Positions 1-64,000 of a stretch of 64,000 nt of DNA are shown here, piece by piece. The stretch is from Thermoprotei archaeon (lineage in GTDB: Archaea > Thermoproteota > Thermoprotei > Thermoproteales > B15-G16). Made by a program: the position numbers and the translations under genes. The DNA lies in contig QMRC01000001.1 of NCBI GenBank assembly GCA_003649205.1, positions 32,001-96,000 of the forward strand, given 5' to 3'. Under the pieces are notes generated by a model. It was not told the DNA's origin, ran no database searches, and worked only from the letters and a program-made list of their open reading frames with translations. Numbering within the stretch: the first letter of the stretch is position 1; every line of letters starts with the position of its first letter.

Positions 1-226
1 CGACCTTGATGTCCCACCTCTTGTCACCAGGTTCAAGACCGTAGTCACTAGCCATCACCTTAACCAGCTGGAGGAAATTATTCCCACTTTCGTCAAGCGT
101 GATCGTTAGACCTGCTTCTCTAGGCCATCTCTGCAACTTAGCTACTCTCTTATCCTCAGGAACCTTCTTGCTTATCTTGATCTCTGCCTCTAGCTCTCTC
201 TCGTAGATCTTCGTCAAGGTACTCAT
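1..226 (-). CDS. Hypothetical protein, partial (runs off the window start)
   Basis: Manually translated open frame from ATG at 226 (MSTLTKIYERELEAEIKISKKVPEDKRVAKLQRWPREAG...), with a GGTGA RBS upstream. Not in the ORF track because it is truncated. Confidence 0.7.
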   Translation of the reverse strand, partial: MSTLTKIYERELEAEIKISKKVPEDKRVAKLQRWPREAGLTITLDESGNNFLQLVKVMASDYGLEPGDKRWDIKV

Positions 227-324
227 TCACTCACCCGCAAACTACAACGTCACAGAACCTATATTTCAATTACTCTCCAAGATGGAACAACGTAGCAAGG
301 TATATAGTTGACTAAGATTAGTCT

Positions 325-393
325 AGGTTGAGCGATGAAGAATGCCGTGGCCCCTGAATAGATGAGGAAGTTCTGGGGTTACTGAGCTAACCT
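325..393 (+). ncRNA. Box C/D methylation guide sRNA
   Basis: C-like ATGAAGA (335-341), 12-nt guide, D' CTGA (354-357), C'-like ATGAGGA (362-368), 13-nt guide, D CTGA (382-385). Terminal stem AGGTTgAGC/GCTAACCT. Intergenic, with a TATA-like TATATAG at 301-307. Confidence 0.8.
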
Positions 394-529
394 CTCTAAT
401 CACAGCGAATAACCTATGAAGTATCATTTACTAGTGGTACATCCGGACTTAGAGCAGGAATTTTAAGGGGCAGAAGAAATATATAGCATACGGACAATTA
501 AGGAACATCCTCATAACCTGGATAATTAT

Positions 530-2473
530 GTGTTAGGGTCACTAAATAGGTTCGTAACTATGACTCTTCGGGGATTTCAAGTGAGTGAGAAATTAATTGA
601 GAAATGGGTAAGTGAGTACCTAGCTGAGAGTGTGTGGGAGGTTAGAGAGAACGCTAACGTGAATAGAAGCTACACAGCACTCATGAGCTACGTAGTTGAG
701 AAAGCAATGAGAGCGCTGATACCGAAGTACTTCCCAGAGAAGGCCGTTAAGCTACACCTAGATGGCTGGATACACATACATAAACTACCCCACAGCCTAT
801 TCATACCGTACTGCGCAGGTTGGTCAACAGAGAGAATACTGAGAATGGGACTCAAAACACCTAGCATAAGCGCTAAACCAGCAAAGCACGCAGATGTGCT
901 CGTTGATCACCTAGTGAACTTCCTCTACTGCATAGCACAAGAGTGGACAGGTGCACAAGCTCTCTCAGCAATAGACCTCTACCTAGCACCATTTGCAGAA
1001 CACGATAGGTTAGACTACAAGAGGGTTAAGCAGTGTGTTCAGAGATTCATCTATGACCTCAACTTCACAGGCAGACTAGGTATGCAGACACCATTCACAA
1101 ACGTCATGCTGACCTGTGGAGCGATTGAGGAATACATGGATCTACCAGCTATTGTCGGTGGTGAAGTAGTTGGTACTCTAGGTGACTATTATCATAGAGT
1201 ACCTGAAGTAGTCAAGGCCTTTTGTGAGGTGTATCTGGAAGGTGATGCAACTGGTAGACCCTTCACATTCCCAATACCGACAGTACCTGTTACACCTGAC
1301 TTCTGGAAGTTCCCTGAGATGGATATGATCTGGTTAGCAACTGCTAGGAGGGGTAGCTTCTACTTCCTAAATGGTTACAGCATTGATGTAGCACAGCTAT
1401 TCTCAATGTGTTGTAGACTGGTCATTAACACAGCTAAGGTGGTTCATAAGAACAGTTACAGAGAGAAGCTAGAGGAGATCGAGGGTGAATTATTCAAAAT
1501 GAAGCACATACCGAGAGGAGTGTGGGCTATCCCCGATGCTACAGGTAGCATCGGTGTTGTGACGATAAACCTAGCTAGGATAGCTATGGAAGCTGTTAAG
1601 AGAGGCGATGAGAAGTATGTCTTCGACATACTACAGGACCTATTCAGGGTGGCTAGGGAGTGCTTGATGACTATGAGGAGGAGGTACGAGAAGAGTCTTG
1701 AGTCAGGCCTCATGCCGATGACTAGGATGTACCTTGGACACTTCATGAATCACTACAATACGATAGGTTTCGTAGCACTACCTGAGTTCAGTAGCATACT
1801 ACTCCAGAGACCTAGGTTGTGGTATATTGAGGACCCACGTGGAGCTAAGGAGGTTTGCAAGCTATATAGATCCGTGCTAGAGTTTGCGAATAAGATTTGT
1901 GAAGAGTTTGAGAGCGAGGACGGTGTTCTGTACAATATAGAGTTAGTACCTGCTGAGTCCGCTGCATATAGATTAGCTAGGTTAGACTACGAGAAGTACC
2001 CAGAGTTCAGAAGCTATATACCTGTTGAAGCACCTTTCGGTAGTGAGGGTGAGAAGGTACCCTTCTACAGTAGCCTCATAACACCGAGTTACAGTACGTG
2101 GGATCTGAGACTACAGCTAGAGGTTGAGTCCGAGATACAGCCACTATTCACTGGTGGCGTAATGAAGCACATATTCCTAGGTACAAAGCTAGAGGTTGAG
2201 CAGGTACGTAGATTTGTTGAGAATATCTGTAAGACAACGAGGATCGTGTACTTTAGCTTGACACCAGTTATGAGTGTGTGTCAGAAGTGTGGTTGGTGGG
2301 ATATTGGTATCTACGCAAGGTGTCCAAGGTGTGGTAATGAGATGATTGACGTGTATAGTAGGATAGTAGGGTATTACAGACCTGTGAAGTTGTGGAACGT
2401 AGGTAGGAAGGCAGAGTTCAAGAGCAGGAGACACCTAAGGGAAGAGGATGTAGAGAAGGTTGTCTTAATGTGA
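530..2473 (+). CDS. nrdD: Anaerobic (class III) ribonucleoside-triphosphate reductase; true start may be GTG 581
   Basis: YCAGWS, QTPFTN, FTFPIPT, SMCCRL finger loop, GSIGVVTIN, PAES, C-terminal CxxC...CxxC zinc site and glycyl-radical motif SRIVGYYRPV. Confidence 0.95.
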   Translation: MLGSLNRFVTMTLRGFQVSEKLIEKWVSEYLAESVWEVRENANVNRSYTALMSYVVEKAMRALIPKYFPEKAVKLHLDGWIHIHKLPHSLFIPYCAGWSTERILRMGLKTPSISAKPAKHADVLVDHLVNFLYCIAQEWTGAQALSAIDLYLAPFAEHDRLDYKRVKQCVQRFIYDLNFTGRLGMQTPFTNVMLTCGAIEEYMDLPAIVGGEVVGTLGDYYHRVPEVVKAFCEVYLEGDATGRPFTFPIPTVPVTPDFWKFPEMDMIWLATARRGSFYFLNGYSIDVAQLFSMCCRLVINTAKVVHKNSYREKLEEIEGELFKMKHIPRGVWAIPDATGSIGVVTINLARIAMEAVKRGDEKYVFDILQDLFRVARECLMTMRRRYEKSLESGLMPMTRMYLGHFMNHYNTIGFVALPEFSSILLQRPRLWYIEDPRGAKEVCKLYRSVLEFANKICEEFESEDGVLYNIELVPAESAAYRLARLDYEKYPEFRSYIPVEAPFGSEGEKVPFYSSLITPSYSTWDLRLQLEVESEIQPLFTGGVMKHIFLGTKLEVEQVRRFVENICKTTRIVYFSLTPVMSVCQKCGWWDIGIYARCPRCGNEMIDVYSRIVGYYRPVKLWNVGRKAEFKSRRHLREEDVEKVVLM

Positions 2474-3733
2474 CCTAGCTCTAGACAATGTGGTTACGTG
2501 TACAGCACATGATACACATGGATCGTAGCTTCTAACCGTTGTCAGTACTGTCTTCTTAATTTCCTCAACAGATTTCCCTGTAGCTAATTCCTTGACTGTC
2601 CTCTCGATGCTACCTAAGTTTATCACTGTTGGTGTGATGACATTGCACCTACTCACCACTTGGTTCCTTACGGTGTATTCATGGAGGAGTATACCTCTTG
2701 GTGCTTCTACGACCGCAAATCCAACTCCCTCATCTCTCTTAGGTTGCTCAATTATTGACCTACCGGCAATGTCCATTATCTGTGGTAGTTCTTGAGCTAC
2801 TCTATTGAGATGCTCTATCACCTCTATTACCTGTGCCACTAAATTCATAGTTATGTAGTCTTTGAGATCTCTTCGCAAATTCATAACCTCCTTCTTAGCT
2901 GGCTCACATAGTAGATTCCTTTCATTTGTGAGTAATCTAGCAAAAGCACCTACACTACACGGCTCTCCGTCTAGGAAGCAGAACTTTGCTGTTGAGTAAT
3001 CTCTAGCTTCTTCCCTGAGTATGAGACGTACCTTACTCACATCAATTTCCTCGCTTGCATTCACTGTGGGAATTCCTTCCACGACTGAGTACCTATGACT
3101 TTTCAGAGCCATGAACTTGCCATACCTAGAGACCTTGGGTATACCTCTCATGGCATCTAGTAGCTTCCTCAGTAGCTCCTCGTATCTACGACATAAATCC
3201 CTCACTTTCTTGAGTAGGTTCTCTAGTACACTTCTCCTCGGAATGTGGTATGCTCCACCAACCGCTAGAGTGACAGGGTGAACCCTATTACCGAATAGAG
3301 TTTCTGCTACAGTAGCTACCTCGCTACGCAGTATAATCACGTCTCGAAGTAGCTCACGGTACTTAGCTACATCCTGTATCACGTCTGGTAGCATCATCGC
3401 TATATGAATTAGATGGCTATCAATGTGATTTAGTCTAAGTGCTACATCTCTCAGTATCTTAACCTCCTCACGTACTTCAATACCAAGTGCTCTCTCTATC
3501 GCAAGTACTGAGCACACCGTATGTGCGTAACCACATATACCACAGATCCTACTGGTGACACTAGGTACGTACCTGTACTTCAGTCCTGTAACGACCTTCT
3601 CAATTAACCTAATGCCCTCGAGAGCAGCTACCCTAACATCTTTGACAACACCCTTCTCATCGGTAAATAGCTCTACCTCGAGATGACCCTCAACTCTCGG
3701 AATCTCAAGTGCTCTCAACCTAACACTATCCAC
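2465..3733 (-). CDS. hydA: Group 3b [NiFe] hydrogenase (sulfhydrogenase-type) large subunit alpha
   Basis: RVEGH, L1 motif RICGICG, EAPRG, L2 motif DPCVSCAVH followed by a short C-terminal extension. Confidence 0.92.
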   Translation of the reverse strand: MDSVRLRALEIPRVEGHLEVELFTDEKGVVKDVRVAALEGIRLIEKVVTGLKYRYVPSVTSRICGICGYAHTVCSVLAIERALGIEVREEVKILRDVALRLNHIDSHLIHIAMMLPDVIQDVAKYRELLRDVIILRSEVATVAETLFGNRVHPVTLAVGGAYHIPRRSVLENLLKKVRDLCRRYEELLRKLLDAMRGIPKVSRYGKFMALKSHRYSVVEGIPTVNASEEIDVSKVRLILREEARDYSTAKFCFLDGEPCSVGAFARLLTNERNLLCEPAKKEVMNLRRDLKDYITMNLVAQVIEVIEHLNRVAQELPQIMDIAGRSIIEQPKRDEGVGFAVVEAPRGILLHEYTVRNQVVSRCNVITPTVINLGSIERTVKELATGKSVEEIKKTVLTTVRSYDPCVSCAVHVTTLSRARSH

Positions 3734-4514
3734 TATCTAACACCTCAGTAACCTTTGCTCGAAGACTAGAGAATGTCTGGAATATACTCATTAACTTCTT
3801 AATGGTTACAGAATCAAGCAGATTCTTTTCCTTTAAAATGTTGATGTACTCCCTAATTCTAAGCTCAGGAGCTGGACCCCTACAACCTAGACAGGGAGCA
3901 CCAACTCTAGGACACCTAGCTTCGCAACCACCTCTCGTCAATGGACCAAGACACAGTACTCCTTTTTCAAGTAAACACACCATACCTCGTGCTTTGCACT
4001 CGAAGCATACTGTATGTTCACAGAGCTTAAACTCCTTACCTAGAATCAGTGATGTAAGGAGCTTTTGAAGCTCAGATTTGGGTGGTGGACAACCAGGTAC
4101 TACGTACGAAACCTTAACAAGTTCGGTAATTGGCTTAGCCTCTGGCGGTGGCAACCTCCTTAACTTAGGTAAAGTTCCTTGATATACCTCACGAGTAATC
4201 TGCTGTAAGTTCTCAAACGTTAAACATGACTGCGATACACCACCTAGCACAGCACATGAACCTAAAGCTACGACGTACTGAGCCTTCTCACTAGCACTCT
4301 TAAGCAACTCGTAGTCACGTTCACTAGCTACAGCACCCTCAACTATCAGTACATCCACCTTGCTGGGTTCAGCATCCATGATTAACCTACAGTACTCAAG
4401 CTCCAGGTAATTCAGTAAACCTGGCGTCGTTAGGAGAACGTCGAGTAACTCATTAACGCAGCCTTCACAACCTGTCAAGCTAAGTATACCTAGCCTCAAC
4501 TTCTTCATACTCAT
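3726..4514 (-). CDS. hydD: [NiFe] hydrogenase small subunit delta
   Basis: GCEGC, VEGAV, ALGSCA, VPGCPP, and a distal CxxC...CLGP...C...CxGC FeS region. Confidence 0.92.
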   Translation of the reverse strand: MSMKKLRLGILSLTGCEGCVNELLDVLLTTPGLLNYLELEYCRLIMDAEPSKVDVLIVEGAVASERDYELLKSASEKAQYVVALGSCAVLGGVSQSCLTFENLQQITREVYQGTLPKLRRLPPPEAKPITELVKVSYVVPGCPPPKSELQKLLTSLILGKEFKLCEHTVCFECKARGMVCLLEKGVLCLGPLTRGGCEARCPRVGAPCLGCRGPAPELRIREYINILKEKNLLDSVTIKKLMSIFQTFSSLRAKVTEVLDSG

Positions 4515-5368
4515 CTAATATCCTCCTCACGAATTTCACTAAGGGCAAATACAGGGCCATCCAGACAGACGTACTTACCGTTAGATAGCATGCAGTGACC
4601 ACACTTACCAATACCACACTGCATCTTCCACTCAAGTGAGAGGTAGATCCTATTCCTACTGATGCCTAGCGACAGTAGCTTCGGTATTGATACCCTCATC
4701 ATTATTGGTGGACCACAGACACAAGCAACAGTATGTGGTCCTCTTGGTGTAGGTACCTTATCGAGTAGCTGTGTAACAACACCAACAAATCCTCTCCAAG
4801 TTTCATCAGGTTTATCAACTGTTAAGTACACGTCAATGTACTTACTCCAGTAATCTAGGTCATACCTTCTGGGTATTAGTCTTGGTTCTCTACTACCGTA
4901 GAGGAGTACTACATCTCTAAACTCGTGTCTGTGCTCACAAATGTAGTGTAGGAGGCTCGACACAGCGAAGAGTCCTGTACCACCTGCTAGTACTATAACA
5001 TTCATGTCGTAGAAGTTCTCAATTGGAAAACCCTTACCTAGTGGTGCTCTCACACCAACGATGTCTCCAGGTTTTAGTGCGTGTATTGCTCTCGTAACAG
5101 TTCCAACAGCTCTCACTGAGACCTCAAAGTGCTCACTACTCCTAGATGGTGAGGAAGCTATTGCGAAGGGCGCCTCACCATAGCCAAATACTGAAACCTC
5201 AGCGAATTGACCTGGTCTAAAGCTAAATCTTCTCTGCTCTTCTTCATCGATGTACCTTAGCTTGAGAGTCTTGATATCTGGAGTCTCCTCAATTACATCT
5301 AGCACCTTAGCTAGCTTAGGTACGTAAGGACTTAAGAACTTCAATACCAACCACCTCACTAAGTACAT
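4511..5368 (-). CDS. hydG: Sulfhydrogenase gamma subunit (FAD/NAD(P)-binding, 2Fe-2S); likely start TTG 5344
   Basis: FRPGQF, GEAPF, LAGGTG, CGPPIMM, MQCGIGKCGHC...VCLDGPVF. Confidence 0.9.
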   Translation of the reverse strand: MYLVRWLVLKFLSPYVPKLAKVLDVIEETPDIKTLKLRYIDEEEQRRFSFRPGQFAEVSVFGYGEAPFAIASSPSRSSEHFEVSVRAVGTVTRAIHALKPGDIVGVRAPLGKGFPIENFYDMNVIVLAGGTGLFAVSSLLHYICEHRHEFRDVVLLYGSREPRLIPRRYDLDYWSKYIDVYLTVDKPDETWRGFVGVVTQLLDKVPTPRGPHTVACVCGPPIMMRVSIPKLLSLGISRNRIYLSLEWKMQCGIGKCGHCMLSNGKYVCLDGPVFALSEIREEDIR

Positions 5369-6347
5369 CTAGTGGAGATATTGCTGCTGGGCACACAATA
5401 GCACACCTACTACAACCAACACAACCAAATACACCGTACTTCCTCCACATGAATACGAACTTATGGTAGTACCTATGCTTAAACCTCTCAGTAGGATCAG
5501 CTCTAGCTACTCTACCACCTGCAACCATTGTGAAGTACCTGAAGATACAGGGATCCCACTTCCTAACTCTAGTACACTTGAAGGGTACTAACGACAGTAC
5601 TCTATCCTCAATCTCAAAGCAGTGACAAGTTGGGCAGACAGCTAGACAGGAACCACAAATCATGCACTTCTCTGCGAACTTACTCCACACATCAGCACCG
5701 TACTTCTGATCAAGAATACGCACAAGCTCTTCAGCAGCTTTTGGATTAGGACCTGTAGACTCCACTATTGTCTCCTCAATAACTTCCTTCTCAATACCAT
5801 CAATGACCTCTCTACCTCTAGCACTACCTACCTTAACTAAGTACTCACCCTCTCTAGGCACTATCCATAGATCGTACGTACCGTACCACGGCTTATCACA
5901 CGCTAGTACATCGCAGAAGCACTTATCACTTGGCTTCTCTGCACAGCTCAGAACTATTATGAGGGCACGTCGTCTCCGCTCAAGGTAGTGTACATCTCTT
6001 GGTTCGGTACTGTGTACACTATCTAAGACTGCTATAGCATTGCAGTCACATGGATGTATGCAGAAGAACGCATTCTTTCTCTCATCTATTACTGGTGTAA
6101 CTCTTTCGATCTCGTATGGTGTGGGTCCTTCACATGTGAAGAGTGGTTCTTCATTTGGTTGTAGGAAGTACCTTGGTGATGGGTACACTATACCTGCATC
6201 TAAAGTAACATCTCTACCTGTTGTTACCTCTGTCATAACTGTTCCCTGAGGTTCCTCTATTGTCGGTGCTATGACTATGTAGCCCTTGCTAACTAGGTCA
6301 TCAACTAATCTACGTAGGTTACCCTCTCTAACCCTATAGACCTTCAT
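5316..6347 (-). CDS. hydB: Sulfhydrogenase beta subunit (4Fe-4S)
   Basis: HPCD, CFC, CMICGSCLAVCPTCHCF and CVGCSRCAIVCP. First gene of the beta-gamma-delta-alpha operon. Confidence 0.9.
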   Translation of the reverse strand: MKVYRVREGNLRRLVDDLVSKGYIVIAPTIEEPQGTVMTEVTTGRDVTLDAGIVYPSPRYFLQPNEEPLFTCEGPTPYEIERVTPVIDERKNAFFCIHPCDCNAIAVLDSVHSTEPRDVHYLERRRRALIIVLSCAEKPSDKCFCDVLACDKPWYGTYDLWIVPREGEYLVKVGSARGREVIDGIEKEVIEETIVESTGPNPKAAEELVRILDQKYGADVWSKFAEKCMICGSCLAVCPTCHCFEIEDRVLSLVPFKCTRVRKWDPCIFRYFTMVAGGRVARADPTERFKHRYYHKFVFMWRKYGVFGCVGCSRCAIVCPAAISPLDVLSEVVGIEVLKSLRT

Positions 6348-6529
6348 GGTGTGTCGAAACTCCTTTTCCGTAGCTCTTGAGATTACTGGGGGCTATACTG
6401 GGTAATGGTATTTATCAATTATAGTCGTCCATGATAACCTCGTAGCTGTGGTATTGTCTTGGAAGTTGCTCTAGGGGGTAAACCCATGAAGTAGTGTAAT
6501 ATTGTTGTGTGGTATCTCTGTTGTGAACT

Positions 6530-9073
6530 ATGTCGAGGCTCAAGATATATCTCCTCGGTCATAGCCACATAGATGTTGCTTGGCTATGGTCCACTAATGA
6601 GACTAAGGTTGTCTGTCATGATACATTTCTCAACGTCATTAAGCTTATGGAGAGGTTCCCTGATTTCAAGTATGCTCAGAGCACAGCGCTGTACTATAGG
6701 TGGATTGAAGAGCAGTACCCTGAACTACTTGAGAGGATTAGGAAGTTGATTAATAGAGGTCAGTGGGAGGTTGTTGGTGGTTCTTGGGTTGAATGTGATT
6801 GTATTGTCGTCTCTGGTGAGTCGTTAGTCAGACAGTTCGTCTATGGTAAGAAGTACCTTAGAGAGAAGCTCGGTGTAGACGTTGAGGTTGCTTGGTTTCC
6901 TGATTCCTTCGGATTTCCATCTATATTACCTCAGATACTTAAGAAGTGTGGTATTAAGTACTTCTTCACACAGAAGCTCAACTGGAACGACATTGTCCTC
7001 TACCCCTACAATGCGTTTTGGTGGGAAAGCAGTGATGGTTCTAGAGTCCTCGTATACAATCCACTGCTGTGGTTTTGGACTAGGTTGTGGGATATGGATC
7101 TCTGGCGTACATTCATTAACTTATCACTTGCAAGGCAGGAACTTAGTGAGCTACTACTACTGTACGGCTATGGTGATCATGGTGGTGGCCCTACTAGCGA
7201 TATGGTTCAGTACGTACTTGAGAAACTACCTTCAGAACTGAGTAAGCTTGGTGTTGTTGAGACTTCTCACATTCGAGCAATCGACTACTTCCGCATGCTG
7301 GAAGAGAGCTACGGTGCAACTCTACCCACCTATAGAGGTGAGCTATATCTTCAGTTCCATAGAGGAGTATTTTCTTCTCAAGTTAAGGTAAAGGAGTTAA
7401 TTAAGAGATGCGAGTACTTACTTGAGGTTCTCGAGAAGTTATACACCATTAGGTACCTCGTAACGAATAGGGTCTACAGTAGGGAGGAGGTTCAGAAACT
7501 CTGGTTAGAGCTGTTGACTGCGCAGTTCCATGATGTTGCATCCGGTACTCTATCTGAAACTCCGTACTGGGAATTTAGGAGATCTCTGGAGCATCTTGAA
7601 AAGGAGCTTCACAATAAGGTTTGTGAAGTATTGCTCGAGTTAGTTGCTAGATCTCTGAAGTCAGGTAATGTAACTACTCTCGTGGTATTCAATCCAGTAC
7701 CTAGGTGTAGGAGAGTTTACGTATACGTACCCTCAGGATACGGTCTTCAATCAGTAAGAGATATCGTGAGTAGTGAAGCTCTAGATCTAGTTGCTGTAGA
7801 TGTGCATGGGTTTGAGATTGCTGCTATTCCACTTACAGAGCTGAGGAACCTAGATGTCCACACTGATCTACGAGTTATGGAAAATGAGAGGGAGGTTGCT
7901 CTCGAAAATAGCTACGTTAGAATCACCGTAGATAGGCTTAGTGGTAGAGTTAAGCAGCTCTATAGCAAGGTACTAGGTTTTGAGTACTTAGCTGGTAGAG
8001 GTATTAGGTTGGAGCTATATGACGATAAACCTACCTTGGGTAGAGCTACCATTGGTACTGTCGAGAAGTTCGTGGATTACTACTACGATTGCTGGGAGGT
8101 CTATGCTCTTCAGAGTACTGATGGTGTGAAGTTTGTAGAGCTAAATAATCCACTTAGAGTGGAGGTTATTGAGAGAGGTCCTCTAAGAGCTACTGTCTTG
8201 GTGGAGTACGAGTACCGTGATGAGTCTGGTAACGAAGCACACGTAAGGCACTACATAAGGCTCTACAGCAATGAGCCATGGATAGAAGGGGTTCTCGATA
8301 TTGATTGGAAGTGTTGCCACAAGATGCTTAAGCTGTGTCTTGACCTAAGCTTCTGGTCTGAGTACGTTAGAGTTGGTGAGCCATACGGATCGGTATTGAG
8401 GAGGAATCCAGCTTCACCATACTCAACACTATACGATAGAGCTAAGTGGGAAGCACCATTCAACACGTGGATTGACTATAGTGATGGTGAGAAGGGACTA
8501 GCAGTAATCTGTGGTACCAGATTCAGCTATGATCTGATGGTACAAACCCTCAGATTGACCATATTGAGAGCACCTCGATATCCACCAGATGGATGGAGAA
8601 CACCATGGACTAAGGAGGTACTTGAGGCACAGAAGGTAGTTGAGCAAGAGAGGCACATAGTTACGTACTACCTGTACCCACATAGAGGTAACTACGAAGA
8701 AGGGGAAGTACCTACAGTAGCTGAAAACCTAACAAAAGAACCAATCACATACCTATACCCAGGAACAGGGAAGGCTCTCAGGCTTACTACACTCAAAGTA
8801 GAACCCACCATGATACAGGTACCTGCACTAAAGCTCTCCGAAAGCAGAGACACGATTACAGTTAGACTAGTCAATCCCTACGAGCATGAAATTGATGTAG
8901 AGATCGAGCTCCTAAACCACGACATCGCATTAGTAAATGCTAGAGAACTCAATCTACTTGAAGAACCAATAGAAGAAATCAAGGACCTAGCAAGAGATAG
9001 AGTACGTACAACGCTCATCAAGCATGAGATCAAGACGATTGAATTAGAGGTACAGCATAAGGAAAGAACCTAA
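6530..9073 (+). CDS. Glycoside hydrolase family 38 alpha-mannosidase
   Basis: HSHIDVAWLW, VGGSWVE, SGESLVRQ, WFPDSFG nucleophile, YGYGDHGGGP, GELYLQFHRG, QFHD. Confidence 0.93.
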   Translation: MSRLKIYLLGHSHIDVAWLWSTNETKVVCHDTFLNVIKLMERFPDFKYAQSTALYYRWIEEQYPELLERIRKLINRGQWEVVGGSWVECDCIVVSGESLVRQFVYGKKYLREKLGVDVEVAWFPDSFGFPSILPQILKKCGIKYFFTQKLNWNDIVLYPYNAFWWESSDGSRVLVYNPLLWFWTRLWDMDLWRTFINLSLARQELSELLLLYGYGDHGGGPTSDMVQYVLEKLPSELSKLGVVETSHIRAIDYFRMLEESYGATLPTYRGELYLQFHRGVFSSQVKVKELIKRCEYLLEVLEKLYTIRYLVTNRVYSREEVQKLWLELLTAQFHDVASGTLSETPYWEFRRSLEHLEKELHNKVCEVLLELVARSLKSGNVTTLVVFNPVPRCRRVYVYVPSGYGLQSVRDIVSSEALDLVAVDVHGFEIAAIPLTELRNLDVHTDLRVMENEREVALENSYVRITVDRLSGRVKQLYSKVLGFEYLAGRGIRLELYDDKPTLGRATIGTVEKFVDYYYDCWEVYALQSTDGVKFVELNNPLRVEVIERGPLRATVLVEYEYRDESGNEAHVRHYIRLYSNEPWIEGVLDIDWKCCHKMLKLCLDLSFWSEYVRVGEPYGSVLRRNPASPYSTLYDRAKWEAPFNTWIDYSDGEKGLAVICGTRFSYDLMVQTLRLTILRAPRYPPDGWRTPWTKEVLEAQKVVEQERHIVTYYLYPHRGNYEEGEVPTVAENLTKEPITYLYPGTGKALRLTTLKVEPTMIQVPALKLSESRDTITVRLVNPYEHEIDVEIELLNHDIALVNARELNLLEEPIEEIKDLARDRVRTTLIKHEIKTIELEVQHKERT

Positions 9074-9137
9074 GAGCAAAGTTTATTAGATTAAACATGA
9101 CTCGGTTAGGTAGATCAAGCTTATGGGGTAGACAGGT

Positions 9138-9329
9138 ATGCCAAGCCATGGATCACTAACAAAGGCGGGAAAGGTGAGGAACGCAACACCCAAGATACCA
9201 CCGAAACCAAAGAAGAATCTAAGTCCAAGGAGGAGAAACAAACGCAACTACAAGAGGAGAATAGTAGTACCAACAGCACTGGGTACAGGACCAACGACGG
9301 CGGGAACAGTGATGCCTGCAAGATCTTAA
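9138..9329 (+). CDS. rps30e: 30S ribosomal protein S30e
   Basis: [16 protein letters not shown]...PRRRNKRNY signature. Confidence 0.95.
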
Positions 9330-9353
9330 GCACGCCACTTTTCCTCCCTCAAT

Positions 9354-10460
9354 TCAGTACCTAAACCTCCGATATCTAATGGATAGGTACAGTACTACGG
9401 CAGCGAGGCAAAATACAACTACTGAAATTAGCAAGACATTATTCACATCTGAACTCACTCCTACGGTTAAGAGCACGATGAAACCAGCAATGCCATAGGC
9501 ACAGTAGTACCTAGACATGGCAATAGCCTGATTCACAGCTCCATAAACTCTGGAGAGTAAGGTAAATGCAGATACCTCGAAGAACGTACTTAGAGGGATA
9601 AGCCATAGCAGTAGAGCTGCTAGAGGGTAGGTATACCAGATTACGAGAGTTACAGCTGTTAGAGCGAGGTAGCTAAGTATCGTGAGTTCGAGTACGTACG
9701 CAGAACCATACCTATCAACGAAGTAACCAGCAATAGGCCTCACAATGCTTAAGAGCAGAGGTGGAAGACCTGAGTAAACTACGCAGTACAGTACTGGATC
9801 CGGTACAATGTACCTAAGTATCCTAGCATAACCACACCACAGCAACTCACTACCAGCAAGACCAAGCACCAGTACTAGAGTTAACTCACCACGTAAAGCA
9901 ACAACACTACGTAGAGTACATCTGGAGTAACGTACCCTAACTCTCTTAGTCGCGTAGAGTAGCAGTAGAGACGCTATTAAATTGAGCACTGTAATCAGCA
10001 TCACAGTACCCTGAAAACCAAGTAGTCTCAGCAAGAAACCACCAATGAAACCAGCAATAGAGTACCCTAGCACGTAGCTCACAGTTACCTTAGCGTAAAT
10101 AAGTCCGCGACCACCAGATAGGTGGAAGCATATAGCGAAGCATGTAGCGAACAAAACAACTCCACCTAGAGAGGCAGGTGCAGCGAACAAGTAACCGTAC
10201 TCAATACCTATAGCTAACAACCCTACCTCAAATACCTGTAGAATTGAAACCAATCCCAGAAACCAGTACCCTAGCTTCTCACCGAGGTAACATATCACTG
10301 GTGTAATGACTAGCGGTATTAATTCAGCTACTGAGTACCTTAGTATAAGCGTCATTGAGTTAGCTAAGTACCTAGTTAGGAAGAAGTAGAGAGACCATGA
10401 AGATGACGATAGTAGTAGCGAGATGGCTAGTATGGCGTAGATACTTCTCACCAACTTCAT
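9354..10460 (-). CDS. MFS-type membrane transporter (likely start ATG 10460)
   Basis: About 12 hydrophobic segments and a GYFVDRYG MFS loop motif. Confidence 0.7.
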   Translation of the reverse strand: MKLVRSIYAILAISLLLSSSSWSLYFFLTRYLANSMTLILRYSVAELIPLVITPVICYLGEKLGYWFLGLVSILQVFEVGLLAIGIEYGYLFAAPASLGGVVLFATCFAICFHLSGGRGLIYAKVTVSYVLGYSIAGFIGGFLLRLLGFQGTVMLITVLNLIASLLLLYATKRVRVRYSRCTLRSVVALRGELTLVLVLGLAGSELLWCGYARILRYIVPDPVLYCVVYSGLPPLLLSIVRPIAGYFVDRYGSAYVLELTILSYLALTAVTLVIWYTYPLAALLLWLIPLSTFFEVSAFTLLSRVYGAVNQAIAMSRYYCAYGIAGFIVLLTVGVSSDVNNVLLISVVVFCLAAVVLYLSIRYRRFRY

Positions 10461-10489
10461 GATTTCCCGAACATGTCACGTGTATCGAC

Positions 10490-11179
10490 TTATGAACATT
10501 GCCTATAGTCTTCACTCGCTCTCGCTCTAGCATATGGGCAGAGAGTGAGTAGTGGGCAATTACTGCACTGTGGATCTCTTGCTCTGCAAATCTCTCTACC
10601 AAACTCTATGAGTGCTAGATGCGCTCTAGCCATTAGTAGGTAGTCTCCACCAATAGCTTCCTCTAGAATCCTCCTTGTTTGTTCATAGCTTCCATCCGAT
10701 ACACCTAGCCTACGACATATCCTAGCTATGTGGGTATCCACTGGCATTACAGGTCTCTTAGCGTAGAAGAGAAGCACTATATCGGCAGTTTTCTTACCGA
10801 CACCTGGTAACTCCATTAGCAACTTCCTAGCTACATCCGTAGGTAGGTCCTTGATGAAGTCTAATCTACCTCCAAATCTTTCAACAACCACCTTAGATAA
10901 CTCAACTATATTTCTTGCACGAATGTACTGCATACCTGCTGGTTTAACAGCCTCAGCCACTTCCTCAACACTAGCTCTTGCTAGGTAATTTGGTACTAAT
11001 TTGAACTTCGACGTTAAGTTCCTAAATGCTCTTTCTGCATTCCTAGCTGTGGTATTTTGAGATAGTATTGCCTCTATCAAGAGCTCAAATACGTCATCAC
11101 TGAACTCAGGTTCTGGAGAGTACATAGCTAGTACTGTCCTTACCAGCTTCCTTGCCTTATCTACAACCTCCTCACTCAT
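10490..11179 (-). CDS. nth: Endonuclease III (HhH-GPD DNA glycosylase)
   Basis: ILSQNT, HhH motif LPGVGKKTA, PVDTH, C-x6-C-x2-C-x5-C FeS motif. Confidence 0.9.
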   Translation of the reverse strand: MSEEVVDKARKLVRTVLAMYSPEPEFSDDVFELLIEAILSQNTTARNAERAFRNLTSKFKLVPNYLARASVEEVAEAVKPAGMQYIRARNIVELSKVVVERFGGRLDFIKDLPTDVARKLLMELPGVGKKTADIVLLFYAKRPVMPVDTHIARICRRLGVSDGSYEQTRRILEEAIGGDYLLMARAHLALIEFGREICRARDPQCSNCPLLTLCPYARARASEDYRQCS

Positions 11180-11271
11180 CGAGCAACTTCACCTCACAAC
11201 CTCACTTCACCTATGTACAACATAGGGTAATACCTAAGTTCTATGTGTTCCTTAAGTCTGTGGGTTAGAGC

Positions 11272-11820
11272 ATGCTACGTGAGTACTTAATACTGAGTCG
11301 TGGTGGTCAAGGTGGTGTCACTGCCTCTAGGATACTAGCTCATGCTGCTGCTATAGAGGGTAAGTACTCACAGGCTATGCCTGAGTTCGGTGCTGAGAGG
11401 AGGGGTGCTATTGTTAGAAGTTACCTCAGGATATCTGATAAACCAATTAGAGTGCACTCAGTGGTTAAGAGAGCTGATGCTGTTGCGGTTTTCAGTTCTA
11501 AGGTCCTCAATTTAGTTGATGTAGCTAAGTACTGTAAGGAAGGAGCAGCCGTAATAGTTAACTCAGCAACCGAGAGGAGAGTTAGCACATTTAAGACGTA
11601 CGTAATCAATGCCACTAAGATAGCTACTGACCTAGGTCTCGTCGTAGCTGGGTGGCCTGTCGTGAATACAGCCATGGCGGGAGCTATGGCGAGAGTACTC
11701 GAAATATGTTCGTTGGATACTCTGTTAACCGTAATGGAGAATTACTTCAGTGGCAAGATCTTAGAATTGAACCGTGAAGCAGCTAAGCTAGCTTGGTCTA
11801 GCGTTAGGGAGGTTGGTTAA
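11272..11820 (+). CDS. porG: 2-oxoacid:ferredoxin oxidoreductase gamma subunit
   Basis: RGGQGGVTA, FGAERRGA, NTAMAGA. Confidence 0.9.
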   Translation: MLREYLILSRGGQGGVTASRILAHAAAIEGKYSQAMPEFGAERRGAIVRSYLRISDKPIRVHSVVKRADAVAVFSSKVLNLVDVAKYCKEGAAVIVNSATERRVSTFKTYVINATKIATDLGLVVAGWPVVNTAMAGAMARVLEICSLDTLLTVMENYFSGKILELNREAAKLAWSSVREVG

Positions 11821-12124
11821 TGTAATGACTAGTGAAGTACCTATTGATGTGAGTAGGGAAATAGCTAGAGTAAATGAGCTACTTCTCTCAAAACCTTCAC
11901 CAGGTGCAGCGGGTAGGACAGGTACATGGAGACTTATGAAACCTGTACTCGATAGTAGTAAGTGTGTTAAGTGTGGTCTCTGTTGGCTCTACTGTCCTGA
12001 TGAAGTTATTGAATGGAGTCCAGGAACTGAACCAAGAATAGACTACGACTACTGTAAGGGTTGTGGTATCTGTGCTAGTGTTTGTCCAAAGGGTGCTATT
12101 ACCATGGTGATAGAGGGTGAGTAG
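11813..12124 (+). CDS. porD: 2-oxoacid:ferredoxin oxidoreductase delta subunit (2x 4Fe-4S)
   Basis: TGTWR...KP, CVKCGLCWLYCP, DYDYCKGCGICASVCP. Confidence 0.92.
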   Translation: MVNVMTSEVPIDVSREIARVNELLLSKPSPGAAGRTGTWRLMKPVLDSSKCVKCGLCWLYCPDEVIEWSPGTEPRIDYDYCKGCGICASVCPKGAITMVIEGE

Positions 12125-12126
12125 CT

Positions 12127-13305
12127 ATGAGGAAGGTACTTACAGGTAACTATGCTGTTGCTGAAGCTGTTAAGCTAGCTAGAGCAAAGGTCATAGCAGC
12201 TTACCCGATAACACCACAGACAACAATCGTTGAGAAGCTTGCTGAGATGATTGAGAGAGGTGAGCTAGATGCTGAGTACATCAGAGTTGAGTCAGAGCAC
12301 TCAGCACTAGCGGCTATCTACGGAGCTGCGCTAGGTGGTGCTAGGGTCTTCACAGCTACTTCTAGCCATGGTTTGCTGTACATGTACGAGATGTTGTGGT
12401 GGGTTGCCTACGGTAGGGTACCACTTGTGATGGCGGTTGTAACGAGGGCTATTGGGCCTCCGTGGAATATACACTCAGATCACCAAGACATACTTACTGT
12501 CAGGGATTCAGGTTGGTTAATTGCTATGGCTGAGAACGTACAGGAGGCATTTGATTTGACGTTACAAGCCTTTAAGATTAGTGAGGATGAGAGAGCTCTC
12601 CTACCGGTGGTGATTGGTTTAGATGCGTTCACAGTTAGTCACACAGCTGAACCTGTTGAGGTTCCTGAACAGAAGGTCGTTGATGATTGGTTACCACCTA
12701 GGAGACCTCTACCGTATGTACTTGAGCCTGGTAAGGTATTTGCTGTTGGTAATCTAGGTCCTGATGAGGTGTCTATGGAGCTTAGGTGGTTGATGTGGAG
12801 AGCTATGGAGAGGAGTAGGGAGGTTATTAGGGAGGTTGATAGAGAGTTCGGTAAGGTATTTGGTAGGTCTTATGGTGGTCTCGTTGAGTGTTATAGGACT
12901 GAGAGTGCGAAGTACATTGTCGTTACTTGGGGTGCTTGGTCAGGTGATGTTAAGGAAGCAGTTGATATTCTTCGTGAGAAAGGTGTTGATATTGGTTTGG
13001 TTAGGATTAGGTTCGTGAGGCCATTCCCTGTTGAGGAACTGAGAGCTGTGTGCTCGTCAGCTAGGGCTGTCTTGGTGGTTGATAGAGCTGTTTCGCTTGG
13101 CTTGAGGGGTGTGCTGGGTATTGAGGTTGAAGCTGTACTAGGGTCTAAGGTACCGATCAAGAACGTTATTGCTGGTCTCGGTGGTGTTGATGTTGGGTAT
13201 GATGACTTCGTTAGGATAATGGAGGGTTTTGTTCATGAATTTGAGAGTGGACTTACGGATCGTTGGGTAAAGTCAAGTTGGTACATGCCGTGGATAAAAG
13301 GATAG
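12127..13305 (+). CDS. porA: 2-oxoacid:ferredoxin oxidoreductase alpha subunit
   Basis: AYPITPQT, VESEHSA, TATSS, RPFP. Substrate specificity (pyruvate versus other 2-oxoacids) cannot be determined. Confidence 0.92.
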   Translation: MRKVLTGNYAVAEAVKLARAKVIAAYPITPQTTIVEKLAEMIERGELDAEYIRVESEHSALAAIYGAALGGARVFTATSSHGLLYMYEMLWWVAYGRVPLVMAVVTRAIGPPWNIHSDHQDILTVRDSGWLIAMAENVQEAFDLTLQAFKISEDERALLPVVIGLDAFTVSHTAEPVEVPEQKVVDDWLPPRRPLPYVLEPGKVFAVGNLGPDEVSMELRWLMWRAMERSREVIREVDREFGKVFGRSYGGLVECYRTESAKYIVVTWGAWSGDVKEAVDILREKGVDIGLVRIRFVRPFPVEELRAVCSSARAVLVVDRAVSLGLRGVLGIEVEAVLGSKVPIKNVIAGLGGVDVGYDDFVRIMEGFVHEFESGLTDRWVKSSWYMPWIKG

Positions 13306-13319
13306 GAGGTGAGTCTCGT

Positions 13320-14222
13320 CTGTCCCTTGCTGAGTTAGTCAAGGGTCCGAAGGGAGTTCTTCCTGGTAATCCTGCTTGTATGGGTTGTCCACATAATCTA
13401 GGACTTAAGATACTTGGTAGGGTTCTCGGTGATAGAGCTATATTGGTTGTGCCTGCTGGTTGTACATCGATTATCTCTGGCGTATATCCTAGGGAAGGAA
13501 TTAACATGCCGATAGTTCACGTGCCATTTGCCTCAGCTGCTGCTGTTGCATCTGGTCTTTCAAGGGCTCTCAAGATAGCTGGTAAGGATGGTATTGTTGT
13601 TGTTTGGTCTGGTGATGGTGGTGCAGCTGACATTGGTTTCGCTACATTAAGCGGTGCAGCTGTTAGGGATGAGAATATCCTTGTCATTGTGAGTGATAAC
13701 GAGGCATACATGAATACTGGCATCCAGGCAAGTGGAACAACATTTTGGAGAGCGAGAACAACGACGACACCTATCTATGGCAAGACTGAGGAGCGCAAGG
13801 ACCTAGCATTGATAATGCTAGTGCATAGAGTACCGTACGTAGCTACAGCTAGTGTAGGTTACCCTCTTGACTTTGCCCAGAAACTGAAGAGAGCGGCATC
13901 CATTAGAGGATTTAAATTCATTCATCTACATAGCCCGTGTCCACCTGGTTGGAGGTTTGACCCCAGCAAGACTATTGAGGTAGCTAAACTAGCTGTTGAA
14001 ACAGGGGCATGGATTCTCTGGGAGTACTGCAGTGGAAAGTTCACGATAAGTCCACTCAGTAGACCGTACATGGATAAGGCACGGAGGAAGCCAATTAAGG
14101 AATACCTAAGACTTCAAGGTCGTTTCGCACACTTAACTGATCGAGATATTGAGGAAATTGAGCGTAAAGTAGATGAGCAGTGTAGGTTCTTCCTTGAGCT
14201 AGAGAAGATTCTCAGTAAGTAG
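13320..14222 (+). CDS. porB: 2-oxoacid:ferredoxin oxidoreductase beta subunit (TPP-binding); probable CTG start at 13320 (track start 13263)
   Basis: ACMGC, GDGG...DIG, DNEAYMNTGIQ, SPCPPGW. A GGAGGTGA RBS lies 7 nt before CTG 13320. Confidence 0.9.
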   Translation: MSLAELVKGPKGVLPGNPACMGCPHNLGLKILGRVLGDRAILVVPAGCTSIISGVYPREGINMPIVHVPFASAAAVASGLSRALKIAGKDGIVVVWSGDGGAADIGFATLSGAAVRDENILVIVSDNEAYMNTGIQASGTTFWRARTTTTPIYGKTEERKDLALIMLVHRVPYVATASVGYPLDFAQKLKRAASIRGFKFIHLHSPCPPGWRFDPSKTIEVAKLAVETGAWILWEYCSGKFTISPLSRPYMDKARRKPIKEYLRLQGRFAHLTDRDIEEIERKVDEQCRFFLELEKILSK

Positions 14223-14309
14223 TTCTTTACAATTAAGTGCTTCACTGGTGTGGAGTTACAGTAATTAATTAGGTTCTCGCCCCTTCTTACAGTTCGTGGT
14301 GTTTTTCCT

Positions 14310-15671
14310 ATGTCATTTAATGAGTACGGTAGCTACTCAGACGATGTTAAGAAGCTGCTGAAGGGTATTGATGCTAGAGTATTTGATAAGGTTAGAGTCC
14401 ACCTCAAGTCAGGTCAAGTACTTGAAGGTCTTGTGTTGCCGAGACCTGAGTACGGATCTCTTGACTGTCTCGTTATCAAGCTAGATAATGGCTACAACGT
14501 CGGTATTCACATTAATAATATTGAGAGAATTGAGCTCGTAGCTAAGGGTGTGGAAGCAGTTATTAAGTATCCTCCACCACCCAGTAAGGTAGCTGAGTTA
14601 CCTAAGGTAGCTGTTCTCGGTACTGGTGGTACCATACTATCGAAGGTTGACTATGTATCAGGTGCGGTGTACCCAACGTTCTCTGCTGAAGACATATACG
14701 GTATGGTACCTGAGCTACAGGACCTAGCAAATCTCGATATTGAGATGGTGTTCTCGATTTTTAGCGAGGACATGACGCCGCAGCACTGGGAGAAGTTAGC
14801 TCAAGTTATTGAGAGAAAGTTCAGGAATGGTTGTAGAGGTATAGTAGTATTCCATGGTACAGATACCATGGGTTACTCAGCTGCTGCTATGGCTTTTGCA
14901 GTGAGAAATGCTCCAGGGCCAGTAGTCTTCGTCGGTGCTCAGAGATCAAGTGATAGACCATCTACAGATGCTGTCATGAACGTGATATGTGCTGTCACAG
15001 TTGCTGTGAAAGCACCCTTTGCAGAGTCAGTTGTGTGTATGCACGGTGAGTCAGGTGATACCTATGCTCTAGTTCATAGAGGTGTTCGAGTTAGGAAGAT
15101 GCATACGAGTAGGAGAGATGCATTTAGATCAATAAACGACATCCCACTAGCTAAGGTTGAGGGTAGTGAGATAGTGGTCATTAATAGGAAGTACATTCCG
15201 AGATCTAAGTCAATCGATGACATGATTTGCATGCCAAAGTTCGACAATAAGACCGTACTACTCAAGTTCTATCCCGGTATGCAGCCAGATATCATAGACT
15301 ACCTCGTTGACAAGGGTTATCACGGAATTGTGCTTGAGGGTACTGGTCTAGGTCATGTTGGTCAGCAATTGCTGAAGTCTATTAGGAGAGCAATTGAGAT
15401 GGGGATACCTGTTGTAATGACGTCTCAATGCCTCTATGGTAGGATAAACATGAATGTGTATAGGAGGGGTGTTGAACTACTTAAGATGGGTGTCATACCG
15501 GGGCACGATATGTTACCTGAGACAGCATACGTCAAGTTGTCTTGGGTGCTAGCTCAGACACGTGACCTAGATGAGGTTAGAAAGCTCATGACTGCACCTA
15601 TAGTATACGAGATCAATCCGACGACGAGTTACGTAACCTATCCACAGGTGTACCAGGAGGTGACTATGTGA
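14310..15671 (+). CDS. gatD: Glu-tRNA(Gln) amidotransferase subunit D
   Basis: KLDNGYNVG, GTGGTI, HGTDT, GAQRSSDRPS, KMHTSRRDAF. Confidence 0.96.
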   Translation: MSFNEYGSYSDDVKKLLKGIDARVFDKVRVHLKSGQVLEGLVLPRPEYGSLDCLVIKLDNGYNVGIHINNIERIELVAKGVEAVIKYPPPPSKVAELPKVAVLGTGGTILSKVDYVSGAVYPTFSAEDIYGMVPELQDLANLDIEMVFSIFSEDMTPQHWEKLAQVIERKFRNGCRGIVVFHGTDTMGYSAAAMAFAVRNAPGPVVFVGAQRSSDRPSTDAVMNVICAVTVAVKAPFAESVVCMHGESGDTYALVHRGVRVRKMHTSRRDAFRSINDIPLAKVEGSEIVVINRKYIPRSKSIDDMICMPKFDNKTVLLKFYPGMQPDIIDYLVDKGYHGIVLEGTGLGHVGQQLLKSIRRAIEMGIPVVMTSQCLYGRINMNVYRRGVELLKMGVIPGHDMLPETAYVKLSWVLAQTRDLDEVRKLMTAPIVYEINPTTSYVTYPQVYQEVTM

Positions 15672-17584
15672 GGATCGATTACGAGAAACTTGGTCTAAAG
15701 GTTGGTCTTGAATTTCATAGACAGCTAGATACGGGTAGGAAGCTATTCTGTGAATGCCCTCCAATACTTAGAAATGACCCTCCAGACATTGTCATTAGGA
15801 GGGTGCTAAGACCATCACTTAGCGAACTAGGTAGAGTTGACCCAGCTGCTGTTTGGGAGTTCAGAAAGAAGAGAGTATTCATATACGAAGCATACAGCGA
15901 CACTACTTGTCTCGTTGAACTCGATGAGGAGCCCCCTCACGATATGGATCCTGAATCGCTTAAGGTAGTTATTGCTGTAGCTAAGAGATTGAAGTCAAGG
16001 GTACTCGATGAGATACATACGATGAGGAAGATAGTTATTGATGGTTCTAACACAACAGGTTTCCAGAGAACAGCACTCGTAGCTATAGGTGGTGAAGTTG
16101 ACGTCTATGGACTTAAGGTACCTATTCAGACTATCTGTCTTGAGGAAGATGCTGCACGTAAGATAAGAGAGAGCGAGTACGAGGTAGTGTATCGCCTAGA
16201 TAGGTTCGGTATTCCACTTATTGAGATAGCTACAGGACCTGTAATGAGGACACCTGAGCAAGTTTACGAGGTAGCTAAGTACATTGGTGTGCTGCTGAAG
16301 CTAACAGGTAAGGTGAAGAGAGGTATTGGATCCATAAGGCAAGACCTAAACATATCGATCGTGGGTGGCGCTAGGGTAGAGATCAAGGGTGTTCAAGAGC
16401 TTGAGCTACTACCCAAGATAGTTGAGTACGAGGTACTGAGACAACTGAACCTAATCAAGATTACGCGGGAACTCAGGAATAGAGGTGCTAGAGAAGAGGA
16501 CTATACATTGAGCAACGTTGTAGACGTGACATCGATCTTCCAGAACACTAAGTGCAGAGTGATAAGGAAAGCTCTTGAGAAGGGAGGTGTAGTATTAGCT
16601 CTTAAGTTACCAAAACTAAGGAAATTGTTGGGTTACGAAATTCAACCTGGTAGGAGATTTGCTACCGAGCTAGCTGATAGAGCACGAGTCTGGGCTGGTG
16701 TTAAAGGTCTGTTCCACTGTGATGAACTACCAGCATACGGAATATCTTCAGATGAAGTTCGTTCAGTCGAGGAGAAGCTAGGTATTGGACCACATGACGG
16801 ATACATCCTGATAGCAGGTAACCCAATTGACGTAGAGGAGGCCTTCAAGGTAATAATTGAGCGAGTTAGAGAAGCAATATACGGTATTCCTGAGGAGACT
16901 AGAGCAGCTAATCCAGATGGTACAACGCACTTCATGAGACCAAGACCAGGAGCAGCTAGAATGTACCCAGAGACAGATGTTCGCCCTGTATATATAACGA
17001 TCGAATTTGAGAAGGAAGCGGAGAAGTACATACCTGAGTACCCAGATGAGCTTCTCGAGAGGCTAACTAAGGAATTAAACCTACCGAGAGAACTAGCTGA
17101 GCCGTTACTAGATTCACCACACCTATACCTTTTCGAGAGGATAGTCAAGAAGCTAGGTATCAACCCAGTACTCGTAGCATCAGTACTAGTCAATACGCTA
17201 CGGTACCTAAAGAGGGAGGGAATACCAGTAGACAACATCAGTGATTACGCTCTATTTGAGGTATTTAGGTTAGTTAGAGAAGGTGAGATATCTAAGGAAG
17301 CTGTACCAGAGATATTGAAGTACTTAGCTCAGAACCCATCATCATCAGTTAAGGAAGCTATCGAAAAGCTTGGATTGAGGAAAGTGAAGTTAAGCGAGTT
17401 AGTTAAGGATATCGATGCTATTGTAGAGGAGTACAGGAACTTAATACTTGAGAGGGGTGAACGAGCAATCTCCACCCTAATGGGTGTGCTCATGAAGAAG
17501 TACCGTGGTAGAGTAGATGGTAAAGTTGTGTATGAATTACTTCATGAGAGAGTAAGAAAGGTACTAGAGGAGAAAGGTGTGTAG
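15668..17584 (+). CDS. gatE: Glu-tRNA(Gln) amidotransferase subunit E
   Basis: GLKVGLEFHRQL, DEEPPH, DGSNTTGFQRT, IRQDLNISI, RPGAARMYPETD. Confidence 0.96.
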   Translation: MRIDYEKLGLKVGLEFHRQLDTGRKLFCECPPILRNDPPDIVIRRVLRPSLSELGRVDPAAVWEFRKKRVFIYEAYSDTTCLVELDEEPPHDMDPESLKVVIAVAKRLKSRVLDEIHTMRKIVIDGSNTTGFQRTALVAIGGEVDVYGLKVPIQTICLEEDAARKIRESEYEVVYRLDRFGIPLIEIATGPVMRTPEQVYEVAKYIGVLLKLTGKVKRGIGSIRQDLNISIVGGARVEIKGVQELELLPKIVEYEVLRQLNLIKITRELRNRGAREEDYTLSNVVDVTSIFQNTKCRVIRKALEKGGVVLALKLPKLRKLLGYEIQPGRRFATELADRARVWAGVKGLFHCDELPAYGISSDEVRSVEEKLGIGPHDGYILIAGNPIDVEEAFKVIIERVREAIYGIPEETRAANPDGTTHFMRPRPGAARMYPETDVRPVYITIEFEKEAEKYIPEYPDELLERLTKELNLPRELAEPLLDSPHLYLFERIVKKLGINPVLVASVLVNTLRYLKREGIPVDNISDYALFEVFRLVREGEISKEAVPEILKYLAQNPSSSVKEAIEKLGLRKVKLSELVKDIDAIVEEYRNLILERGERAISTLMGVLMKKYRGRVDGKVVYELLHERVRKVLEEKGV

Positions 17585-17648
17585 CGAGTTAGAAATGTTT
17601 TTAAAAGTAGCTCTAGACTTGTGTTGTTAGATGATGTGAGGTGATACA

Positions 17649-18863
17649 ATGAGTAAACCTGATATCGTGTACATAGTTGAGACAGTTGGTGGAGTACTAG
17701 CTGTTGATGAGAATGGTCAAGTGATTGAGAAAGTACCCTTTGAACGTGATCCAGATAAGATAGCAGATAAGTTCATGGCACTTGAAGGTGGAGATCTAAT
17801 CGATGAAGTAAAGGAGTTATGTAGGAGGCTGAGAGAGAAAGGTATTAAGACCATAGTTGTTGAAGATGAGGAAATAGCCAGAAGAATAGCATCTAACTTC
17901 CCAGGTCTTGAAGTAAGGGTAGAGAAACCAAGTAGAGGAGGTACAATCGTTAGAAAAGACCCAACCAAGTACGCACCGGAGTTCGGTCTATCACCTGAAG
18001 AATTCCGAAAGTTACTCTTCGAAGCAACAGTTATAGAAACTAGGAAGAAGGTTAGGAAAGCAGCAGAGAAGAGAGACCTATTCATCGCACAGGCAATATC
18101 TGCAATCGACGACATAGACAAGACACTAAACCTATTCTCATCAAGATTAAGGGAGTGGTATAGCCTACACTTCCCAGAGCTAAATGACATGGTTAGAGAT
18201 CACGAAGACTTCGTCAGATTAGTCTATGAGCTAGGTCATAGATCAAACTTCAGTAAGGAGAAGCTAACGAAACTAGGTATACCACCAGCAAGAGCTGAGA
18301 GAATAGCAGAGGCAGCAAAGAAGAGCATGGGTGCAGAGATGACAGACTTCGACCTTGGACCTATCAAGCTAGTTGCAGGTATTACACTACAGCTATTTGA
18401 CATAAGGAGGAAGCTAGCAAGTTACATAGACGAAGCAATGAAGGAAGTAGCACCAAACATCAGAGAGCTAGTTGGACCACTACTAGGTGCTAGATTGATC
18501 AAGCTAGCAGGAGGACTAATGAAGTTAGCTATGTTACCAGCAAGTACCATACAGGTACTAGGTGCTGAGAAGGCACTCTTCAGAGCATTGAGAACAGGAG
18601 GTAAACCACCAAAGCACGGAGTAATCTTCCAGTTCCCAGCTATCTTCAGATCACCAAGATGGCAGAGAGGTAAGATCGCTAGAGCACTAGCAGCAAAGTT
18701 AGCTATAGCAGCTAGAGTAGATGCATTCACAGGACAATTCATAGCACCAAAGCTCAAGGAGGATCTAATGAAGAGAATCGAAGAGATCAAGAGACTATAT
18801 GCAAAACCACCACCGAGAAAACCAGAAGCAAGACCAACAAGGAGACCAACCAGAAGGAGATAA
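17649..18863 (+). CDS. nop5: Box C/D RNP protein Nop5 (Nop56/58)
   Basis: REWYSLHFPEL, PASTIQVLGAEKALF, PPKHG, RGKIARALAAK. Confidence 0.96.
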   Translation: MSKPDIVYIVETVGGVLAVDENGQVIEKVPFERDPDKIADKFMALEGGDLIDEVKELCRRLREKGIKTIVVEDEEIARRIASNFPGLEVRVEKPSRGGTIVRKDPTKYAPEFGLSPEEFRKLLFEATVIETRKKVRKAAEKRDLFIAQAISAIDDIDKTLNLFSSRLREWYSLHFPELNDMVRDHEDFVRLVYELGHRSNFSKEKLTKLGIPPARAERIAEAAKKSMGAEMTDFDLGPIKLVAGITLQLFDIRRKLASYIDEAMKEVAPNIRELVGPLLGARLIKLAGGLMKLAMLPASTIQVLGAEKALFRALRTGGKPPKHGVIFQFPAIFRSPRWQRGKIARALAAKLAIAARVDAFTGQFIAPKLKEDLMKRIEEIKRLYAKPPPRKPEARPTRRPTRRR

Positions 18864-18964
18864 CCAAATACCCATCCTTTCCACCTCATCCCTTTACCAC
18901 ATACACTAGAGTTAGACCAAAAGTTTAAACTCCGTACACAAAGTGAGAAATGTGGTGAAGTAAT

Positions 18965-19681
18965 ATGTCAAGTCTGATAAAGCCTGTTGAGGTTAGACCT
19001 CACGAGAAGTTTGAGGGTATTTACTGGGTTAAGTTCGAGGATGGTTCTGAGAAGTTAGCAACAAAGAACCTAACACCTGGTAAGAGAGTGTATGGTGAGC
19101 AATTAGTTGTTTGGGAAGGTGAGGAGTACAGAATATGGAATCCGTACAGGAGCAAGCTAGCAGCAGCAATACTGAAGGGTCTACAGGTAATGCCAATTAA
19201 GAGAGGGATGAAGATACTGTACCTAGGTGCTGCATCAGGTACAACCTCAAGCCACATATCTGATATCGTAGGACCTGAAGGAGTGGTATACGCGGTTGAG
19301 TTCTCACCAAGAGTATTTAGGGAGTTCATGGAGAAGTGTATTGACCAGGGAAGAACAAACATGATACCAATACTAGCTGATGCTAGGTACCCATGGCAGT
19401 ACAGACACATTGTGGAGGAAGTAGATCTGGTATACATCGACATTGCACAGCCATTCCAAGCAAAGATACTAGCTGACAACGCTGACTTCTTCCTAAAGAG
19501 CGGTGGATGGGTAATGCAAGCAATTAAGGCAATGAGCATTGACGTCACAAGAGAACCTTCAGAAACGTACAAGCAGGAGATTGAGCATTTAAAGCAGAGA
19601 GGCTACGAGATACTAGATCAAGTACACCTAGAGCCATATGATGTAGCTCATGCCTTCATAGTGGGTAAGAGAGTTAAGTAG
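18965..19681 (+). CDS. flpA: Fibrillarin rRNA/tRNA 2'-O-methyltransferase
   Basis: [29 protein letters not shown]. Confidence 0.97.
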
Positions 19682-19753
19682 TCAAAGTAACCACTGCTAC
19701 ACAATATCTTAAACTAAATGTTTTTATTTTAATTGACAAAGGTTTTAACCAGC

Positions 19754-20698
19754 ATGGAGCACGAATTAATAATTAATGTAGTTCAAGTCCTGCGTAAAAC
19801 AAGTGATGAGGTAAGTGCTATAAGTTCATCACATCGCAAGTACTCATTCAATGTAGTTGCTAAGAATGTCAAGGGTAAGAACTTAGTACTCTCAGTAACT
19901 GCTGATGTTGACAGAGTTAGTAAGAGAGCTGTTAAGGATCTCGTAGTCCTATCATACACAACTAAGTCAGTACCTCTAATCGTCAGTAATAAGTGTAAGG
20001 GTAAGGAGCTTGCTGAAGGTGTTGTATACAAGAGGTTCGGTATCTATACAATAAACTTTGAGACGTTTAAAGATATGCTAGAGGAAGAGAAGTATCCTCA
20101 GTTCTATTCCGAGAAGGGAGGTATCTACGTTAGAATTAAGGGTAGGGTACTTAGGCAATTGAGAGAGAAGTACAATCTCTCACTCGGTGAAGTAGCTAGA
20201 TCAATAGGCTTAACCAGGAAAGCAATATACGAGTACGAGAGGGATAGCATGGATGCTTCTGCTGCTGTTGCCCAGAAGCTAATTGAGTTATTTGGTGAGG
20301 AAATTATTGAGGAGATAAATCCAATGGAGTGGAATATCAGTAAGGAAGAACTTCATAGATTGATCGATGAGAATAGGGAGATTAGTAAGCTGAGTAAGAG
20401 TGTTAGAGAGGTATTTCCCGAAGACGACTATGAGTTGTATGAACTTTACCGGTGTCCCTTTGATGCTGTTGCACATAGTAAGCACGAGAACATATTTCTT
20501 AAGGTAATCTACAGCAGAGAAGGTAGGAGGATTCAGAGAGGAGATATTAGTGAGGTTACTGTAATAGGTGAAGTCGCTAGAGTTCTAGACGCGAAACTAG
20601 CTTTCTTAGTTCCTGATAGGAATACCTACGAGTTAGTTAGAGATGCTATACCTAGTGATGTTGAGTGTGAGATACTGACTAGCAGTGAGAAGAGGTGA
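19754..20698 (+). CDS. Conserved archaeal Cro/CI-type HTH transcriptional regulator (track start 19733)
   Basis: GVVYKRFGI, KGGIYVRI, LRQLREKYNLSLGEVA...RKAIYEYE, CPFDA. Confidence 0.75.
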   Translation: MEHELIINVVQVLRKTSDEVSAISSSHRKYSFNVVAKNVKGKNLVLSVTADVDRVSKRAVKDLVVLSYTTKSVPLIVSNKCKGKELAEGVVYKRFGIYTINFETFKDMLEEEKYPQFYSEKGGIYVRIKGRVLRQLREKYNLSLGEVARSIGLTRKAIYEYERDSMDASAAVAQKLIELFGEEIIEEINPMEWNISKEELHRLIDENREISKLSKSVREVFPEDDYELYELYRCPFDAVAHSKHENIFLKVIYSREGRRIQRGDISEVTVIGEVARVLDAKLAFLVPDRNTYELVRDAIPSDVECEILTSSEKR

Positions 20699-20704
20699 CG
20701 TGAG

Positions 20705-21253
20705 ATACCAATCAAGGTCTTGATAACAGGGAGGCCTGGAATTGGTAAGACCACAGCTATTAAGAAGGTAGCTGACTTACTTAGGACGAGAGGAGTTAAG
20801 GTAGGTGGTATGATAACTCTCGAAGTTAGGGAAAGAGGTAGGAGAGTTGGATTTAAGATAGTTGACTTAGCTACAGGTCGTGAAGGAGTTCTAGCGTGGG
20901 TAGGTTCCTCCGGAGGACCACGCGTTGGTAAGTATGTAGTCAATCTTAGGGATCTAGAGGATGTAGGTGTGAGAGCAATCTTAGATGCTATCGAGTTTGC
21001 TGAAGTTGTGTTCTGTGATGAGATTGGCCCCATGGAGTTGCACTCAGATAAGTTTAAGGAAGCAATTGAAAGAGCTTTGGCATCAGATAAGCAATTTGTA
21101 GGTACCATACATATCAGGGCAGATCGTGATCCATTCTGTAGGTACCTAAAGGAGAGGTACAGACTTAAGATCATCGAGTTAACTCTAGCAAATAGGGACC
21201 GTATACCGCTAGAGATAAGTTCCGAAATTCTTAGGGTACTTGGAAGGACATGA
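20705..21253 (+). CDS. NTPase, THEP1/NTPase_1 family; probable ATA start at 20705 (track start 20720)
   Basis: ITGRPGIGKTT, GGMITLEVR..RVGF, RVGKYVV, DEIGPMEL. Confidence 0.9.
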   Translation: MPIKVLITGRPGIGKTTAIKKVADLLRTRGVKVGGMITLEVRERGRRVGFKIVDLATGREGVLAWVGSSGGPRVGKYVVNLRDLEDVGVRAILDAIEFAEVVFCDEIGPMELHSDKFKEAIERALASDKQFVGTIHIRADRDPFCRYLKERYRLKIIELTLANRDRIPLEISSEILRVLGRT

Positions 21254-22482
21254 GTGAGTTAGAGTTTGCGGTAGTAGAGCTTGAGAAGCTTCTCGGTGTT
21301 AATTTAGTTAAGATCACTGAGGGGCTTGTTGAGTTGTTTATACCTGATCTCTCGAAGTTTAGTGATGGTAGGAGAATTGAGCCTTGTTGGGCCCCTGTCT
21401 TCTACAATCCTAGAATGGTGATGAATCGTGATATCTCAGTTCTAGCAATATCGTACTTCGCTAAGTTGAAGAAAAGGAACATAACCGTGTGTGAACCTCT
21501 ATCAGCTACTGGTGTTAGGGGTTTAAGGTATGCTAAGGAAGTACCTAGTGTTGAGAAGGTTGTTCTAAATGACATTGACTTTAGAGCGTACAAGCTGATT
21601 CTACTCAATACAAAGGTAAATAATCTAGAGGATAAAGTTGAGGTTCACAATGAGGATGCGAACATTCTACTACATACATACACTAAGCGTGGTGAGAGAT
21701 TTGATGTAGTTGACATTGACCCCTTTGGTAGCCCAGTACCGTTTACAGATGCCGCTATTAGAGCAGTGAGAGGTAGAGGATTACTGTGTTTAACAGCTAC
21801 AGACTTAGCGCCTCTCCTCGGTGTTTACCCAAAGGCGTGTTTGAGGAAGTATGGAGCAATTCCTCTTAGAACGGATTTTTCTCCGGAGATTGGTGTTAGG
21901 ATAATGTTGGGGTACTTGGCTAGAGAAGCAGCAAAGCATGAGCTAGGTATCAAACCTCTTCTAGCGTATATACGTCAGCACTATATGAGGGTCTTTGTCG
22001 AGATACTGACGGGAGCATCTAGTAGTAATAAAGCGCTTCAGGAACTTGGTTACTTACTCTTTTGTAGGAGTTGTCTGTGGAGAGCGCTCGAGAAAGGTCA
22101 CGTACCTAGAACTCTAGTATGTCCTAACTGCGGTAGTAAGTTGGAGGTAGCGGGGCCTCTCTGGTGTGGCCCCATATTTGATAGGGATTTCGTACGTGGT
22201 CTTCTTGCTGATTACGAGAGTAGAGCTTACATGCGGAAGAAGGAGTTAACGAAGTTTCTCTCTACAATAGTGAGTGAGGTAGAGGTTAATGAAGTATTTT
22301 ACACAACTAGTGAGCTAGCTAGTAGGTACAGAGTTCAGGAACCTAGCGTTAGCGATGTTGTTGAGAAACTTAGAGAACTAGGTTATAAAGCATGTAGAAC
22401 TCATTTCTCAAGTAAGGGATTTCGAACAGATGCTCCTCTTGATGTAGTTAGTAAGATTGTGAGAGAGCTATCTCCTAAATGA
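21250..22482 (+). CDS. trm1: tRNA (guanine-26 N2)-dimethyltransferase
   Basis: PVFYNPRM..NRD, SATGVRGLRY, DIDPFGSP, TATD, GPLW, zinc finger. Confidence 0.95.
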   Translation: MSELEFAVVELEKLLGVNLVKITEGLVELFIPDLSKFSDGRRIEPCWAPVFYNPRMVMNRDISVLAISYFAKLKKRNITVCEPLSATGVRGLRYAKEVPSVEKVVLNDIDFRAYKLILLNTKVNNLEDKVEVHNEDANILLHTYTKRGERFDVVDIDPFGSPVPFTDAAIRAVRGRGLLCLTATDLAPLLGVYPKACLRKYGAIPLRTDFSPEIGVRIMLGYLAREAAKHELGIKPLLAYIRQHYMRVFVEILTGASSSNKALQELGYLLFCRSCLWRALEKGHVPRTLVCPNCGSKLEVAGPLWCGPIFDRDFVRGLLADYESRAYMRKKELTKFLSTIVSEVEVNEVFYTTSELASRYRVQEPSVSDVVEKLRELGYKACRTHFSSKGFRTDAPLDVVSKIVRELSPK

Positions 22483-23524
22483 AATCTTCATTCCAAGGTA
22501 TCTCGACTCTCATACCTTTCTCAGCAGATTTCAGTGCATACACTATGCACTTAAGTGCTATGTAACCTACAACACCACTAGTTAGAGGCTCCTTACCGCT
22601 CTTCACGCACTCAATGAAGTGTTTGAGCTCGACTAGTAGAGGTTCATTGTGTGATCCAAGTAATAGTCGCTCCTCACTAATTTCCTTGCTCTGATACGTG
22701 AGCACTAGTGACGTGTAGTCACTATTTGATGTGTAGCTAGCTATACCCTTCTCCTTAACAACTCGTTGAAGCATGTAATCCACAGTGATAACGTAGTTCA
22801 TTGTCTGAATCTCCATTAATCTCCTCTTCATTGTCTGAGAACATAACCAACTAGCTCTCAACTGCGCAACAGTACCTGAAGGATATGTATAGTTAGCAAT
22901 AATATCTACCTCATAGGGGAAGTTACTGACGTACCTTGTCTTAGCTACCACCTCTCTCGGTAATTCATTCAGTACATAGTTACAGATATCAATGTCGTGT
23001 ACTAAGAGATCATGTGCGACACCTAGGTTTAGAGTATACACTGGATTGAAGGGGCCAGGACCGATTCTCACACTATATATGTTGACTACTTCTTCACCCT
23101 CACTTCTCAACCTGGATAGTATGTTAAGTAGGTGACTTACAACCGGCTCAAACCTAACGATATGTCCCACCATTAGTACCCTACCTAGTTTCTTAGCTTC
23201 GAGAACTAGCTCACGAGCTTCCTCGATCGTTGTTGCAATTGGCTTCTCAACAAAGACGTGAGAGTGAGGTAGGAGTTTCTTGACCACTACGTAGTGGTAC
23301 TTCGTGGGGACAGCTACTACGTATGCATCGTACTTGCTGTGTCTAATTTCATCAATACTACCATACACCTCATTAACTAGGTACCTCTTTGCTAATTCCT
23401 TAGCTCTTGAGATATCTATATCACAGATAGCTAGATCCTCGATATCTCCCTGATCCCTCAACCTAGCTAGAACACGAATGATGTTTCTACCCCACCTACC
23501 GACACCAATACAGCAGATTCTCAT
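22475..23524 (-). CDS. Gfo/Idh/MocA family oxidoreductase
   Basis: IGVGRWG Rossmann motif, HVFVEKP, VGHIVRF, DLLVHDID. Start reassigned to ATG 23524 to avoid overlap with the divergent gene. Confidence 0.88.
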   Translation of the reverse strand: MRICCIGVGRWGRNIIRVLARLRDQGDIEDLAICDIDISRAKELAKRYLVNEVYGSIDEIRHSKYDAYVVAVPTKYHYVVVKKLLPHSHVFVEKPIATTIEEARELVLEAKKLGRVLMVGHIVRFEPVVSHLLNILSRLRSEGEEVVNIYSVRIGPGPFNPVYTLNLGVAHDLLVHDIDICNYVLNELPREVVAKTRYVSNFPYEVDIIANYTYPSGTVAQLRASWLCSQTMKRRLMEIQTMNYVITVDYMLQRVVKEKGIASYTSNSDYTSLVLTYQSKEISEERLLLGSHNEPLLVELKHFIECVKSGKEPLTSGVVGYIALKCIVYALKSAEKGMRVEIPWNEDFI

Positions 23525-23591
23525 ACCTACCGTCCTCGAGTAAGTTTGGTAGCAGGTATATATCAGTGAGCACCCTCTACTATGCGAGACT

Positions 23592-24155
23592 ATGAAGTTA
23601 GTACTCTTAACTGGTTTACCAGGATCTGGTAAGAGCTTAGTTGCTAAGCTACTTAGTGAGTACCTGAGAGCACCTACCGTAAACATGGGTGATGTTGTTA
23701 GAGAGGAGGCTAGGAGACGCGGATTACCTGAATCCAGAGAGGTATTGTCAAATATAGCGATTGAGCTGAGGAAGAACTATGGTAGTGACGCTATTGCCAA
23801 GCTAACGTACGAGTACTGGCTGAGGAAGCTCGAAGGTAGAGCAGAGGTAGTTATTGTTGATGGTGTTAGGAGTTGGGATGAAGTCAACTACTTTAAGCAA
23901 CGTTTCGGTGACGTTCTCGTAGTTGCTGTTCACGCGTCTCCTAGAACAAGATTCAGAAGGCTCAGGGAACGTGGTAGAAGCGATGATCCTAGATCCTGGA
24001 TCGAGTTTGTTAAGCGAGACCTTGCTGAGCTGAGTATGGGTGTTGGTACCGTAATTGCTCTTGCTGACTACGTTATTACTAATGAGAAAAACTCTTTGAC
24101 TGAGCTTGAATCTAAGGTACGCGAATTAGCGGAGTTGATTAAGCATGAGAGTTGA
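23592..24155 (+). CDS. P-loop nucleotide kinase (archaeal dephospho-CoA kinase-like, UPF0200)
   Basis: TGLPGSGKS, MGDVVRE, DGVRS..E, RGRSDD, RD..EL..G. Confidence 0.85.
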   Translation: MKLVLLTGLPGSGKSLVAKLLSEYLRAPTVNMGDVVREEARRRGLPESREVLSNIAIELRKNYGSDAIAKLTYEYWLRKLEGRAEVVIVDGVRSWDEVNYFKQRFGDVLVVAVHASPRTRFRRLRERGRSDDPRSWIEFVKRDLAELSMGVGTVIALADYVITNEKNSLTELESKVRELAELIKHES

Positions 24156-24582
24156 GGTCTGGGTCGAGCTACGTGATACAGAGGATAGGGATAAGGTATT
24201 ACGTGCTCTAAATAATGTCTTCACGCCTAGAGAGGTTAGAGAAGAGGTTATTGAGGGTAGGAAGTATGTTGTAGCTAGAGGTGAAGGCTCGCACTGCTTA
24301 CTTAAGCTATATAAGTTAATTCGCGAAGAGGAGATACACGACGCAGCAAGAGAAAACATCAGGAGAGGTATACGTGGTAATACAATTATCTTCCACCTAA
24401 ATAAGCAAGCAGCATACAGTGGATTAGCTGTGTTCTGTACTGTACCTCATAAGGAAAGTCCTCTCGGGCCTATAACATTCATCGTTACCTGTAGTGATCC
24501 TAGGAGATTTCTCGACTGGATAGCACCGAAGACATTCCGAGGGCAAGTAGTGTACGAAGCTAAGCCACCTGATGATCCTTAA
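24145..24582 (+). CDS. UPF0201 family putative RNA-binding protein
   Basis: TED..KV..A..N, I.DAAR, LNKQAA, ESPLGPI. Confidence 0.85.
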   Translation: MRVEVWVELRDTEDRDKVLRALNNVFTPREVREEVIEGRKYVVARGEGSHCLLKLYKLIREEEIHDAARENIRRGIRGNTIIFHLNKQAAYSGLAVFCTVPHKESPLGPITFIVTCSDPRRFLDWIAPKTFRGQVVYEAKPPDDP

Positions 24583-24608
24583 CTACGATCGCGAATATCT
24601 ACTGAAAT

Positions 24609-25538
24609 TTACTCGTGATCGATCTTAATCCAATCCATGTCCTTTGGTAAGTACACATTACTGAATTCTTCTTCAGCTTCTTTGAGTAGGTGCCCTTCCT
24701 GCTCGGTATACCTAGGACTTATGTGGAAGAGTATCAGTGACCTAACTCCTGCTTCTTTTGCTACCCAAGCTGCCTCTCTAGCTGTTGAGTGCATGCTCTC
24801 AATAGCTTTATCTCTATCTCTATCCATGAAGGTTGCCTCATGGATTAGTATATCAGCTCCCTTAGCTAACTTAATGAGTTTCTCACATGGTCTAGTATCA
24901 CCACTATAGACAAGCTTCAGACCTCTCCTAGGCTCATCACATACATCGCGTGGATGGACAACTATACCATTAGGAAGTACAACACTCTGACCACTCTGAA
25001 GTAATTTCCAGTACCTAACCGGTACACCTAATGCTCTTGCTCTCTCAGGGTGGAAAGTACCCGGTAGCTCCTTTTCCTCAATAGCGAAGGCATAGGTTGT
25101 TATTGAGTGTTCAACTCTAACAGCCTTTACACAGTACCTACCGAAGTCTAGAACTTCAACCTCGTTCTTCAGTTCCTTAATTAGGAGCCTATACCCTCTC
25201 TCAGAGTGCGACTTTGAACTTGCTTGAGAGCGCTTCAAGATCGTATCCATAATCTCAGCAATACCTTCAGGGCCAATTACCAAGAGTTCTCTTGTTCTAC
25301 CTGAGAGTGCTAGTGTTTGAAGGAAACCAAAGAGGCCAAAGTAATGATCACCATGGAGGTGTGAGATCAAGATCTTCATTTCCTTATTGACACCGAACCC
25401 TATCCTAAGGTACCTGTACTGCATACCCTCTCCGCAATCGAGAATCAATACTTCACTTCCCCACCTAATAGCTATGGAGGGTAATGCTCTTGTAGATGTA
25501 GGCATACCTGATCCAGTACCTAGAAATACGAGATCCAC
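24609..25538 (-). CDS. rnz: Ribonuclease Z
   Basis: FLGTGSGMPT, DCGEG, SHLHGDH, YSGDTRP, HEATF, HST, HISPRY. Confidence 0.95.
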   Translation of the reverse strand: MDLVFLGTGSGMPTSTRALPSIAIRWGSEVLILDCGEGMQYRYLRIGFGVNKEMKILISHLHGDHYFGLFGFLQTLALSGRTRELLVIGPEGIAEIMDTILKRSQASSKSHSERGYRLLIKELKNEVEVLDFGRYCVKAVRVEHSITTYAFAIEEKELPGTFHPERARALGVPVRYWKLLQSGQSVVLPNGIVVHPRDVCDEPRRGLKLVYSGDTRPCEKLIKLAKGADILIHEATFMDRDRDKAIESMHSTAREAAWVAKEAGVRSLILFHISPRYTEQEGHLLKEAEEEFSNVYLPKDMDWIKIDHE

Positions 25539-25539
25539 A

Positions 25540-26592
25540 CTACTTCACCTTCCTCACAACCTCAACAATCCTAGTCAGTGAACTATGTACACGCATACTA
25601 TGTTTCTCAACTACTGCAAATCCGTGATCTCTCAAGTAATCACTAACATCAATCCACGAGGGGTGGGCAAAGCACATGTACTTCCCCCTCTTCAACACCA
25701 TAGAAGAGCACTCAATGAACTTCCTAAGAAGCTCCTCAAGAGGAGTTTTCTTAGTGCTAGCTGCCCTACCGTAAGGAGGATCAGTTGCTATAGCATCGAC
25801 ACACTCATGTCTAAAACCTAGCCTCCTTGCGTCACCAAGTACAACACCAATAGACTTAACCGAGTAGTACTCAGTATTCACAGCAGACCCCCTAACCATG
25901 AACTCATCAATATCAACACCAACACACTCGCAACCAATTAAACCAGCCTCGACAAGTATACCTCCAACACCACAGAAAGGATCGAGAACTACACCACCTC
26001 TAGGTGCTCTCGCTAAATTAACGAAAAGTCTTGATGTGTACGCATCTAAGCTACTTGGGTGAAATACAGGTCTTCTTCTTGGTCTTCTCTCCTGAAAAGA
26101 ACCTCTATTAACTTCGCGTAGAACCCTACCTATGATAGCTCTATTACCTGTAACAATACAGACAATAACTTCATCGGGGTTACGTACATCAACCTTAGCA
26201 CATCCACATACCCTCTTCAGGATGGTAGCACCCATACTCTTCTCAACCTGGTACTTACTCAATCCTGCACCATAGGTCTTTACTCTAATCAACCTACACA
26301 CAAAGGACTTGCCTTTAAGGAAGGACCAATCAACGCTATCTACCGCTGCAACGATATCACTGAGAGCAACTCCCTCAACAGCAGCAAGTTCCTCACAGAT
26401 AAGCTTTGTCATCGACAATCGTGTAGCAATTACATCAACATCTAGATTCCTGACCTCAAGTCTAAGTACTTGATCAAGTACATCAACAACTTTATACTCA
26501 ATACCTTCAGTCTCTAAAGTAGCTACAAATTCAGCTCTGGGTAGAGACTCATGCTCACCAGAGAGCAATGCAAATAATCTCTTCCAAATCAT
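25540..26592 (-). CDS. trm11: tRNA (guanine-10 N2)-methyltransferase, THUMP plus methyltransferase domains
   Basis: LSGEH..LP..E, RRPVFHP, LDPFCGVGG, ATDPPYG, RVHSSLTR. Confidence 0.88.
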   Translation of the reverse strand: MIWKRLFALLSGEHESLPRAEFVATLETEGIEYKVVDVLDQVLRLEVRNLDVDVIATRLSMTKLICEELAAVEGVALSDIVAAVDSVDWSFLKGKSFVCRLIRVKTYGAGLSKYQVEKSMGATILKRVCGCAKVDVRNPDEVIVCIVTGNRAIIGRVLREVNRGSFQERRPRRRPVFHPSSLDAYTSRLFVNLARAPRGGVVLDPFCGVGGILVEAGLIGCECVGVDIDEFMVRGSAVNTEYYSVKSIGVVLGDARRLGFRHECVDAIATDPPYGRAASTKKTPLEELLRKFIECSSMVLKRGKYMCFAHPSWIDVSDYLRDHGFAVVEKHSMRVHSSLTRIVEVVRKVK

Positions 26593-26641
26593 ACCCACAT
26601 CGACATAGGAGAAGAAACTTATCAACCGTACTCACGAGGGA

Positions 26642-27739
26642 TTAGCTTGTCCTCAGTATCTGTTGAATTCTCTTCATGCTCCATGAAGATAAGAGAACTG
26701 TGTACAGCGAGAGGAGTATGTAGGCAATAGCTAGTATAGGTGAACCAGTACCTAATACAATCCTCGATATTTCTGTCAGTACCCACCTAAGTGGTACAAA
26801 TGCAGGAACCATCATGAGCAGTCTACGGTATAGCACACCTCTTGCCTCAAAGTGCTCAAGTATGAAGACTACCATAACTATTATCACAAGCACTATAATC
26901 ACATCGACAACATATGCGAATCCAACCGTAGCAACGAGTACAGTAATTGGTGTTGAAGGATTGGGAGCTTTTGCAGCGCTAAGCGTTGATGATAGGATCA
27001 ATAGAGCGAACAGCGAAACCGTCGTAGTTAGAGGATACTTACCGAAAGTATTTCGAAGTACTTTCCTCAGTACTTCACCTAAGTTAAAGGCTACCCACAA
27101 CATAGCTAAACCTATCAAAGCAACTATCGCAGTACCTACAATCCTGAGCACTATCATAGGTATCCACTGTGCAACGGCATAAAGTAGTAGCAAGACCCCA
27201 GGAATACCGAGAGCATACCTTCTATACGCAGGCTCTTCTATCAGTTTCTTGAGATAGTACTTCAGCAAAACAACACTCTCCTCAACACCTCTAGATTGCT
27301 TAACTATTATCCTCCTAACAACTACATAGCGAACTCTAGATTGTAGCAGTGGTAACACCTTCTCATCCGTAGGACTATCACAGACCAGTACGATGGTATC
27401 AGCACCTACCCTACTAAGTACGTGATCTACCTCTGCCTCTAGCTTGAGATCAGATGCTACACTTTCTTCCGGTAGTCCAGTTACGAGAGCGATCTCCACT
27501 CTATCTCTTCCTATGGATGCAGCTAGTGAGTCGTAGATCTGAATAGCGGCGAATAGTGCATTAACATCAGCATCATCCGGAGCACGTAGTGCATACTCAG
27601 TAGCAACCTTAACTAACTGATCTCTTCCAGTAAGTGGTGTACGGACACCCAGCTTCGAACCTACATCATTGTCCCTATCCACACAGAGAACCAATACCTT
27701 ACTTGAGTGCCTTAGCGCTTCGTACACAGTAAACCCCAA
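26642..27739 (-). CDS. DUF373 family membrane protein
   Basis: LVLCVDRDND.G.K, D.D.N, VKQSRGVE, followed by C-terminal TM helices. Confidence 0.8.
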   Translation of the reverse strand: MGFTVYEALRHSSKVLVLCVDRDNDVGSKLGVRTPLTGRDQLVKVATEYALRAPDDADVNALFAAIQIYDSLAASIGRDRVEIALVTGLPEESVASDLKLEAEVDHVLSRVGADTIVLVCDSPTDEKVLPLLQSRVRYVVVRRIIVKQSRGVEESVVLLKYYLKKLIEEPAYRRYALGIPGVLLLLYAVAQWIPMIVLRIVGTAIVALIGLAMLWVAFNLGEVLRKVLRNTFGKYPLTTTVSLFALLILSSTLSAAKAPNPSTPITVLVATVGFAYVVDVIIVLVIIVMVVFILEHFEARGVLYRRLLMMVPAFVPLRWVLTEISRIVLGTGSPILAIAYILLSLYTVLLSSWSMKRIQQILRTS

Positions 27740-27775
27740 TTAGAGACCGAAGTTCTGCATATTAACGCTATCGAA

Positions 27776-28720
27776 CTACTTCGGGTATTCCAGTAGACCA
27801 GCTTCGTACAGTATCTTAAGCTCCTCAAGAGATACTCTCTCACCACGCTTATACTTCTCATAGATCTTGAGGGCTCTCTCCATGAGGGCACCTCTCCTCT
27901 CTGAAAGCTTCTTAGCTATAATCTCAGCTTTCTTCATCAGCTTCAGTCTTCTCAATTCTTCCTCAAGCTCCTGAATTCTAGCTCTAATACTCCTCGATTG
28001 CTCAGCTAGCTCACTCAATCTCTTCTTAAGATTATCTCTCCTGCTCTTTAACCGCTCTAGCTCAGTTACGAGAGAAGAGATTTCCTCCTTCAACTGCTTA
28101 ATCCTCTCCTTACAGGGGAGTATCTTCATCTCGTACGTATCCTGCATCTTAGCTCTAAGCTCATCGAATTCCCTAGCCAGCTCATTGTACTTCCTCCTTA
28201 GTTCATCAATTGTCTTCTGTAAGTTCTTCGTCTTAGTAATCACCTTGAACTGAAATTCAAGCTCAGCAATCTTCTTCAATATCTCCTTTTCCCACTCAAG
28301 ATTTGTGGGGGCAGTTTCGTAAGCCCACTCAAGTTTCTCGAGCAGTTCAAGGACTTTGCTCTCGTCTTGTTCACGACCTCTAATATGGGGTAAGAGCGCT
28401 CTTAAGTGATCTTTGAGTACACGAATGTACTCCCTACATCTAGCTAGTTCCTGCCTAATTTCGTTCCTTTTACCTCTTAAAGACCTAAGTTCCTGAATAG
28501 CTAGATCTCTCTCATTTCTCAAACTTTGAAGAACTTGTTTCTTCTCACGAATCCTTACACGAATAGAATTCAGCTCCTCAACAACTCTAGCTAATTCAGC
28601 TCTAACCTCGTTACGTTCAATCTGGCATCTCTCAAGCTCTTCACGAAGCTTCTTCAATTGCTCCATCACTTCACTGATCTTCTTATCGATGTCACTTGTA
28701 CCTACTGACATCAAAGTCAC
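27776..28720 (-). CDS. Archaeal long coiled-coil protein
   Basis: Heptad-rich throughout, with LEW..ET..L..EKE and a C-terminal IYEKYKRGE..SLEEL. Confidence 0.75.
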   Translation of the reverse strand: MTLMSVGTSDIDKKISEVMEQLKKLREELERCQIERNEVRAELARVVEELNSIRVRIREKKQVLQSLRNERDLAIQELRSLRGKRNEIRQELARCREYIRVLKDHLRALLPHIRGREQDESKVLELLEKLEWAYETAPTNLEWEKEILKKIAELEFQFKVITKTKNLQKTIDELRRKYNELAREFDELRAKMQDTYEMKILPCKERIKQLKEEISSLVTELERLKSRRDNLKKRLSELAEQSRSIRARIQELEEELRRLKLMKKAEIIAKKLSERRGALMERALKIYEKYKRGERVSLEELKILYEAGLLEYPK

Positions 28721-28775
28721 ACTCTCCCTACCATAGGGCTTTAGTGCTCTTTTAATGTTACGTCATGTCACTACA

Positions 28776-29543
28776 CTAGGGTAGAGTTACGTAATCTTCA
28801 CCACCAACATAGATCTGCTGCAGAACAGCATAGAGGGAGTCAATACCTTCACCGGTCTTCGCAGATACAGGCAATACTCTAGTCATACTCCAGACCTTAC
28901 TCAGTAAGGAGCAGACGTCTCTAGAGATCTCACGCTCAAATCCGCTATGTTCAAGTTCAATCCTGCTATAGAGCTCATCTACGTTCTCAGCCCATTCACA
29001 AATCTCATCAACTACCTTCCTCTCCACCAAGTCTATCTTTGTCAATACATTTAGCTGAGGTCTCTGCAGTCTATAGTAGCAGGATAGGGACAACAACATA
29101 GCCGATACGAAGGATGCTGGTCTTGAGGCAAAAACTACATCAAAGAGAAATAGTACAGCAGCTCTCTCAGCACTTAAGGTATTGACTATGTGTGGTCCAA
29201 CAGCTCTAAACACAAATAACTCGATTTGACCTGGAGTATCAACAAGCACGTACCCCGGTCTCAAATCATTTATCTCACGCTGTATTTCCTCTGCATTCAA
29301 AGCGATGTAGTCTGCAGCAGCTATGATAGCTGCATTAGGACCTAGGTTGTACTCCTCCATTAACTTCCTAGCTGTTACGTACTCCCTAACATCAACATCA
29401 GGAGTATAGGGTAGCCACTCAGCAGCAGGATCGAGATTCACGATTATAGTATCCATATCGTGCTCTATTAACCAATTGTAGAGTGCGGCAACTAAGGTCG
29501 ATTTCCCAGAACCTGCTGGTCCAACAACAAATACAGTGAACAT
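28776..29543 (-). CDS. GPN-loop GTPase
   Basis: GPAGSGKS, VNLDP, LGPN, DTPGQIE, TKID, VSA. Confidence 0.92.
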   Translation of the reverse strand: MFTVFVVGPAGSGKSTLVAALYNWLIEHDMDTIIVNLDPAAEWLPYTPDVDVREYVTARKLMEEYNLGPNAAIIAAADYIALNAEEIQREINDLRPGYVLVDTPGQIELFVFRAVGPHIVNTLSAERAAVLFLFDVVFASRPASFVSAMLLSLSCYYRLQRPQLNVLTKIDLVERKVVDEICEWAENVDELYSRIELEHSGFEREISRDVCSLLSKVWSMTRVLPVSAKTGEGIDSLYAVLQQIYVGGEDYVTLP

Positions 29544-29814
29544 TTACTCACCATTAACCACTGGCACAGTGAGTTAATAGACTTTATCACTAGAGCTGTA
29601 ACTGAGACACCTCCTCGAGCATCTCAAGGTATATCGACTCCGCAATAACATCACTCACGAACTTCATTACAAGTACCTGTCTTTGATTTGAACCCTTACT
29701 CATCATCGAGCTAAGAACCCTGTATCACACTATTATAGGTGGTGGGACTAGTCTGGACACTTCAAGTGCATATAGCGTAGGGGTGAGAGAGTTAAGCAAA
29801 TGTTTATTGTCGAA

Positions 29815-30120
29815 CTATTCTCTTGATCTCCTACGTTTCTCAACTAATTTTTCAGCAATAAGCTTAAGTAGTTGATACTTTCCAGCAACTTTCTTAACGA
29901 GAACATACCCTCCATACTCCTCCCACCACACAGAGGGATAGTGCTTACCTCGTACAATCTCTGGCTCAAGACCTAGCTCACGAGCTACCTCAGCAATCTC
30001 ATCAGCTCTAGGATTCTCAACAGCTAGTGACTTAGGTACCTTCCTACCTAGGCTTCTAGGTAGTCTTGAGTCGAAGTAAACGGGCCACACTACTACCTTA
30101 CCTTCACTCTTCGGTATCAT
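29815..30120 (-). CDS. srp19: Signal recognition particle 19 kDa protein
   Basis: VWPVYFDS...SLGRKVPK.LAV.NP, K.YP..W. Confidence 0.92.
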   Translation of the reverse strand: MIPKSEGKVVVWPVYFDSRLPRSLGRKVPKSLAVENPRADEIAEVARELGLEPEIVRGKHYPSVWWEEYGGYVLVKKVAGKYQLLKLIAEKLVEKRRRSRE

Positions 30121-30215
30121 CGGTATTACCTCGCGATAATATCACAATTTTGTGAGGTTAAAGTTCTTTAGTCGTGACTAAATTAATATCTTGATTGAAA
30201 TCATAGTACTAAAGC

Positions 30216-30518
30216 TTGGAGGGTCTTTTCTTGTCACTTAGGAAGATTGGTCATATAATCCACTACTCTAGGAGTAAGAAGCTAATAGCTAGGCTCACTA
30301 TGTTCGTACCTCCACCAATCACGGTTTTCGACTTCAAGATGAAGAGGATAGGTACGTTAGTTGATGTTTTTGGTCCTGTTGATAGACCTTATGGATCCAT
30401 AAAGCCTGAACCTTCGTTAAGTAATCCAGATCAGTACGTTGATGTAGACATCTATGTTAGGGTCTATGATCTAGAGAGGAGAAGGGGGCGAGGTGTAGGT
30501 GAGAAAAGAGGTAAGTAA
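30216..30518 (+). CDS. gar1: H/ACA RNP protein Gar1
   Basis: IG.LVDVFGPVDRPY, directly upstream of tfb. Confidence 0.85.
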   Translation: MEGLFLSLRKIGHIIHYSRSKKLIARLTMFVPPPITVFDFKMKRIGTLVDVFGPVDRPYGSIKPEPSLSNPDQYVDVDIYVRVYDLERRRGRGVGEKRGK

Positions 30519-31440
30519 GGGCGGTACAGAGCTACTATCCAACGGTATTATCTGTCCGTACTGTGGTAAACCAACTGTTGTTAGGGACTATACGAGAGCA
30601 TGTTTAGTCTGTCGAAATTGTGGTGCTGTTGTTGATGAGAATCTACCTGATCTAGGTCCTGAATGGAGAGCATACACACCTCAGCAGTTTATGGAGAGAG
30701 CTAGAACAGGAGCACCTGAAACACCACTCCTACCTGATAAAGGTCTTCCAACGATAATACCCACTGTTCGTAAGGATGCACAGGGTAGAGAGCTAAGTCC
30801 AGAGAAGTATAGGCTCGTTAGGAAGTTAATCAAGATACAGAAGCGATTGAAGACTAGTTCTGAGCGAAATCTAACGATTGCCCTAGCTGAGATAACGAGA
30901 ATGGGTACAGTACTTGGACTACCACGTGTTGTTGTCCTTGAAGCTTCTGTCATGTATAGAGAAGCCATTAAGAGGGGTTTAGCTAAGGGAAGGTCTATTG
31001 AGGCGCTTGCAGCAGCATGTGTATACGCTGCCTGTAGGAGGTACAAGGTACCTAGATCACTTGAGGAGATAGCAGTACATGCCAAGATAGATCGAAAGAT
31101 CATAGCTAAGTGCTATAGACTGATCATCAAGGAGGTACTGGGTAAGGTACCATCTACCTCCGCTAGAGAGTACATACCTAGACTAGCTAAGACACTTAAG
31201 TTACCACCAGAGGTCCAGAGAGAGGCCATATCCATAATAGAGAAGGCATATGAGGTGGGTATAACAGCAGGTAAAACACCTATCGGATTGGCAGCTGCTG
31301 CACTCTACATAGCTTCTGTTCTCCTGAATTCAAAGAGGACTCAAAAGGAGATTGCTGTTGCTGCTGGCGTAACTGAGGTAACTATTAGGAATAGGTATAA
31401 AGAACTCCTGAATAAACTCGACATAGTTGTGTACGTCTAG
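30499..31440 (+). CDS. tfb: Transcription initiation factor IIB (TFB)
   Basis: Zinc ribbon CPYC...CRNCG, GPEWRAY, ERNL, GRSIE, TQKEIA..AGVTEVTIRNRYKEL. Confidence 0.96.
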   Translation: MRKEVSKGGTELLSNGIICPYCGKPTVVRDYTRACLVCRNCGAVVDENLPDLGPEWRAYTPQQFMERARTGAPETPLLPDKGLPTIIPTVRKDAQGRELSPEKYRLVRKLIKIQKRLKTSSERNLTIALAEITRMGTVLGLPRVVVLEASVMYREAIKRGLAKGRSIEALAAACVYAACRRYKVPRSLEEIAVHAKIDRKIIAKCYRLIIKEVLGKVPSTSAREYIPRLAKTLKLPPEVQREAISIIEKAYEVGITAGKTPIGLAAAALYIASVLLNSKRTQKEIAVAAGVTEVTIRNRYKELLNKLDIVVYV

Positions 31441-31460
31441 CTACCTACCGGTGACAGAAG

Positions 31461-31871
31461 ATGGACACTCTAACACCAATTGAGGAGCGATTACTCAGAG
31501 AGATCGCCAAAGCTGGAAAGGAAGGAGTTATCCAGATGGAGTTATGGAGGAAGCTAGGTATTGATAGTAGAGAGGGTTCGAAAATCCTTGCTAGACTTGA
31601 GAAGAAAGGCTTCATTAAGCGTGAACCGATTAAGGTGAATGGTAGGAGAACATACAGAGTCTACGTTGTGAAAGGTCTTGAGTTAGTTACCGAGAAAGCA
31701 CCAACAATTGAAGTAGTACAACTCCCCACCGAGCTAGAATTCCTGCTTGAGGTACCTTGTTTTACTTGTCCTCAACTCCATGTGTGCGGCAGCTTGAGAG
31801 GTGTTAATCCTGAAAATTGTCCTAAGTTAACTGCTTGGCTTCTCTCTAAGGTGCGTGAGGGATATGAGTAG
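31461..31871 (+). CDS. Rpc34-like winged-helix plus FeS protein (TFE beta-like)
   Basis: G..Q.ELW..LG...REGS...RLEKKG wHTH and C-terminal PCFTC....C......P..C cluster. Confidence 0.75.
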   Translation: MDTLTPIEERLLREIAKAGKEGVIQMELWRKLGIDSREGSKILARLEKKGFIKREPIKVNGRRTYRVYVVKGLELVTEKAPTIEVVQLPTELEFLLEVPCFTCPQLHVCGSLRGVNPENCPKLTAWLLSKVREGYE

Positions 31872-32436
31872 TCGATTGAGGACCTTTATTGCTGTTGATA
31901 TTGAGGATCCTCAAATTCTCGATAAGTTAATGGAGTTGGAGAAGAGGATTGTTGATACTGGTGCTGATGTGAAGCTAGTTGAACGAGAGAACCTACACAT
32001 AACTCTTAGATTCCTTGGTGAAATACCTATTCCACTTGTCCAACAAGTTCAGAAGCTTCTATCCAAACTCAGTTTCCATAAGTTTAGAGCTAGGTTGAGA
32101 GGTCTAGGTGCTTTTCCTACACCTTCATCACCTAGGGTCATCTGGGTTGGTGTTGCTGAGGGTAGTGAGGAGCTTAAGAGGATCTACGAGTGGATTGAGA
32201 GTGAGCTTAGGAAGCTTGGTTTTAGACCAGAGCGTGAGGAGTTCATTCCACACGTTACTTTAGCTAGAGTACGTAGTCCTAGAGGAAGGAGTGAGTTGGT
32301 TAGGTTGCTTCAGGAGCTTCGTGATATTGAGATTGGTGAGATCATTGTTGATAAGGTTAGGTTGAAGAAAAGTACATTAACGCCTAGAGGTCCAATCTAC
32401 ACAACTCTGTTTGAGGTATGTGCTCAGGAGAGTTAG
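31864..32436 (+). CDS. thpR: RNA 2',3'-cyclic phosphodiesterase (2H family)
   Basis: RTFIA, HITL and HVTL (two HxT motifs), GPIY. Confidence 0.93.
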   Translation: MSSRLRTFIAVDIEDPQILDKLMELEKRIVDTGADVKLVERENLHITLRFLGEIPIPLVQQVQKLLSKLSFHKFRARLRGLGAFPTPSSPRVIWVGVAEGSEELKRIYEWIESELRKLGFRPEREEFIPHVTLARVRSPRGRSELVRLLQELRDIEIGEIIVDKVRLKKSTLTPRGPIYTTLFEVCAQES

Positions 32437-33836
32437 AGAAAGTTCTCAATGAAGTAGCTAGGTTAGTTACTCCCTCTCCTGATGAATACAGAGAGGTTTG
32501 GAGCACTGCCTCTCAGGTAGTTGATGTACTTAGTGAGGAGTTTAAGCGTCGTGGTATTGATGTGAGGGTCGAGGTTGAGGGTTCAATAGCTAAGGATACT
32601 TGGCTTAGTGGTGATAGGGACATAGATATCTTCATTGTTTTCCCACGTAACTACAGTGTTGAGGAAGCTATTAGACTAGGGCTTGAGGTTAGTAAGGATG
32701 TAGCTACATCACGTGGTTGGTCTTGGATTGAGAAGTACGCAGATCATCCATACCTCAGAATTAGTATTGGTGAGTACGAGGTAGATGTTGTTCCCTGTAT
32801 GGAGATTAAGCCTAATGAAAAACCTCTAACAGCTGCTGACAGAACTCCACTCCATACACAGTACGTGAGGAGTAAGCTCAGTGATGACCTAAGGAGAGAT
32901 GTTAGGATTCTTAAGAAGTTCATGAAGACGATTGGTGTGTATGGTGCTGAGATTAAGGTCAGAGGGTTTTCAGGTTATCTCTGTGAGTTGCTGGTGATAG
33001 CGTATGGTGGTTTTACGAAGTTAATTGAAGATGCATCAAAGAACTGGAGACCATACAGGGTTGTTATAGATTTAGAGCACTACTACCCTTCAGCTATTGA
33101 AGCTAGGAGAGCTTTCAAGAATGACGTACTCGTTGTCATAGATCCAGTAGACAGGAGTAGAAATGTAGCTGCTGCAGTTTCACTAGAGAAGTTCTGTACA
33201 TTTATAGCAGCATCAAAGTTACTTCTCGAGAAACCAAGTCTAAACTTCTTTTTCCCTCAAGAAGTCTCTGAAGTAACAGTAAACCGCATTGCGGATCTAT
33301 TAAGAGAACGTGATGTACATATTGTAGCTATAGAGACTAAAGCTCCAAAGGTATCTCCTGACGTACTATGGGGGCAAATAGAGAGGAGCTTAAGAGCGGT
33401 ATCTAAGCTCCTTAACAACTACGGATTTACCGTACTCTACTCAAGTGCCTGGTCTGATGAGGAGACTACTGTTGTGCTTGTATTTGAGGTCGAGCAAATA
33501 CAGAAGCCACGTCTAGAGAAGCATCTAGGACCCCCCGTTTACTCAGATGAATCCCGGAAGTTCTTAGAGAAGTGGATTAGTAGAGCTGTCGTTGGTCCAT
33601 ACATTGAGGGTAATAGGTGGGTCGTGTATAGGGAGAGAAAGTTCAGTGATGTCAGGACACTACTGAGGTCCAAGATCTTCGAGATTGGTCTCGGTAAGTA
33701 CATTGCTGAAGCACTTCGTGAGTGCATGAGCATATACATCGATGATGAAGTACTCGATCTATGTAGAAGGTCAAAGGATTTCACGAAGTTTCTAGTGAAA
33801 TTCCTTAGGAGAGCCCCACCATGGCTCCCAAAGTAG
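32418..33836 (+). CDS. cca: Archaeal class I CCA-adding enzyme
   Basis: GSIAKDTWL..D.DID, YADHPY, DRTPLH, GFSGYL.EL, DPVD..RNVAAA. Confidence 0.96.
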   Translation: MCSGELEKVLNEVARLVTPSPDEYREVWSTASQVVDVLSEEFKRRGIDVRVEVEGSIAKDTWLSGDRDIDIFIVFPRNYSVEEAIRLGLEVSKDVATSRGWSWIEKYADHPYLRISIGEYEVDVVPCMEIKPNEKPLTAADRTPLHTQYVRSKLSDDLRRDVRILKKFMKTIGVYGAEIKVRGFSGYLCELLVIAYGGFTKLIEDASKNWRPYRVVIDLEHYYPSAIEARRAFKNDVLVVIDPVDRSRNVAAAVSLEKFCTFIAASKLLLEKPSLNFFFPQEVSEVTVNRIADLLRERDVHIVAIETKAPKVSPDVLWGQIERSLRAVSKLLNNYGFTVLYSSAWSDEETTVVLVFEVEQIQKPRLEKHLGPPVYSDESRKFLEKWISRAVVGPYIEGNRWVVYRERKFSDVRTLLRSKIFEIGLGKYIAEALRECMSIYIDDEVLDLCRRSKDFTKFLVKFLRRAPPWLPK

Positions 33837-34594
33837 TTAAAGTACGTGAGCTAACCGAGTTACCTCTCACTTCAGACGAAGTACTTGCTCTTTGCTACCC
33901 AAGACCAAGTGAATTTGAGCTACGTTCTAGAGTCACTGAACTACTTGAACTCGGTGTTGAAGAGCTAATATTCGATGGACCTGTTACTATCGGTAAGGTA
34001 CCTGTAGTCGGTAAGGGTTGTGTCGGTATTGTCGTAAAGTGTAGGATTGGTGGTGAAGTGTATGCACTCAAGATAAGGAGAGTTGATGCAAATAGAGATA
34101 GTATGGAGTACGAAGCAAACATGCTAAAACTAGCTAACTCAGTAAATGTTGGACCTCGGTTGGTTAAGTGGAGTAAGAACTTCCTAATTCGAGAATTCAT
34201 TGAGGGAGAACCCATTGGTCGGTGGATAGTGTATGTGAGGGATGAAGTAGCCCTTAGATCAGTACTCAGAGAACTACTTGAGCAATGCTATAGACTCGAT
34301 TCCATAGGTCTCTACCATGCTCAGTTATCTGATCCCAGTAATCACGTAATCATAGACTGCAACCAAAGACCACATATAATAGACTTCGAAACAGCAAGCA
34401 CTACTAGTCGAAAAAGCAACGTAACAGCAGTAACTCAATTCTTCTTCCTCAGACCCACAGAAATCAGCAAGAAAGTGAAAAGTATACTCCACAGCTCCTC
34501 TAACCAAGAAATATTAGCTGCAGCACGTGAGTACAAGAGAACTAGGTCTAGAAGTAGCTTCAGTAAGCTACTGAAAGTACTCAACCTAACCTAG
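33821..34594 (+). CDS. RIO-like Ser/Thr protein kinase
   Basis: GKG..G.V, ALKIRR.D, E...L..AN..GP, IIDFE. Confidence 0.8.
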   Translation: MAPKVVKVRELTELPLTSDEVLALCYPRPSEFELRSRVTELLELGVEELIFDGPVTIGKVPVVGKGCVGIVVKCRIGGEVYALKIRRVDANRDSMEYEANMLKLANSVNVGPRLVKWSKNFLIREFIEGEPIGRWIVYVRDEVALRSVLRELLEQCYRLDSIGLYHAQLSDPSNHVIIDCNQRPHIIDFETASTTSRKSNVTAVTQFFFLRPTEISKKVKSILHSSSNQEILAAAREYKRTRSRSSFSKLLKVLNLT

Positions 34595-34599
34595 CTACT

Positions 34600-35016
34600 T
34601 TACTCCTTAGCCTGTGTCTCTTCACCCTGCTCACTAGCCTTCAAGGTCCTGACTATCGGCTTCACTGGAATAACATCTTCCTTCTTACCAATAACGACAA
34701 AGGACACGGTCTTCGCTAGTGGTCTACACTCAGCAATTATCACCTTGTCACCAGGCTTAACCTCAATGCATGGAGGGCAGTGTGCGTGTAATTTTCTCCT
34801 TCTCCTCTCATACCTCTTGTACTTCTTATCGTAGTGAAGCCACTCGTGAAGTACTGTAATAGTTTTCTGCATCTTAGTGCTCACTACCGTAACTTCCAGT
34901 ATCTTACCTCGAACAGGTAGTGTACCGTGCCATGGACAGTTCTTGTCATTACACGACTTACTCGGTGGTTTTATCCACGGTATACCGATGTTTCTCGGTG
35001 GTCTTTCACTACTCAT
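34600..35016 (-). CDS. rps17: 30S ribosomal protein S17 (uS17)
   Basis: C.D..CPWHG, KYKRYE, H.PPC, ECRPLAKT. Confidence 0.96.
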   Translation of the reverse strand: MSSERPPRNIGIPWIKPPSKSCNDKNCPWHGTLPVRGKILEVTVVSTKMQKTITVLHEWLHYDKKYKRYERRRRKLHAHCPPCIEVKPGDKVIIAECRPLAKTVSFVVIGKKEDVIPVKPIVRTLKASEQGEETQAKE

Positions 35017-35029
35017 GAACTTAACCCAC

Positions 35030-35314
35030 CTACCAATACCTTACTCTCCTCTTCAATCTGTCCTCAGGTCTACCGATTAAAACCTTTCCCTCTACCTTAA
35101 CTAGTAAACCGCTCGGTAAGGTGAAGAGAAAGGTACAGTCCTTCTTTAATACCTTAACTCGTCTACCATCATTGAGCTCTATGGTGAACGTATTCATAGT
35201 TTCGTCAATGACCCTACCCTCAATGCCTACTTGGGACCTGACTCGACTCTCAAGCACCCTTACCTTTAAGCCAATGAGTTCATGTCGAAGTATATTCCTT
35301 GGGGTAATCTCCAT
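35030..35314 (-). CDS. rnp1: RNase P protein component 1 (Rpp29)
   Basis: HELIGL, G.VIDET.NT, G..L.GRPEDRL. Confidence 0.93.
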   Translation of the reverse strand: MEITPRNILRHELIGLKVRVLESRVRSQVGIEGRVIDETMNTFTIELNDGRRVKVLKKDCTFLFTLPSGLLVKVEGKVLIGRPEDRLKRRVRYW

Positions 35315-35315
35315 G

Positions 35316-35564
35316 CTACTTAGCCTTGCTCTCGCTCTGTAGCTTCTTAAGCTCTTCCTCCCTCTCAACTGTTAGTATCCTCGCAATTGCTCTCTTGAGT
35401 AATCTTATCCTAGCAGGATTCTCAATACGACCTCTTGTCGTCAGTAACGTCTGTAATCTCATTAACTCAGCTCTCAATTCCTGAAGTAATTTCTGCCTCT
35501 CCTCCCTACTCATAGCACGTAACTCCTTTGCCTTTATCTTAGCTGGATCTTTTCTCTTTGACAT
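35316..35564 (-). CDS. rpl29: 50S ribosomal protein L29 (uL29)
   Basis: KELR.MS.EE...L.EL..EL, NP.RIR..KR.IARILT. Confidence 0.95.
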   Translation of the reverse strand: MSKRKDPAKIKAKELRAMSREERQKLLQELRAELMRLQTLLTTRGRIENPARIRLLKRAIARILTVEREEELKKLQSESKAK

Positions 35565-35573
35565 CTAAATCAC

Positions 35574-36242
35574 CTACTGCTTGCTCTTAGTAGCTGCTAC
35601 AGCTTCAATTTCCTCTGGCTTAACCTCCTCCGGCTTCTTAATTCTAATTTCATCCTCCAACTTCACAGGTGGTAGTATCTTAACCTCAATTCCGTAGACT
35701 CCAGGCTTGAGTAGACAGTAGACAACGGCTTTGTCTATCTTTTCGCGAGCATCTTGCCCACACTTAATCATAGTACCTACAGTATACTTCTCAAATCTAG
35801 CTCTCTCACTAGTTAACTTACCGCTAATTGTTATCTCTGCTCCTCTAGCTCCAGCAGCCATTATCTGTCTAAGTGCTATAAATGCTGCTCTTCTAAACTT
35901 AATCCCCCTAGCCATTGCTCTAGCTATTCTCTGAGCCATAATCTTAGCACATAGTTCTGGATTCTCAACAGTGACAACATCTATCTGTGGATTCTCTATA
36001 CCGAATTTCTTCTCAAGAATTTGAGCTAGTTGCCTAATGTTTGCACCTCTCCTACCGATGACTTGAGCTGGTCTCTCAGCATAAATCAGGATTCTGGTAC
36101 CTAGAGGTGTCCTCATGATGTCGCACTTGACAAAACCAGCTCTAACGAGTTGCCTCTCTAGGAACTCACTCACTTCCCACTTCTTAATTGCTTCATTCAA
36201 GAACTTCTTAAGTATCGTAGTTCTCTTCTCTTCAAGAGCCAT
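35574..36242 (-). CDS. rps3: 30S ribosomal protein S3 (uS3)
   Basis: TPLGT, VIGRRG KH motif, FRRAA, GARG.EI..SGKL, GVYGI.VKI. Confidence 0.97.
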   Translation of the reverse strand: MALEEKRTTILKKFLNEAIKKWEVSEFLERQLVRAGFVKCDIMRTPLGTRILIYAERPAQVIGRRGANIRQLAQILEKKFGIENPQIDVVTVENPELCAKIMAQRIARAMARGIKFRRAAFIALRQIMAAGARGAEITISGKLTSERARFEKYTVGTMIKCGQDAREKIDKAVVYCLLKPGVYGIEVKILPPVKLEDEIRIKKPEEVKPEEIEAVAATKSKQ

Positions 36243-36284
36243 GTCGTCAAGTTACTGGTGGTACAGATATAAAAACCTTATCAC

Positions 36285-37289
36285 TCACCTCCTTACAAGT
36301 GGGTGGTGACACGCTACGTAGTGCCCTTTCTCAACTTCGATTAACCTAGGTTCTTCCTCTCTACATATCTTATCAGCATATGGACATCTAGGGTGAAATC
36401 TACAGCCTGGTGGTGGGTTGATGGGATTTGGTGGTTCACCACTTAACTTAATTTTCTTTCGCAATCTACTAAGCTTCGGATCTGGTTGTGGTATTGCTGA
36501 GATAAGTGCTAAGGTATATGGGTGATAGGGGGTCTCTATTAAGGTCCTTGTTGGTGCTAACTCTACAATCTTCCCTAGATACATGACTGCTATTCTGTTG
36601 CAGATGTACCTAGCAGTTGCTATGTCATGCGTTATAAATAGGTATGTTAAGTTGAATTCTCTCTTCAGATCAATGAGTAGGTTGAGTATCCTAGATCTAA
36701 TGGATACATCTAGTGCTGATGTAGGTTCATCAGCGACAACAAACTTAGGCTTGAGAATCAGTGCCCTAGCTATGGCAACTCTCTGCCTCTGACCTCCACT
36801 CAACTCATGAGGGTACTTGTCGTAGAAGTACTCAGGTGGTGTAAGACCTACCTTCCTGAGCATCTCAAGAACTAGCTTCCTCTTCTCCTCACCATAGGCT
36901 ATACCGTGGATCTCAAGCGGATGACCAACCTGGTCACCGATCTTCATTCTGGGATTAAGTGACTCATAGGGATTTTGGAAGATTATCTGCATGTATCTTC
37001 TAAGTGGCTTCAATTTCTTCTCGCTGAGAAACGTTATGTCGATATCACTAAATAAGATTCTTCCACTTGTCGGCTTGAGTAATCTAGTTACTAACCTGCC
37101 AACAGTTGTCTTACCGCAACCTGACTCACCAACAAGGCCAAGTACCTCACCTTCCTCAATGCTGAAGCTAACTCCATCAACTGCCTTAACAGACTTCCTC
37201 TCACCCTTAATGCTCGTGATGAATCTCTCGATTAAGCTTCTCTCAACGGGGAAGTACTTCTTCAAATTCTCAACAACTAGTAGAGGCAT
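36285..37289 (-). CDS. oppF: Oligo/dipeptide ABC transporter ATP-binding protein (OppF/DppF-like)
   Basis: GESGCGKTT, LSGGQRQR, DEPT, HPYT, GCRFHPRC. Confidence 0.92.
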   Translation of the reverse strand: MPLLVVENLKKYFPVERSLIERFITSIKGERKSVKAVDGVSFSIEEGEVLGLVGESGCGKTTVGRLVTRLLKPTSGRILFSDIDITFLSEKKLKPLRRYMQIIFQNPYESLNPRMKIGDQVGHPLEIHGIAYGEEKRKLVLEMLRKVGLTPPEYFYDKYPHELSGGQRQRVAIARALILKPKFVVADEPTSALDVSIRSRILNLLIDLKREFNLTYLFITHDIATARYICNRIAVMYLGKIVELAPTRTLIETPYHPYTLALISAIPQPDPKLSRLRKKIKLSGEPPNPINPPPGCRFHPRCPYADKICREEEPRLIEVEKGHYVACHHPLVRR

Positions 37290-37294
37290 TGAGC

Positions 37295-38260
37295 TCACCT
37301 CTTTGCATATAGCCAACACATGACTCTATGACCTGGTTCAACTTCGATCATCGGTGGTTCCTCCTTTTTACAGGTGTCCATACATAGGCCACATCTTGGA
37401 TGGAATCTACATCCAGGTGGTGGATTCAGTAAATCTGGTGGTTCTCCGGGAATTGAGTACAGATTAGCATCGTTACTGATTAGCCTCGGTGTACACATGA
37501 GTAAACCTCGTGTATAGGGGTGCAATGGGTTGTAGAATATCTGCTCTACACTACCTTCCTCAACTACCTTACCAGCATACATCACGACCACTCTATCAGC
37601 TAGATCAGCGACAATGCTTAGGTCATGAATTATCAACATTATCGATACTCTGTACCTATCTCTCAAGTCCCTAAAGATATCGAGGATTTGATCTTGTGTA
37701 ATTACATCGAGTGCAGTTGTTGGCTCATCAGCTATAATGAGTTTTGGTCTCAAGACTATTGCTGTAGCTATCACGACACGTTGCTTCATACCACCACTTA
37801 GCTGATGTGGATAGTCACGTGCTCTATCTCTTGGAATACCGAGAGACTCGAAAACGTCCTCAACTAACTTCCATGCCTCCTCCTCATCCATACCCCTATG
37901 GTACTTCAACATCTCAACAATGTGCTCACCAACCCTCATGACGGGATTCAGTACGACAGATGGGTCTTGAAACACCATTGAGATCTCTGCACCACGAATT
38001 CTCCTCATAGCTTCCTCAGGTAGCTTCAGTAAATCAATACCCTCGAACAGAATTGAACCACGAACAATCTTACCGGGTGGTGGTACTAACCTGAGTATGC
38101 TGTACCCTAGTGTACTCTTACCACTACCACTCTCACCAACAACAGCTAGAACATCGCCTCTACGTAGATCGAGTGAAACATTGTCTACAGCACGGACAAT
38201 ACCTTCGGTGAGAAAGTAGTAGACACATAGATCCCTGATACTCAACAATACGTCACTCAC
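37295..38260 (-). CDS. oppD: Oligo/dipeptide ABC transporter ATP-binding protein (OppD/DppD-like)
   Basis: GESGSGKS, LSGGMKQR, DEPTTALD, GCRFHPRC. Confidence 0.92.
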   Translation of the reverse strand: MSDVLLSIRDLCVYYFLTEGIVRAVDNVSLDLRRGDVLAVVGESGSGKSTLGYSILRLVPPPGKIVRGSILFEGIDLLKLPEEAMRRIRGAEISMVFQDPSVVLNPVMRVGEHIVEMLKYHRGMDEEEAWKLVEDVFESLGIPRDRARDYPHQLSGGMKQRVVIATAIVLRPKLIIADEPTTALDVITQDQILDIFRDLRDRYRVSIMLIIHDLSIVADLADRVVVMYAGKVVEEGSVEQIFYNPLHPYTRGLLMCTPRLISNDANLYSIPGEPPDLLNPPPGCRFHPRCGLCMDTCKKEEPPMIEVEPGHRVMCWLYAKR

Positions 38261-39135
38261 CTAATTCTCCCCCTTTGTCTGGGATTGAGTAGGTATGGGA
38301 GACCTTCACCAATGAGCGTGAAGCCTAGAGTAGCTACGAATATCATGATGCCAGGGAAGAAAGTAGTCCACCAAATACCCCTAACAATGTCACCTCTAGC
38401 TGCTGAAACATCAACACCCCAATCAGGTTCAGTTGGTGGAAGACCAACACCAAGGAAGCTCAAACCAGCTTCTGTAAGTATTGCATCTGCGAAGTTAAGT
38501 GCTAGTACAGGTATAGCTGCTGTGAGTACGTTTGGAGCTACGTAGTACCTCATTATGGTGATGAAGTCTGCACCCATGGCCTTAGCGGCCTCTACGAATA
38601 GTTGCTCACGAACTACTAGAGTACAAGCTCTAATAACTCTGAAGTACGTCGGTACGTATATCACAGCTATCGCAATAGCAACATTAACTATACCAGGACC
38701 GAGAACGAAAGCTAGAGCAATCGCCAGTATAATACCTGGAAATGCGTATACACTATCCATGATTAGAGAAAGCGCTCTATCGATGTAACCACCTACATAA
38801 CCCGATAGCAAGCCAAGTGGTATACCCACTGATGCAGCAATCATAACAGCTAGGAATGCAACCAGTAGACTATTCCTAGTACCCCAGATAACACGACTCA
38901 AGACATCGTATCCGAGAAAGTTTGTACCTAGGGGGTATCTTGGATCTGTGAAGGGTGGTATGTACTCCTCAGCAGCGGGTTTGTATGGGTCCCAAGGAAC
39001 TATGTAAGGTGCTAAAACAGCTATCACTACTAGTGTAGTAACTATGGAGAGACCTGTCATGAACATCTTATACTCGAGAGATTTCCTCAATCCCTTCCTA
39101 CCAAGTATTAGATCAGCGAGATTCACGATCTTCAC
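38257..39135 (-). CDS. oppC: Oligo/dipeptide ABC permease (OppC/DppC-like)
   Basis: PLGT..G.D..SR, EAAKAMGA EAA loop, LSFLG.G, WW...PG. Confidence 0.92.
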   Translation of the reverse strand: MKIVNLADLILGRKGLRKSLEYKMFMTGLSIVTTLVVIAVLAPYIVPWDPYKPAAEEYIPPFTDPRYPLGTNFLGYDVLSRVIWGTRNSLLVAFLAVMIAASVGIPLGLLSGYVGGYIDRALSLIMDSVYAFPGIILAIALAFVLGPGIVNVAIAIAVIYVPTYFRVIRACTLVVREQLFVEAAKAMGADFITIMRYYVAPNVLTAAIPVLALNFADAILTEAGLSFLGVGLPPTEPDWGVDVSAARGDIVRGIWWTTFFPGIMIFVATLGFTLIGEGLPYLLNPRQRGRIR

Positions 39136-39136
39136 C

Positions 39137-40153
39137 TCAGTACCTTACTCTTGGATCAATAAACGCATAAAGTATGTCAGTGATCGTATTCACGATAACA
39201 ACAACAATTGCATACAGTACGATAGCTCCCTGAATAGCATTGTAATCCCTATAGGTAACAGACGTCACAAGGAATGTACCTAGCCCCGGGTAGCTGAATG
39301 TAGATTCCGTCAATACAGCACCTGCAAGCAATAGTGCAAACTGCATACCAGCAATAGTGAGTATTGGTATCAGCGCGTTTCTGAGAGCATACTTCGTAAG
39401 TATTCTATCCTCAGGTATACCTCTTGCTCTTGCAGCGATAATGAACTCCTTATCCAGCACTTCAAGTAAACTCTGTCTAGTCATCCTATTGATCACACCT
39501 GAGATTATGAATCCAAGTGCTGTAGCTGGCATTACCAGGTGCTTGAGTACATCAACAAATATGTCAAGCCTACCCTGAATGAGAGTATCAATCAGGTATA
39601 GACCGGTGATTGGTCTAAACTGACCTATGTACTCAGACGATATCCTACCACTTATGGGGAATAACCCCAGGTAGACACCGAGGATTAACTGCATCATTAG
39701 ACCTAGTAGGAATACAGGTACAGCATATGATGCAACACCAATCAACCTAGTAACTACGTCAATAACGGTATTTCGCTTCAATGCACCTAAGGCACCCAGT
39801 GTAACACCTAAGGCAATAGCTATAACCATAGCCAGTAAACTAAGCTCTAGAGTAGCTAGAAACCTTGGCCATAGGAGATCTCTAACAGGGATTTTCCAGT
39901 AGTAGGAGAGACCGAAGTCACCATGCAGTATCTTACCCAGATAGTCTATGTACTGGATGTGAAGAGGTTTATCTAGACCAAGTGCTTTCCTAAGCTCTTC
40001 AACTACTTCGGGTGGTGCCTTAGGACCGAGTATGACAGACACGGGATCACCAGGGAGTACACGAAGAATTATGAAGACAAGTGTGAGTAGGGTGATCACC
40101 ATGACGGGCATGAGTAGTAGTCTAGCTATTACGTACGTACGTAGAGTGGCCAT
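39137..40153 (-). CDS. oppB: Oligo/dipeptide ABC permease (OppB/DppB-like)
   Basis: PGDP, GLDKP...QY..Y, GDFG.S, ARARG, RNAL.P, E..F..PGLG, RDY, DPR. Confidence 0.92.
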   Translation of the reverse strand: MATLRTYVIARLLLMPVMVITLLTLVFIILRVLPGDPVSVILGPKAPPEVVEELRKALGLDKPLHIQYIDYLGKILHGDFGLSYYWKIPVRDLLWPRFLATLELSLLAMVIAIALGVTLGALGALKRNTVIDVVTRLIGVASYAVPVFLLGLMMQLILGVYLGLFPISGRISSEYIGQFRPITGLYLIDTLIQGRLDIFVDVLKHLVMPATALGFIISGVINRMTRQSLLEVLDKEFIIAARARGIPEDRILTKYALRNALIPILTIAGMQFALLLAGAVLTESTFSYPGLGTFLVTSVTYRDYNAIQGAIVLYAIVVVIVNTITDILYAFIDPRVRY

Positions 40154-40265
40154 GTACTCACCACTCAATGTAGTTAGAATCTTGTATTTGTCTTGAATGT
40201 ATAGGGGTAAAAAGTATTTCTGATTTTAGTTAAAAAGAACATTTGAAGTAGTTACATCTTACTTA

Positions 40266-41867
40266 TTACTTACTAATTTCATAGAGCCAGAGAATGCCCT
40301 CTAATGTCAGCCTAATGCCCTTAATGTCTTTCCAGAATACAATAGCGTACTCGTACGTTGGTATCCAGAGCGGTATTATCGGTACGTCTTCAGCTAGTAT
40401 TACCTGTACCTTGTGGTATAGCTCTGCTCTCTTCTCAACATCTACAACCTTCTGCGCTTCCTCTAGTAGCTTATCGACTTCTGGATTCGCGTAGAAGCAC
40501 CCAAATACTGGTCCACTAGATGATGAGTGTAGAAATGGGTATAGGTAGTTGTCTGGATCGAAGTAGTCTGGGTACCAACCTAGTAGGTGTATGTCGAAGA
40601 CTCCTTCTCTGAAGTGCTTCTTGAATGTACCCCACTCCTCACCCTTAGTCTCTACCTCGATTAGGCCTGTTGTCTCTAGTGCTGACTTAATGACCTCTGC
40701 TACATATGGCTCGAGTGGTCCGTAGTGTAGTAGTGAGTAACCAAGGATTAGCTTTAGCTTCTTTGACTCTGAGTAACCTGCTGCTCTCAGTAACTCGATA
40801 GCTTTTGCTTTAGCTTCATCTGGTGGTAGTACGTACTTCTTGAACACTGGTTTGAAGTACTTCTCAAGACATGGTGTTACCAAGCTGTAGAGTGGTTCAG
40901 CATAGCCCTTGAATACCTTCTCCACGATCTCGGGTACAGCTATGCTATGTAGTATGTATGCTAGCGCCTTTCTGACTCTGACATCGGGTAACTTCTTACA
41001 GTTGATGATTAGGTACCTTATGAATGGTGGTCTACCTTTAATCACTACGAGATTTGTTTTCTTCTCTAGATCAGCGTAGTCCTCAATATTAAGGTGTCTA
41101 AATGCTATGTCTACCTCCCTCTTCTCTAGTGCCATTCTCAGTGCTGATGCATCTCTGAAGAACTTGATGATTATCCTATCGACCTTAGCTGCAGCCTCCT
41201 TATTCCAGTAATCCTCGAATTTCTCGAGGATTAAGTACTCATCAGGTTTGAACTCAACGACCTTGAATGGTCCTGTACCAACTGGTTTTAGATCGAACTT
41301 CTCACCTAGTCTCTCAGCTGCTTCCTTTGGTACTGGGGCACATACTGTGAATGAGAGAACTGGTAGCACTAAACTAGGTACCTTGACATAGAACCTAACT
41401 GTGTACTTGTCAACTACCTCAACTCTCTCAAATACGCTCTCTATCATCCAAGCTGGCTCAGCTACACCTTCTTTAAACATCTTGAGAGCACTCTCGAAGG
41501 TGTACTTCACGTCCTCAGCTGTTAGCTCTGTACCGTCATGGAACTTAACACCTTTCCTCAGGTAGAATGTCCAGACCTTACCATCTGGTGAAACGTCCCA
41601 CCTCTCAGCTAACCAAGGTATGTACTCCTTCCTAACATCATCGTACCTCACTAAGGTATCAAATACGTTGTACAGCACTTCACAGGACATGAACTCATAC
41701 GCCTTTCTTGGATCTAGGTGAACCACTGGATCCAATGTACCAATAACCACTACGGTCATCCTCTTAGGTGCCATTACACCCATCAGAGCAATTGCTATAC
41801 CTGCTACAACAGCTATCACTATGACAATGCTCACTATGACTAATTTAGATAATCCCCTTACATTCAT
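40266..41867 (-). CDS. oppA: Family 5 ABC solute-binding protein (OppA/DppA-like), N-terminally membrane-anchored
   Basis: LDP, LAERW.VS.DG, LRKGVKFHDG..LTAEDV, GTGPF, GW..DY.DPD. Confidence 0.92.
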   Translation of the reverse strand: MNVRGLSKLVIVSIVIVIAVVAGIAIALMGVMAPKRMTVVVIGTLDPVVHLDPRKAYEFMSCEVLYNVFDTLVRYDDVRKEYIPWLAERWDVSPDGKVWTFYLRKGVKFHDGTELTAEDVKYTFESALKMFKEGVAEPAWMIESVFERVEVVDKYTVRFYVKVPSLVLPVLSFTVCAPVPKEAAERLGEKFDLKPVGTGPFKVVEFKPDEYLILEKFEDYWNKEAAAKVDRIIIKFFRDASALRMALEKREVDIAFRHLNIEDYADLEKKTNLVVIKGRPPFIRYLIINCKKLPDVRVRKALAYILHSIAVPEIVEKVFKGYAEPLYSLVTPCLEKYFKPVFKKYVLPPDEAKAKAIELLRAAGYSESKKLKLILGYSLLHYGPLEPYVAEVIKSALETTGLIEVETKGEEWGTFKKHFREGVFDIHLLGWYPDYFDPDNYLYPFLHSSSSGPVFGCFYANPEVDKLLEEAQKVVDVEKRAELYHKVQVILAEDVPIIPLWIPTYEYAIVFWKDIKGIRLTLEGILWLYEISK

Positions 41868-42136
41868 GTAAATCACCAGCTATATAGGTAAAGGACTTGG
41901 AATTAGTAATTTATTAATTAACCTATGTAACCACTATTACCTATGTAAGGCAGAAACTGAGGGATATTCTATAGAGCAAGGAATAACTTCACATAGTACA
42001 AATTTTGAAGTTTACTAATATTCAATTAATATCTTACGTATATAAACCATATGTTTGCTACAGGGACTAGTTGGTTACTCATCTTCGGCTAGAGTTTAAA
42101 TAGTAGAGACCTCATGTACTTCATGGGTACACGACT

Positions 42137-42586
42137 ATGTCAATTGACCTAAGGCAATATATACCTCCTGAGTATGAGCATGAGTGGAAGAACTTCAGGT
42201 ACAGAGGGTACACTCTAGAGGAACTCCTAAAGATGCCAATGGATGAATTCATAAAATTACTACCAGCAAGACAGAGGAGATCGTTGAAGAGAGGTCTTAA
42301 GGAAGAGCACAGGAAGCTCCTAGAGAAGATAAGGAAGGCTAGACAGCTAATGGCCCAGGGTAAGAAGGTAGTGATCAAGACTCACTGTAGGGACATGATA
42401 ATTCTACCAGAAATGGTTGGATTGACAATACACGTGTTCAATGGTAAGGAGTACGTACCTGTATTCATCACTCCATGGCACATAGGTCACTACCTAGGTG
42501 AATTTGCGCCAACATGTAAGAAGGTTGAGCATGGTAGTCCAGGTCTCAAAGCAACGAGAAGTACACTACATCTATCACTGAGATAG
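42137..42586 (+). CDS. rps19: 30S ribosomal protein S19 (uS19)
   Basis: [36 protein letters not shown]. Confidence 0.97.
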
Positions 42587-42597
42587 TACTCACATCA

Positions 42598-43476
42598 CTA
42601 CCTCAGCACACCTACCAGTAAGTACGCTATAAGAGCAATACCTGCACCCAATAAGGTTCCCTTCCTAATTTGCTCAAGTTCTCTCCTCTTTAATCGATAC
42701 CTCAGTAACATCAGTCCTGACCTAGCATATATTGCGTCAGTGAGCAGTATCAGAGGTAGGTAAGTGAGTACTGCGTAGATCGATGTTAGGTATGTAACGG
42801 CGACTAGTGACAGCGCTATAGCTGTGAAGAAGCACATAGCAGCTATCTTCTGTGCAGCCTCACGCCCGTAGACTATAGCCCATGTCCTTATGCCTACTCT
42901 GTAATCTCCCTCAATATCTATCACTCCTTTAACGACCTCCCTACCGTACATAGCGAGAGTTGCTGTTACGTAGAAGAGTATCAGTAGGGGTAGTGTACCT
43001 ACATCAGGTACCTTAACTAGCGTATAGCCGTAGAGTAGAGGTGCTGAAGAAGCTGTGGCTACAATCAGATTACCTACTGGTCCTACCTTCTTCACCCGTA
43101 CATTGTATGCATGTCCAAGAGACAGGAATACTATCAATACTGCAAGCTGAAGGTAAGTACTGTACCTAAGTGCTAGGTACGTAGCAATAGCTAATGCTGA
43201 AACTAGTGAGATCACTCCAATCCCTAGGGCTTCCTTTGGAGCTAAGTCACCTCTAACTAGTGGTCTCCAAGGTGCATTTACCCTATCCTCCTCAATATTG
43301 TAGTAGTCATTAAGGGCGAAGAGAGAGAACTCAGCTAACGTAGCCACCAGGGTACCAGCTACGAGGACTTCGTAGTTCACCACTCTTGACGCCAGGAAGT
43401 ACCCTGCTACGAGAGCTAGAATTACTGGTGGTACATGTTCTACACGTACTAGCTCTAGTACCGCTTTAAGTTTCAC
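42598..43476 (-). CDS. UbiA family prenyltransferase (DGGGP synthase-like)
   Basis: NDYY..EEDRVN...RPLVRG, REVVKG..D.EGD...G..T. Start reassigned to GTG 43476. Confidence 0.85.
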   Translation of the reverse strand: MKLKAVLELVRVEHVPPVILALVAGYFLASRVVNYEVLVAGTLVATLAEFSLFALNDYYNIEEDRVNAPWRPLVRGDLAPKEALGIGVISLVSALAIATYLALRYSTYLQLAVLIVFLSLGHAYNVRVKKVGPVGNLIVATASSAPLLYGYTLVKVPDVGTLPLLILFYVTATLAMYGREVVKGVIDIEGDYRVGIRTWAIVYGREAAQKIAAMCFFTAIALSLVAVTYLTSIYAVLTYLPLILLTDAIYARSGLMLLRYRLKRRELEQIRKGTLLGAGIALIAYLLVGVLR

Positions 43477-43568
43477 AGAGCTACAGGCTACTACGTGGTC
43501 TATTAGAGTTTCATTTAGGAGCAAGCTTAAATACCTCAACTAGTGTCGTGACTTGAGCGTGTTACCCT

Positions 43569-44030
43569 ATGACTCGATGGCATAGATCTAGACAAGATCT
43601 CGATCCTGAGAAGACCGTTTGGGCTTGTGGTAGGGACCTGAGAATATCGTGGAAGTTTGCTGTCGAGGTCTGTAGAGCTATCAAGGGTTTAACTCTCAGA
43701 GAAGCCATGAAGTACATGGAGGATGTCATCAAGTTGAAGAGACTTGTACCCATTAGAACATATAAGAAGAAGGTTGCTCATCATGCAGGTATTGAGGGCT
43801 GGCCTGTTGCTAGATGGCCAAGGAAGGTAGCTAAGGCGGTACTAGATGTGCTTAAAAACCTCGAGAATAATGCTAGGGTAAAGGGTATGGATCCAGAGAG
43901 ATTAGTGATAGTACATGCAGCAGCTATGAAGGGTACTAGGATAGTTAAGTATATACCGAGAGCATTCGGTAGAAGTACGCCATTCTTCCAGCAGCTAGTT
44001 CATATTGAGATAGCTGCTCAAGAGAGATAA
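43569..44030 (+). CDS. rpl22: 50S ribosomal protein L22 (uL22)
   Basis: IS.K.A.EVC..IKG, RWP.K, PRAFGR, HIEI. Confidence 0.96.
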   Translation: MTRWHRSRQDLDPEKTVWACGRDLRISWKFAVEVCRAIKGLTLREAMKYMEDVIKLKRLVPIRTYKKKVAHHAGIEGWPVARWPRKVAKAVLDVLKNLENNARVKGMDPERLVIVHAAAMKGTRIVKYIPRAFGRSTPFFQQLVHIEIAAQER

Positions 44031-44039
44031 CCACCTAAC

Positions 44040-45104
44040 CTATAGACTCCACCAATTCCTCAGCTTCTTCCTCAGATTCCTCATAGTACTCTTCACAAAA
44101 TTCCTCACTACCTGTGATGTCGATCTCCTCTCTTCCCTAAAGAACTCTCTTCCACCAGTAAGTACTGACACCATATTGACCAAGCCCCTAGCTAAGGCTA
44201 ACTCGTTGTAACCACCTTCGAGGAATACGATGCAGCACTTCCTCTCAACAGATTCGTCAACTACATCCCTTAGGAATGTAGCTATCTGCGTGTAGTCAGA
44301 TACCGAGAGCAGGAAATCACCACTTGGATCACTTAGGTGAGTATCAAAACCCATGGATACCAGAAGCACCTCAGGCTTATACTGCTTTAGTACGGGCTTA
44401 ACTATCGTATTCAGTTGATGTAGGTACACATCGCCTGCCGTACCTGGAGGTAAGGGGATGTTTATCGTAAACCCTTCACCATCACCACGACCAAGCTCAT
44501 CAATCCAACCACTAGTGAAGGTACTGAACTCACTATACTCATGAATTGATATGAAAAGTACGGAAGATGTATCGTAGAATATTTCCTGTGTCCCATCTCC
44601 GTGATGAAGGTCTAGATCCAGAATAGCTACCTTCTTAAACTCGTGAACATCTAGTAGGTACTTAGCCGTGTAAGCTACAGCATTGAAAAGACAATACCTA
44701 CCAGCTCTTGACTTACCTGCTCTATGACTTGGTGGTCTAGCTACCACAAACCCAACCCTCAGCTTTCCCTCAGCTACTAAATCAGCACACAACTTACCTG
44801 CACCAAGGACATGTAGAGAAGCTTCGTAGAGTTCTGAACTCACATAGACCTCTCCTAGAGACCATGAACTACCACTCCTCAGAGCCCTCTTAATCTGATT
44901 CAGGTACTGCTGTGTGTGCACTCTAAGGACTTCAGCCTCATCCACTGGCTTTGGTTCAAGAAATAATAGTCTCTTGACTAGTGGAGGGTACATTTTCAAT
45001 AGCTTGAGTACTGTATGGATTCTTTCAGGTGTATCGAGGTAATTTGGTCTAGGTGCTCTATACTTCGTAAAGATATCGGATGTAACTACGATGTATTCAC
45101 TCAT
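44040..45104 (-). CDS. Histone deacetylase/AcuC superfamily protein with altered active-site motif
   Basis: PERI, RVH...Y, RPPSHRA, C.FN, DLDLHHGDGTQ, G.G.G...N.PLP, GFD.H..DP, LEGGY. Confidence 0.88.
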   Translation of the reverse strand: MSEYIVVTSDIFTKYRAPRPNYLDTPERIHTVLKLLKMYPPLVKRLLFLEPKPVDEAEVLRVHTQQYLNQIKRALRSGSSWSLGEVYVSSELYEASLHVLGAGKLCADLVAEGKLRVGFVVARPPSHRAGKSRAGRYCLFNAVAYTAKYLLDVHEFKKVAILDLDLHHGDGTQEIFYDTSSVLFISIHEYSEFSTFTSGWIDELGRGDGEGFTINIPLPPGTAGDVYLHQLNTIVKPVLKQYKPEVLLVSMGFDTHLSDPSGDFLLSVSDYTQIATFLRDVVDESVERKCCIVFLEGGYNELALARGLVNMVSVLTGGREFFREERRSTSQVVRNFVKSTMRNLRKKLRNWWSL

Positions 45105-47823
45105 TACTCTCACGTAAGTAGTCAAGTAATGTCTTTCTAACCTTATCTACCTTCCTACCATAACCTTCAAGAACTTCACCACCTAATGAACTCCTCTTCT
45201 CCCTATGGTAACTAACCTCAGTAACTCCTCGCTTAAGTAATTCAGATGCTTGCTCCTTAATCCTCCTAGCGAGTGTTGGTCCAATGGTAGGTACCTTCAT
45301 CAACTTCTCGAGAGGTGCTTCAGCAATATCCCTTAAGGTCTTAAAGCCATACCTATAGAGGTACCGTGCTCTAACCCTACCAACACCTTCAAGATTCTCA
45401 ACTAGTTCAAGTAATTCAGCACGTACACCGTACTTTACTCTCCTCATAAGTACATTGAGTGCTCCAGCATGTTGCTTAAGACCAAGTAACTTAGCTAGTG
45501 AGTGAGCTGAGTACAGTAACCACTCACCTAACTCAACGTAGGATCTTAGATCACCACTACCAACATCAAATTCCTCCACAATTTCATCTTCACTAGCCTC
45601 ATTAATCCACCTGTATAGAAGGTACGCAGTTTTGAGTACAGGTACCTGATCTTCAACATCGACAAAACCATATTGCTCACTTACGTCGAGTGGTAGTACC
45701 GACCTATACTTCTCAAGTAGCTCCACGTACTTCTCCACCTCACTCCTCCTAACGTATAGCCTGGGTATGTCCGGAGTTAAGGCTATTAGGTAGAGGTAAC
45801 CTAGCTCACTTAACTGCTTTCTACTCCTTAAACCACTCAGAATTATGGATGCTGTTTCCGGGTCTATGTACAACTCACACACTCTTGCCCCTAGGTTAGT
45901 TACCTTAACTTCATCACCATTCACCGAGATGAATCCTCTACTCTCTAGGTAGGTGAGAGTACTACGCATCAGTGCTTTGAAACCAAAATCACTAACGAGC
46001 TTCTGTTGGTGGAAGTAGAACGTCAACTTCAAGACCTCCTCTACATCTCCGATAGTCTTAGCGAATCCCTCAGCTATTGTAGCTAGGACATGAGTTCTCA
46101 ACGAAGACTCAGTAGCTAGCTTAGAGGTTATGGGTTCAGGATTTGCTAGTATGTACCTCTCCATTAGGTACCTCTTCTCTTCAAGACACCTAGCAATCAA
46201 GATAGCTTCACCATACTCATCGAACTGAGGTCTACCTGCTCTACCAGCCATTTGCTTGTACTCCATGATCGTGATAGGTACGTAACCTCTACCAGGTTCA
46301 TACCGCCTATAGTCATAGACAACAACTCTCCTCGCCGGTAGATTCACACCAGCTGCTAACGTAGGTGTAGCTACAACAACCTTAAGCACTCTACTTCGAA
46401 ATGCTCTCTCAATGACACGTCTCTGAGCATGAGATAAGCCAGCGTGGTGATAAGAGACACCACACTGAATTAACTTAGCTAATTGCTCACCTATTCTAGA
46501 TGCTTCACTCACCTGGTAAATCTCCTCAGCAACTGAGCTAAGTCTACCCAAGTCATCTGAATCAAGAAGCTTCCTAACGTAATCACTTAACTTCTCTGCA
46601 AGCTGAACAGCTCTCTGTCGAGTAGAGACAAAGATAAGTACTTGTCCTCCCTCAAGTAGGCAATCTCTAACGAGTGAATAGGGTAGAGGCTCAGGACTTA
46701 ACTTCTTAATAGTACCGTCAGAGAACTCAACAGTACCATCAACGTAGACTCCCTCCTTAAGTGGTGTTGGTCTCCAAGTATTCACGATAGGTGTAGCACC
46801 TAACCAACTAGCTATCTCCTCAGGATTACCAATAGTAGCACTAAGAGCAATTAACTGAATACCTCTCAACCTCTTCCTCAACTTAGTTATCAACATCTCC
46901 AAAGTAGGACCTCTCTTGACCTCACTAATCATGTGTATCTCATCAATGACAACAGTACCAACATCACTCAACCACGGTGCTCTATGCCTAATCAAGCTAT
47001 CTAACTTCTCATACGTATTGTGACACAAAACGCAGGCATCTCCAGCAATGAAGTTCTCATAGCCGGGAACAGAGAAGTCACATACATAACCACGGTAGTT
47101 AATCCAGGAAACACGCTTAACTTCGAGAGATTTCAAAACTCCATCCTGAACTGCAGGAACCTTCATACCCCTCTTAACGTACTGAGCTTCGTAGAGTTTC
47201 ACCTCATTACGGTCAAAGACATAGATACTGTGATTTGGGGTAACCCTCACACTCCTTCCATTACAGAACTCCAATTCAATAACTGGACCAGAGTACGGGT
47301 ACCTTATTAAGAGACTTGGAATTGCTTCAACAACCTGAAGATTCTCAACGTCAACTGACAATACGTGAAACAGATCATCAACCCGATTCAGTAACTCACG
47401 AAATGTAGTGTGGATAAGTTCTCCACGAGAGATAACTACCGTAACCTCATCTTCAGGAAGAGACGTAACTATTATGTCGTAGTTCCTTAACCAAGCATCC
47501 CGAGAATCGTAATCACCAGTCGATATAGCTACCCTAATACCAAGCTCCTCCCAAACACGAAATTCCTCAAACTTCTCAGTAGCTAAAGCTCTAAGAGGTG
47601 TTAGGTAAATTGCTTTACCGTAACCCTCTAGCACGTTCTTAACCATAGCTAACTCTGCAACCAATGTCTTACCGGAAGCTGTTGGTGTTGAGAGGAGGAT
47701 ATTTCTCCTCTCTAAGACACCAGCTCTAATAGCCTCTTCTTGAGGTGGATAAAGCTCCTCAATACCTCTTCTCCTAACCACCTCAATTACCTTCGGTGGT
47801 AGCGGTAGATCATCTACCCTCAT
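45097..47823 (-). CDS. hel308: Ski2-like DNA helicase Hel308/Hjm, intein-containing
   Basis: LYPPQ, PTASGKT, PLRALA.EK, DEIH, SAT, HHAGL, TPTLAAGVNLPA, QMAGRAGRP, C-terminal HhH. Confidence 0.95.
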   Translation of the reverse strand: MRVDDLPLPPKVIEVVRRRGIEELYPPQEEAIRAGVLERRNILLSTPTASGKTLVAELAMVKNVLEGYGKAIYLTPLRALATEKFEEFRVWEELGIRVAISTGDYDSRDAWLRNYDIIVTSLPEDEVTVVISRGELIHTTFRELLNRVDDLFHVLSVDVENLQVVEAIPSLLIRYPYSGPVIELEFCNGRSVRVTPNHSIYVFDRNEVKLYEAQYVKRGMKVPAVQDGVLKSLEVKRVSWINYRGYVCDFSVPGYENFIAGDACVLCHNTYEKLDSLIRHRAPWLSDVGTVVIDEIHMISEVKRGPTLEMLITKLRKRLRGIQLIALSATIGNPEEIASWLGATPIVNTWRPTPLKEGVYVDGTVEFSDGTIKKLSPEPLPYSLVRDCLLEGGQVLIFVSTRQRAVQLAEKLSDYVRKLLDSDDLGRLSSVAEEIYQVSEASRIGEQLAKLIQCGVSYHHAGLSHAQRRVIERAFRSRVLKVVVATPTLAAGVNLPARRVVVYDYRRYEPGRGYVPITIMEYKQMAGRAGRPQFDEYGEAILIARCLEEKRYLMERYILANPEPITSKLATESSLRTHVLATIAEGFAKTIGDVEEVLKLTFYFHQQKLVSDFGFKALMRSTLTYLESRGFISVNGDEVKVTNLGARVCELYIDPETASIILSGLRSRKQLSELGYLYLIALTPDIPRLYVRRSEVEKYVELLEKYRSVLPLDVSEQYGFVDVEDQVPVLKTAYLLYRWINEASEDEIVEEFDVGSGDLRSYVELGEWLLYSAHSLAKLLGLKQHAGALNVLMRRVKYGVRAELLELVENLEGVGRVRARYLYRYGFKTLRDIAEAPLEKLMKVPTIGPTLARRIKEQASELLKRGVTEVSYHREKRSSLGGEVLEGYGRKVDKVRKTLLDYLRESNE
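47017..47463 (-). mobile_element. Mini-intein (149 aa, no endonuclease) in Hel308
   Basis: In-frame insertion at IIVT|TYEK. Starts SLPED, block B VTPNHS, block F VCDFSVPGYENF, ends CHN, +1 Thr. Confidence 0.92.
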
Positions 47824-47830
47824 GACGTAG

Positions 47831-50800
47831 CTACACCTTAACCCTCTTTATGTAACCTGGCTTCGGTTCATATAACTCTCCTTGTCTCTTAAGGGTCTCA
47901 ATAGCTTTCTCAACGAATTCCCTATCTATACCCTCCTCCTCAGCTCTCTTAATTAACTCAGATACCTTAACCTTTCCTTTCTCCTCTTCCATGGACTTGA
48001 TGATATCCATCAACCTAGCTAGCTTCTCCTGCTGTGACCTAGGTCTACCAGCCATCACTATGTCAATGTCTAGAGTACCTGAACTCAAGTCCATACCAGC
48101 ACTCTTCAGGAACTCCATCATCAACCTGATAGCTGCTTCAGCATCCTCGAGGGTCACTACAGGTCTAAGAGCCATCCTAGCCTCAGCCTCGGCCAACCTA
48201 ATGAGAGCCTCTAATTGCCTAGCTGTTATAGCTATTGGTGAGTTAGGTCCCTGACTCTGTCTCCTCAGCTCGAGAAAGAACTGCTCAATCCTCCTAGCAG
48301 CTTCAGGAGATAGCTTAGGCTTCACGTACTTCCTAGCGTACGCAATGTACTTCCTAAGGAGATCAGGCGGTATGATGTCCCTAAACTCCTCAGGTGTAGC
48401 ACCCTGATGAAGCATGGTGATGTGTCTAGCAAGTGCTGTGTCCCTACTCTGCTCTGGTTCATCCCTAATGATGAATATTAGGTCGAACCTAGATAGAATC
48501 GTTACAGGTAGATCAATGTTCTCGGCTAACGTCCTATTGGGTAGATACCTACCGTACGCAGGGTTCGCAGCAGCCAATATAGCGCACCTAGCATTTAGAG
48601 TCGCTACAATACCTGCCTTAGCAATGCTAATAGTCTGCTGCTCCATAGCCTCATGAATAGCAACCCTATCCCTAGACTCCATCTTCTCAAGCTCATCAAT
48701 ACAGCAAACACCACCATCAGCAAGAACAAGAGCACCAGCCTCAAGATAGTACTCACCAGTAGCCTTATCACGAACAACTGCAGCGGTAAGACCTGCAGCT
48801 GTTGACCCTTTACCTGTCGTGTATACTCCTCGAGGAGCAACACGAGCAACGAACTTTAGAAGCTGACTATTGTGAACAAATATAAGTCCATAACCAGCTA
48901 CGAAGTTCTCATAATCCTCCACCGATAGGTCATATACGTACTCACTATGCTCTGGCTCTACTTCGCTTATACTCACTTCCTTGACTTCAGCTACGAGATC
49001 CCAACCCAGATACTCGTTCTCAAGGAATCTAGCTAGCTTTTGGATACCAGACAATTCTCCACATTCAGTTACCTTAGCCCTTTCCATCAACTTCTGAACC
49101 ATCCTGTGTGCATATGCCCTACCTACGTAGCCCCTATACACTTTACCTCGAAATTCGCTTCCTAAACTCCTAAGCCTTCCTCTGCAAAAACCTAGGAGGG
49201 AAATTTCACGAACTAATTCCCGAGGTACTGGAACGATATCATCTGTAGTTCGTGGTTCAGCTACTTGAGCTAACCGTAGCATCTTATCTTCAGATATCAG
49301 CTGGACAACGCTCTTCAACTTAGAGATGTCAAGAACACGGATCGTGTATACCATGAGTTCTTTACCCTTATACAGCTTCACTCCTGTGCGTAAACTATGC
49401 CAAATACCTAGCCTGGTAAGTGCTAGAGAGAAAGCAGTAGCTAGTTCCCGATTAACTAAGGTTAAGGAGATTTCACCGTGATGAGACTTTCCACATTCCT
49501 TGACACGCGGTATGGCTATGTATCCATCGCTCTCTAATAGTCCTGAAATAAAACCTGCCACAAATTCCTCAGGACCATTCAATAGAAGCTCATAGGGTAC
49601 GTACTTCAACCTAGTCTCATAACCCTTAACCTTCTCTCTATGGAGTGCATGTTTGTCTCGAATGAACTGTTTTAACCATTCAACTACGGCATCTCTCTGG
49701 CAGATTAGTTTGTAAGTCATAGACCTACTATCATGTATATGCAAGCTACAAATTGTGCTAAACTTATTCTGCAGTATCTCGGATATCTTCACCAAAACAT
49801 TAGGGTCTAGAGAGGTAAGTTCAAATCGTTCACCACTAGTAACCTTCGCTATCGTACCATCTCCTAAGAACATACCAACGAGATAACCAATATCCCAATC
49901 AAGTTGCATACCGTGGAAATTGGTGAGTTTTTCAGTACTTACTGGGAGAATTCTCCTCAGTACTGGAACTATGCTCTTGCCCGGTATTAGGTCCTGTGCT
50001 CTAGCAACAGCCAGTTTACTACCATTAAACACAAGGATGCTATGATCTTTCGTCACTACAATAGTTCTTCCTGTCTTAGTCTTGACAAGAACTACTTTCT
50101 CTGGTGCTCTGTGTCTAATAACTGCACGTACTTTCTTCCACTCTACAGTAAAGTCTTCTGGATTCACAGAAGGGACATAGATCTCTACACCGACATCTCT
50201 CAGGTAAAGGATCTCGCTTTCACCCTCTACCTTAACCCTGTTTCGATACTGCTCGATCAGTGTATCAACGATTTCACCAATAGGTCTAAACTGTAGGCCC
50301 TTACCTGGTTCGTAGTACAGAACAGGTACACTATATGTCAAGCTTTTGCCTGTTCCAGGATCGCCAACCAGTAGTATGTGTATGTCCCCTCTCACCCTAA
50401 CTCCGTCTGGGTACACCTTGGGTACTCCTCCAAAGAGTAGGCATGCTATTGCCTCCTTGATTGGCCTCATTCCGTGTATTGATGGTGCTATTGACTTCAC
50501 TATTCTCTCCTTTATCCTCGGGTCCTTAGCTAGCTCAAGTATCTTCTTCTCATCTTCAGGAGTGATCTCTACCTCTGCAAATTCCTTAGTCTGTGCCTCA
50601 ATGTAGTTGATGTCTAGGTACGCTGAGAAGACTGGTGGTTTACTCTTCTTGAGACTCTCCTGCTGTATTCTGAGTACACCAATAGCAACTACTCTATCAC
50701 CTGGTTTCACGGTATCGACTAGGTCATCAATTAGTATTGCCTCTAGTGATCTAGGTAGTTGACCTGGTGGTAAGTCCTCAGGTTTCTCCTGAATTACTAT

Positions 50801-51409
50801 CTTCTGCCAATCAATGTACTCACACTTCTCCTCAATGAGTTCAAATGGCCCTCTCCTACTTGGGCAAGCCTCATTGGGGCACTTAGTTGGTGTTACGAAG
50901 TGTGCTGCTACCTGTGGTACCTCGATCTCTGTTCCACAGGCCTTACACCTGAAGATTGCCTTGATTAACTGATGCTTCACTGGTGTTGCTCTTGTTACGA
51001 TACCCTCAACCATTATGAGCTTATCTATGTGGTGTGCTCTCAACCTCCTAATGCTAACTACTTCAGGTAGTTTACGGAATCTGACATTGAATTTCTTGTG
51101 CTTCTGTGCGTACTCACTATCCTCTATCTTGATAGCTTCTCTCAATGCTTCTGAGAGTACCGGTATCACTTCAAGTGGTTTCTCAACAATTAACTCAGCT
51201 AGTGAGCTATCGTATGTAAGTAGGTCAGGAAAATCTACGACTAGTGACTTACTGTTCTCTGCTATTAACCTAGCTATCCTAGCTCTGTACTTGTAACCCT
51301 CTTCCGGCGTGTAGTAGCTCTTGAGGAAGTTGAGGAATCTCTCACCTATTGTCTCTGGTGGTTTTGGTGTTATGATTGAGAGTTCAGGTGCTTCACCTGA
51401 GGTAGCCAC
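47831..51409 (-). CDS. mcm: Replicative helicase MCM, intein-containing
   Basis: Zinc finger, QE.PE..P.GQLPR, IAPSI.G, GDPGTGK|SQLL, GLTAAV, IDE.EKM, SRFD, RQLE. Confidence 0.97.
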   Translation of the reverse strand: MATSGEAPELSIITPKPPETIGERFLNFLKSYYTPEEGYKYRARIARLIAENSKSLVVDFPDLLTYDSSLAELIVEKPLEVIPVLSEALREAIKIEDSEYAQKHKKFNVRFRKLPEVVSIRRLRAHHIDKLIMVEGIVTRATPVKHQLIKAIFRCKACGTEIEVPQVAAHFVTPTKCPNEACPSRRGPFELIEEKCEYIDWQKIVIQEKPEDLPPGQLPRSLEAILIDDLVDTVKPGDRVVAIGVLRIQQESLKKSKPPVFSAYLDINYIEAQTKEFAEVEITPEDEKKILELAKDPRIKERIVKSIAPSIHGMRPIKEAIACLLFGGVPKVYPDGVRVRGDIHILLVGDPGTGKSLTYSVPVLYYEPGKGLQFRPIGEIVDTLIEQYRNRVKVEGESEILYLRDVGVEIYVPSVNPEDFTVEWKKVRAVIRHRAPEKVVLVKTKTGRTIVVTKDHSILVFNGSKLAVARAQDLIPGKSIVPVLRRILPVSTEKLTNFHGMQLDWDIGYLVGMFLGDGTIAKVTSGERFELTSLDPNVLVKISEILQNKFSTICSLHIHDSRSMTYKLICQRDAVVEWLKQFIRDKHALHREKVKGYETRLKYVPYELLLNGPEEFVAGFISGLLESDGYIAIPRVKECGKSHHGEISLTLVNRELATAFSLALTRLGIWHSLRTGVKLYKGKELMVYTIRVLDISKLKSVVQLISEDKMLRLAQVAEPRTTDDIVPVPRELVREISLLGFCRGRLRSLGSEFRGKVYRGYVGRAYAHRMVQKLMERAKVTECGELSGIQKLARFLENEYLGWDLVAEVKEVSISEVEPEHSEYVYDLSVEDYENFVAGYGLIFVHNSQLLKFVARVAPRGVYTTGKGSTAAGLTAAVVRDKATGEYYLEAGALVLADGGVCCIDELEKMESRDRVAIHEAMEQQTISIAKAGIVATLNARCAILAAANPAYGRYLPNRTLAENIDLPVTILSRFDLIFIIRDEPEQSRDTALARHITMLHQGATPEEFRDIIPPDLLRKYIAYARKYVKPKLSPEAARRIEQFFLELRRQSQGPNSPIAITARQLEALIRLAEAEARMALRPVVTLEDAEAAIRLMMEFLKSAGMDLSSGTLDIDIVMAGRPRSQQEKLARLMDIIKSMEEEKGKVKVSELIKRAEEEGIDREFVEKAIETLKRQGELYEPKPGYIKRVKV
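48869..50344 (-). mobile_element. Intein (492 aa) with LAGLIDADG homing endonuclease in the MCM Walker A motif
   Basis: Inserted at GTGK|SQLL. Starts SLTYS, block B VTKDHS, DOD motifs YLVGMFLGDG and FISGLLESDG, ends FVHN, +1 Ser. Confidence 0.95.
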
Positions 51410-51420
51410 AGCTAATCACC

Positions 51421-51981
51421 TTACTTGAACTCGTTCTCTAGGAATGAGAGCCAAGAACCTAACTCCTTACATAGCTTAATGTACAGCATACGCTCCTCAA
51501 TAGTTAGCTTCTCAAGAACTTCCTGTCGTGGATTAGGGTTCGATAACGCTATCTTAACGATCTTGACTAACCTCCTCTTCATCAGATCAAGAACCTTGAT
51601 CTTGACATACTGTGCCTCCTGTGCTAGCAATATGGGGTTTACAGATGTTGATTCCCTAGCAAGCTGTTCCAGTGACTTGAGATAGAGCTTAACCCTATGG
51701 AGGAAGTCCTCATCTAGCTTCTGAAGTTGCTCACTCCTCTCCTCAATCCAGAGTAACTTACTTAACTCAATTGATGTAGGTAACTTCTTCGTATTGACTT
51801 TAGCTAAATTACCTCTCAACAACATATCAGCTATGTACCTAGGTAGCTCAACATTGTCACCAGGTGAGTAAGGTCCAATAGCTTCACCACAGTACTCTAC
51901 CCTGGGTATGTTTACGAGAATTGTGAGGGGGATCTTCCACGAAGTATCTATGGAGGTATACAGCACCTTGAATAAACCCAT
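51421..51981 (-). CDS. gins23: GINS complex subunit Gins23
   Basis: B-A domain order (ELPRYIA..L, then W.E...LQKL..DF, RR..KI, LT.EE...Y), directly upstream of mcm. Confidence 0.8.
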   Translation of the reverse strand: MGLFKVLYTSIDTSWKIPLTILVNIPRVEYCGEAIGPYSPGDNVELPRYIADMLLRGNLAKVNTKKLPTSIELSKLLWIEERSEQLQKLDEDFLHRVKLYLKSLEQLARESTSVNPILLAQEAQYVKIKVLDLMKRRLVKIVKIALSNPNPRQEVLEKLTIEERMLYIKLCKELGSWLSFLENEFK

Positions 51982-52211
51982 GTACTCACCAAAGTATGCA
52001 CTCAATTTGATTTATGAGGGGGAATTGGATAAGGTGTGCGAGGTAGCTCTACGTACCTACGACCTATATAGAGCCTATAGATGATCGCTCGGTAGGGGGT
52101 GTGATGCCGAGGAAGAGGTATGATCTCAATGCACTTGAGGTAAAAAGGAGGGAATAAGTGAGTATTATCTCCCTGAAGTTGATGAGAGAAGGAACCTCCA
52201 CTAGGTGCGCT

Positions 52212-52463
52212 CTACCTAGCTACTAGCTTTCTAGCTTCTCTCTCAGTCTCGCGAAGCATTAGTATGTCTCCAACTCTGACAGGGCCTCTTACGTTCCTCG
52301 TTATTATCCTACCCTTGTCCCTACCTTCAAGGATCTTGCACCTTACCTGAACAACCTCGCCAGCTACACCTGTTCTACCGATGATCTGGACTACCATTGC
52401 TGCTACAGCATCTTCGTATGGAGATACCTTCTCCTCTCTCCTCTTCTCCTCCTTAGCTGACAT
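52212..52463 (-). CDS. rps28e: 30S ribosomal protein S28e
   Basis: [30 protein letters not shown]. Confidence 0.97.
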
Positions 52464-52479
52464 ACTGAATCACCATGAG

Positions 52480-52920
52480 TTACTTCTTAGCTGGTGCTAG
52501 ACCTGCCTTCACCTTAATCTCATTGAGCTGCTTGATAATCTCCTCAATTAAGTCCTTTGCCTGACCTGGCTCGATTATGCATGCTGATGCTGCAGCAACT
52601 TCAATACCTGCTGCTTGTCCTAGCCTCTGCTTGGATGGTACGTAGATGTATGGTATACCTTTCTCCTCACAGAGTAGTGGTAAGTGTGCAACGATCTCTG
52701 GTGGATCAACGTCCTCAGCTATGAGAACGAGCTTTGCTTGCCCTCTCTCAACTGCTTTAGTCGTCTCATTTGTACCCTTCCTGATCTTACCTGTCTGTCT
52801 AGCTATTGAGAGTGCTTCGTATGCCTTCTCAGCTAGTTCTGGTGGAACTACGAACCTGACGTAGAATGGCTTACCTGGTATTGCTCCTTGTGCATACTCA
52901 CGAATTCTCTCACTTGCCAT
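52480..52920 (-). CDS. rpl7ae: 50S ribosomal protein L7Ae (K-turn binding)
   Basis: [34 protein letters not shown]. Confidence 0.97.
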
Positions 52921-53053
52921 AGATTCAACACCCCAGTGTGTCAACTAACTCACTATTGTGGCAATTTAAATTTTCCTCGCTGTAGAGAACCTACTTGAAC
53001 TTGGAAGAGAGTTTATAAGGTTGTTACCTTGAGTAAGGTGCAGGTGACTTACC

Positions 53054-53239
53054 GTGCCTAGAGTCTACAGATGTGCATTCTGTGGTCGTGAAATCCCACC
53101 AGGTACAGGCATGACATATGTCAAGAAGGACGGTACGATACTGAGGTTCTGCTCCAGGAAGTGTAGAGTTAGCATGCTAGAGATGAAGAGAGATCCGAGA
53201 AAGCTAAAGTGGACATTGAAGTACAAGAAGCAAGCTTAG
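53054..53239 (+). CDS. rpl24e: 50S ribosomal protein L24e
   Basis: C.FCG..I.PG.G, FCS.KC, PRKLKWT. Confidence 0.97.
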
Positions 53240-53437
53240 TCAGGTACCTCTAGTAAAACAGCACTGAACCTTATGTAGGGTACATTCCGTAGCTTGATAG
53301 ATATCACTTTTTCACTCAGTACTTCGTGATAGAACCTAGATTGTACGCAGCTCCTAATCTCTAAGTTAGAGTTCAAGGGAGAGAGCAGAATATATACACC
53401 CGAACTCGAGTAAGCTAACGAAAGGAGGTGTAGTTCT

Positions 53438-55264
53438 TTGAGTAGTACTGTCGTTGGTAGTAGAGGCCGAGTGATGAGAATTAGAGCACCTATAGTAGTT
53501 GTGTTAGGTCACGTAGATGTCGGTAAGACCTTACTTCTAGACAAGATCAGGGGTACTGCTGTAGCCTATCGAGAACCGGGTATGATTACTCAGCATGTTG
53601 GTGCTAGCTTCCTCCCCTGGAAAGCCCTCGAGAATTACTGTGGTGAACTTCTCGATATGTTCAAGCTGAGAGGTAAGGTTAAGATACCTGGCTTCCTCAT
53701 GATCGATACCCCAGGTCACGCAGCTTTCTCAAATCTTAGGAAGAGAGGTGGTTCAGTAGCTGACTTAGCTATTCTCGTTATTGATGTTCTCGAGGGTTTT
53801 GAGGAGCAGACATACGAGTGTATTGAGATATTGAAAGCTAGGAAGGTACCTTTTGTAGTTGCTGCTAACAAGATCGATAGGATACCCGGTTGGAAACCAC
53901 AACCCAATAAACCATTTCTGTACTCAATTCAGAAGCAACGTGAAGATGTAGTTGAGAGACTTGAGGAGTTACTCGCGAGAATAATTCTCGAATTCAATAA
54001 ATTAGGTTTCAATGCGGATAGGTACGATAGAGTTAGAGACTTCGCGCACACGGTAGCTATCGTACCTACGAGCGCATTGACGGGTGAGGGCGTTGCTGAT
54101 CTACTACTCGTTCTCGCTGGTATAGCTCAGAGATTCTCACTTGATAAGTTGAAGGTGAGTACTGGTGCTGGTAGAGGTGTCGTGTTGGAGGTGAAGGAGG
54201 AGAAGGGTCTTGGTGTAACAGCCGATGTAATTCTGTACGATGGTATCATCAGGAAAGGAGATACAATCGTTGTTGGTGGTCTCGAGAAGCCCATAGTTAC
54301 GAGAGTTAGAGCACTACTCGTACCCAAGCCAATGGATGAGATGAGAGATCCAGAAGATAGGTTCTACGACATGGATAGAGTTGAGGCTGCTGCAGGTGTT
54401 AAGCTAGTAGCTCCAGACCTGGATAAGGCTGTTGCAGGTGCACCAGTATTCGTAGTTCCTGAAGGTGAAGATGTTGAGAAGTACATTGAGTTAGTGAGAG
54501 CTGAGCTAGCTGAGGTCAGGATACAGAGAGATGTAGAGGGTGTTGTAGCTAAGGCAGATACACTAGGTACTCTTGAGTCCATGGTACTGTACTTAAGAGC
54601 ACACAACATCCCGGTTAGAATAGCAGACATAGGGCCAGTCAGCAAGAGGGACATCTTCGAGGCATACATAGCTAAGCAGAAGAACCCAATGTACGGAGTA
54701 GTACTAGCCTTTAACGTCAAGGTACCACCGGACGTAGAGGATGAAGCAATTAGGAAGGGAGTCAAGATCTTCCAGAGCAACATACTGTATAGACTAGTTG
54801 AGGAGTTCCTCAAGTGGTTCGAAGAGGTAAAGCAGAGAAAGCTAGAGGAAGAGCTCTCTAAGCTCATTAGACCAGCAAAGATCAGGATACTACCAGGCTA
54901 CATCTTCAGAAGGAGCGACCCAGCAATAGTAGGTGTCGAGGTACTCTCAGGTGTCATAAAGCCAGGTTACCCACTAATGAGAGCTGACGGTAGATCACTA
55001 GGACACATAATGCAGATACAGGAACACGGAAAACCACTACCAGAAGCAAGGAAAGGAGCAGCAGTAGCAATCTCAATTAGAGGAAACGTCATAGTAGGTA
55101 GACACATCAAGGAAGGAGACATAGTGTACGTAGACGTACCACTAGAACACTGCTACAGATGGGCATCAGACTACAGACAATACCTATCAGACGACGAAGT
55201 AGAAACCCTGAGAGAAATCCTAAACATAAAGAAAGAGCTAAAAGAGAAACGTAGAGTAGGGTAA
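53438..55264 (+). CDS. infB: Translation initiation factor aIF5B (IF-2)
   Basis: LGHVDVGKT, ITQH, DTPGH, NKID, KADTLG.LE. No intein. Confidence 0.97.
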   Translation: MSSTVVGSRGRVMRIRAPIVVVLGHVDVGKTLLLDKIRGTAVAYREPGMITQHVGASFLPWKALENYCGELLDMFKLRGKVKIPGFLMIDTPGHAAFSNLRKRGGSVADLAILVIDVLEGFEEQTYECIEILKARKVPFVVAANKIDRIPGWKPQPNKPFLYSIQKQREDVVERLEELLARIILEFNKLGFNADRYDRVRDFAHTVAIVPTSALTGEGVADLLLVLAGIAQRFSLDKLKVSTGAGRGVVLEVKEEKGLGVTADVILYDGIIRKGDTIVVGGLEKPIVTRVRALLVPKPMDEMRDPEDRFYDMDRVEAAAGVKLVAPDLDKAVAGAPVFVVPEGEDVEKYIELVRAELAEVRIQRDVEGVVAKADTLGTLESMVLYLRAHNIPVRIADIGPVSKRDIFEAYIAKQKNPMYGVVLAFNVKVPPDVEDEAIRKGVKIFQSNILYRLVEEFLKWFEEVKQRKLEEELSKLIRPAKIRILPGYIFRRSDPAIVGVEVLSGVIKPGYPLMRADGRSLGHIMQIQEHGKPLPEARKGAAVAISIRGNVIVGRHIKEGDIVYVDVPLEHCYRWASDYRQYLSDDEVETLREILNIKKELKEKRRVG

Positions 55265-55278
55265 CCCCCGGTGATCCA

Positions 55279-55758
55279 ATGCCAACATTTAAGGTAGTCA
55301 TCAGCGACCCAATGACAGGACTATCCAAGCAAGTAGAGGTAAAAGACCCAACAGCACAAGCATTCATAGGTAGGAAGATAGGTGATGTACTAGACGGGAA
55401 AATACTCGGACTACCAGAAGGAATTAAGATACAGATAACAGGAGGTAGCGGTAACGAGGGTAGCCCCCTCCTACCATTTATTGAAGGCCCTGTTAAGAGA
55501 TACGCACTGCTCTCAGGGCCACCCGGATTTCATCCAAGGAGAAGAGGTGAAAGAAGGAGAAAGCTAGTTAGGGGCAACACGATAACAGATACCGTCAGTC
55601 AGATTAATGTCAAGATAATCTACCCACCAAACTGGGATAAGGGACCCATCATTACATGGGAAGTTATTGGTAAACAACCAAAGAACAAGAGAATTCAGAA
55701 GCTCTACGAAAAGAAGATTAAGGAAGCTACTAAGCTAGCAAGTCAGACAGGAAAGTGA
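55279..55758 (+). CDS. rps6e: 30S ribosomal protein S6e
   Basis: FKVVISDP, IG.KIGD, ITGGS...G.P, G.RRRK.VRG, QIN.K. Confidence 0.96.
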   Translation: MPTFKVVISDPMTGLSKQVEVKDPTAQAFIGRKIGDVLDGKILGLPEGIKIQITGGSGNEGSPLLPFIEGPVKRYALLSGPPGFHPRRRGERRRKLVRGNTITDTVSQINVKIIYPPNWDKGPIITWEVIGKQPKNKRIQKLYEKKIKEATKLASQTGK

Positions 55759-55787
55759 GGAAGAGGAGAGAGGTGGGTGGGGGTTTC

Positions 55788-56330
55788 CTACATTAACCTG
55801 CTTTTTACGTCTCTAATTGCTTCCTCTATGGTCTCTGGTATCGGTAGGTTAAGCTCATTCTACAGTTCAATAAGTTGAGTAGGTTTTCTGGGTACTTCCT
55901 TACGCCAATTTTGATTGTGTAGTAGAGCTTGTTGTATGTTTGATCTTTACCCCTACATATTGTGTACCTGATGTTGTACTTTCTAAGTAGCTCGACTATC
56001 TTTTCGGAATCTCGTACCTATCTTCTGGTACTCTCGGTACTTCTAAGAACCCTTTACATCGATAGTTCCTCTTGATCCGTAGTAGTACATTCCTAACATT
56101 CGTTACTCTATGACTCGAGATCAATATCTTTCTCGGTTGTTGTTTCTTACCTGGATTTCTCCTTAACCTTATTGAAAAACTCATTTAACTTCAATCCACA
56201 TACCAGTATCTCCTTCATAATTTGAAGAAACTTCAAGAGCTTCATCAGTAAGTATTCCAGCCTTAACTATTAGCTCCTTAAGATCTTTCCCCTCCTTAAC
56301 CTGAATTATGGTGTTAAAGAGGCTTACACA
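55788..56330 (-). pseudogene. Decayed gene remnant with several frameshifts and stops
   Basis: Protein-like fragments in alternating minus frames (IQVKEGKDLKELIVKAGIL..., KIVELLRKYNIRYTICRGKDQTYNKLYYTIKIG..., ELNLPIPETIEEAIRDVKSRLM*). Boundaries approximate. Confidence 0.45.
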
Positions 56331-56402
56331 CCCTATCTATTCCAGACTCCAGACATGGTTAATGCCTTGATATAGAAGCATAGCCCATATAGTTAGGATT
56401 TA

Positions 56403-56927
56403 GTGAGGTGTAGACCTATAGGGAGAGACAAAAGAGATTCACTAATTGCCACTGATCGTAGTAAGGGTAGGAAGGTCACATTGTATTCTATTGTGGTATC
56501 TTCCATGAGGGCTAGGGATGAGCTGACGAGGTATGTTGATACGTTTAAACATGTAAAGTTCCTTAGTAGACATGAACGAACAACATACTTCCCTAAGACA
56601 CTTAGGATTATCAAGACACTCGTTGATGCAGATATTTTGCTAAGTATTGATGTAACTAACTACCTAGGAGTACTTCTAGATCATCTTGAGAAAATTAGTA
56701 ATAGAGTAAATAGAGTACTTGTCGCTGTTACAGATGACTACCTAGTTAATATCACCAGGAATAAGCTTAGAGAATCAGTAGTTATAGCTGAAGGCTCTCT
56801 AAGAAGGTATAGAGTTACGCTAGAAAACCTTGGATTAAAGTCATCTGTAATGTACGTTCTTCTAGGTATTGCTGATACACTAGCAGCTTACACTAGAATA
56901 CAAGTTGAAGATCAGGGCAGAAAATAG
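56403..56927 (+). CDS. Putative DUF3800-like (RNase H-fold) protein
   Basis: N-terminal strand with IATDRSKG (DESG-like), mid-protein VAVTDD, C-terminal LGIADTLAAY (compare the DUF3800 xxADxxA helix). Read by eye only. Confidence 0.5.
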   Translation: MRCRPIGRDKRDSLIATDRSKGRKVTLYSIVVSSMRARDELTRYVDTFKHVKFLSRHERTTYFPKTLRIIKTLVDADILLSIDVTNYLGVLLDHLEKISNRVNRVLVAVTDDYLVNITRNKLRESVVIAEGSLRRYRVTLENLGLKSSVMYVLLGIADTLAAYTRIQVEDQGRK

Positions 56928-56969
56928 AGAAATAAGATCGAAATTATCACTAAAGTGGAGTTTATGAAA

Positions 56970-57034
56970 GGTAGACAAGCTCCGCCCCAACCTCATCCCC
57001 CGGGAGTATCCCCCGGCGGTCGAGGGCTTCATCC
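56970..57034 (-). ncRNA. Putative GC-rich structured ncRNA convergent with the DUF3800-like gene
   Basis: High-GC island in AT-rich flanks. Complementary segments CCGCC 56982-86/GGCGG 57015-19, CCGGG 57000-04/CCCGG 57012-16 and AAGC 56977-80/GCTT 57026-29. Minus-strand BRE-TATA lies 25 nt upstream. Confidence 0.55.
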
Positions 57035-57058
57035 GGATAAATAATAGTTTCTAGAGAA

Positions 57059-57074
57059 TTTATATAGCTTTTGC
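57059..57074 (-). promoter_or_regulatory. Archaeal BRE plus TATA box
   Basis: Minus strand reads GCAAAAGC-TATATAAA, placing a predicted start near G57034. Confidence 0.55.
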
Positions 57075-57115
57075 AACTAAAGCCAAAACCGTAAGCGAGA
57101 TAGTATTAATAAGAG

Positions 57116-57589
57116 GTGGTATTTCTGAGATTGCCTTTTCCTAAGTCTAAGAGATTCTATGTGTATCTATGGATTGACTTAGTCATTAGCTCACTTCTTC
57201 TTTCGTTCATAATTTTTATAACGTTTCTCGCCGCTCTCTCCCAGCAATGGCTTGTTTTCATTATTTTTCTAGGATTTCTTTTCGCCTATGTTTGGTGTTG
57301 GTACTCTAGAGACCTATTTATCTTGAGGAATTGGCGTAAGTGTAAGGTTGTTGTTACTGAAAGCTATGATCCGCATTATTTCAAAGCCAAGGGATTTGAA
57401 TTAAATATAAGGAAAATACCTTTCTCATGGTCTAAATATTACAAAGTAACTGTAAACAATGTAAGCTTTATAGTTTATCCTACGAGAATAACTGGTAAAA
57501 TAATGGTAATTCCAGTGAACATACATTTAATACCGAAAAACGTTAATGAGGAAGATTTACGTAAAATACTCCAATTAATTCCAGCGTAG
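57116..57589 (+). CDS. Hypothetical membrane protein (2 TM), AT-rich
   Basis: 157-aa ORF with two hydrophobic segments and atypical base composition. Confidence 0.55.
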   Translation: MVFLRLPFPKSKRFYVYLWIDLVISSLLLSFIIFITFLAALSQQWLVFIIFLGFLFAYVWCWYSRDLFILRNWRKCKVVVTESYDPHYFKAKGFELNIRKIPFSWSKYYKVTVNNVSFIVYPTRITGKIMVIPVNIHLIPKNVNEEDLRKILQLIPA

Positions 57590-58106
57590 ACCACACCATG
57601 CAAGTTGTGAATTTACACATTCCTACACTTCTAGGCCTCAGCTTTGGGTTATTGTACATTATTACTGGTGCATTGTTCTTTACTTTTATTCGTAGGATTC
57701 TTTGTAGGATTAGGCTTACATCTCGGATTCATAGTAGGCATAAAGAGCTATGGTAAGATGGCCTTTCTAATAGCTTCAAACCTATTAGTTACATGCTTAG
57801 AGGCACTAGGTTTTAAGTAACTCCTCATTTATCTTAAAAGTAACAGTCCTCATAATATCACAGTATTCAAATGCTGTTGATGAAGAAGATAGTAAAGCTT
57901 GTTGGATACTATTTCACTAAGGTTCAGGTTCGCTCCACGAACCTCTTATCACGGTCATTAAGCGTGTCAAAATACCTTGGGATTCCTTCACACAATCTCC
58001 TTAATCCTCCTAACGGTAACCTAAACTTCGCCCAAGACCAGTTCTCTATTTAGACTAGTACTAGTAGATGTATGTAAAAACTATTTCCAGTTTAGACTGC
58101 GAGTAG

Positions 58107-58427
58107 GTGTCTGGTATAGAAGGAACCCTCCTAGAGAAGTATGGAAACAGATTTGTATGGATTTGTTACTACTCTTCATTCCAAAGCGGTTCTATGCCTT
58201 GTAGACTTAGATTTAATGGTGCTTTACGATTATTGTTTTACCTTCTTGATGTTGGTGAAGCTAGTTTTAGTAGAACTAGGAATGATTCGATGAAGTATGA
58301 GACTGTGGCTAGAGCTGTTGAGATACTTAAGGAGGTTGGTTTTATTGAGGAGAGAGTAGACAATAAACCACCATACCCTAGACTAGTTAAATTAACTGAT
58401 AAGGGTAAAAATGCTAGTGAACTCTAA
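58107..58427 (+). pseudogene. Winged-HTH regulator, possibly truncated
   Basis: YETVARAVEILKEVGFIEE...PRLVKLTDKG wHTH motif, with the ORF ending just after the wing. Confidence 0.5.
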
Positions 58428-59020
58428 CAGCTTCGCTCATAAATCCTCTGGATTTTCTCCCCAATTAATCAGTAGTTCCTTATCCAGCACCATTCCATAT
58501 AGTTCTCTTAGCTTCTCAATTACCTTTCCTCCATCCCTTATCTTTTCCTTGTACTACTCTTGCTTCTCAAGAGCTAGTAGTAATGCATTTTCAACACCAC
58601 AAGCATACATACCATTACCCATGGTCCCTTAGCATTCAAGAGGACGCCCCATTGTAATGCGAGGTTTTAGAGTACTCTCAGGTGATGTTATTAATTTATG
58701 ACTAGGCGGGTAAAACCTTTAAAACTAGACGAGGAAACATATCAGACCTAGGCTTATGGTATAGTAGTAAGGCTAAGCTTTACTTTAGGAAAGGGGAAGA
58801 GCTATTTCAGCAATATAGGTTTCCATAAGCATTCAGTTATTTCAGGAAAGTATAGCGTTTACCTCAAAATTATCTGTGAATTCTTTAAAATTATCATTAA
58901 AATTATCATTACTAAAAATTACCATAAAGAACATTATGTCAGTGAGCATCTAGAGAAAATAGCCAAAGATATAGACTCCCTTAAGAAAGAGCTTTCACGA
59001 TTAGCCCTAGCATCTAGTCG

Positions 59021-59752
59021 ATGGGTGAGAATGCGACAAAAGACCAGAGGAATTATACGACATGGAAATCAGCGTCCAACGTACTAAACATGTTCAGAAA
59101 CTTCTCAACACTCTTTCTTCCCTTTGGTGCTTCAAGATCTAGATTAAATACTCGGAGAGAATCAAATAAGCAAGCGCAACCAGAAGGCTTGAAAGATCCT
59201 CAGTATAGTAGAGGAGATGGCATAGTTAGTCGAGCAAAATTTGATTACGTAGATCTCTTAATACTAAAGGAGCTAGAGAAAGAAGCACCAAGAGCACCAG
59301 AGGAGCTATCACGAACATTGAATATATGTTCAAAATCGATAAAAAGACATTTCAATAAGCACATCCTCAGGAGAGGTCTCATTGAAGCTCTTCGCATAAG
59401 ATGCTTCTGGTGGAAACCGGAAGAGGCATTATGGTACTCGATGTCGATTACATTTAGCTCAGAAAGTTTCGTTAAATCATTTATAAATACACTATATGGA
59501 TCACCAATAGTTCAATAATTTCTGCTAACAACAAAAGCACGACACATCCTAGTATCAATAGTGCTACCACGAAGCGAAGTAGTAGGTTTATTAAACTTCG
59601 TAAAAAGATTGAAGCATCACAACATTATCACAAAGCTTGAAATGTACCAGTTAGTACTGGATAGCTTCAAGAACTTTACAATACCTTATGAATGCTATGC
59701 AGAAGAGCCAGCTTCTGGAAGTTACCTGTGTCCAGTATTTAGAGTTTTTTAA
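59021..59752 (+). pseudogene. Lrp/AsnC-like HTH regulator interrupted by an in-frame TAA (59516-59518)
   Basis: FDYVDLLILKELE...EELSRTL...SIKRHF.KHI HTH. ORF 59561-59752 continues in the same frame and ends ...FTIPYE. Confidence 0.6.
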
Positions 59753-59830
59753 CTTTACTGCCATGGCAGCCAAGATACATGATAGGTATGCATACCTACT
59801 CTGGCTTAGATCGTGAATACGGTGCTGAGA

Positions 59831-59944
59831 ATGAGGCCAAAAGATATGAGAAGTAGGGTGCTAGTACTCGAAAGGGCTAAGAGCACAATGCTAACAGAGC
59901 CTAACTTCTTCTGTGGGAGCTTCATATCACCTGTACGTACATAG
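59831..59944 (+). CDS. Putative RiPP precursor peptide, 37 aa: MRPKDMRSRVLVLERAKSTMLTEPNFFCGSFISPVRT
   Basis: Manually translated. GGTG RBS at 59821-59824, and the stop codon lies 10 nt before the radical SAM ATG. Below the ORF-track length cutoff. Confidence 0.65.
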   Translation: MRPKDMRSRVLVLERAKSTMLTEPNFFCGSFISPVRT

Positions 59945-59954
59945 AGGGATCACC

Positions 59955-61292
59955 ATGTTCAAACTCTCGAAATTCACTTTATTTTTCCCATATAATGAAA
60001 ACTACGTACTACTTTACAACACCTTGACGAAAGCAATAGCACTAGTCACAAAAGATCTAGCCTATGCACTACGCTCTGGTAATTTTAATGAACTCAGCAA
60101 GGATGAACTCAATGAGCTGTTAAGTAATGGCTTTTTAGTAGAAAAAGATATTGACGAAACAAAACTGCTGATATACCACAGCTATAGATCAATCTTCAAC
60201 TACTCATACCTAAACTTGGTACTTCACATCACATCAGCATGTAATATGAGCTGTATATACTGTTATGAAGGGCCTAAACGAGGACTACATATGGATGAGA
60301 AGGTATGTCAAAATGTAGTGAAGTTCGTTAAGAGGATTGTAGAATGTAGAGGATCAAGGAACGTTGTCACATTACTTCACGGTGGAGAACCTCTCCTGAA
60401 TTATAGGATCCTACTAACGTACTGTCGAGAAATCTATAAGCTCGCTGATGAATATAGGTTGAAAGTAGAGAATATATTGATAACTAATGGTACATTGTTG
60501 ACAAAAGATAAAATTGATACTATATCATGCCTTGTGAACGAAGTACAGGTAACGCTTGATGGTCCTAGAGATATACACGACTTCCGACGACCTTTCATTG
60601 ATGGTAAGGGGACGTTTGATGTAATACTGAGAAATGTGCTTGAGATTGTTGACAGAGTGCAGACCCTAAGTATCAGAATAAATGTTGATAAGCAGAATGT
60701 TATGTACATCACTAAGCTGCTTGACTTACTCAGGGACTATGGTCTTAATAGGAGAAATGTCCTTATAGGTTTTGGTCGAGTATTTGTACCAAGGGTCAGT
60801 AATGGTAGGTACAATCCTGACTGGATTTTCAGTTACAGAGAATTCGTAGATGTCCTCATTGGTCTTCAGAAAGAGGCATTGAGAAGGGGGTTCAAGATAG
60901 TTAGGAAGATAGAGTTAAGGCCTTGCCCTGCATTGCACGATAATAGCTTCGCAGTAGATGAGAGGGGTAAAATATACAAATGTCCTGTATTTGTATGGGA
61001 TGAGAGATTCGCTATTGGAAACATAGATGATCTTGAGATTGCTCTCTTCAGAAATTCATTCGCTAATTACTTGGACTTCATACTAGAGGTTCCTTGGCAG
61101 AAACATTTGGGATGTCCATACTTGCCAATGTGTTACGCTGGCTGCACATACGAGTCTATAGTGCTTAAGGGTAAGATCAATGAGGTATGCTGTCCAAGGG
61201 ATTACTTTGAAAAGTTAGGTGAATTACTTAGGCTCTACGTGGAGTCAAGATATGGAGATGTTCTTGAGAGGTTTAGTAGATGCAGGTGCTGA
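59955..61292 (+). CDS. Radical SAM/SPASM-domain peptide maturase with N-terminal RRE-like region
   Basis: CNMSCIYC, GGEPLL, TNGTLL, QVTLDG..HD..R, SPASM CPA...G.IYKC...HxxCPYLPMCYAGC...CC. N-terminus LYNTLT...L..NGFLV is wHTH-like. Start reassigned to ATG 59955. Confidence 0.85.
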   Translation: MFKLSKFTLFFPYNENYVLLYNTLTKAIALVTKDLAYALRSGNFNELSKDELNELLSNGFLVEKDIDETKLLIYHSYRSIFNYSYLNLVLHITSACNMSCIYCYEGPKRGLHMDEKVCQNVVKFVKRIVECRGSRNVVTLLHGGEPLLNYRILLTYCREIYKLADEYRLKVENILITNGTLLTKDKIDTISCLVNEVQVTLDGPRDIHDFRRPFIDGKGTFDVILRNVLEIVDRVQTLSIRINVDKQNVMYITKLLDLLRDYGLNRRNVLIGFGRVFVPRVSNGRYNPDWIFSYREFVDVLIGLQKEALRRGFKIVRKIELRPCPALHDNSFAVDERGKIYKCPVFVWDERFAIGNIDDLEIALFRNSFANYLDFILEVPWQKHLGCPYLPMCYAGCTYESIVLKGKINEVCCPRDYFEKLGELLRLYVESRYGDVLERFSRCRC

Positions 61293-62203
61293 TAACACGT
61301 GAATTAACTAAGGTCTATAGTGGCTATGTTGTAGCGAATGACAATATCAACATTACGGTCAATAGAGGTGAGGTAGTTGGTATACTTGGTCCTAATGGTG
61401 CTGGTAAGACAACTTTCGTTCGACAGGTCATAGGTGTGCTTAAGCCAACACGTGGATACATTGAGCTACTTGGTCACAAGGTACCTGATGAGATTCACAG
61501 GGTTAAGCACTTCATTGGGTATATGCCTCAGTACCCAGCTTACTACCATGGAGTAACTGTATACCAGCTAGTGTACTACATCGCTAGACTATACGGTATG
61601 TCTAGACGAGAGGCAAAGAGTAGGACTTCTGAAATTCTCAAGGAGATGAACCTCCTAGACTACGCTAACTACTATCACAATAACCTCTCAGTTGGTCTAG
61701 CTAGAGTAACTTACTTTTGCTCAGCTATAGTTCACGATCCAGAGTTCCTAGTACTAGATGAACCAACTAGTATGTTGGATCCATCTATGAGACGTAGAGT
61801 GATATCGAAGATTAAGGAGATGAAGAGACAGGGTAAGACCGTACTTCTGACGACAAATATCATTAGGGATGTTGAGGAGCTATGTGATAGGGTTTACTTC
61901 CTACTAAATGGTAGAGTATTGCTTGAGGGTAGTCCTAGTGAGATTGTATCTCGTATTCTCGGTACAATTAAGGTTCATGTCAAGGTTCGTGAGAAAATTC
62001 CGCTAGAAGAGATGATTAGAGAAAGGTATGGAGATTGCATCGAATCTATTGAGTACTTAGAGGACAATGAGATTGTGCTGAGTGTAAGGAATCTAGTTAG
62101 GGCTTTGGATTTTGTTAAGGAGATAGCGAAGGTAGCAAACATAACCTATATCTCAATCTCAACTCCATCACTTGAGGAGGTGTACCTGAAGATATATGGT
62201 TGA
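61280..62203 (+). CDS. ABC-2 type exporter ATP-binding protein
   Basis: GPNGAGKTT, GYMPQ, LDEPT..LDP. Overlaps the end of the radical SAM gene. Confidence 0.9.
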   Translation: MQVLITRELTKVYSGYVVANDNINITVNRGEVVGILGPNGAGKTTFVRQVIGVLKPTRGYIELLGHKVPDEIHRVKHFIGYMPQYPAYYHGVTVYQLVYYIARLYGMSRREAKSRTSEILKEMNLLDYANYYHNNLSVGLARVTYFCSAIVHDPEFLVLDEPTSMLDPSMRRRVISKIKEMKRQGKTVLLTTNIIRDVEELCDRVYFLLNGRVLLEGSPSEIVSRILGTIKVHVKVREKIPLEEMIRERYGDCIESIEYLEDNEIVLSVRNLVRALDFVKEIAKVANITYISISTPSLEEVYLKIYG

Positions 62204-62945
62204 GGTGGTGAAGGGTATGGTCATGAAGTACCTACGGTCATTAGTAGCTCTATCCACGATGCATCTTAGAGTACTCCTATACTTCTGGCCATATTACCTA
62301 ATGTCCTCACTCCTTACACCACTACTCGTAGTACTCATGCTCTACTACGTACTTGGGTACACAGCAAATGTACTCTACCTGATATGCGCTATGTTCACAC
62401 TATCTTCACTGGGCACATTCACAATGATTTCACAGGACATAAGTAGTCTGAAGCAAACACAGGTGTATGAGTTCTACGCATCATTACCCATATCTCCACT
62501 AGACTACGTGCTATCAAAGCTAATAGCTAATTTAGTCATGTACATACCATCCATAGCTGTATTACTGCTAACTGGATACTTGCTGACAGGTACTCTACCA
62601 AACATACCACTATTCGCTATAGCTGTAGTCATTTCCTACACAGCATTTATATGGTTAGGTATGATCGTAGGACTATACTCACGAAATCCAGTACAGGCTA
62701 ACGTCATATCAATGATTGTGTACCTAGTACTTCTCTTTGGATCACCAATGTATGGACCTATATCCAACACCAACTTAGTGCTTAGAACTGCAGCTCTAGT
62801 ATTACCGACAACGCATATAGCTAAGGTATTCCGCTCCTCATACTGCATTGAAAGCGTGAGCCCTGATACAATCACTTACCTAGCTATATGGTACATAGTG
62901 AACACTGTGATCATATCTAGAAGGTTAAGGTGGACATTAGAGTAA
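62196..62945 (+). CDS. ABC-2 type exporter permease
   Basis: About six TM segments, E.Y.SLPIS..Y..SK, LP.T motif. Overlaps the ATPase stop. Confidence 0.85.
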   Translation: MVEVVKGMVMKYLRSLVALSTMHLRVLLYFWPYYLMSSLLTPLLVVLMLYYVLGYTANVLYLICAMFTLSSLGTFTMISQDISSLKQTQVYEFYASLPISPLDYVLSKLIANLVMYIPSIAVLLLTGYLLTGTLPNIPLFAIAVVISYTAFIWLGMIVGLYSRNPVQANVISMIVYLVLLFGSPMYGPISNTNLVLRTAALVLPTTHIAKVFRSSYCIESVSPDTITYLAIWYIVNTVIISRRLRWTLE

Positions 62946-63149
62946 TGAAGTTTAAAGATCTGCGGAAATAGGTTCGACTTAACAGCAATATTGAGTGATG
63001 GTAGTAGTAATGTACCTGGGGCAAGTATATGAAGTTCAAGGTCTCTAGTTCTTGTGCAGGGAATGCATCCATCATCAGGAGATTGTGTGACTGCTGAAGT
63101 ATGTAGTTGTGTCTGTGGATTGCTCTATCGCTTGTACTTATTATCCGCT

Positions 63150-63861
63150 ATAAGCAGAAACAGGAGTTGCATATACAAACCTCGCATCAGCATCATCAAG
63201 TCCTAGCTCGCAAAGCTTAGAGTAAAGTTCGCGAAATGCTGTAGGAGGTTCATCATCAGTCAAGTACCGTATCATTACTTCCAAATCACTCTCTACCTCC
63301 TGTAACCTATTCCTTAGCAAAACAACATGCAATAATTGAGGGATAGCCATAGCTACTACAGTGCTTGCAGATAATGGTCGTGATGAAATTTCAACTCTAC
63401 TACCAATACCAGGAGTGAATTGATGCGATGGAGATACAGAGCACAGCCTCTCCATACTACTCCGCTACTCACCTACAACATCAAGGTACTTAGCTATTTC
63501 CTCACGATTTCAGATAAAGCGACATTCGAGAGAAGTAGTACTCAAGTCAATAATTGACCTATTGAATCGATTGATAGTGACGAGACATAGCAGGAGGAGA
63601 CTTGTTCAGGTGTACTACGAAACACGGGTTAGGGAGAACATTGAGAAAGCTACTGAGTAGCTTAGGGATATAGGTATGACCAATGTTAGGGTGTATGAGG
63701 ATAAGGCGAAGAATGGTGTAGTGTATAGACTTTATTTTGGTGTTAGCAAGTCAACTGTAGGCATTCTATACAGGTTACTTGAAGAGATGAGGAAGATGAG
63801 TGTTGACCAAGATAAGGTAGTGAAGTTGGAGGAGGCAATAAAGTTCTTGACTCAGGAGTAA
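63150..63861 (+). pseudogene. Decayed gene remnant, including track ORF 63676-63861
   Basis: The frame of ORF 63676 extends upstream through in-frame stops at 63658 and 63421. Boundaries approximate. Confidence 0.35.
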
Positions 63862-64000
63862 ATGCTGACACTGGAGCATCATTTGGGATGCTTGGGTTAG
63901 AACATCAGAGAGCTTTTCTCTGTTGCTTTCTAAATGAAGTAATTTGCTGATACCTGTCTGGTTGCTCTCATGTGAGATTTCTGATTTCTTATTCAGCTTC

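What the first reader, a model, noticed from the sequence alone, without database searches (positions are those of the whole stretch)
59831..62945. Candidate archaeal RiPP biosynthetic cluster: precursor peptide, radical SAM/SPASM maturase and ABC-2 exporter
Seen: four tightly coupled same-strand genes. A 37-aa ORF ends 10 nt before a 445-aa radical SAM protein (CxxxCxxC plus a C-terminal SPASM Cys cluster), which overlaps an ABC ATPase, which in turn overlaps a permease. Established: short ORF plus rSAM/SPASM plus exporter is the layout of sactipeptide, ranthipeptide and triceptide RiPP clusters, which are characterised mainly in bacteria. Inference: this is a secreted cross-linked peptide pathway in a probably thermophilic crenarchaeon. 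It is intact although the neighbouring genes are decayed. No leader protease is visible in the window.
Basis: partly seen in the sequence, partly recalled or inferred. Interest (0 to 1): 0.9.

Follow-up and report, generated by a model that had tools for sequence, protein, structure and literature searches.

The report
Archaeal radical-SAM peptide-maturation gene cluster
A small strain-variable gene island in an uncultured hot-vent archaeon encodes what looks like a complete kit for making and exporting a cross-linked peptide; this kind of cluster is already predicted in many archaea but has never been tested in this lineage.

Summary
The four same-strand genes exist exactly as described: a 37-codon ORF (59831-59944), a 445-aa radical SAM enzyme (59955-61292), an ABC ATPase (61280-62203) and an ABC-2 permease (62196-62945), with gaps/overlaps of +10, -13 and -8 nt. 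The enzyme belongs to the peptide-maturase branch of rSAM/SPASM enzymes. Its best NCBIfam hits are CefB, geopeptide, Clo7bot and TIGR04463 maturases, all below their cut-offs. Its predicted fold is closest to CteB and TigE, not to sulfatase maturases. Relatives in the same tree clade carry obvious Cys-containing precursors. One metagenomic locus repeats the whole rSAM-ATPase-permease cassette with identical overlaps. The genome's own paralogue has a conserved 24-aa ORF just upstream.

The 37-aa ORF has no detectable homologue, and an ORF like it arises by chance in 3-9% of shuffles. However, a co-fold places its VLVLE stretch on the enzyme's N-terminal recognition domain (0.76 versus 0.01 for controls).

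The enzyme is the only one of 200 relatives that lacks one canonical SPASM cysteine (it has His384).

The cluster lies in low-GC DNA that is absent from the sister genome.

Verdict: a probable RiPP cluster and a new member of a known kind. The precursor and the chemistry are unproven.

The parts
59831..59944 (+). Candidate precursor peptide, 37 aa (an alternative start at Met6, ATG 59846, gives 32 aa). The proposed leader is about residues 1-24 and contains VLVLE. The proposed core is about residues 25-37, with a single Cys28 in an NFFC motif.
   Evidence: ORF. GGTG lies 6 nt before the ATG, and the stop lies 10 nt before the enzyme's start. Co-fold: residues 8-17 lie against the enzyme's N-terminal domain. 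Local similarity to the paralogue's upstream 24-aa ORF: score 26, reached by 0.9% of 1000 shuffles. Against: no family hit, no homologue found, and rank 3396 of 51,033 with the geopeptide-type HMM.
59955..61292 (+). Radical SAM/SPASM peptide maturase, 445 aa. N-terminal recognition (RRE-like) domain about residues 1-88; rSAM core about 89-265 with C96/C100/C103; C-terminal auxiliary-cluster domain about 315-420.
   Evidence: Pfam and NCBIfam hits. Alignment. Model with pLDDT 89.5. Fold matches to CteB (5why/5wgg) and TigE (8vpo). Sequence match to CteB, E 1.8e-15. His384 stands where 199 of 200 relatives have a Cys.
61280..62203 (+). ABC transporter ATPase of the DrrA-like type, 307 aa.
   Evidence: ABC_tran 90.5 bits. 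TIGR01188 drrA 210.6 bits, below its cut-off of 312. 35% identity (E 1e-56) to the ATPase at the same position in locus L109.
62196..62945 (+). ABC-2 type permease, 249 aa.
   Evidence: ABC2_membrane 55 bits. 24% identity (E 4e-08) to the permease at the same position in L109.
59021..59752 (+). Possible decayed winged-helix regulator: a 165-aa ORF, an in-frame TAA, then a 63-aa ORF in the same frame.
   Evidence: HTH_24 and HTH_AsnC-type hits only at E 0.045-0.16, below the cut-offs. Stops shown. A 1-nt deletion at 59611 in contigs of runs X2 and X3.
59145..63150 (.). Strain-variable module that carries the cluster. It is absent from the same-genus genome G001 and present at about 95% identity in a contig of an independent run.
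   Evidence: blastn of the G001 contigs. X2 record 4 covers 59306-62096 with 142 differences. Loose ends and contig ends lie at 63150. GC is 38-41% against 43.2% for the genome.
56158..59074 (.). Further 2.9-kb insertion, specific to this assembly, lying to the left of the module.
   Evidence: A contig of X2 joins 56157 to 59075. The G001 contig aligns up to 56157 and again at 59075-59144.
63141..63455 (-). Gene truncated at the right edge of the module: 104 aa here, 195 aa in G001.

Best explanation
This is a compact biosynthetic cluster for a ribosomally made, post-translationally cross-linked peptide (RiPP). It is carried on a strain-variable, low-GC module of an uncultured Thermoproteota archaeon. 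The proposed mechanism has three steps. First, the 37-aa ORF is translated, and its aliphatic VLVLE stretch docks as a beta-strand on the N-terminal recognition domain of the radical SAM enzyme. This step has model support only. Second, the enzyme cleaves SAM at the C96/C100/C103 cluster and uses the 5'-deoxyadenosyl radical to abstract a hydrogen in the 13-residue core. Most probably it then joins the single Cys28 sulfur to a carbon of a nearby residue, giving one thioether ring of the ranthipeptide or sactipeptide type. This step is inferred from the family. Third, the DrrAB-like ABC-2 pump exports the product and/or protects the producer. This step is inferred from gene coupling and from the same cassette elsewhere. 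No protease is encoded in the module, so either the leader is kept or a host protease trims it.
For: Enzyme family. The best NCBIfam hits are RiPP maturases over nearly the full length: CefB 3e-73, geopeptide maturase 1e-68, Clo7bot 2e-58, TIGR04463 3e-52. Anaerobic sulfatase maturase scores only 1e-22.

Fold. The model (pLDDT 89.5) is closest to CteB (TM 0.68-0.72 over 448-465 columns, including the N-terminal domain) and TigE (0.71). anSME follows at TMq 0.55-0.59.

Family-level precursor test. In a FastTree of 215 sequences the enzyme sits in a clade (support 0.78) with L109, L148, L046, its own paralogue and five database proteins. L109 has three tandem 30-aa Cys-containing ORFs directly upstream. 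L046 has a 30-aa ORF with three Cys. The paralogue has a 24-aa ORF ending about 15 nt before its start. That ORF is conserved in G001 with three synonymous and two replacement codon changes, while the intergenic DNA upstream diverges more.

Cassette. L109 repeats rSAM-ATPase-permease with the same 13-nt and 8-nt overlaps, and all three proteins are homologous (27%, 35% and 24% identity).

Peptide. The co-fold score is 0.76 with a best control of 0.01 among 3 controls. In the tool's calibration this mark was reached by 58 of 80 solved complexes and 2 of 110 mismatched pairs. The runs agree in at least 66% of contacts, and the partner's pLDDT is at least 52. The interface is peptide residues 8-17 against enzyme residues 22, 25-32, 34-35, 48-59 and 429-440. 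Like complexes are solved (CteB and SuiB with their leaders), so the pass shows likeness to that binding mode, not binding itself.

Further points. The ORF's similarity to the paralogue's peptide scores 26, which 0.9% of 1000 shuffles reach, and aligns NFFC with NIFC. Both short ORFs have GGTG 6 nt before their ATG, and both enzymes have an SD-like GAGG/GGTGA in the short gap.
Against: The 37-aa ORF has no homologue and no family hit. It scores 0.0 bits (rank 3396 of 51,033 six-frame segments) with an HMM built from 15 geopeptide-type precursors.

An ORF of this size and position arises in 3-9% of shuffles.

It lies in the same reading frame as the decayed upstream ORFs, though five stops intervene.

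It has only one Cys, whereas the clade's clear precursors have two or three.

Its conservation in the roughly 95%-identical strain variant could not be read, because the difference table was truncated.

The enzyme lacks the first Cys of the CX2-3CX5CX3C motif, which 199 of 200 relatives have. One auxiliary cluster may therefore be altered or the enzyme impaired.

All NCBIfam equivalog scores are far below their cut-offs.

No expression data exist.
Confidence: 0.6

Rival explanations
1. The enzyme and pump are a genuine RiPP cassette, but the 37-aa ORF is a chance ORF or a remnant of the decayed upstream gene. The true substrate would then be encoded elsewhere or have been lost, leaving an orphan or decaying cluster.
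For: ORFs like this occur in 3-9% of shuffles. It shares a frame with the broken upstream ORFs. It has no homologue or family hit. The surroundings are a patchwork of insertions and truncated genes. The enzyme itself has lost a conserved Cys.
Against: The co-fold scores 0.76 against 0.01 for the controls, with the interface on the recognition domain. SD-like motifs precede both the ORF and the enzyme. The paralogue and clade relatives have the same layout of short ORF then enzyme. The ORF is similar to the paralogue's peptide. phmmer with default filters found no second copy of either peptide in the genome.
Confidence: 0.25
2. The pathway is real, but the chemistry is not a Cys thioether. The enzyme would install another radical cross-link or modification in the Phe-rich core, such as a C-C cyclophane, an epimerisation or a cyclopropyl-type link, possibly connected with its unusual His384.
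For: The core has one Cys but three Phe. TigE, a solved structure whose entry title is given, is as close in fold as CteB; that it is a cyclopropylglycine synthase comes from recall and from the listing of PMC10878394. NCBIfam also lists cyclophane-forming maturases at E 1e-15 to 4e-20. The missing Cys is unique among 200 relatives.
Against: The four best-scoring families all pair with Cys-rich substrates. One of them, TIGR04463, has a member shown to make ranthionine links (PMC13692751, abstract). Every recognisable precursor in the clade contains Cys in its core. A motif of hydrophobic residue, aromatic residue, then Cys recurs.
Confidence: 0.2
3. The enzyme is not a peptide maturase but a protein or cofactor maturase of the SPASM group (sulfatase maturase, heme or PQQ-type), and the ABC-2 pump is an unrelated efflux system.
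For: anSME, NirJ and AhbC models give hits at E 1e-14 to 1e-22. anSME structures are among the fold matches.
Against: Those hits cover only the rSAM core (residues about 88-266) and score 150-190 bits lower than the RiPP maturase models. The N-terminal recognition domain is present and is matched in CteB; the anSME chains are about 360-380 residues, against 421-440 for CteB. The pump genes overlap the enzyme gene, and the trio recurs in L109 next to tandem precursors.
Confidence: 0.04

Closest known systems
CteB/CteA (SCIFF-type thioether maturase of Clostridium thermocellum; PDB 5wgg, 5why)
   Same: Same three-part architecture: N-terminal recognition domain, rSAM core and SPASM domain. It is the best sequence match among solved structures (E 1.8e-15) and the best fold match (TM 0.68-0.72). 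The leader is predicted to bind the same N-terminal domain.
   Different: Only about 20% identity. The SCIFF maturase model TIGR03974 scores 87.7 bits against a cut-off of 425. The candidate substrate has one Cys rather than six (the six is recalled). One SPASM Cys is replaced by His.
CrpC/CrpA of Methanococcus voltae (TIGR04463 family; ranthionine links; PMC13692751, abstract and passages read)
   Same: An archaeal rSAM/SPASM enzyme with a recognition domain. TIGR04463 is the fourth-best model for the window's enzyme (E 3e-52 over residues 7-414). The substrate is encoded next to the enzyme.
   Different: The score of 177.8 is below the 525 cut-off, so the window's enzyme is not a member. CrpA is a large Cys-rich protein with repeats, not a 37-aa single-Cys peptide. 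The paper passages read do not mention an exporter.
CefB (Cys-every-fifth) and geopeptide maturases (NF038107, TIGR04280), families defined bioinformatically
   Same: These are the best-scoring models over nearly the full length. Relatives of these types carry short upstream precursors ending 50-200 nt before the enzyme.
   Different: Scores of 247 and 232 bits lie below the cut-offs of 600 and 400. The 37-aa ORF does not match an HMM of 15 geopeptide-type precursors. It has neither the Cys-Cys pair nor the Cys-every-fifth repeat.
Uncharacterised metagenomic cluster L109 (contig Ga0074197_1000286)
   Same: Same clade in the tree. Same order of precursor(s), rSAM, ABC ATPase and ABC-2 permease, with identical 13-nt and 8-nt overlaps. 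All three proteins are homologous.
   Different: It has three tandem 30-aa precursors with a C-x2-C-x3-C core, against one 37-aa ORF with a single Cys. Protein identities are only 24-35%. Its SPASM motif is complete.
Sactipeptide clusters with ABC immunity or export genes (for example subtilosin alb and skf; recalled)
   Same: An rSAM/SPASM maturase next to ABC components. SkfB is among the sequence and fold matches.
   Different: The similarity is much weaker (E 1.1e-05). The hosts are bacterial. Those clusters include proteases or other tailoring genes (recalled).

Membership tests
Radical SAM superfamily | CX3CX2C motif binding the SAM-cleaving [4Fe-4S] cluster, and a Pfam PF04055 match above the gathering score | tested here: met
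   C96/C100/C103 are invariant in 32 of 32 aligned sequences. PF04055 scores 51.1 bits against a cut-off of 29.5.
SPASM subgroup of radical SAM enzymes | Seven-Cys C-terminal motif (CX9-15GX4C ... CX2CX5CX3C ... C) for two auxiliary clusters | tested here: inconclusive
   Six of the seven positions are present (C324, C343, C387, C393, C397, C413). The first Cys of CX2CX5CX3C is His384. Among relatives with the CX5CX3-4C motif, 199 of 200 have a Cys 1-5 residues upstream, and the window's enzyme is the only exception. An extra Cys412 is present. Pfam SPASM gave no hit at E <= 0.01, here or in the precomputed domains of the listed relatives. The fold aligns with CteB over its whole length.
RiPP maturases with a recognition element (RRE) | N-terminal domain of beta-strands and helices that binds the leader as an added strand | tested here: met
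   The model has strands 2-4, 8-12, 17-22 and 27-32 and helices 33-41, 49-57 and 68-80, with block pLDDT 89-96. The alignment to CteB includes this domain. In the co-fold the peptide lies on residues 25-32 and 48-59. No RRE-Finder run was possible.
CefB (NF038107), geopeptide maturase (TIGR04280), Clo7bot (TIGR04334), TIGR04463 | Score at or above the curated equivalog cut-off | tested here: not met
   Scores against cut-offs: 247/600, 231.9/400, 198.1/600 and 177.8/525. The enzyme is related to these families but is a member of none.
Ranthipeptide / sactipeptide RiPP class | Precursor with a leader and a Cys-containing core, encoded beside the maturase | tested here: inconclusive
   The candidate is a 37-aa ORF with one Cys at position 28. 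Its status as a gene is not proven.
Ranthipeptide / sactipeptide RiPP class | A thioether from Cys sulfur to an alpha, beta or gamma carbon in the mature product | not testable with these tools
   This needs mass spectrometry or NMR of the product.
Anaerobic sulfatase-maturating enzymes | TIGR03942 or PRK13758 above the cut-off; no N-terminal recognition domain | tested here: not met
   Scores of 80.6 against 349 and 54.6 against 441, covering only residues about 89-263. An N-terminal domain is present.
ABC-2 (DrrAB-type) exporter | ABC_tran ATPase plus a separate ABC2_membrane permease, with the genes coupled | tested here: met
   PF00005 scores 90.5 and PF01061 scores 55, both above their cut-offs. 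The genes overlap by 8 nt. drrA TIGR01188 scores 210.6, below its 312 cut-off. The transported substrate is unknown.

The most novel reading that the evidence does not exclude
A Thermoproteota archaeon makes a very small exported peptide with a single ring from a 13-residue, Phe-rich, single-Cys core. The enzyme's second auxiliary Fe-S cluster would be ligated by His, or have an open site, instead of the Cys found in 199 of 200 relatives, giving a cross-link or cluster chemistry not yet described for SPASM maturases. The cluster sits on a strain-variable module and so could mediate antagonism or signalling between vent strains. It would be the first radical-SAM RiPP with a defined product from this phylum.
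Probability: 0.15. Interest if true: 0.7.

Novelty: new member of a known kind. Interest (0 to 1): 0.45.

Why it matters
Radical-SAM RiPP clusters in archaea are counted in genome-mining surveys (PMC12144867, passages read) but almost never characterised. The one biochemical example I found acts on a large protein in a methanogen (PMC13692751, abstract and passages read).

This locus offers a minimal four-gene system with a concrete 37-aa substrate candidate, a predicted leader-binding mode and a natural Cys-to-His variant of a SPASM cluster ligand. It comes from an uncultured vent lineage and has a second, simpler paralogous pair in the same genome for comparison.

If the peptide is modified, the system would be a tractable entry point to crenarchaeal peptide natural products and to the role of the second auxiliary cluster. 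If it is not, this is an ordinary, partly decayed island.

Tried and rejected
1. Geopeptide homology of the 37-aa ORF. By eye its layout resembled the upstream peptides of the Geobacter and Nitrospirota-type relatives: an aliphatic run, then Cys about 11 residues later. An HMM of 15 such peptides was searched with --max against 51,033 six-frame segments of the genome. The ORF ranked 3396, at 0.0 bits and E 2.9e3. The resemblance is therefore not supported. Of the 21 ORFs found by the rule, six were dropped by the Met-distance rule (L027, L030, L039, L067, L083, L088).

2. NCBIfam at E <= 10 on five short ORFs near the cluster gave no family.

With the 43-aa GTG form it found no candidate, not even the ORF itself.

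4. Expression: no RNA holder was listed.

5. Read laying showed a contig at about 95% identity across 59306-62096. Its table of differences was cut before 59831, so conservation of the ORF could not be read. Parts without cover are not interpreted.

6. I assumed the island was an insertion between adjacent rpS6e and aIF2-gamma genes. In four complete or near-complete genomes of the order the two genes are far apart or on different contigs, and in G001 they lie on different contigs. The borders were instead defined from the G001 contigs and the run contigs.

7. No tRNA lies in 40000-64000 or in L017. No integrase was seen among the ORFs listed.

8. Reading the 37-aa ORF as the tail of one long broken gene from 59021 is unlikely as a single gene, because five stops intervene, but it is not excluded.

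9. Other local candidates were considered. One is a 50-aa GTG ORF with five Cys at 63054-63206, which has no leader-like part and overlaps minus-strand ORFs. The others are the 42-aa and 63-aa ORFs at 59561-59816.

10. One search timed out without output; it was repeated.

The contigs of the closest database proteins (P0002-P0005, P0009, P0010) could therefore not be inspected.

12. Supplementary files were not requested. The BGC tables of PMC12144867 and PMC13635244 may already list this or similar clusters.

Full report
OBSERVATION. The ORF listing and the sequence give four + strand ORFs:
- an ATG ORF of 37 codons at 59831-59944;
- a 445-aa ORF from ATG 59955 to 61292;
- a 307-aa ORF at 61280-62203;
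- a 249-aa ORF at 62196-62945.

The spacings are a 10-nt gap, a 13-nt overlap and an 8-nt overlap. The alignment with 31 relatives shows that ATG 59955, not the GTG at 59913, is the enzyme's start. GGTG lies 6 nt before the short ORF's ATG. GAGGG, which overlaps the short ORF's stop, lies 6 nt before the enzyme's ATG. Reading these as Shine-Dalgarno-like motifs typical of genes inside archaeal operons is my inference from general knowledge.

THE ENZYME.
- Family hits. Pfam gives Radical_SAM and Fer4_12 above their cut-offs. NCBIfam's best hits span nearly the whole protein and are all peptide maturases: CefB 3e-73, geopeptide maturase 1e-68, Clo7bot 2e-58, TIGR04463 3e-52. All are far below their equivalog cut-offs. 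Sulfatase maturase models reach only about 1e-22 and cover only the core.
- Relatives. The nearest protein among 5.8 billion is 35% identical.
- Structure. The AlphaFold model (32-row alignment, pLDDT 89.5) has an N-terminal domain of strands and helices, a partial TIM barrel and a C-terminal domain. Foldseek ranks CteB (5why, 5wgg; TM 0.68-0.72) and TigE (8vpo; 0.71) first. anSME, SuiB, ChlB and SkfB follow. phmmer against PDB also ranks CteB first.
- Cysteines. C96/C100/C103 and six C-terminal cysteines are invariant in the alignment. One canonical SPASM cysteine is missing: the first Cys of CX2-3CX5CX3C. Position 384 is His. Of 215 collected relatives, 200 have the CX5CX3-4C motif, and 199 of these have a Cys 1-5 residues upstream. 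The window's enzyme is the only exception. An extra Cys412 sits beside C413. I recall, but did not test, that this missing Cys ligates the second auxiliary cluster in anSME.

DO RELATIVES HAVE PRECURSORS? I collected 80 loci from species genomes and 80 from metagenomes. Many relatives show unmistakable short Cys-containing ORFs beside the enzyme:
- Upstream ORFs of about 30 aa with a Cys-Cys pair. The rule found 21 of them among the 80 genome loci.
- Cys-every-fifth repeats (L023, L038) and CQV-type repeats (L040).
- Short downstream peptides in the two loci with the best tblastn matches, L098 and L018.

I then built a FastTree of 215 sequences. These were 167 of the 174 loci with a match, the window's enzyme and 47 database proteins. 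Seven loci were dropped because the extracted ORF was under 330 aa or contained X. The tree puts the window's enzyme with P0005, P0009, P0010 and L046 (support 0.96), inside a clade (0.78) that also holds P0003, P0004, L109, L148 and the genome's own paralogue, L002 with its G001 orthologue L006. Within this clade:
- L109 has three tandem 30-aa ORFs with a C-x2-C-x3-C core, then the enzyme, an ABC ATPase overlapping by 13 nt and an ABC-2 permease overlapping by 8 nt. This is the same geometry as the window. All three proteins are homologous to the window's (27%, 35% and 24% identity).
- L046 (Beduini massiliensis) has a 30-aa three-Cys ORF 133 nt upstream and two fused ABC exporters downstream.
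- The paralogue at C4:67730-68908 has a 24-aa ORF ending about 15 nt before its start, preceded by GGGTG at the same 6-nt spacing. In G001 this ORF differs by two replacement and three synonymous codon changes, while the DNA just upstream is more divergent.

IS THE 37-aa ORF THE PRECURSOR?
Evidence for:
- Position, strand and SD-like motifs.
- The same layout in the paralogue.
- A local alignment with the paralogue's peptide, which starts at Met6 and aligns NFFC with NIFC. It scores 26, a value reached by 0.9% of 1000 shuffles.
- The co-fold. It scores 0.76 in three runs (0.76, 0.76, 0.78) against a best control of 0.01 among 3 controls. In the tool's calibration this mark was reached by 58 of 80 solved complexes and 2 of 110 mismatched pairs. 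The runs agree in at least 66% of contacts, and the partner's pLDDT is at least 52. Peptide residues 8-17, which include VLVLE, lie against enzyme residues 25-32 (a strand of the N-terminal domain), 48-59 and the C-terminal helix 429-440. This is the binding mode known from solved maturase-leader complexes, so the pass may partly reflect memory of those. It shows likeness, not binding.

Evidence against:
- No family hit or homologue.
- Failure against the geopeptide-type HMM.
- A chance rate of 3-9% for such an ORF.
- The same frame as the broken upstream ORFs.
- A single Cys.
- No readable data on the ORF in strain variants.

phmmer found no other copy of either peptide in the genome. I put the ORF being the substrate at about 0.6, and the cassette being a RiPP system at about 0.85.

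GENOMIC SETTING.
- Host. The window is C1:32001-96000 of a 2.07-Mb, 31-contig genome, 93.8% complete, with 43.2% GC. The host is archaeal: the flanks encode aIF5B, S6e, aIF2-gamma, RpoE, Kae1 and Bud32. I named these from their sequences. Only aIF2-gamma was checked, by its precomputed Pfam domains. Named relatives of its aIF2-gamma are Thermoproteales, Thermoprotei and Thermofilum records at 61-63% identity, and the best unnamed hit is 69%. The host is thus a poorly sampled Thermoproteota lineage.
- Composition. GC falls to 37-41% between about 56 and 64 kb.
- Sister genome. The same-genus genome G001 (S6e 99% and aIF2-gamma 98% identical) lacks the cluster. Its contig aligns up to 56157 and again at 59075-59144, then diverges into a LAGLIDADG-like gene. 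From the other side it aligns up to 63150, where the window's 104-aa ORF continues as a 195-aa ORF. G001 does have the paralogue.
- Other strains. Contigs of independent runs labelled hydrothermal-vent metagenomes carry the cluster at about 95% identity (X2 record 4: 59306-62096 with 142 differences). They join 56157 directly to 59075, and they stop or change at 63150.
- Conclusion. The cluster lies on a module of about 4 kb (roughly 59145-63150) that is present in some strains and absent from the sister species. A further 2.9-kb insertion (56158-59074) is specific to this assembly. No tRNA gene or integrase was seen.

MECHANISM (inferred). The leader docks on the recognition domain. SAM is cleaved reductively at the C96/C100/C103 cluster. 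A hydrogen is abstracted in the core, and the Cys28 thiolate, probably held at an auxiliary cluster, captures the radical to give a single thioether ring. The DrrAB-like ABC-2 pump then exports the product or confers immunity. The family link to thioether chemistry rests on CteB (structure titles) and on CrpC, a TIGR04463 member from Methanococcus voltae shown to install ranthionine links (PMC13692751, abstract and passages read). With one Cys, three Phe and an altered auxiliary-cluster ligand, other radical chemistry remains possible (about 0.2).

NOVELTY. Genome mining has already reported rSAM-dependent RiPP clusters (ranthipeptides and sactipeptides) across Asgard, TACK, DPANN and Euryarchaeota, including 962 BGCs of all kinds in Thermoproteota (PMC12144867, passages read). 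A vent study calls ranthipeptides 'only recently reported in archaea' (PMC13635244, passages read). My two full-text searches were 'archaea + RiPP + radical SAM + SPASM' (18 papers) and 'ranthipeptide + archaea' (89 papers, 15 listed). Among the listed titles and abstracts I saw no characterised product from Thermoproteota. I did not read all the papers, and I saw no supplements. The locus is thus a new member of a known kind. It has two unusual details, a single-Cys core and a missing SPASM Cys, and a useful natural comparison in the paralogous pair.

VERDICT. Interest is moderate at 0.45: it is worth a co-expression experiment but is not surprising to specialists.

Noticed in passing
G000 C4:67602-68908 (locus L002 1376-2700); G001 C33 (L006): A second, paralogous rSAM/SPASM maturase (33% identical to the window's) has a 24-aa two-Cys ORF about 15 nt upstream. 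The ORF is conserved in the sister genome with synonymous changes. No transporter is adjacent, and a divergent ArsR-type HTH gene lies upstream. This is probably a second RiPP pair in the same genome.
   Followed up: partly
window 61101-61106 region (enzyme residue 384; motif at residues 384-397): His replaces the first Cys of the CX2-3CX5CX3C SPASM motif. Among 200 relatives with the motif, this enzyme is the only one lacking that Cys. An extra Cys412 sits next to C413.
   Followed up: partly
window 56158-59074: A 2.9-kb stretch at 37% GC is absent from G001 and from a vent-metagenome contig that joins 56157 to 59075. It holds ORFs of 174, 157 (membrane-like) and 106 aa (weak winged-helix hit) with no family assignment.
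   Followed up: partly
L178 1585-2577 (-) = G001 C29: At the place where the window carries the cluster, the sister genome has a 330-aa LAGLIDADG-like endonuclease gene (Pfam LAGLIDADG_3, E 3e-05). A 70-nt remnant of it, 93% identical, lies at window 59075-59144.
   Followed up: partly
window 63141-63455 (-); L179 6143-6730: An ORF of unknown function is 104 aa in the window but 195 aa in G001. The sequences part at 63150, which is also where vent-run contigs begin or have loose ends. This marks the right-hand breakpoint of the variable module.
   Followed up: yes
L098 5375-5455; L018 about 58-135 nt after the enzyme's stop: The two loci with the best tblastn matches to the window's enzyme encode short peptides just downstream of it (26 and about 21 aa). 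They share a basic Val-rich leader and have cores with one or two Cys next to aromatic residues. Single-Cys cores therefore exist among the collected relatives.
   Followed up: no
window 59611: Contigs of two independent runs (X2, X3) lack one base here, inside the 63-aa ORF that follows the in-frame stop of the HTH-like ORF. The reading frame of this decayed region differs between strains.
   Followed up: no
G000 C6:32735-32869 (-): This segment was the best genome-wide hit of the geopeptide-type precursor HMM (E 0.14, 13.7 bits). It was not examined, and no rSAM match lies on that contig.
   Followed up: no
G004 C1:706520-707746: The aIF2-gamma match in this complete genome of the same order contains one in-frame TGA.
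   Followed up: no

Follow-up and report, generated by a model that had tools for sequence, protein, structure and literature searches.

A small open reading frame lies in the analysed window, the whole 64,000-nucleotide stretch of DNA to which all coordinates refer, directly ahead of genes for a radical SAM/SPASM peptide maturase and for the two parts of an ABC transporter (Table 1). It closes with a TAG at 59942–59944, and its translation, read directly from the sequence, is MRPKDMRSRVLVLERAKSTMLTEPNFFCGSFISPVRT. The only Cys of the peptide is residue 28, and Phe is found at residues 26, 27 and 31. A first-pass annotation had proposed a peptide of this length with this Cys and Phe content, and the sequence and the ORF list both confirm it.

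Table 1. Positions of the features discussed in the text.
Feature	Position	Strand	Remarks	Basis
Candidate precursor peptide gene	59831..59944, stop included	+	37 aa	sequence and ORF list
Putative Shine-Dalgarno-like GGTG	59821..59824	+	6 nt 5' of ATG 59831	
Predicted leader recognition strand VLVLE, residues 10-14	59858..59872	+		conservation and complex model
EPNF motif, residues 23-26	59897..59908	+	Asn25 = 59903-59905	conservation
Cys28 codon	59912..59914	+	proposed modification site; chemistry putative	aligned with first family Cys
Shine-Dalgarno-like GAGGGATC	59944..59951	+	between peptide stop and enzyme start	
Radical SAM/SPASM peptide maturase with N-terminal RRE-like domain	59955..61292	+	445 aa	NCBIfam, Pfam, AF2
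ABC transporter ATPase, DrrA-like	61280..62203	+	start overlaps enzyme end by 13 nt	
ABC-2 type permease	62196..62945	+	start overlaps ATPase end by 8 nt	

Two alternative starts are available in the same frame, a GTG at 59813, which would give 43 residues, and an ATG at 59846, which would give 32. The ATG at 59831 is favoured as the start of the peptide because the spacing of its GGTG matches that of the members of the precursor family described below, where GGTG or GGAGG is found 3–11 nt ahead of the peptide starts. These signals also favour a single transcript for the operon. In the peptide–enzyme spacers of the relatives, GGTGA or GGAGG takes the place of GAGGGATC. A TTTTTTAA run at 59745–59752 may be a TATA box, but it is located farther upstream than in the relatives.

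The ORF list extends the enzyme frame to a GTG at 59913, and in this form it runs over the final 32 nt of the small ORF, in a different frame. The homologous enzymes begin with MKLSKYN.., MKPSKFN.. or MKISKYN.., and the public protein P0001 is the 445-residue form; the start of the enzyme is therefore assigned to the ATG at 59955, with the peptide stop at 59944 sitting 10 nt ahead of it. This means that the overlap with the small ORF is an artefact of listing the longest frames, and the earlier suggestion that the upstream extension had hidden the peptide was right. The peptide had also been called unannotated, and indeed its 37-, 43- and 32-residue forms are all absent from ca 15 billion public protein calls. 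No NCBIfam model gave a family match to the precursor peptides, and the match of one family member to FliZ (0.0012, NCBIfam) was taken as spurious. No publication on this precursor family was found in the literature on radical SAM precursor peptides of Thermoproteota/Sulfolobus and on ranthipeptides of Crenarchaeota, nor did we find RNA sequencing runs that carry the locus.

A length of 37 codons carries no significance by itself, and it is the homology that exceeds chance. A first profile was built from five peptides located upstream of homologous enzymes, chosen by eye and with the present ORF left out, and was searched against the 51,033 stop-to-stop ORFs of at least 20 residues in the whole source genome. 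ORF 59831–59944 ranks first, with an E value of 3.4e-4 and 21.9 bits, and the next match has an E value of 0.12. With a profile of 24 sequences, again without the ORF itself and on the same set, the corresponding E values are 2.7e-5 and 0.36. The five-peptide profile is the cleaner test of the two, since most members of the larger one had been recruited by profiles that included the ORF. The weaker genome-wide matches (C2:240477–240560, C6:40098–40217 and C16:35611–35718, with E values of 0.12–0.36) were treated as chance, because their contigs are all without a radical SAM match. Each of the five training peptides has a hydrophobic run that ends in LE[KR] (LH in L019) and a tail that contains Cys, and EPNF or ESNF is found in three of them.

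The association of peptide and enzyme holds in both directions. At the closest enzyme loci, a small ORF is located on the same strand directly 5' of the enzyme gene, and in 10 of the 11 it is positive with the HMM. Five of these are the training set, while the five new ones (L100–L104) have profile E values of 3.8e-10 to 2.5e-17; the eleventh locus (L009) carries a divergent, Cys-rich small ORF in place of the family peptide. When metagenome contigs were scanned with nothing but the peptide motif, 16 loci were obtained, which are not all independent since some repeat genomes already seen (identical peptides), and an enzyme homologue starts within ca 45 nt of the peptide stop in all 14 that could be assessed, the contig ending too early downstream in the other two.

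The family consensus comprises a short hydrophobic strand with LE[KR] at its end, 6–7 spacer residues, EPNF, and then a Cys. In an alignment of 11 sequences, L13 is invariant, and E14 and N25 are each at least 90% conserved. Almost every member has a Cys immediately following EPNF. The total of Cys residues, from one to six per peptide, differs between members, and so does the tail. Searching 5.8 billion proteins with a profile returned 14 small proteins of 32–55 residues, of which the named ones all bear the label "hypothetical protein" and one comes from a Desulfurococcaceae MAG. When 1.84 billion representatives were searched without a word index, 17 matches at E ≤ 0.001 were obtained, one of which, a protein of 2044 residues, was taken as spurious. 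Most of the family's small proteins in the public data contain EPNF. Crude codon counts on the family ORFs gave a median pN/pS of 0.29 (pS 0.68, 89 pairs, 14 ORFs), a value that is biased because the segments were picked by a motif regex. Among the distant loci of a broader scan (see below), only L039, L030, L026 and L057 have loosely similar small peptides, with E values above 0.05.

By its profile match, its EPNF followed by Cys and its position before a maturase, the ORF thus belongs to the archaeal LE[KR]...EPNF-Cys family defined here. It also has the generic RiPP layout, namely a short same-strand ORF adjoining a maturase, with conserved motifs that are separate from a variable core. The matches support the view that the family is rare and comes from heat-loving archaea of the Thermoproteota, and no prior description of it was found. 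The expectation that the ORF and its Cys and Phe positions are conserved beside homologous enzymes is borne out at the level of the family for the ORF, for Cys28, which aligns with the first Cys of the family, and for F26, but not for F27 and F31.

We now turn to the leader. The hhhLE[KR] strand, which here reads VLVLER, is the best-conserved leader feature of the family. A model of the peptide–enzyme complex has an ipSAE of 0.75 (0.76, 0.75 and 0.74 in the individual runs), as compared to 0.02 for the best of three controls. The pLDDT of the partner is ca 52, and the runs agree in at least 60% of the contacts. That mark is attained by 58 of the 80 solved complexes used for comparison and by 2 of the 110 mismatched pairs. 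Residues 7–17 of the peptide are placed against strand 25–32 and helix 48–59 of the enzyme, the lowest-error contacts being those between peptide residues 10–15 and enzyme residues 26–32. Peptide residues 19–25 and 28 touch enzyme residues 323–325 and 429–440, and residue 28 is within the confident set of contacts. Leader–RRE complexes have been solved for related enzymes, for example CteB, SuiB and ChlB, and the score may for this reason reflect likeness to them rather than binding by this particular copy. The leader strand is thus predicted to add to the β-sheet of the N-terminal RRE-like domain of the enzyme. The proposal that VLVLE is the RRE-binding leader motif gains support from the conservation of L13 and E14 and from the predicted pairing.

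The enzyme itself matches Pfam Radical_SAM with an E value of 2.3e-13, and Pfam detected no PqqD/RRE domain in it. The AF2 model has a mean pLDDT of 88.2 and a pTM of 0.87, and its N-terminus consists of strands 2–4, 8–12, 17–22 and 27–32 followed by helices 33–41, 49–57 and 68–80, a pattern that we read as a RiPP recognition element. The radical SAM CX3CX2C motif is formed by C96, C100 and C103. The SPASM cysteines are C324, C343, C387, C393, C397 and C413, with C412 as an extra one, and the first Cys that most relatives have in the SPASM CX2-3C motif is replaced by K383/H384. The best fold matches of the model are CteB (5why/5wgg, E values of 8e-22 to 3.5e-20, TM 0.66–0.70) and TigE, followed by anSME, ChlB and SuiB, and CteB is also the best PDB match by sequence (1.8e-15). 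Among the NCBIfam models, those of CefB (3.1e-73), the geopeptide maturase (1.3e-68), Clo7bot (1.9e-58) and TIGR04463 (3e-52) match over nearly the full length, including the RRE region.

These matches are, however, all well below the family cut-offs. The enzyme scores 247 bits against a cut-off of 600 for CefB (NF038107), and the single Cys of the peptide differs from the Cys at every fifth position in the CefB/CefA system. The scores are 231.9 against 400 bits for the geopeptide maturase (TIGR04280), 198 against 600 for Clo7bot (TIGR04334), and 178 against 525 for TIGR04463. To our knowledge, these four families are chemically uncharacterised, and a literature search on geopeptide found no papers. 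The Geobacter-type loci L030 and L026 likewise carry small peptides, in which a KLVVLEN-like strand is combined with a tail rich in Cys.

The closest characterised comparison is CteB with its SCIFF substrate (thermocellin; 5WGG/5WHY). Like the present enzyme, CteB has N-terminal RRE-like, radical SAM and SPASM domains, a short Cys-containing peptide is encoded beside it, and the leader strand is located on the RRE sheet, which in our case is a prediction. The identity over the fold alignment is ca 20%, and the SCIFF maturase model TIGR03974 gives 87.7 bits against a cut-off of 425. The SCIFF precursor has six Cys, whereas the present peptide has one and a much shorter leader; the present system is in addition archaeal, and its operon includes an ABC-2 exporter pair.

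The systems PapB/freyrasin and NxxcB/NxxcA produce ranthipeptides, in which a radical SAM/SPASM enzyme forms a thioether between a Cys and a nearby side-chain carbon. The N25-F-F-C28 segment has the N-x-x-C spacing of the NxxcB/NxxcA-type systems, but this rule is not conserved in the family, since the Asn–Cys spacing varies and is mostly N-F-C. The PapB model matches the enzyme with 4.3e-36 and 124.8 bits, against a cut-off of 340, and the peptide has no CX3D/E repeat. An archaeal case is found in Methanococcus voltae, where, according to PMC13692751, the SPASM radical SAM enzyme CrpC, which has an RRE, installs thioether (ranthionine) links on CrpA, the product of the neighbouring gene; as described there, CrpA is a large Cys-rich protein of a methanogen, which sets it apart from a 37-residue peptide of the Thermoproteota. 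In kind, the present system is a familiar one: a Cys peptide modified by a radical SAM/SPASM enzyme. The archaeal family to which it belongs is uncurated, and the system does not overturn RiPP logic.

That the ORF encodes a precursor with leader and core for the radical SAM enzyme next to it, as had been proposed, is supported by the profile ranking, by the adjacency found in both directions and by the model of the complex. We put the probability that it is the precursor (RiPP "A" gene) of a precursor–maturase–ATPase–permease operon at roughly 0.8, and we rate at least as highly that it is a genuine member of the family and a substrate of the enzyme.

Concerning the chemistry, both a Cys thioether crosslink and a Phe-based cyclophane had been suggested for the core. 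The Cys route is favoured because the Cys after EPNF is near-universal, the best-matching families are maturases of Cys-rich peptides, and the best fold match is CteB. A cross-link made at Cys28 by the neighbouring iron-sulfur enzyme is the most likely outcome, and the chances that the product carries a thioether at this position are about even. In such a reaction, the enzyme would abstract a hydrogen atom from a residue of the core and join the sulfur of Cys28 to the carbon so activated, to yield a product with a single thioether ring, either a sactionine or a ranthionine. Candidate acceptors are the conserved Asn25 and a residue in the GSFISP tail. The short leader might then remain attached, or a host protease might trim it, as the operon is without a protease of its own, and the ABC-2 pair would export the product or protect the producer.

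A genuine precursor could also undergo another chemistry, such as a C–C or C–O link (for example a Phe cyclophane), epimerisation or some other change, with Cys28 instead docking an auxiliary cluster. SPASM maturases perform C–C, C–O and C–S linking, methylation and epimerisation, as stated in PMC13692751, F26 within EPNF is conserved, and the folds of TigE, SuiB and epimerases match the enzyme model too. However, it is Cys that recurs as a core residue. The Phe cyclophane in particular is disfavoured, since F27 and F31 are not conserved and the cyclophane maturase models score far lower than the Cys-rich-peptide ones: YhhB matches with 4.3e-20 and 71.9 bits (cut-off 445, NF041707) and GrrM/OscB with 3.2e-15 and 56 bits (cut-off 310, TIGR04261), as compared to 247 bits for CefB and 232 for the geopeptide maturase. 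We regard another chemistry as improbable, and of the two earlier suggestions the thioether is the one that is favoured.

It should be noted that this copy of the peptide is an unusual one-Cys form. Relative to the consensus, it has the leader MRSRVLVLER, a spacer that is one residue longer, EPNF, an extra Phe, and then CGSFISPV, with two one-residue insertions in total and Ile32 at the position of the second consensus Cys. The nearest look-alikes end like ...EPNFCGVFCNPIRVIT (P0137), and the tail of the L011 peptide is CGSFISPY. All 22 aligned public members have at least two Cys, and the profile score of the present ORF is 22–25 bits, as compared to 40–68 bits for the other members.

With a single Cys where the members have at least two, and with the insertions, the ORF could be a decaying copy, that is, the descendant of a two-Cys precursor that has lost the second Cys and is no longer productive, in an operon that is decaying or has been repurposed. 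That no other EPNF-family sequence seen has just one Cys points in this direction, as do the low profile score of the ORF, the enzyme's missing SPASM Cys, a premature stop in the upstream gene that is absent from a relative, and the location of the locus inside a low-GC island. On the other hand, the leader motif, EPNF and the first Cys are all kept, and the frames of the enzyme, the ATPase and the permease are intact and translationally coupled. One-Cys cores are, moreover, the norm in a sister clade from another family of the phylum (seven loci, L012–L018), where peptides of 23–25 residues with the pattern ..KVVKIERK.GRCGYSPSWGE, ending in GRCGYSPSWGE or GRCNYSPSWGQ, directly precede the maturase. 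A further argument comes from a variant with ca 95% DNA identity, found in two hydrothermal-vent metagenome runs and spanning 59306–62096 with 142 differences and 4 gaps. The enzyme that it encodes (P0135) is intact at 445 residues, 424 of which are identical and 439 similar, so that the changes are mainly conservative, and it has the same SPASM pattern; the fact that so diverged a variant keeps the enzyme intact argues for selection on it. A short contig (X3 record 18) has 12 differences over 59789–59942. We thus consider a relic slightly less probable still than another chemistry, and the working precursor remains the preferred reading.

That the frame is a chance ORF in the 5' leader of the enzyme mRNA, with the true substrate elsewhere, is very improbable: short ORFs are common, with many listed in the stretch, and ORF 59561–59752 (63 residues) has two Cys close to its end, but ORF 59831–59944 tops the genome-wide ranking with no other ORF below E 0.1, ORF 59561–59752 was rejected as being the tail of a longer gene, in frame with ORF 59021–59518, and the antisense ORF 59806–59925 was rejected as having no relatives in the profile searches.

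The two upstream frames, 59021–59518 and 59561–59752, both on the forward strand, are separated by a single TAA at 59516–59518. Position 59517 is C in the metagenome runs X2 and X3, which turns this codon into TCA (Ser), and ORF 59561–59752 is for this reason taken as the tail of a longer gene. The same X2 and X3 contigs have paired one-base indels at 59611/59614 and 59699/59746. In a Pfam search, the read-through product gave only a sub-threshold hint of a wHTH (HTH_24, E 0.082).

Downstream of the enzyme, the permease matches Pfam ABC2_membrane with 1e-14 and has a weak match to the SagH permease (3.9e-4). A homologue of the ATPase follows the enzyme in L008, L009, L010 and L019 and in nine metagenome loci, while in L112 and L113 more than 1 kb downstream of the enzyme is without an ABC match. 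The contig depth rises ca 15-fold at 61278–61411 in all three runs, with many short contigs ending at 61367–61414, the Walker-A region of the ABC ATPase; this was not counted as a feature of the locus but ascribed to cross-mapping of the conserved motif from other organisms.

The window is archaeal in content. The G+C content is 0.36–0.42 across 56000–63000, as compared to 0.43–0.48 before it, and the drop comes directly after an S6e-like ORF, which together with an IF2/IF5B-like ORF was recognised by eye just upstream of the island. ORFs 56403–56927, 57116–57589, 58107–58427, 63141–63455 and 63676–63861 have no Pfam match, and 57116–57589 and 58107–58427 no NCBIfam match either. A search for an integration site found no tRNA gene nearby, and no integrase was seen. 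The island may be acquired DNA.

The enzyme is sparsely distributed. The best non-self relative among 5.8 billion proteins is 35% identical, and single-protein scans of genome contigs and of metagenome contigs gave no close relatives. Within the same order, enzyme matches are found in 2 of 41 genomes including the source, the other (G001) being an orthologue of the second maturase described below, and the genus's only other genome (71% complete) has no orthologue of the enzyme. In a sample of the phylum, 14 of 401 genomes have homologues at E ≤ 1e-35. Two families were sampled further, with homologues in 8 of 61 genomes, all from one genus (8 of the 15 sampled from it), and in 2 of 17. A broad alignment scan of genome contigs gave 80 distant loci, mainly bacterial.

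For one family of the Thermoproteota, these results link the maturase to its probable substrate gene and supply the recognition motif. According to a 2025 survey (PMC12144867), archaeal radical SAM RiPP clusters are widely predicted, and their products are essentially unknown outside the haloarchaeal lanthipeptides. The substrate genes, of 23–43 codons, are mostly missing from public gene calls, so that cluster miners working from called genes will describe the maturases as "orphan" ones. With its short leader and single Cys, the peptide offers a simple system for studying how the acceptor carbon is chosen; should the host be a thermophile, as its relatives suggest, the system would also be thermostable. 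A more ambitious reading, which we offer tentatively and consider less probable than its opposite, is that the locus encodes a working minimal RiPP of a hydrothermal archaeon, in which a peptide of 37 residues with a leader of ca 22 would receive a small one-Cys thioether ring from the SPASM enzyme and be exported, and which would, together with the L012–L018 and L002 peptides, belong to an unrecognised set of very small radical SAM peptides across the Thermoproteota. If true, they would constitute the phylum's first defined products of this sort. Gene callers overlook these peptides altogether.

Several other small peptides were encountered beside maturases. In the sister clade, the peptides at L013 2710–2781 (−) and L016 1408–1482 (+) end a few bases before GGTGA or GGAGG and the start of the enzyme, and the stops flagged inside the enzyme matches of L012–L018 are probably the stop codon of the small peptide. 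The second maturase of the source genome (L002, on contig C4; 33% identical) is preceded by an uncalled two-Cys ORF of 24 residues, MKVRVRKVKKYRSCANIFCTIVWV, at 1376–1450 (+), with a divergent ArsR-type regulator upstream of the peptide. The same peptide–maturase pair, with one residue different in the peptide, is found at L006 2447–2521 (−) in the genus's other genome. None of the L013, L016 and L002 peptides is in the public protein collection.

In L008, L100–L104, L010 and L007, a conserved ..GGAAA...CGAAA.. stretch followed by a TTTAAATA-like box lies ca 40–70 nt upstream of the peptide starts, and these two elements are possibly an operator and a TATA box. The stretch occurs in the genus with the divergent ArsR-type regulator and is absent at the present locus.

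Small peptides at distant bacterial loci hint at a wider leader type, which these loci and "geopeptide"-like systems may have in common. L039 2475–2895 (+), from a Zixibacteria MAG, has two copies of ..IFLIEPNSVKPPIC..C..FCG.., L057 4387–4710 (+), from a Myxococcota MAG, has three copies of MKIEKGQKVTNPNPVRCPGTLF, and L030 2808–2918 (+), from a Geobacteraceae MAG, reads ..KLVVLENGNENVEKAPLGACCFAAF...
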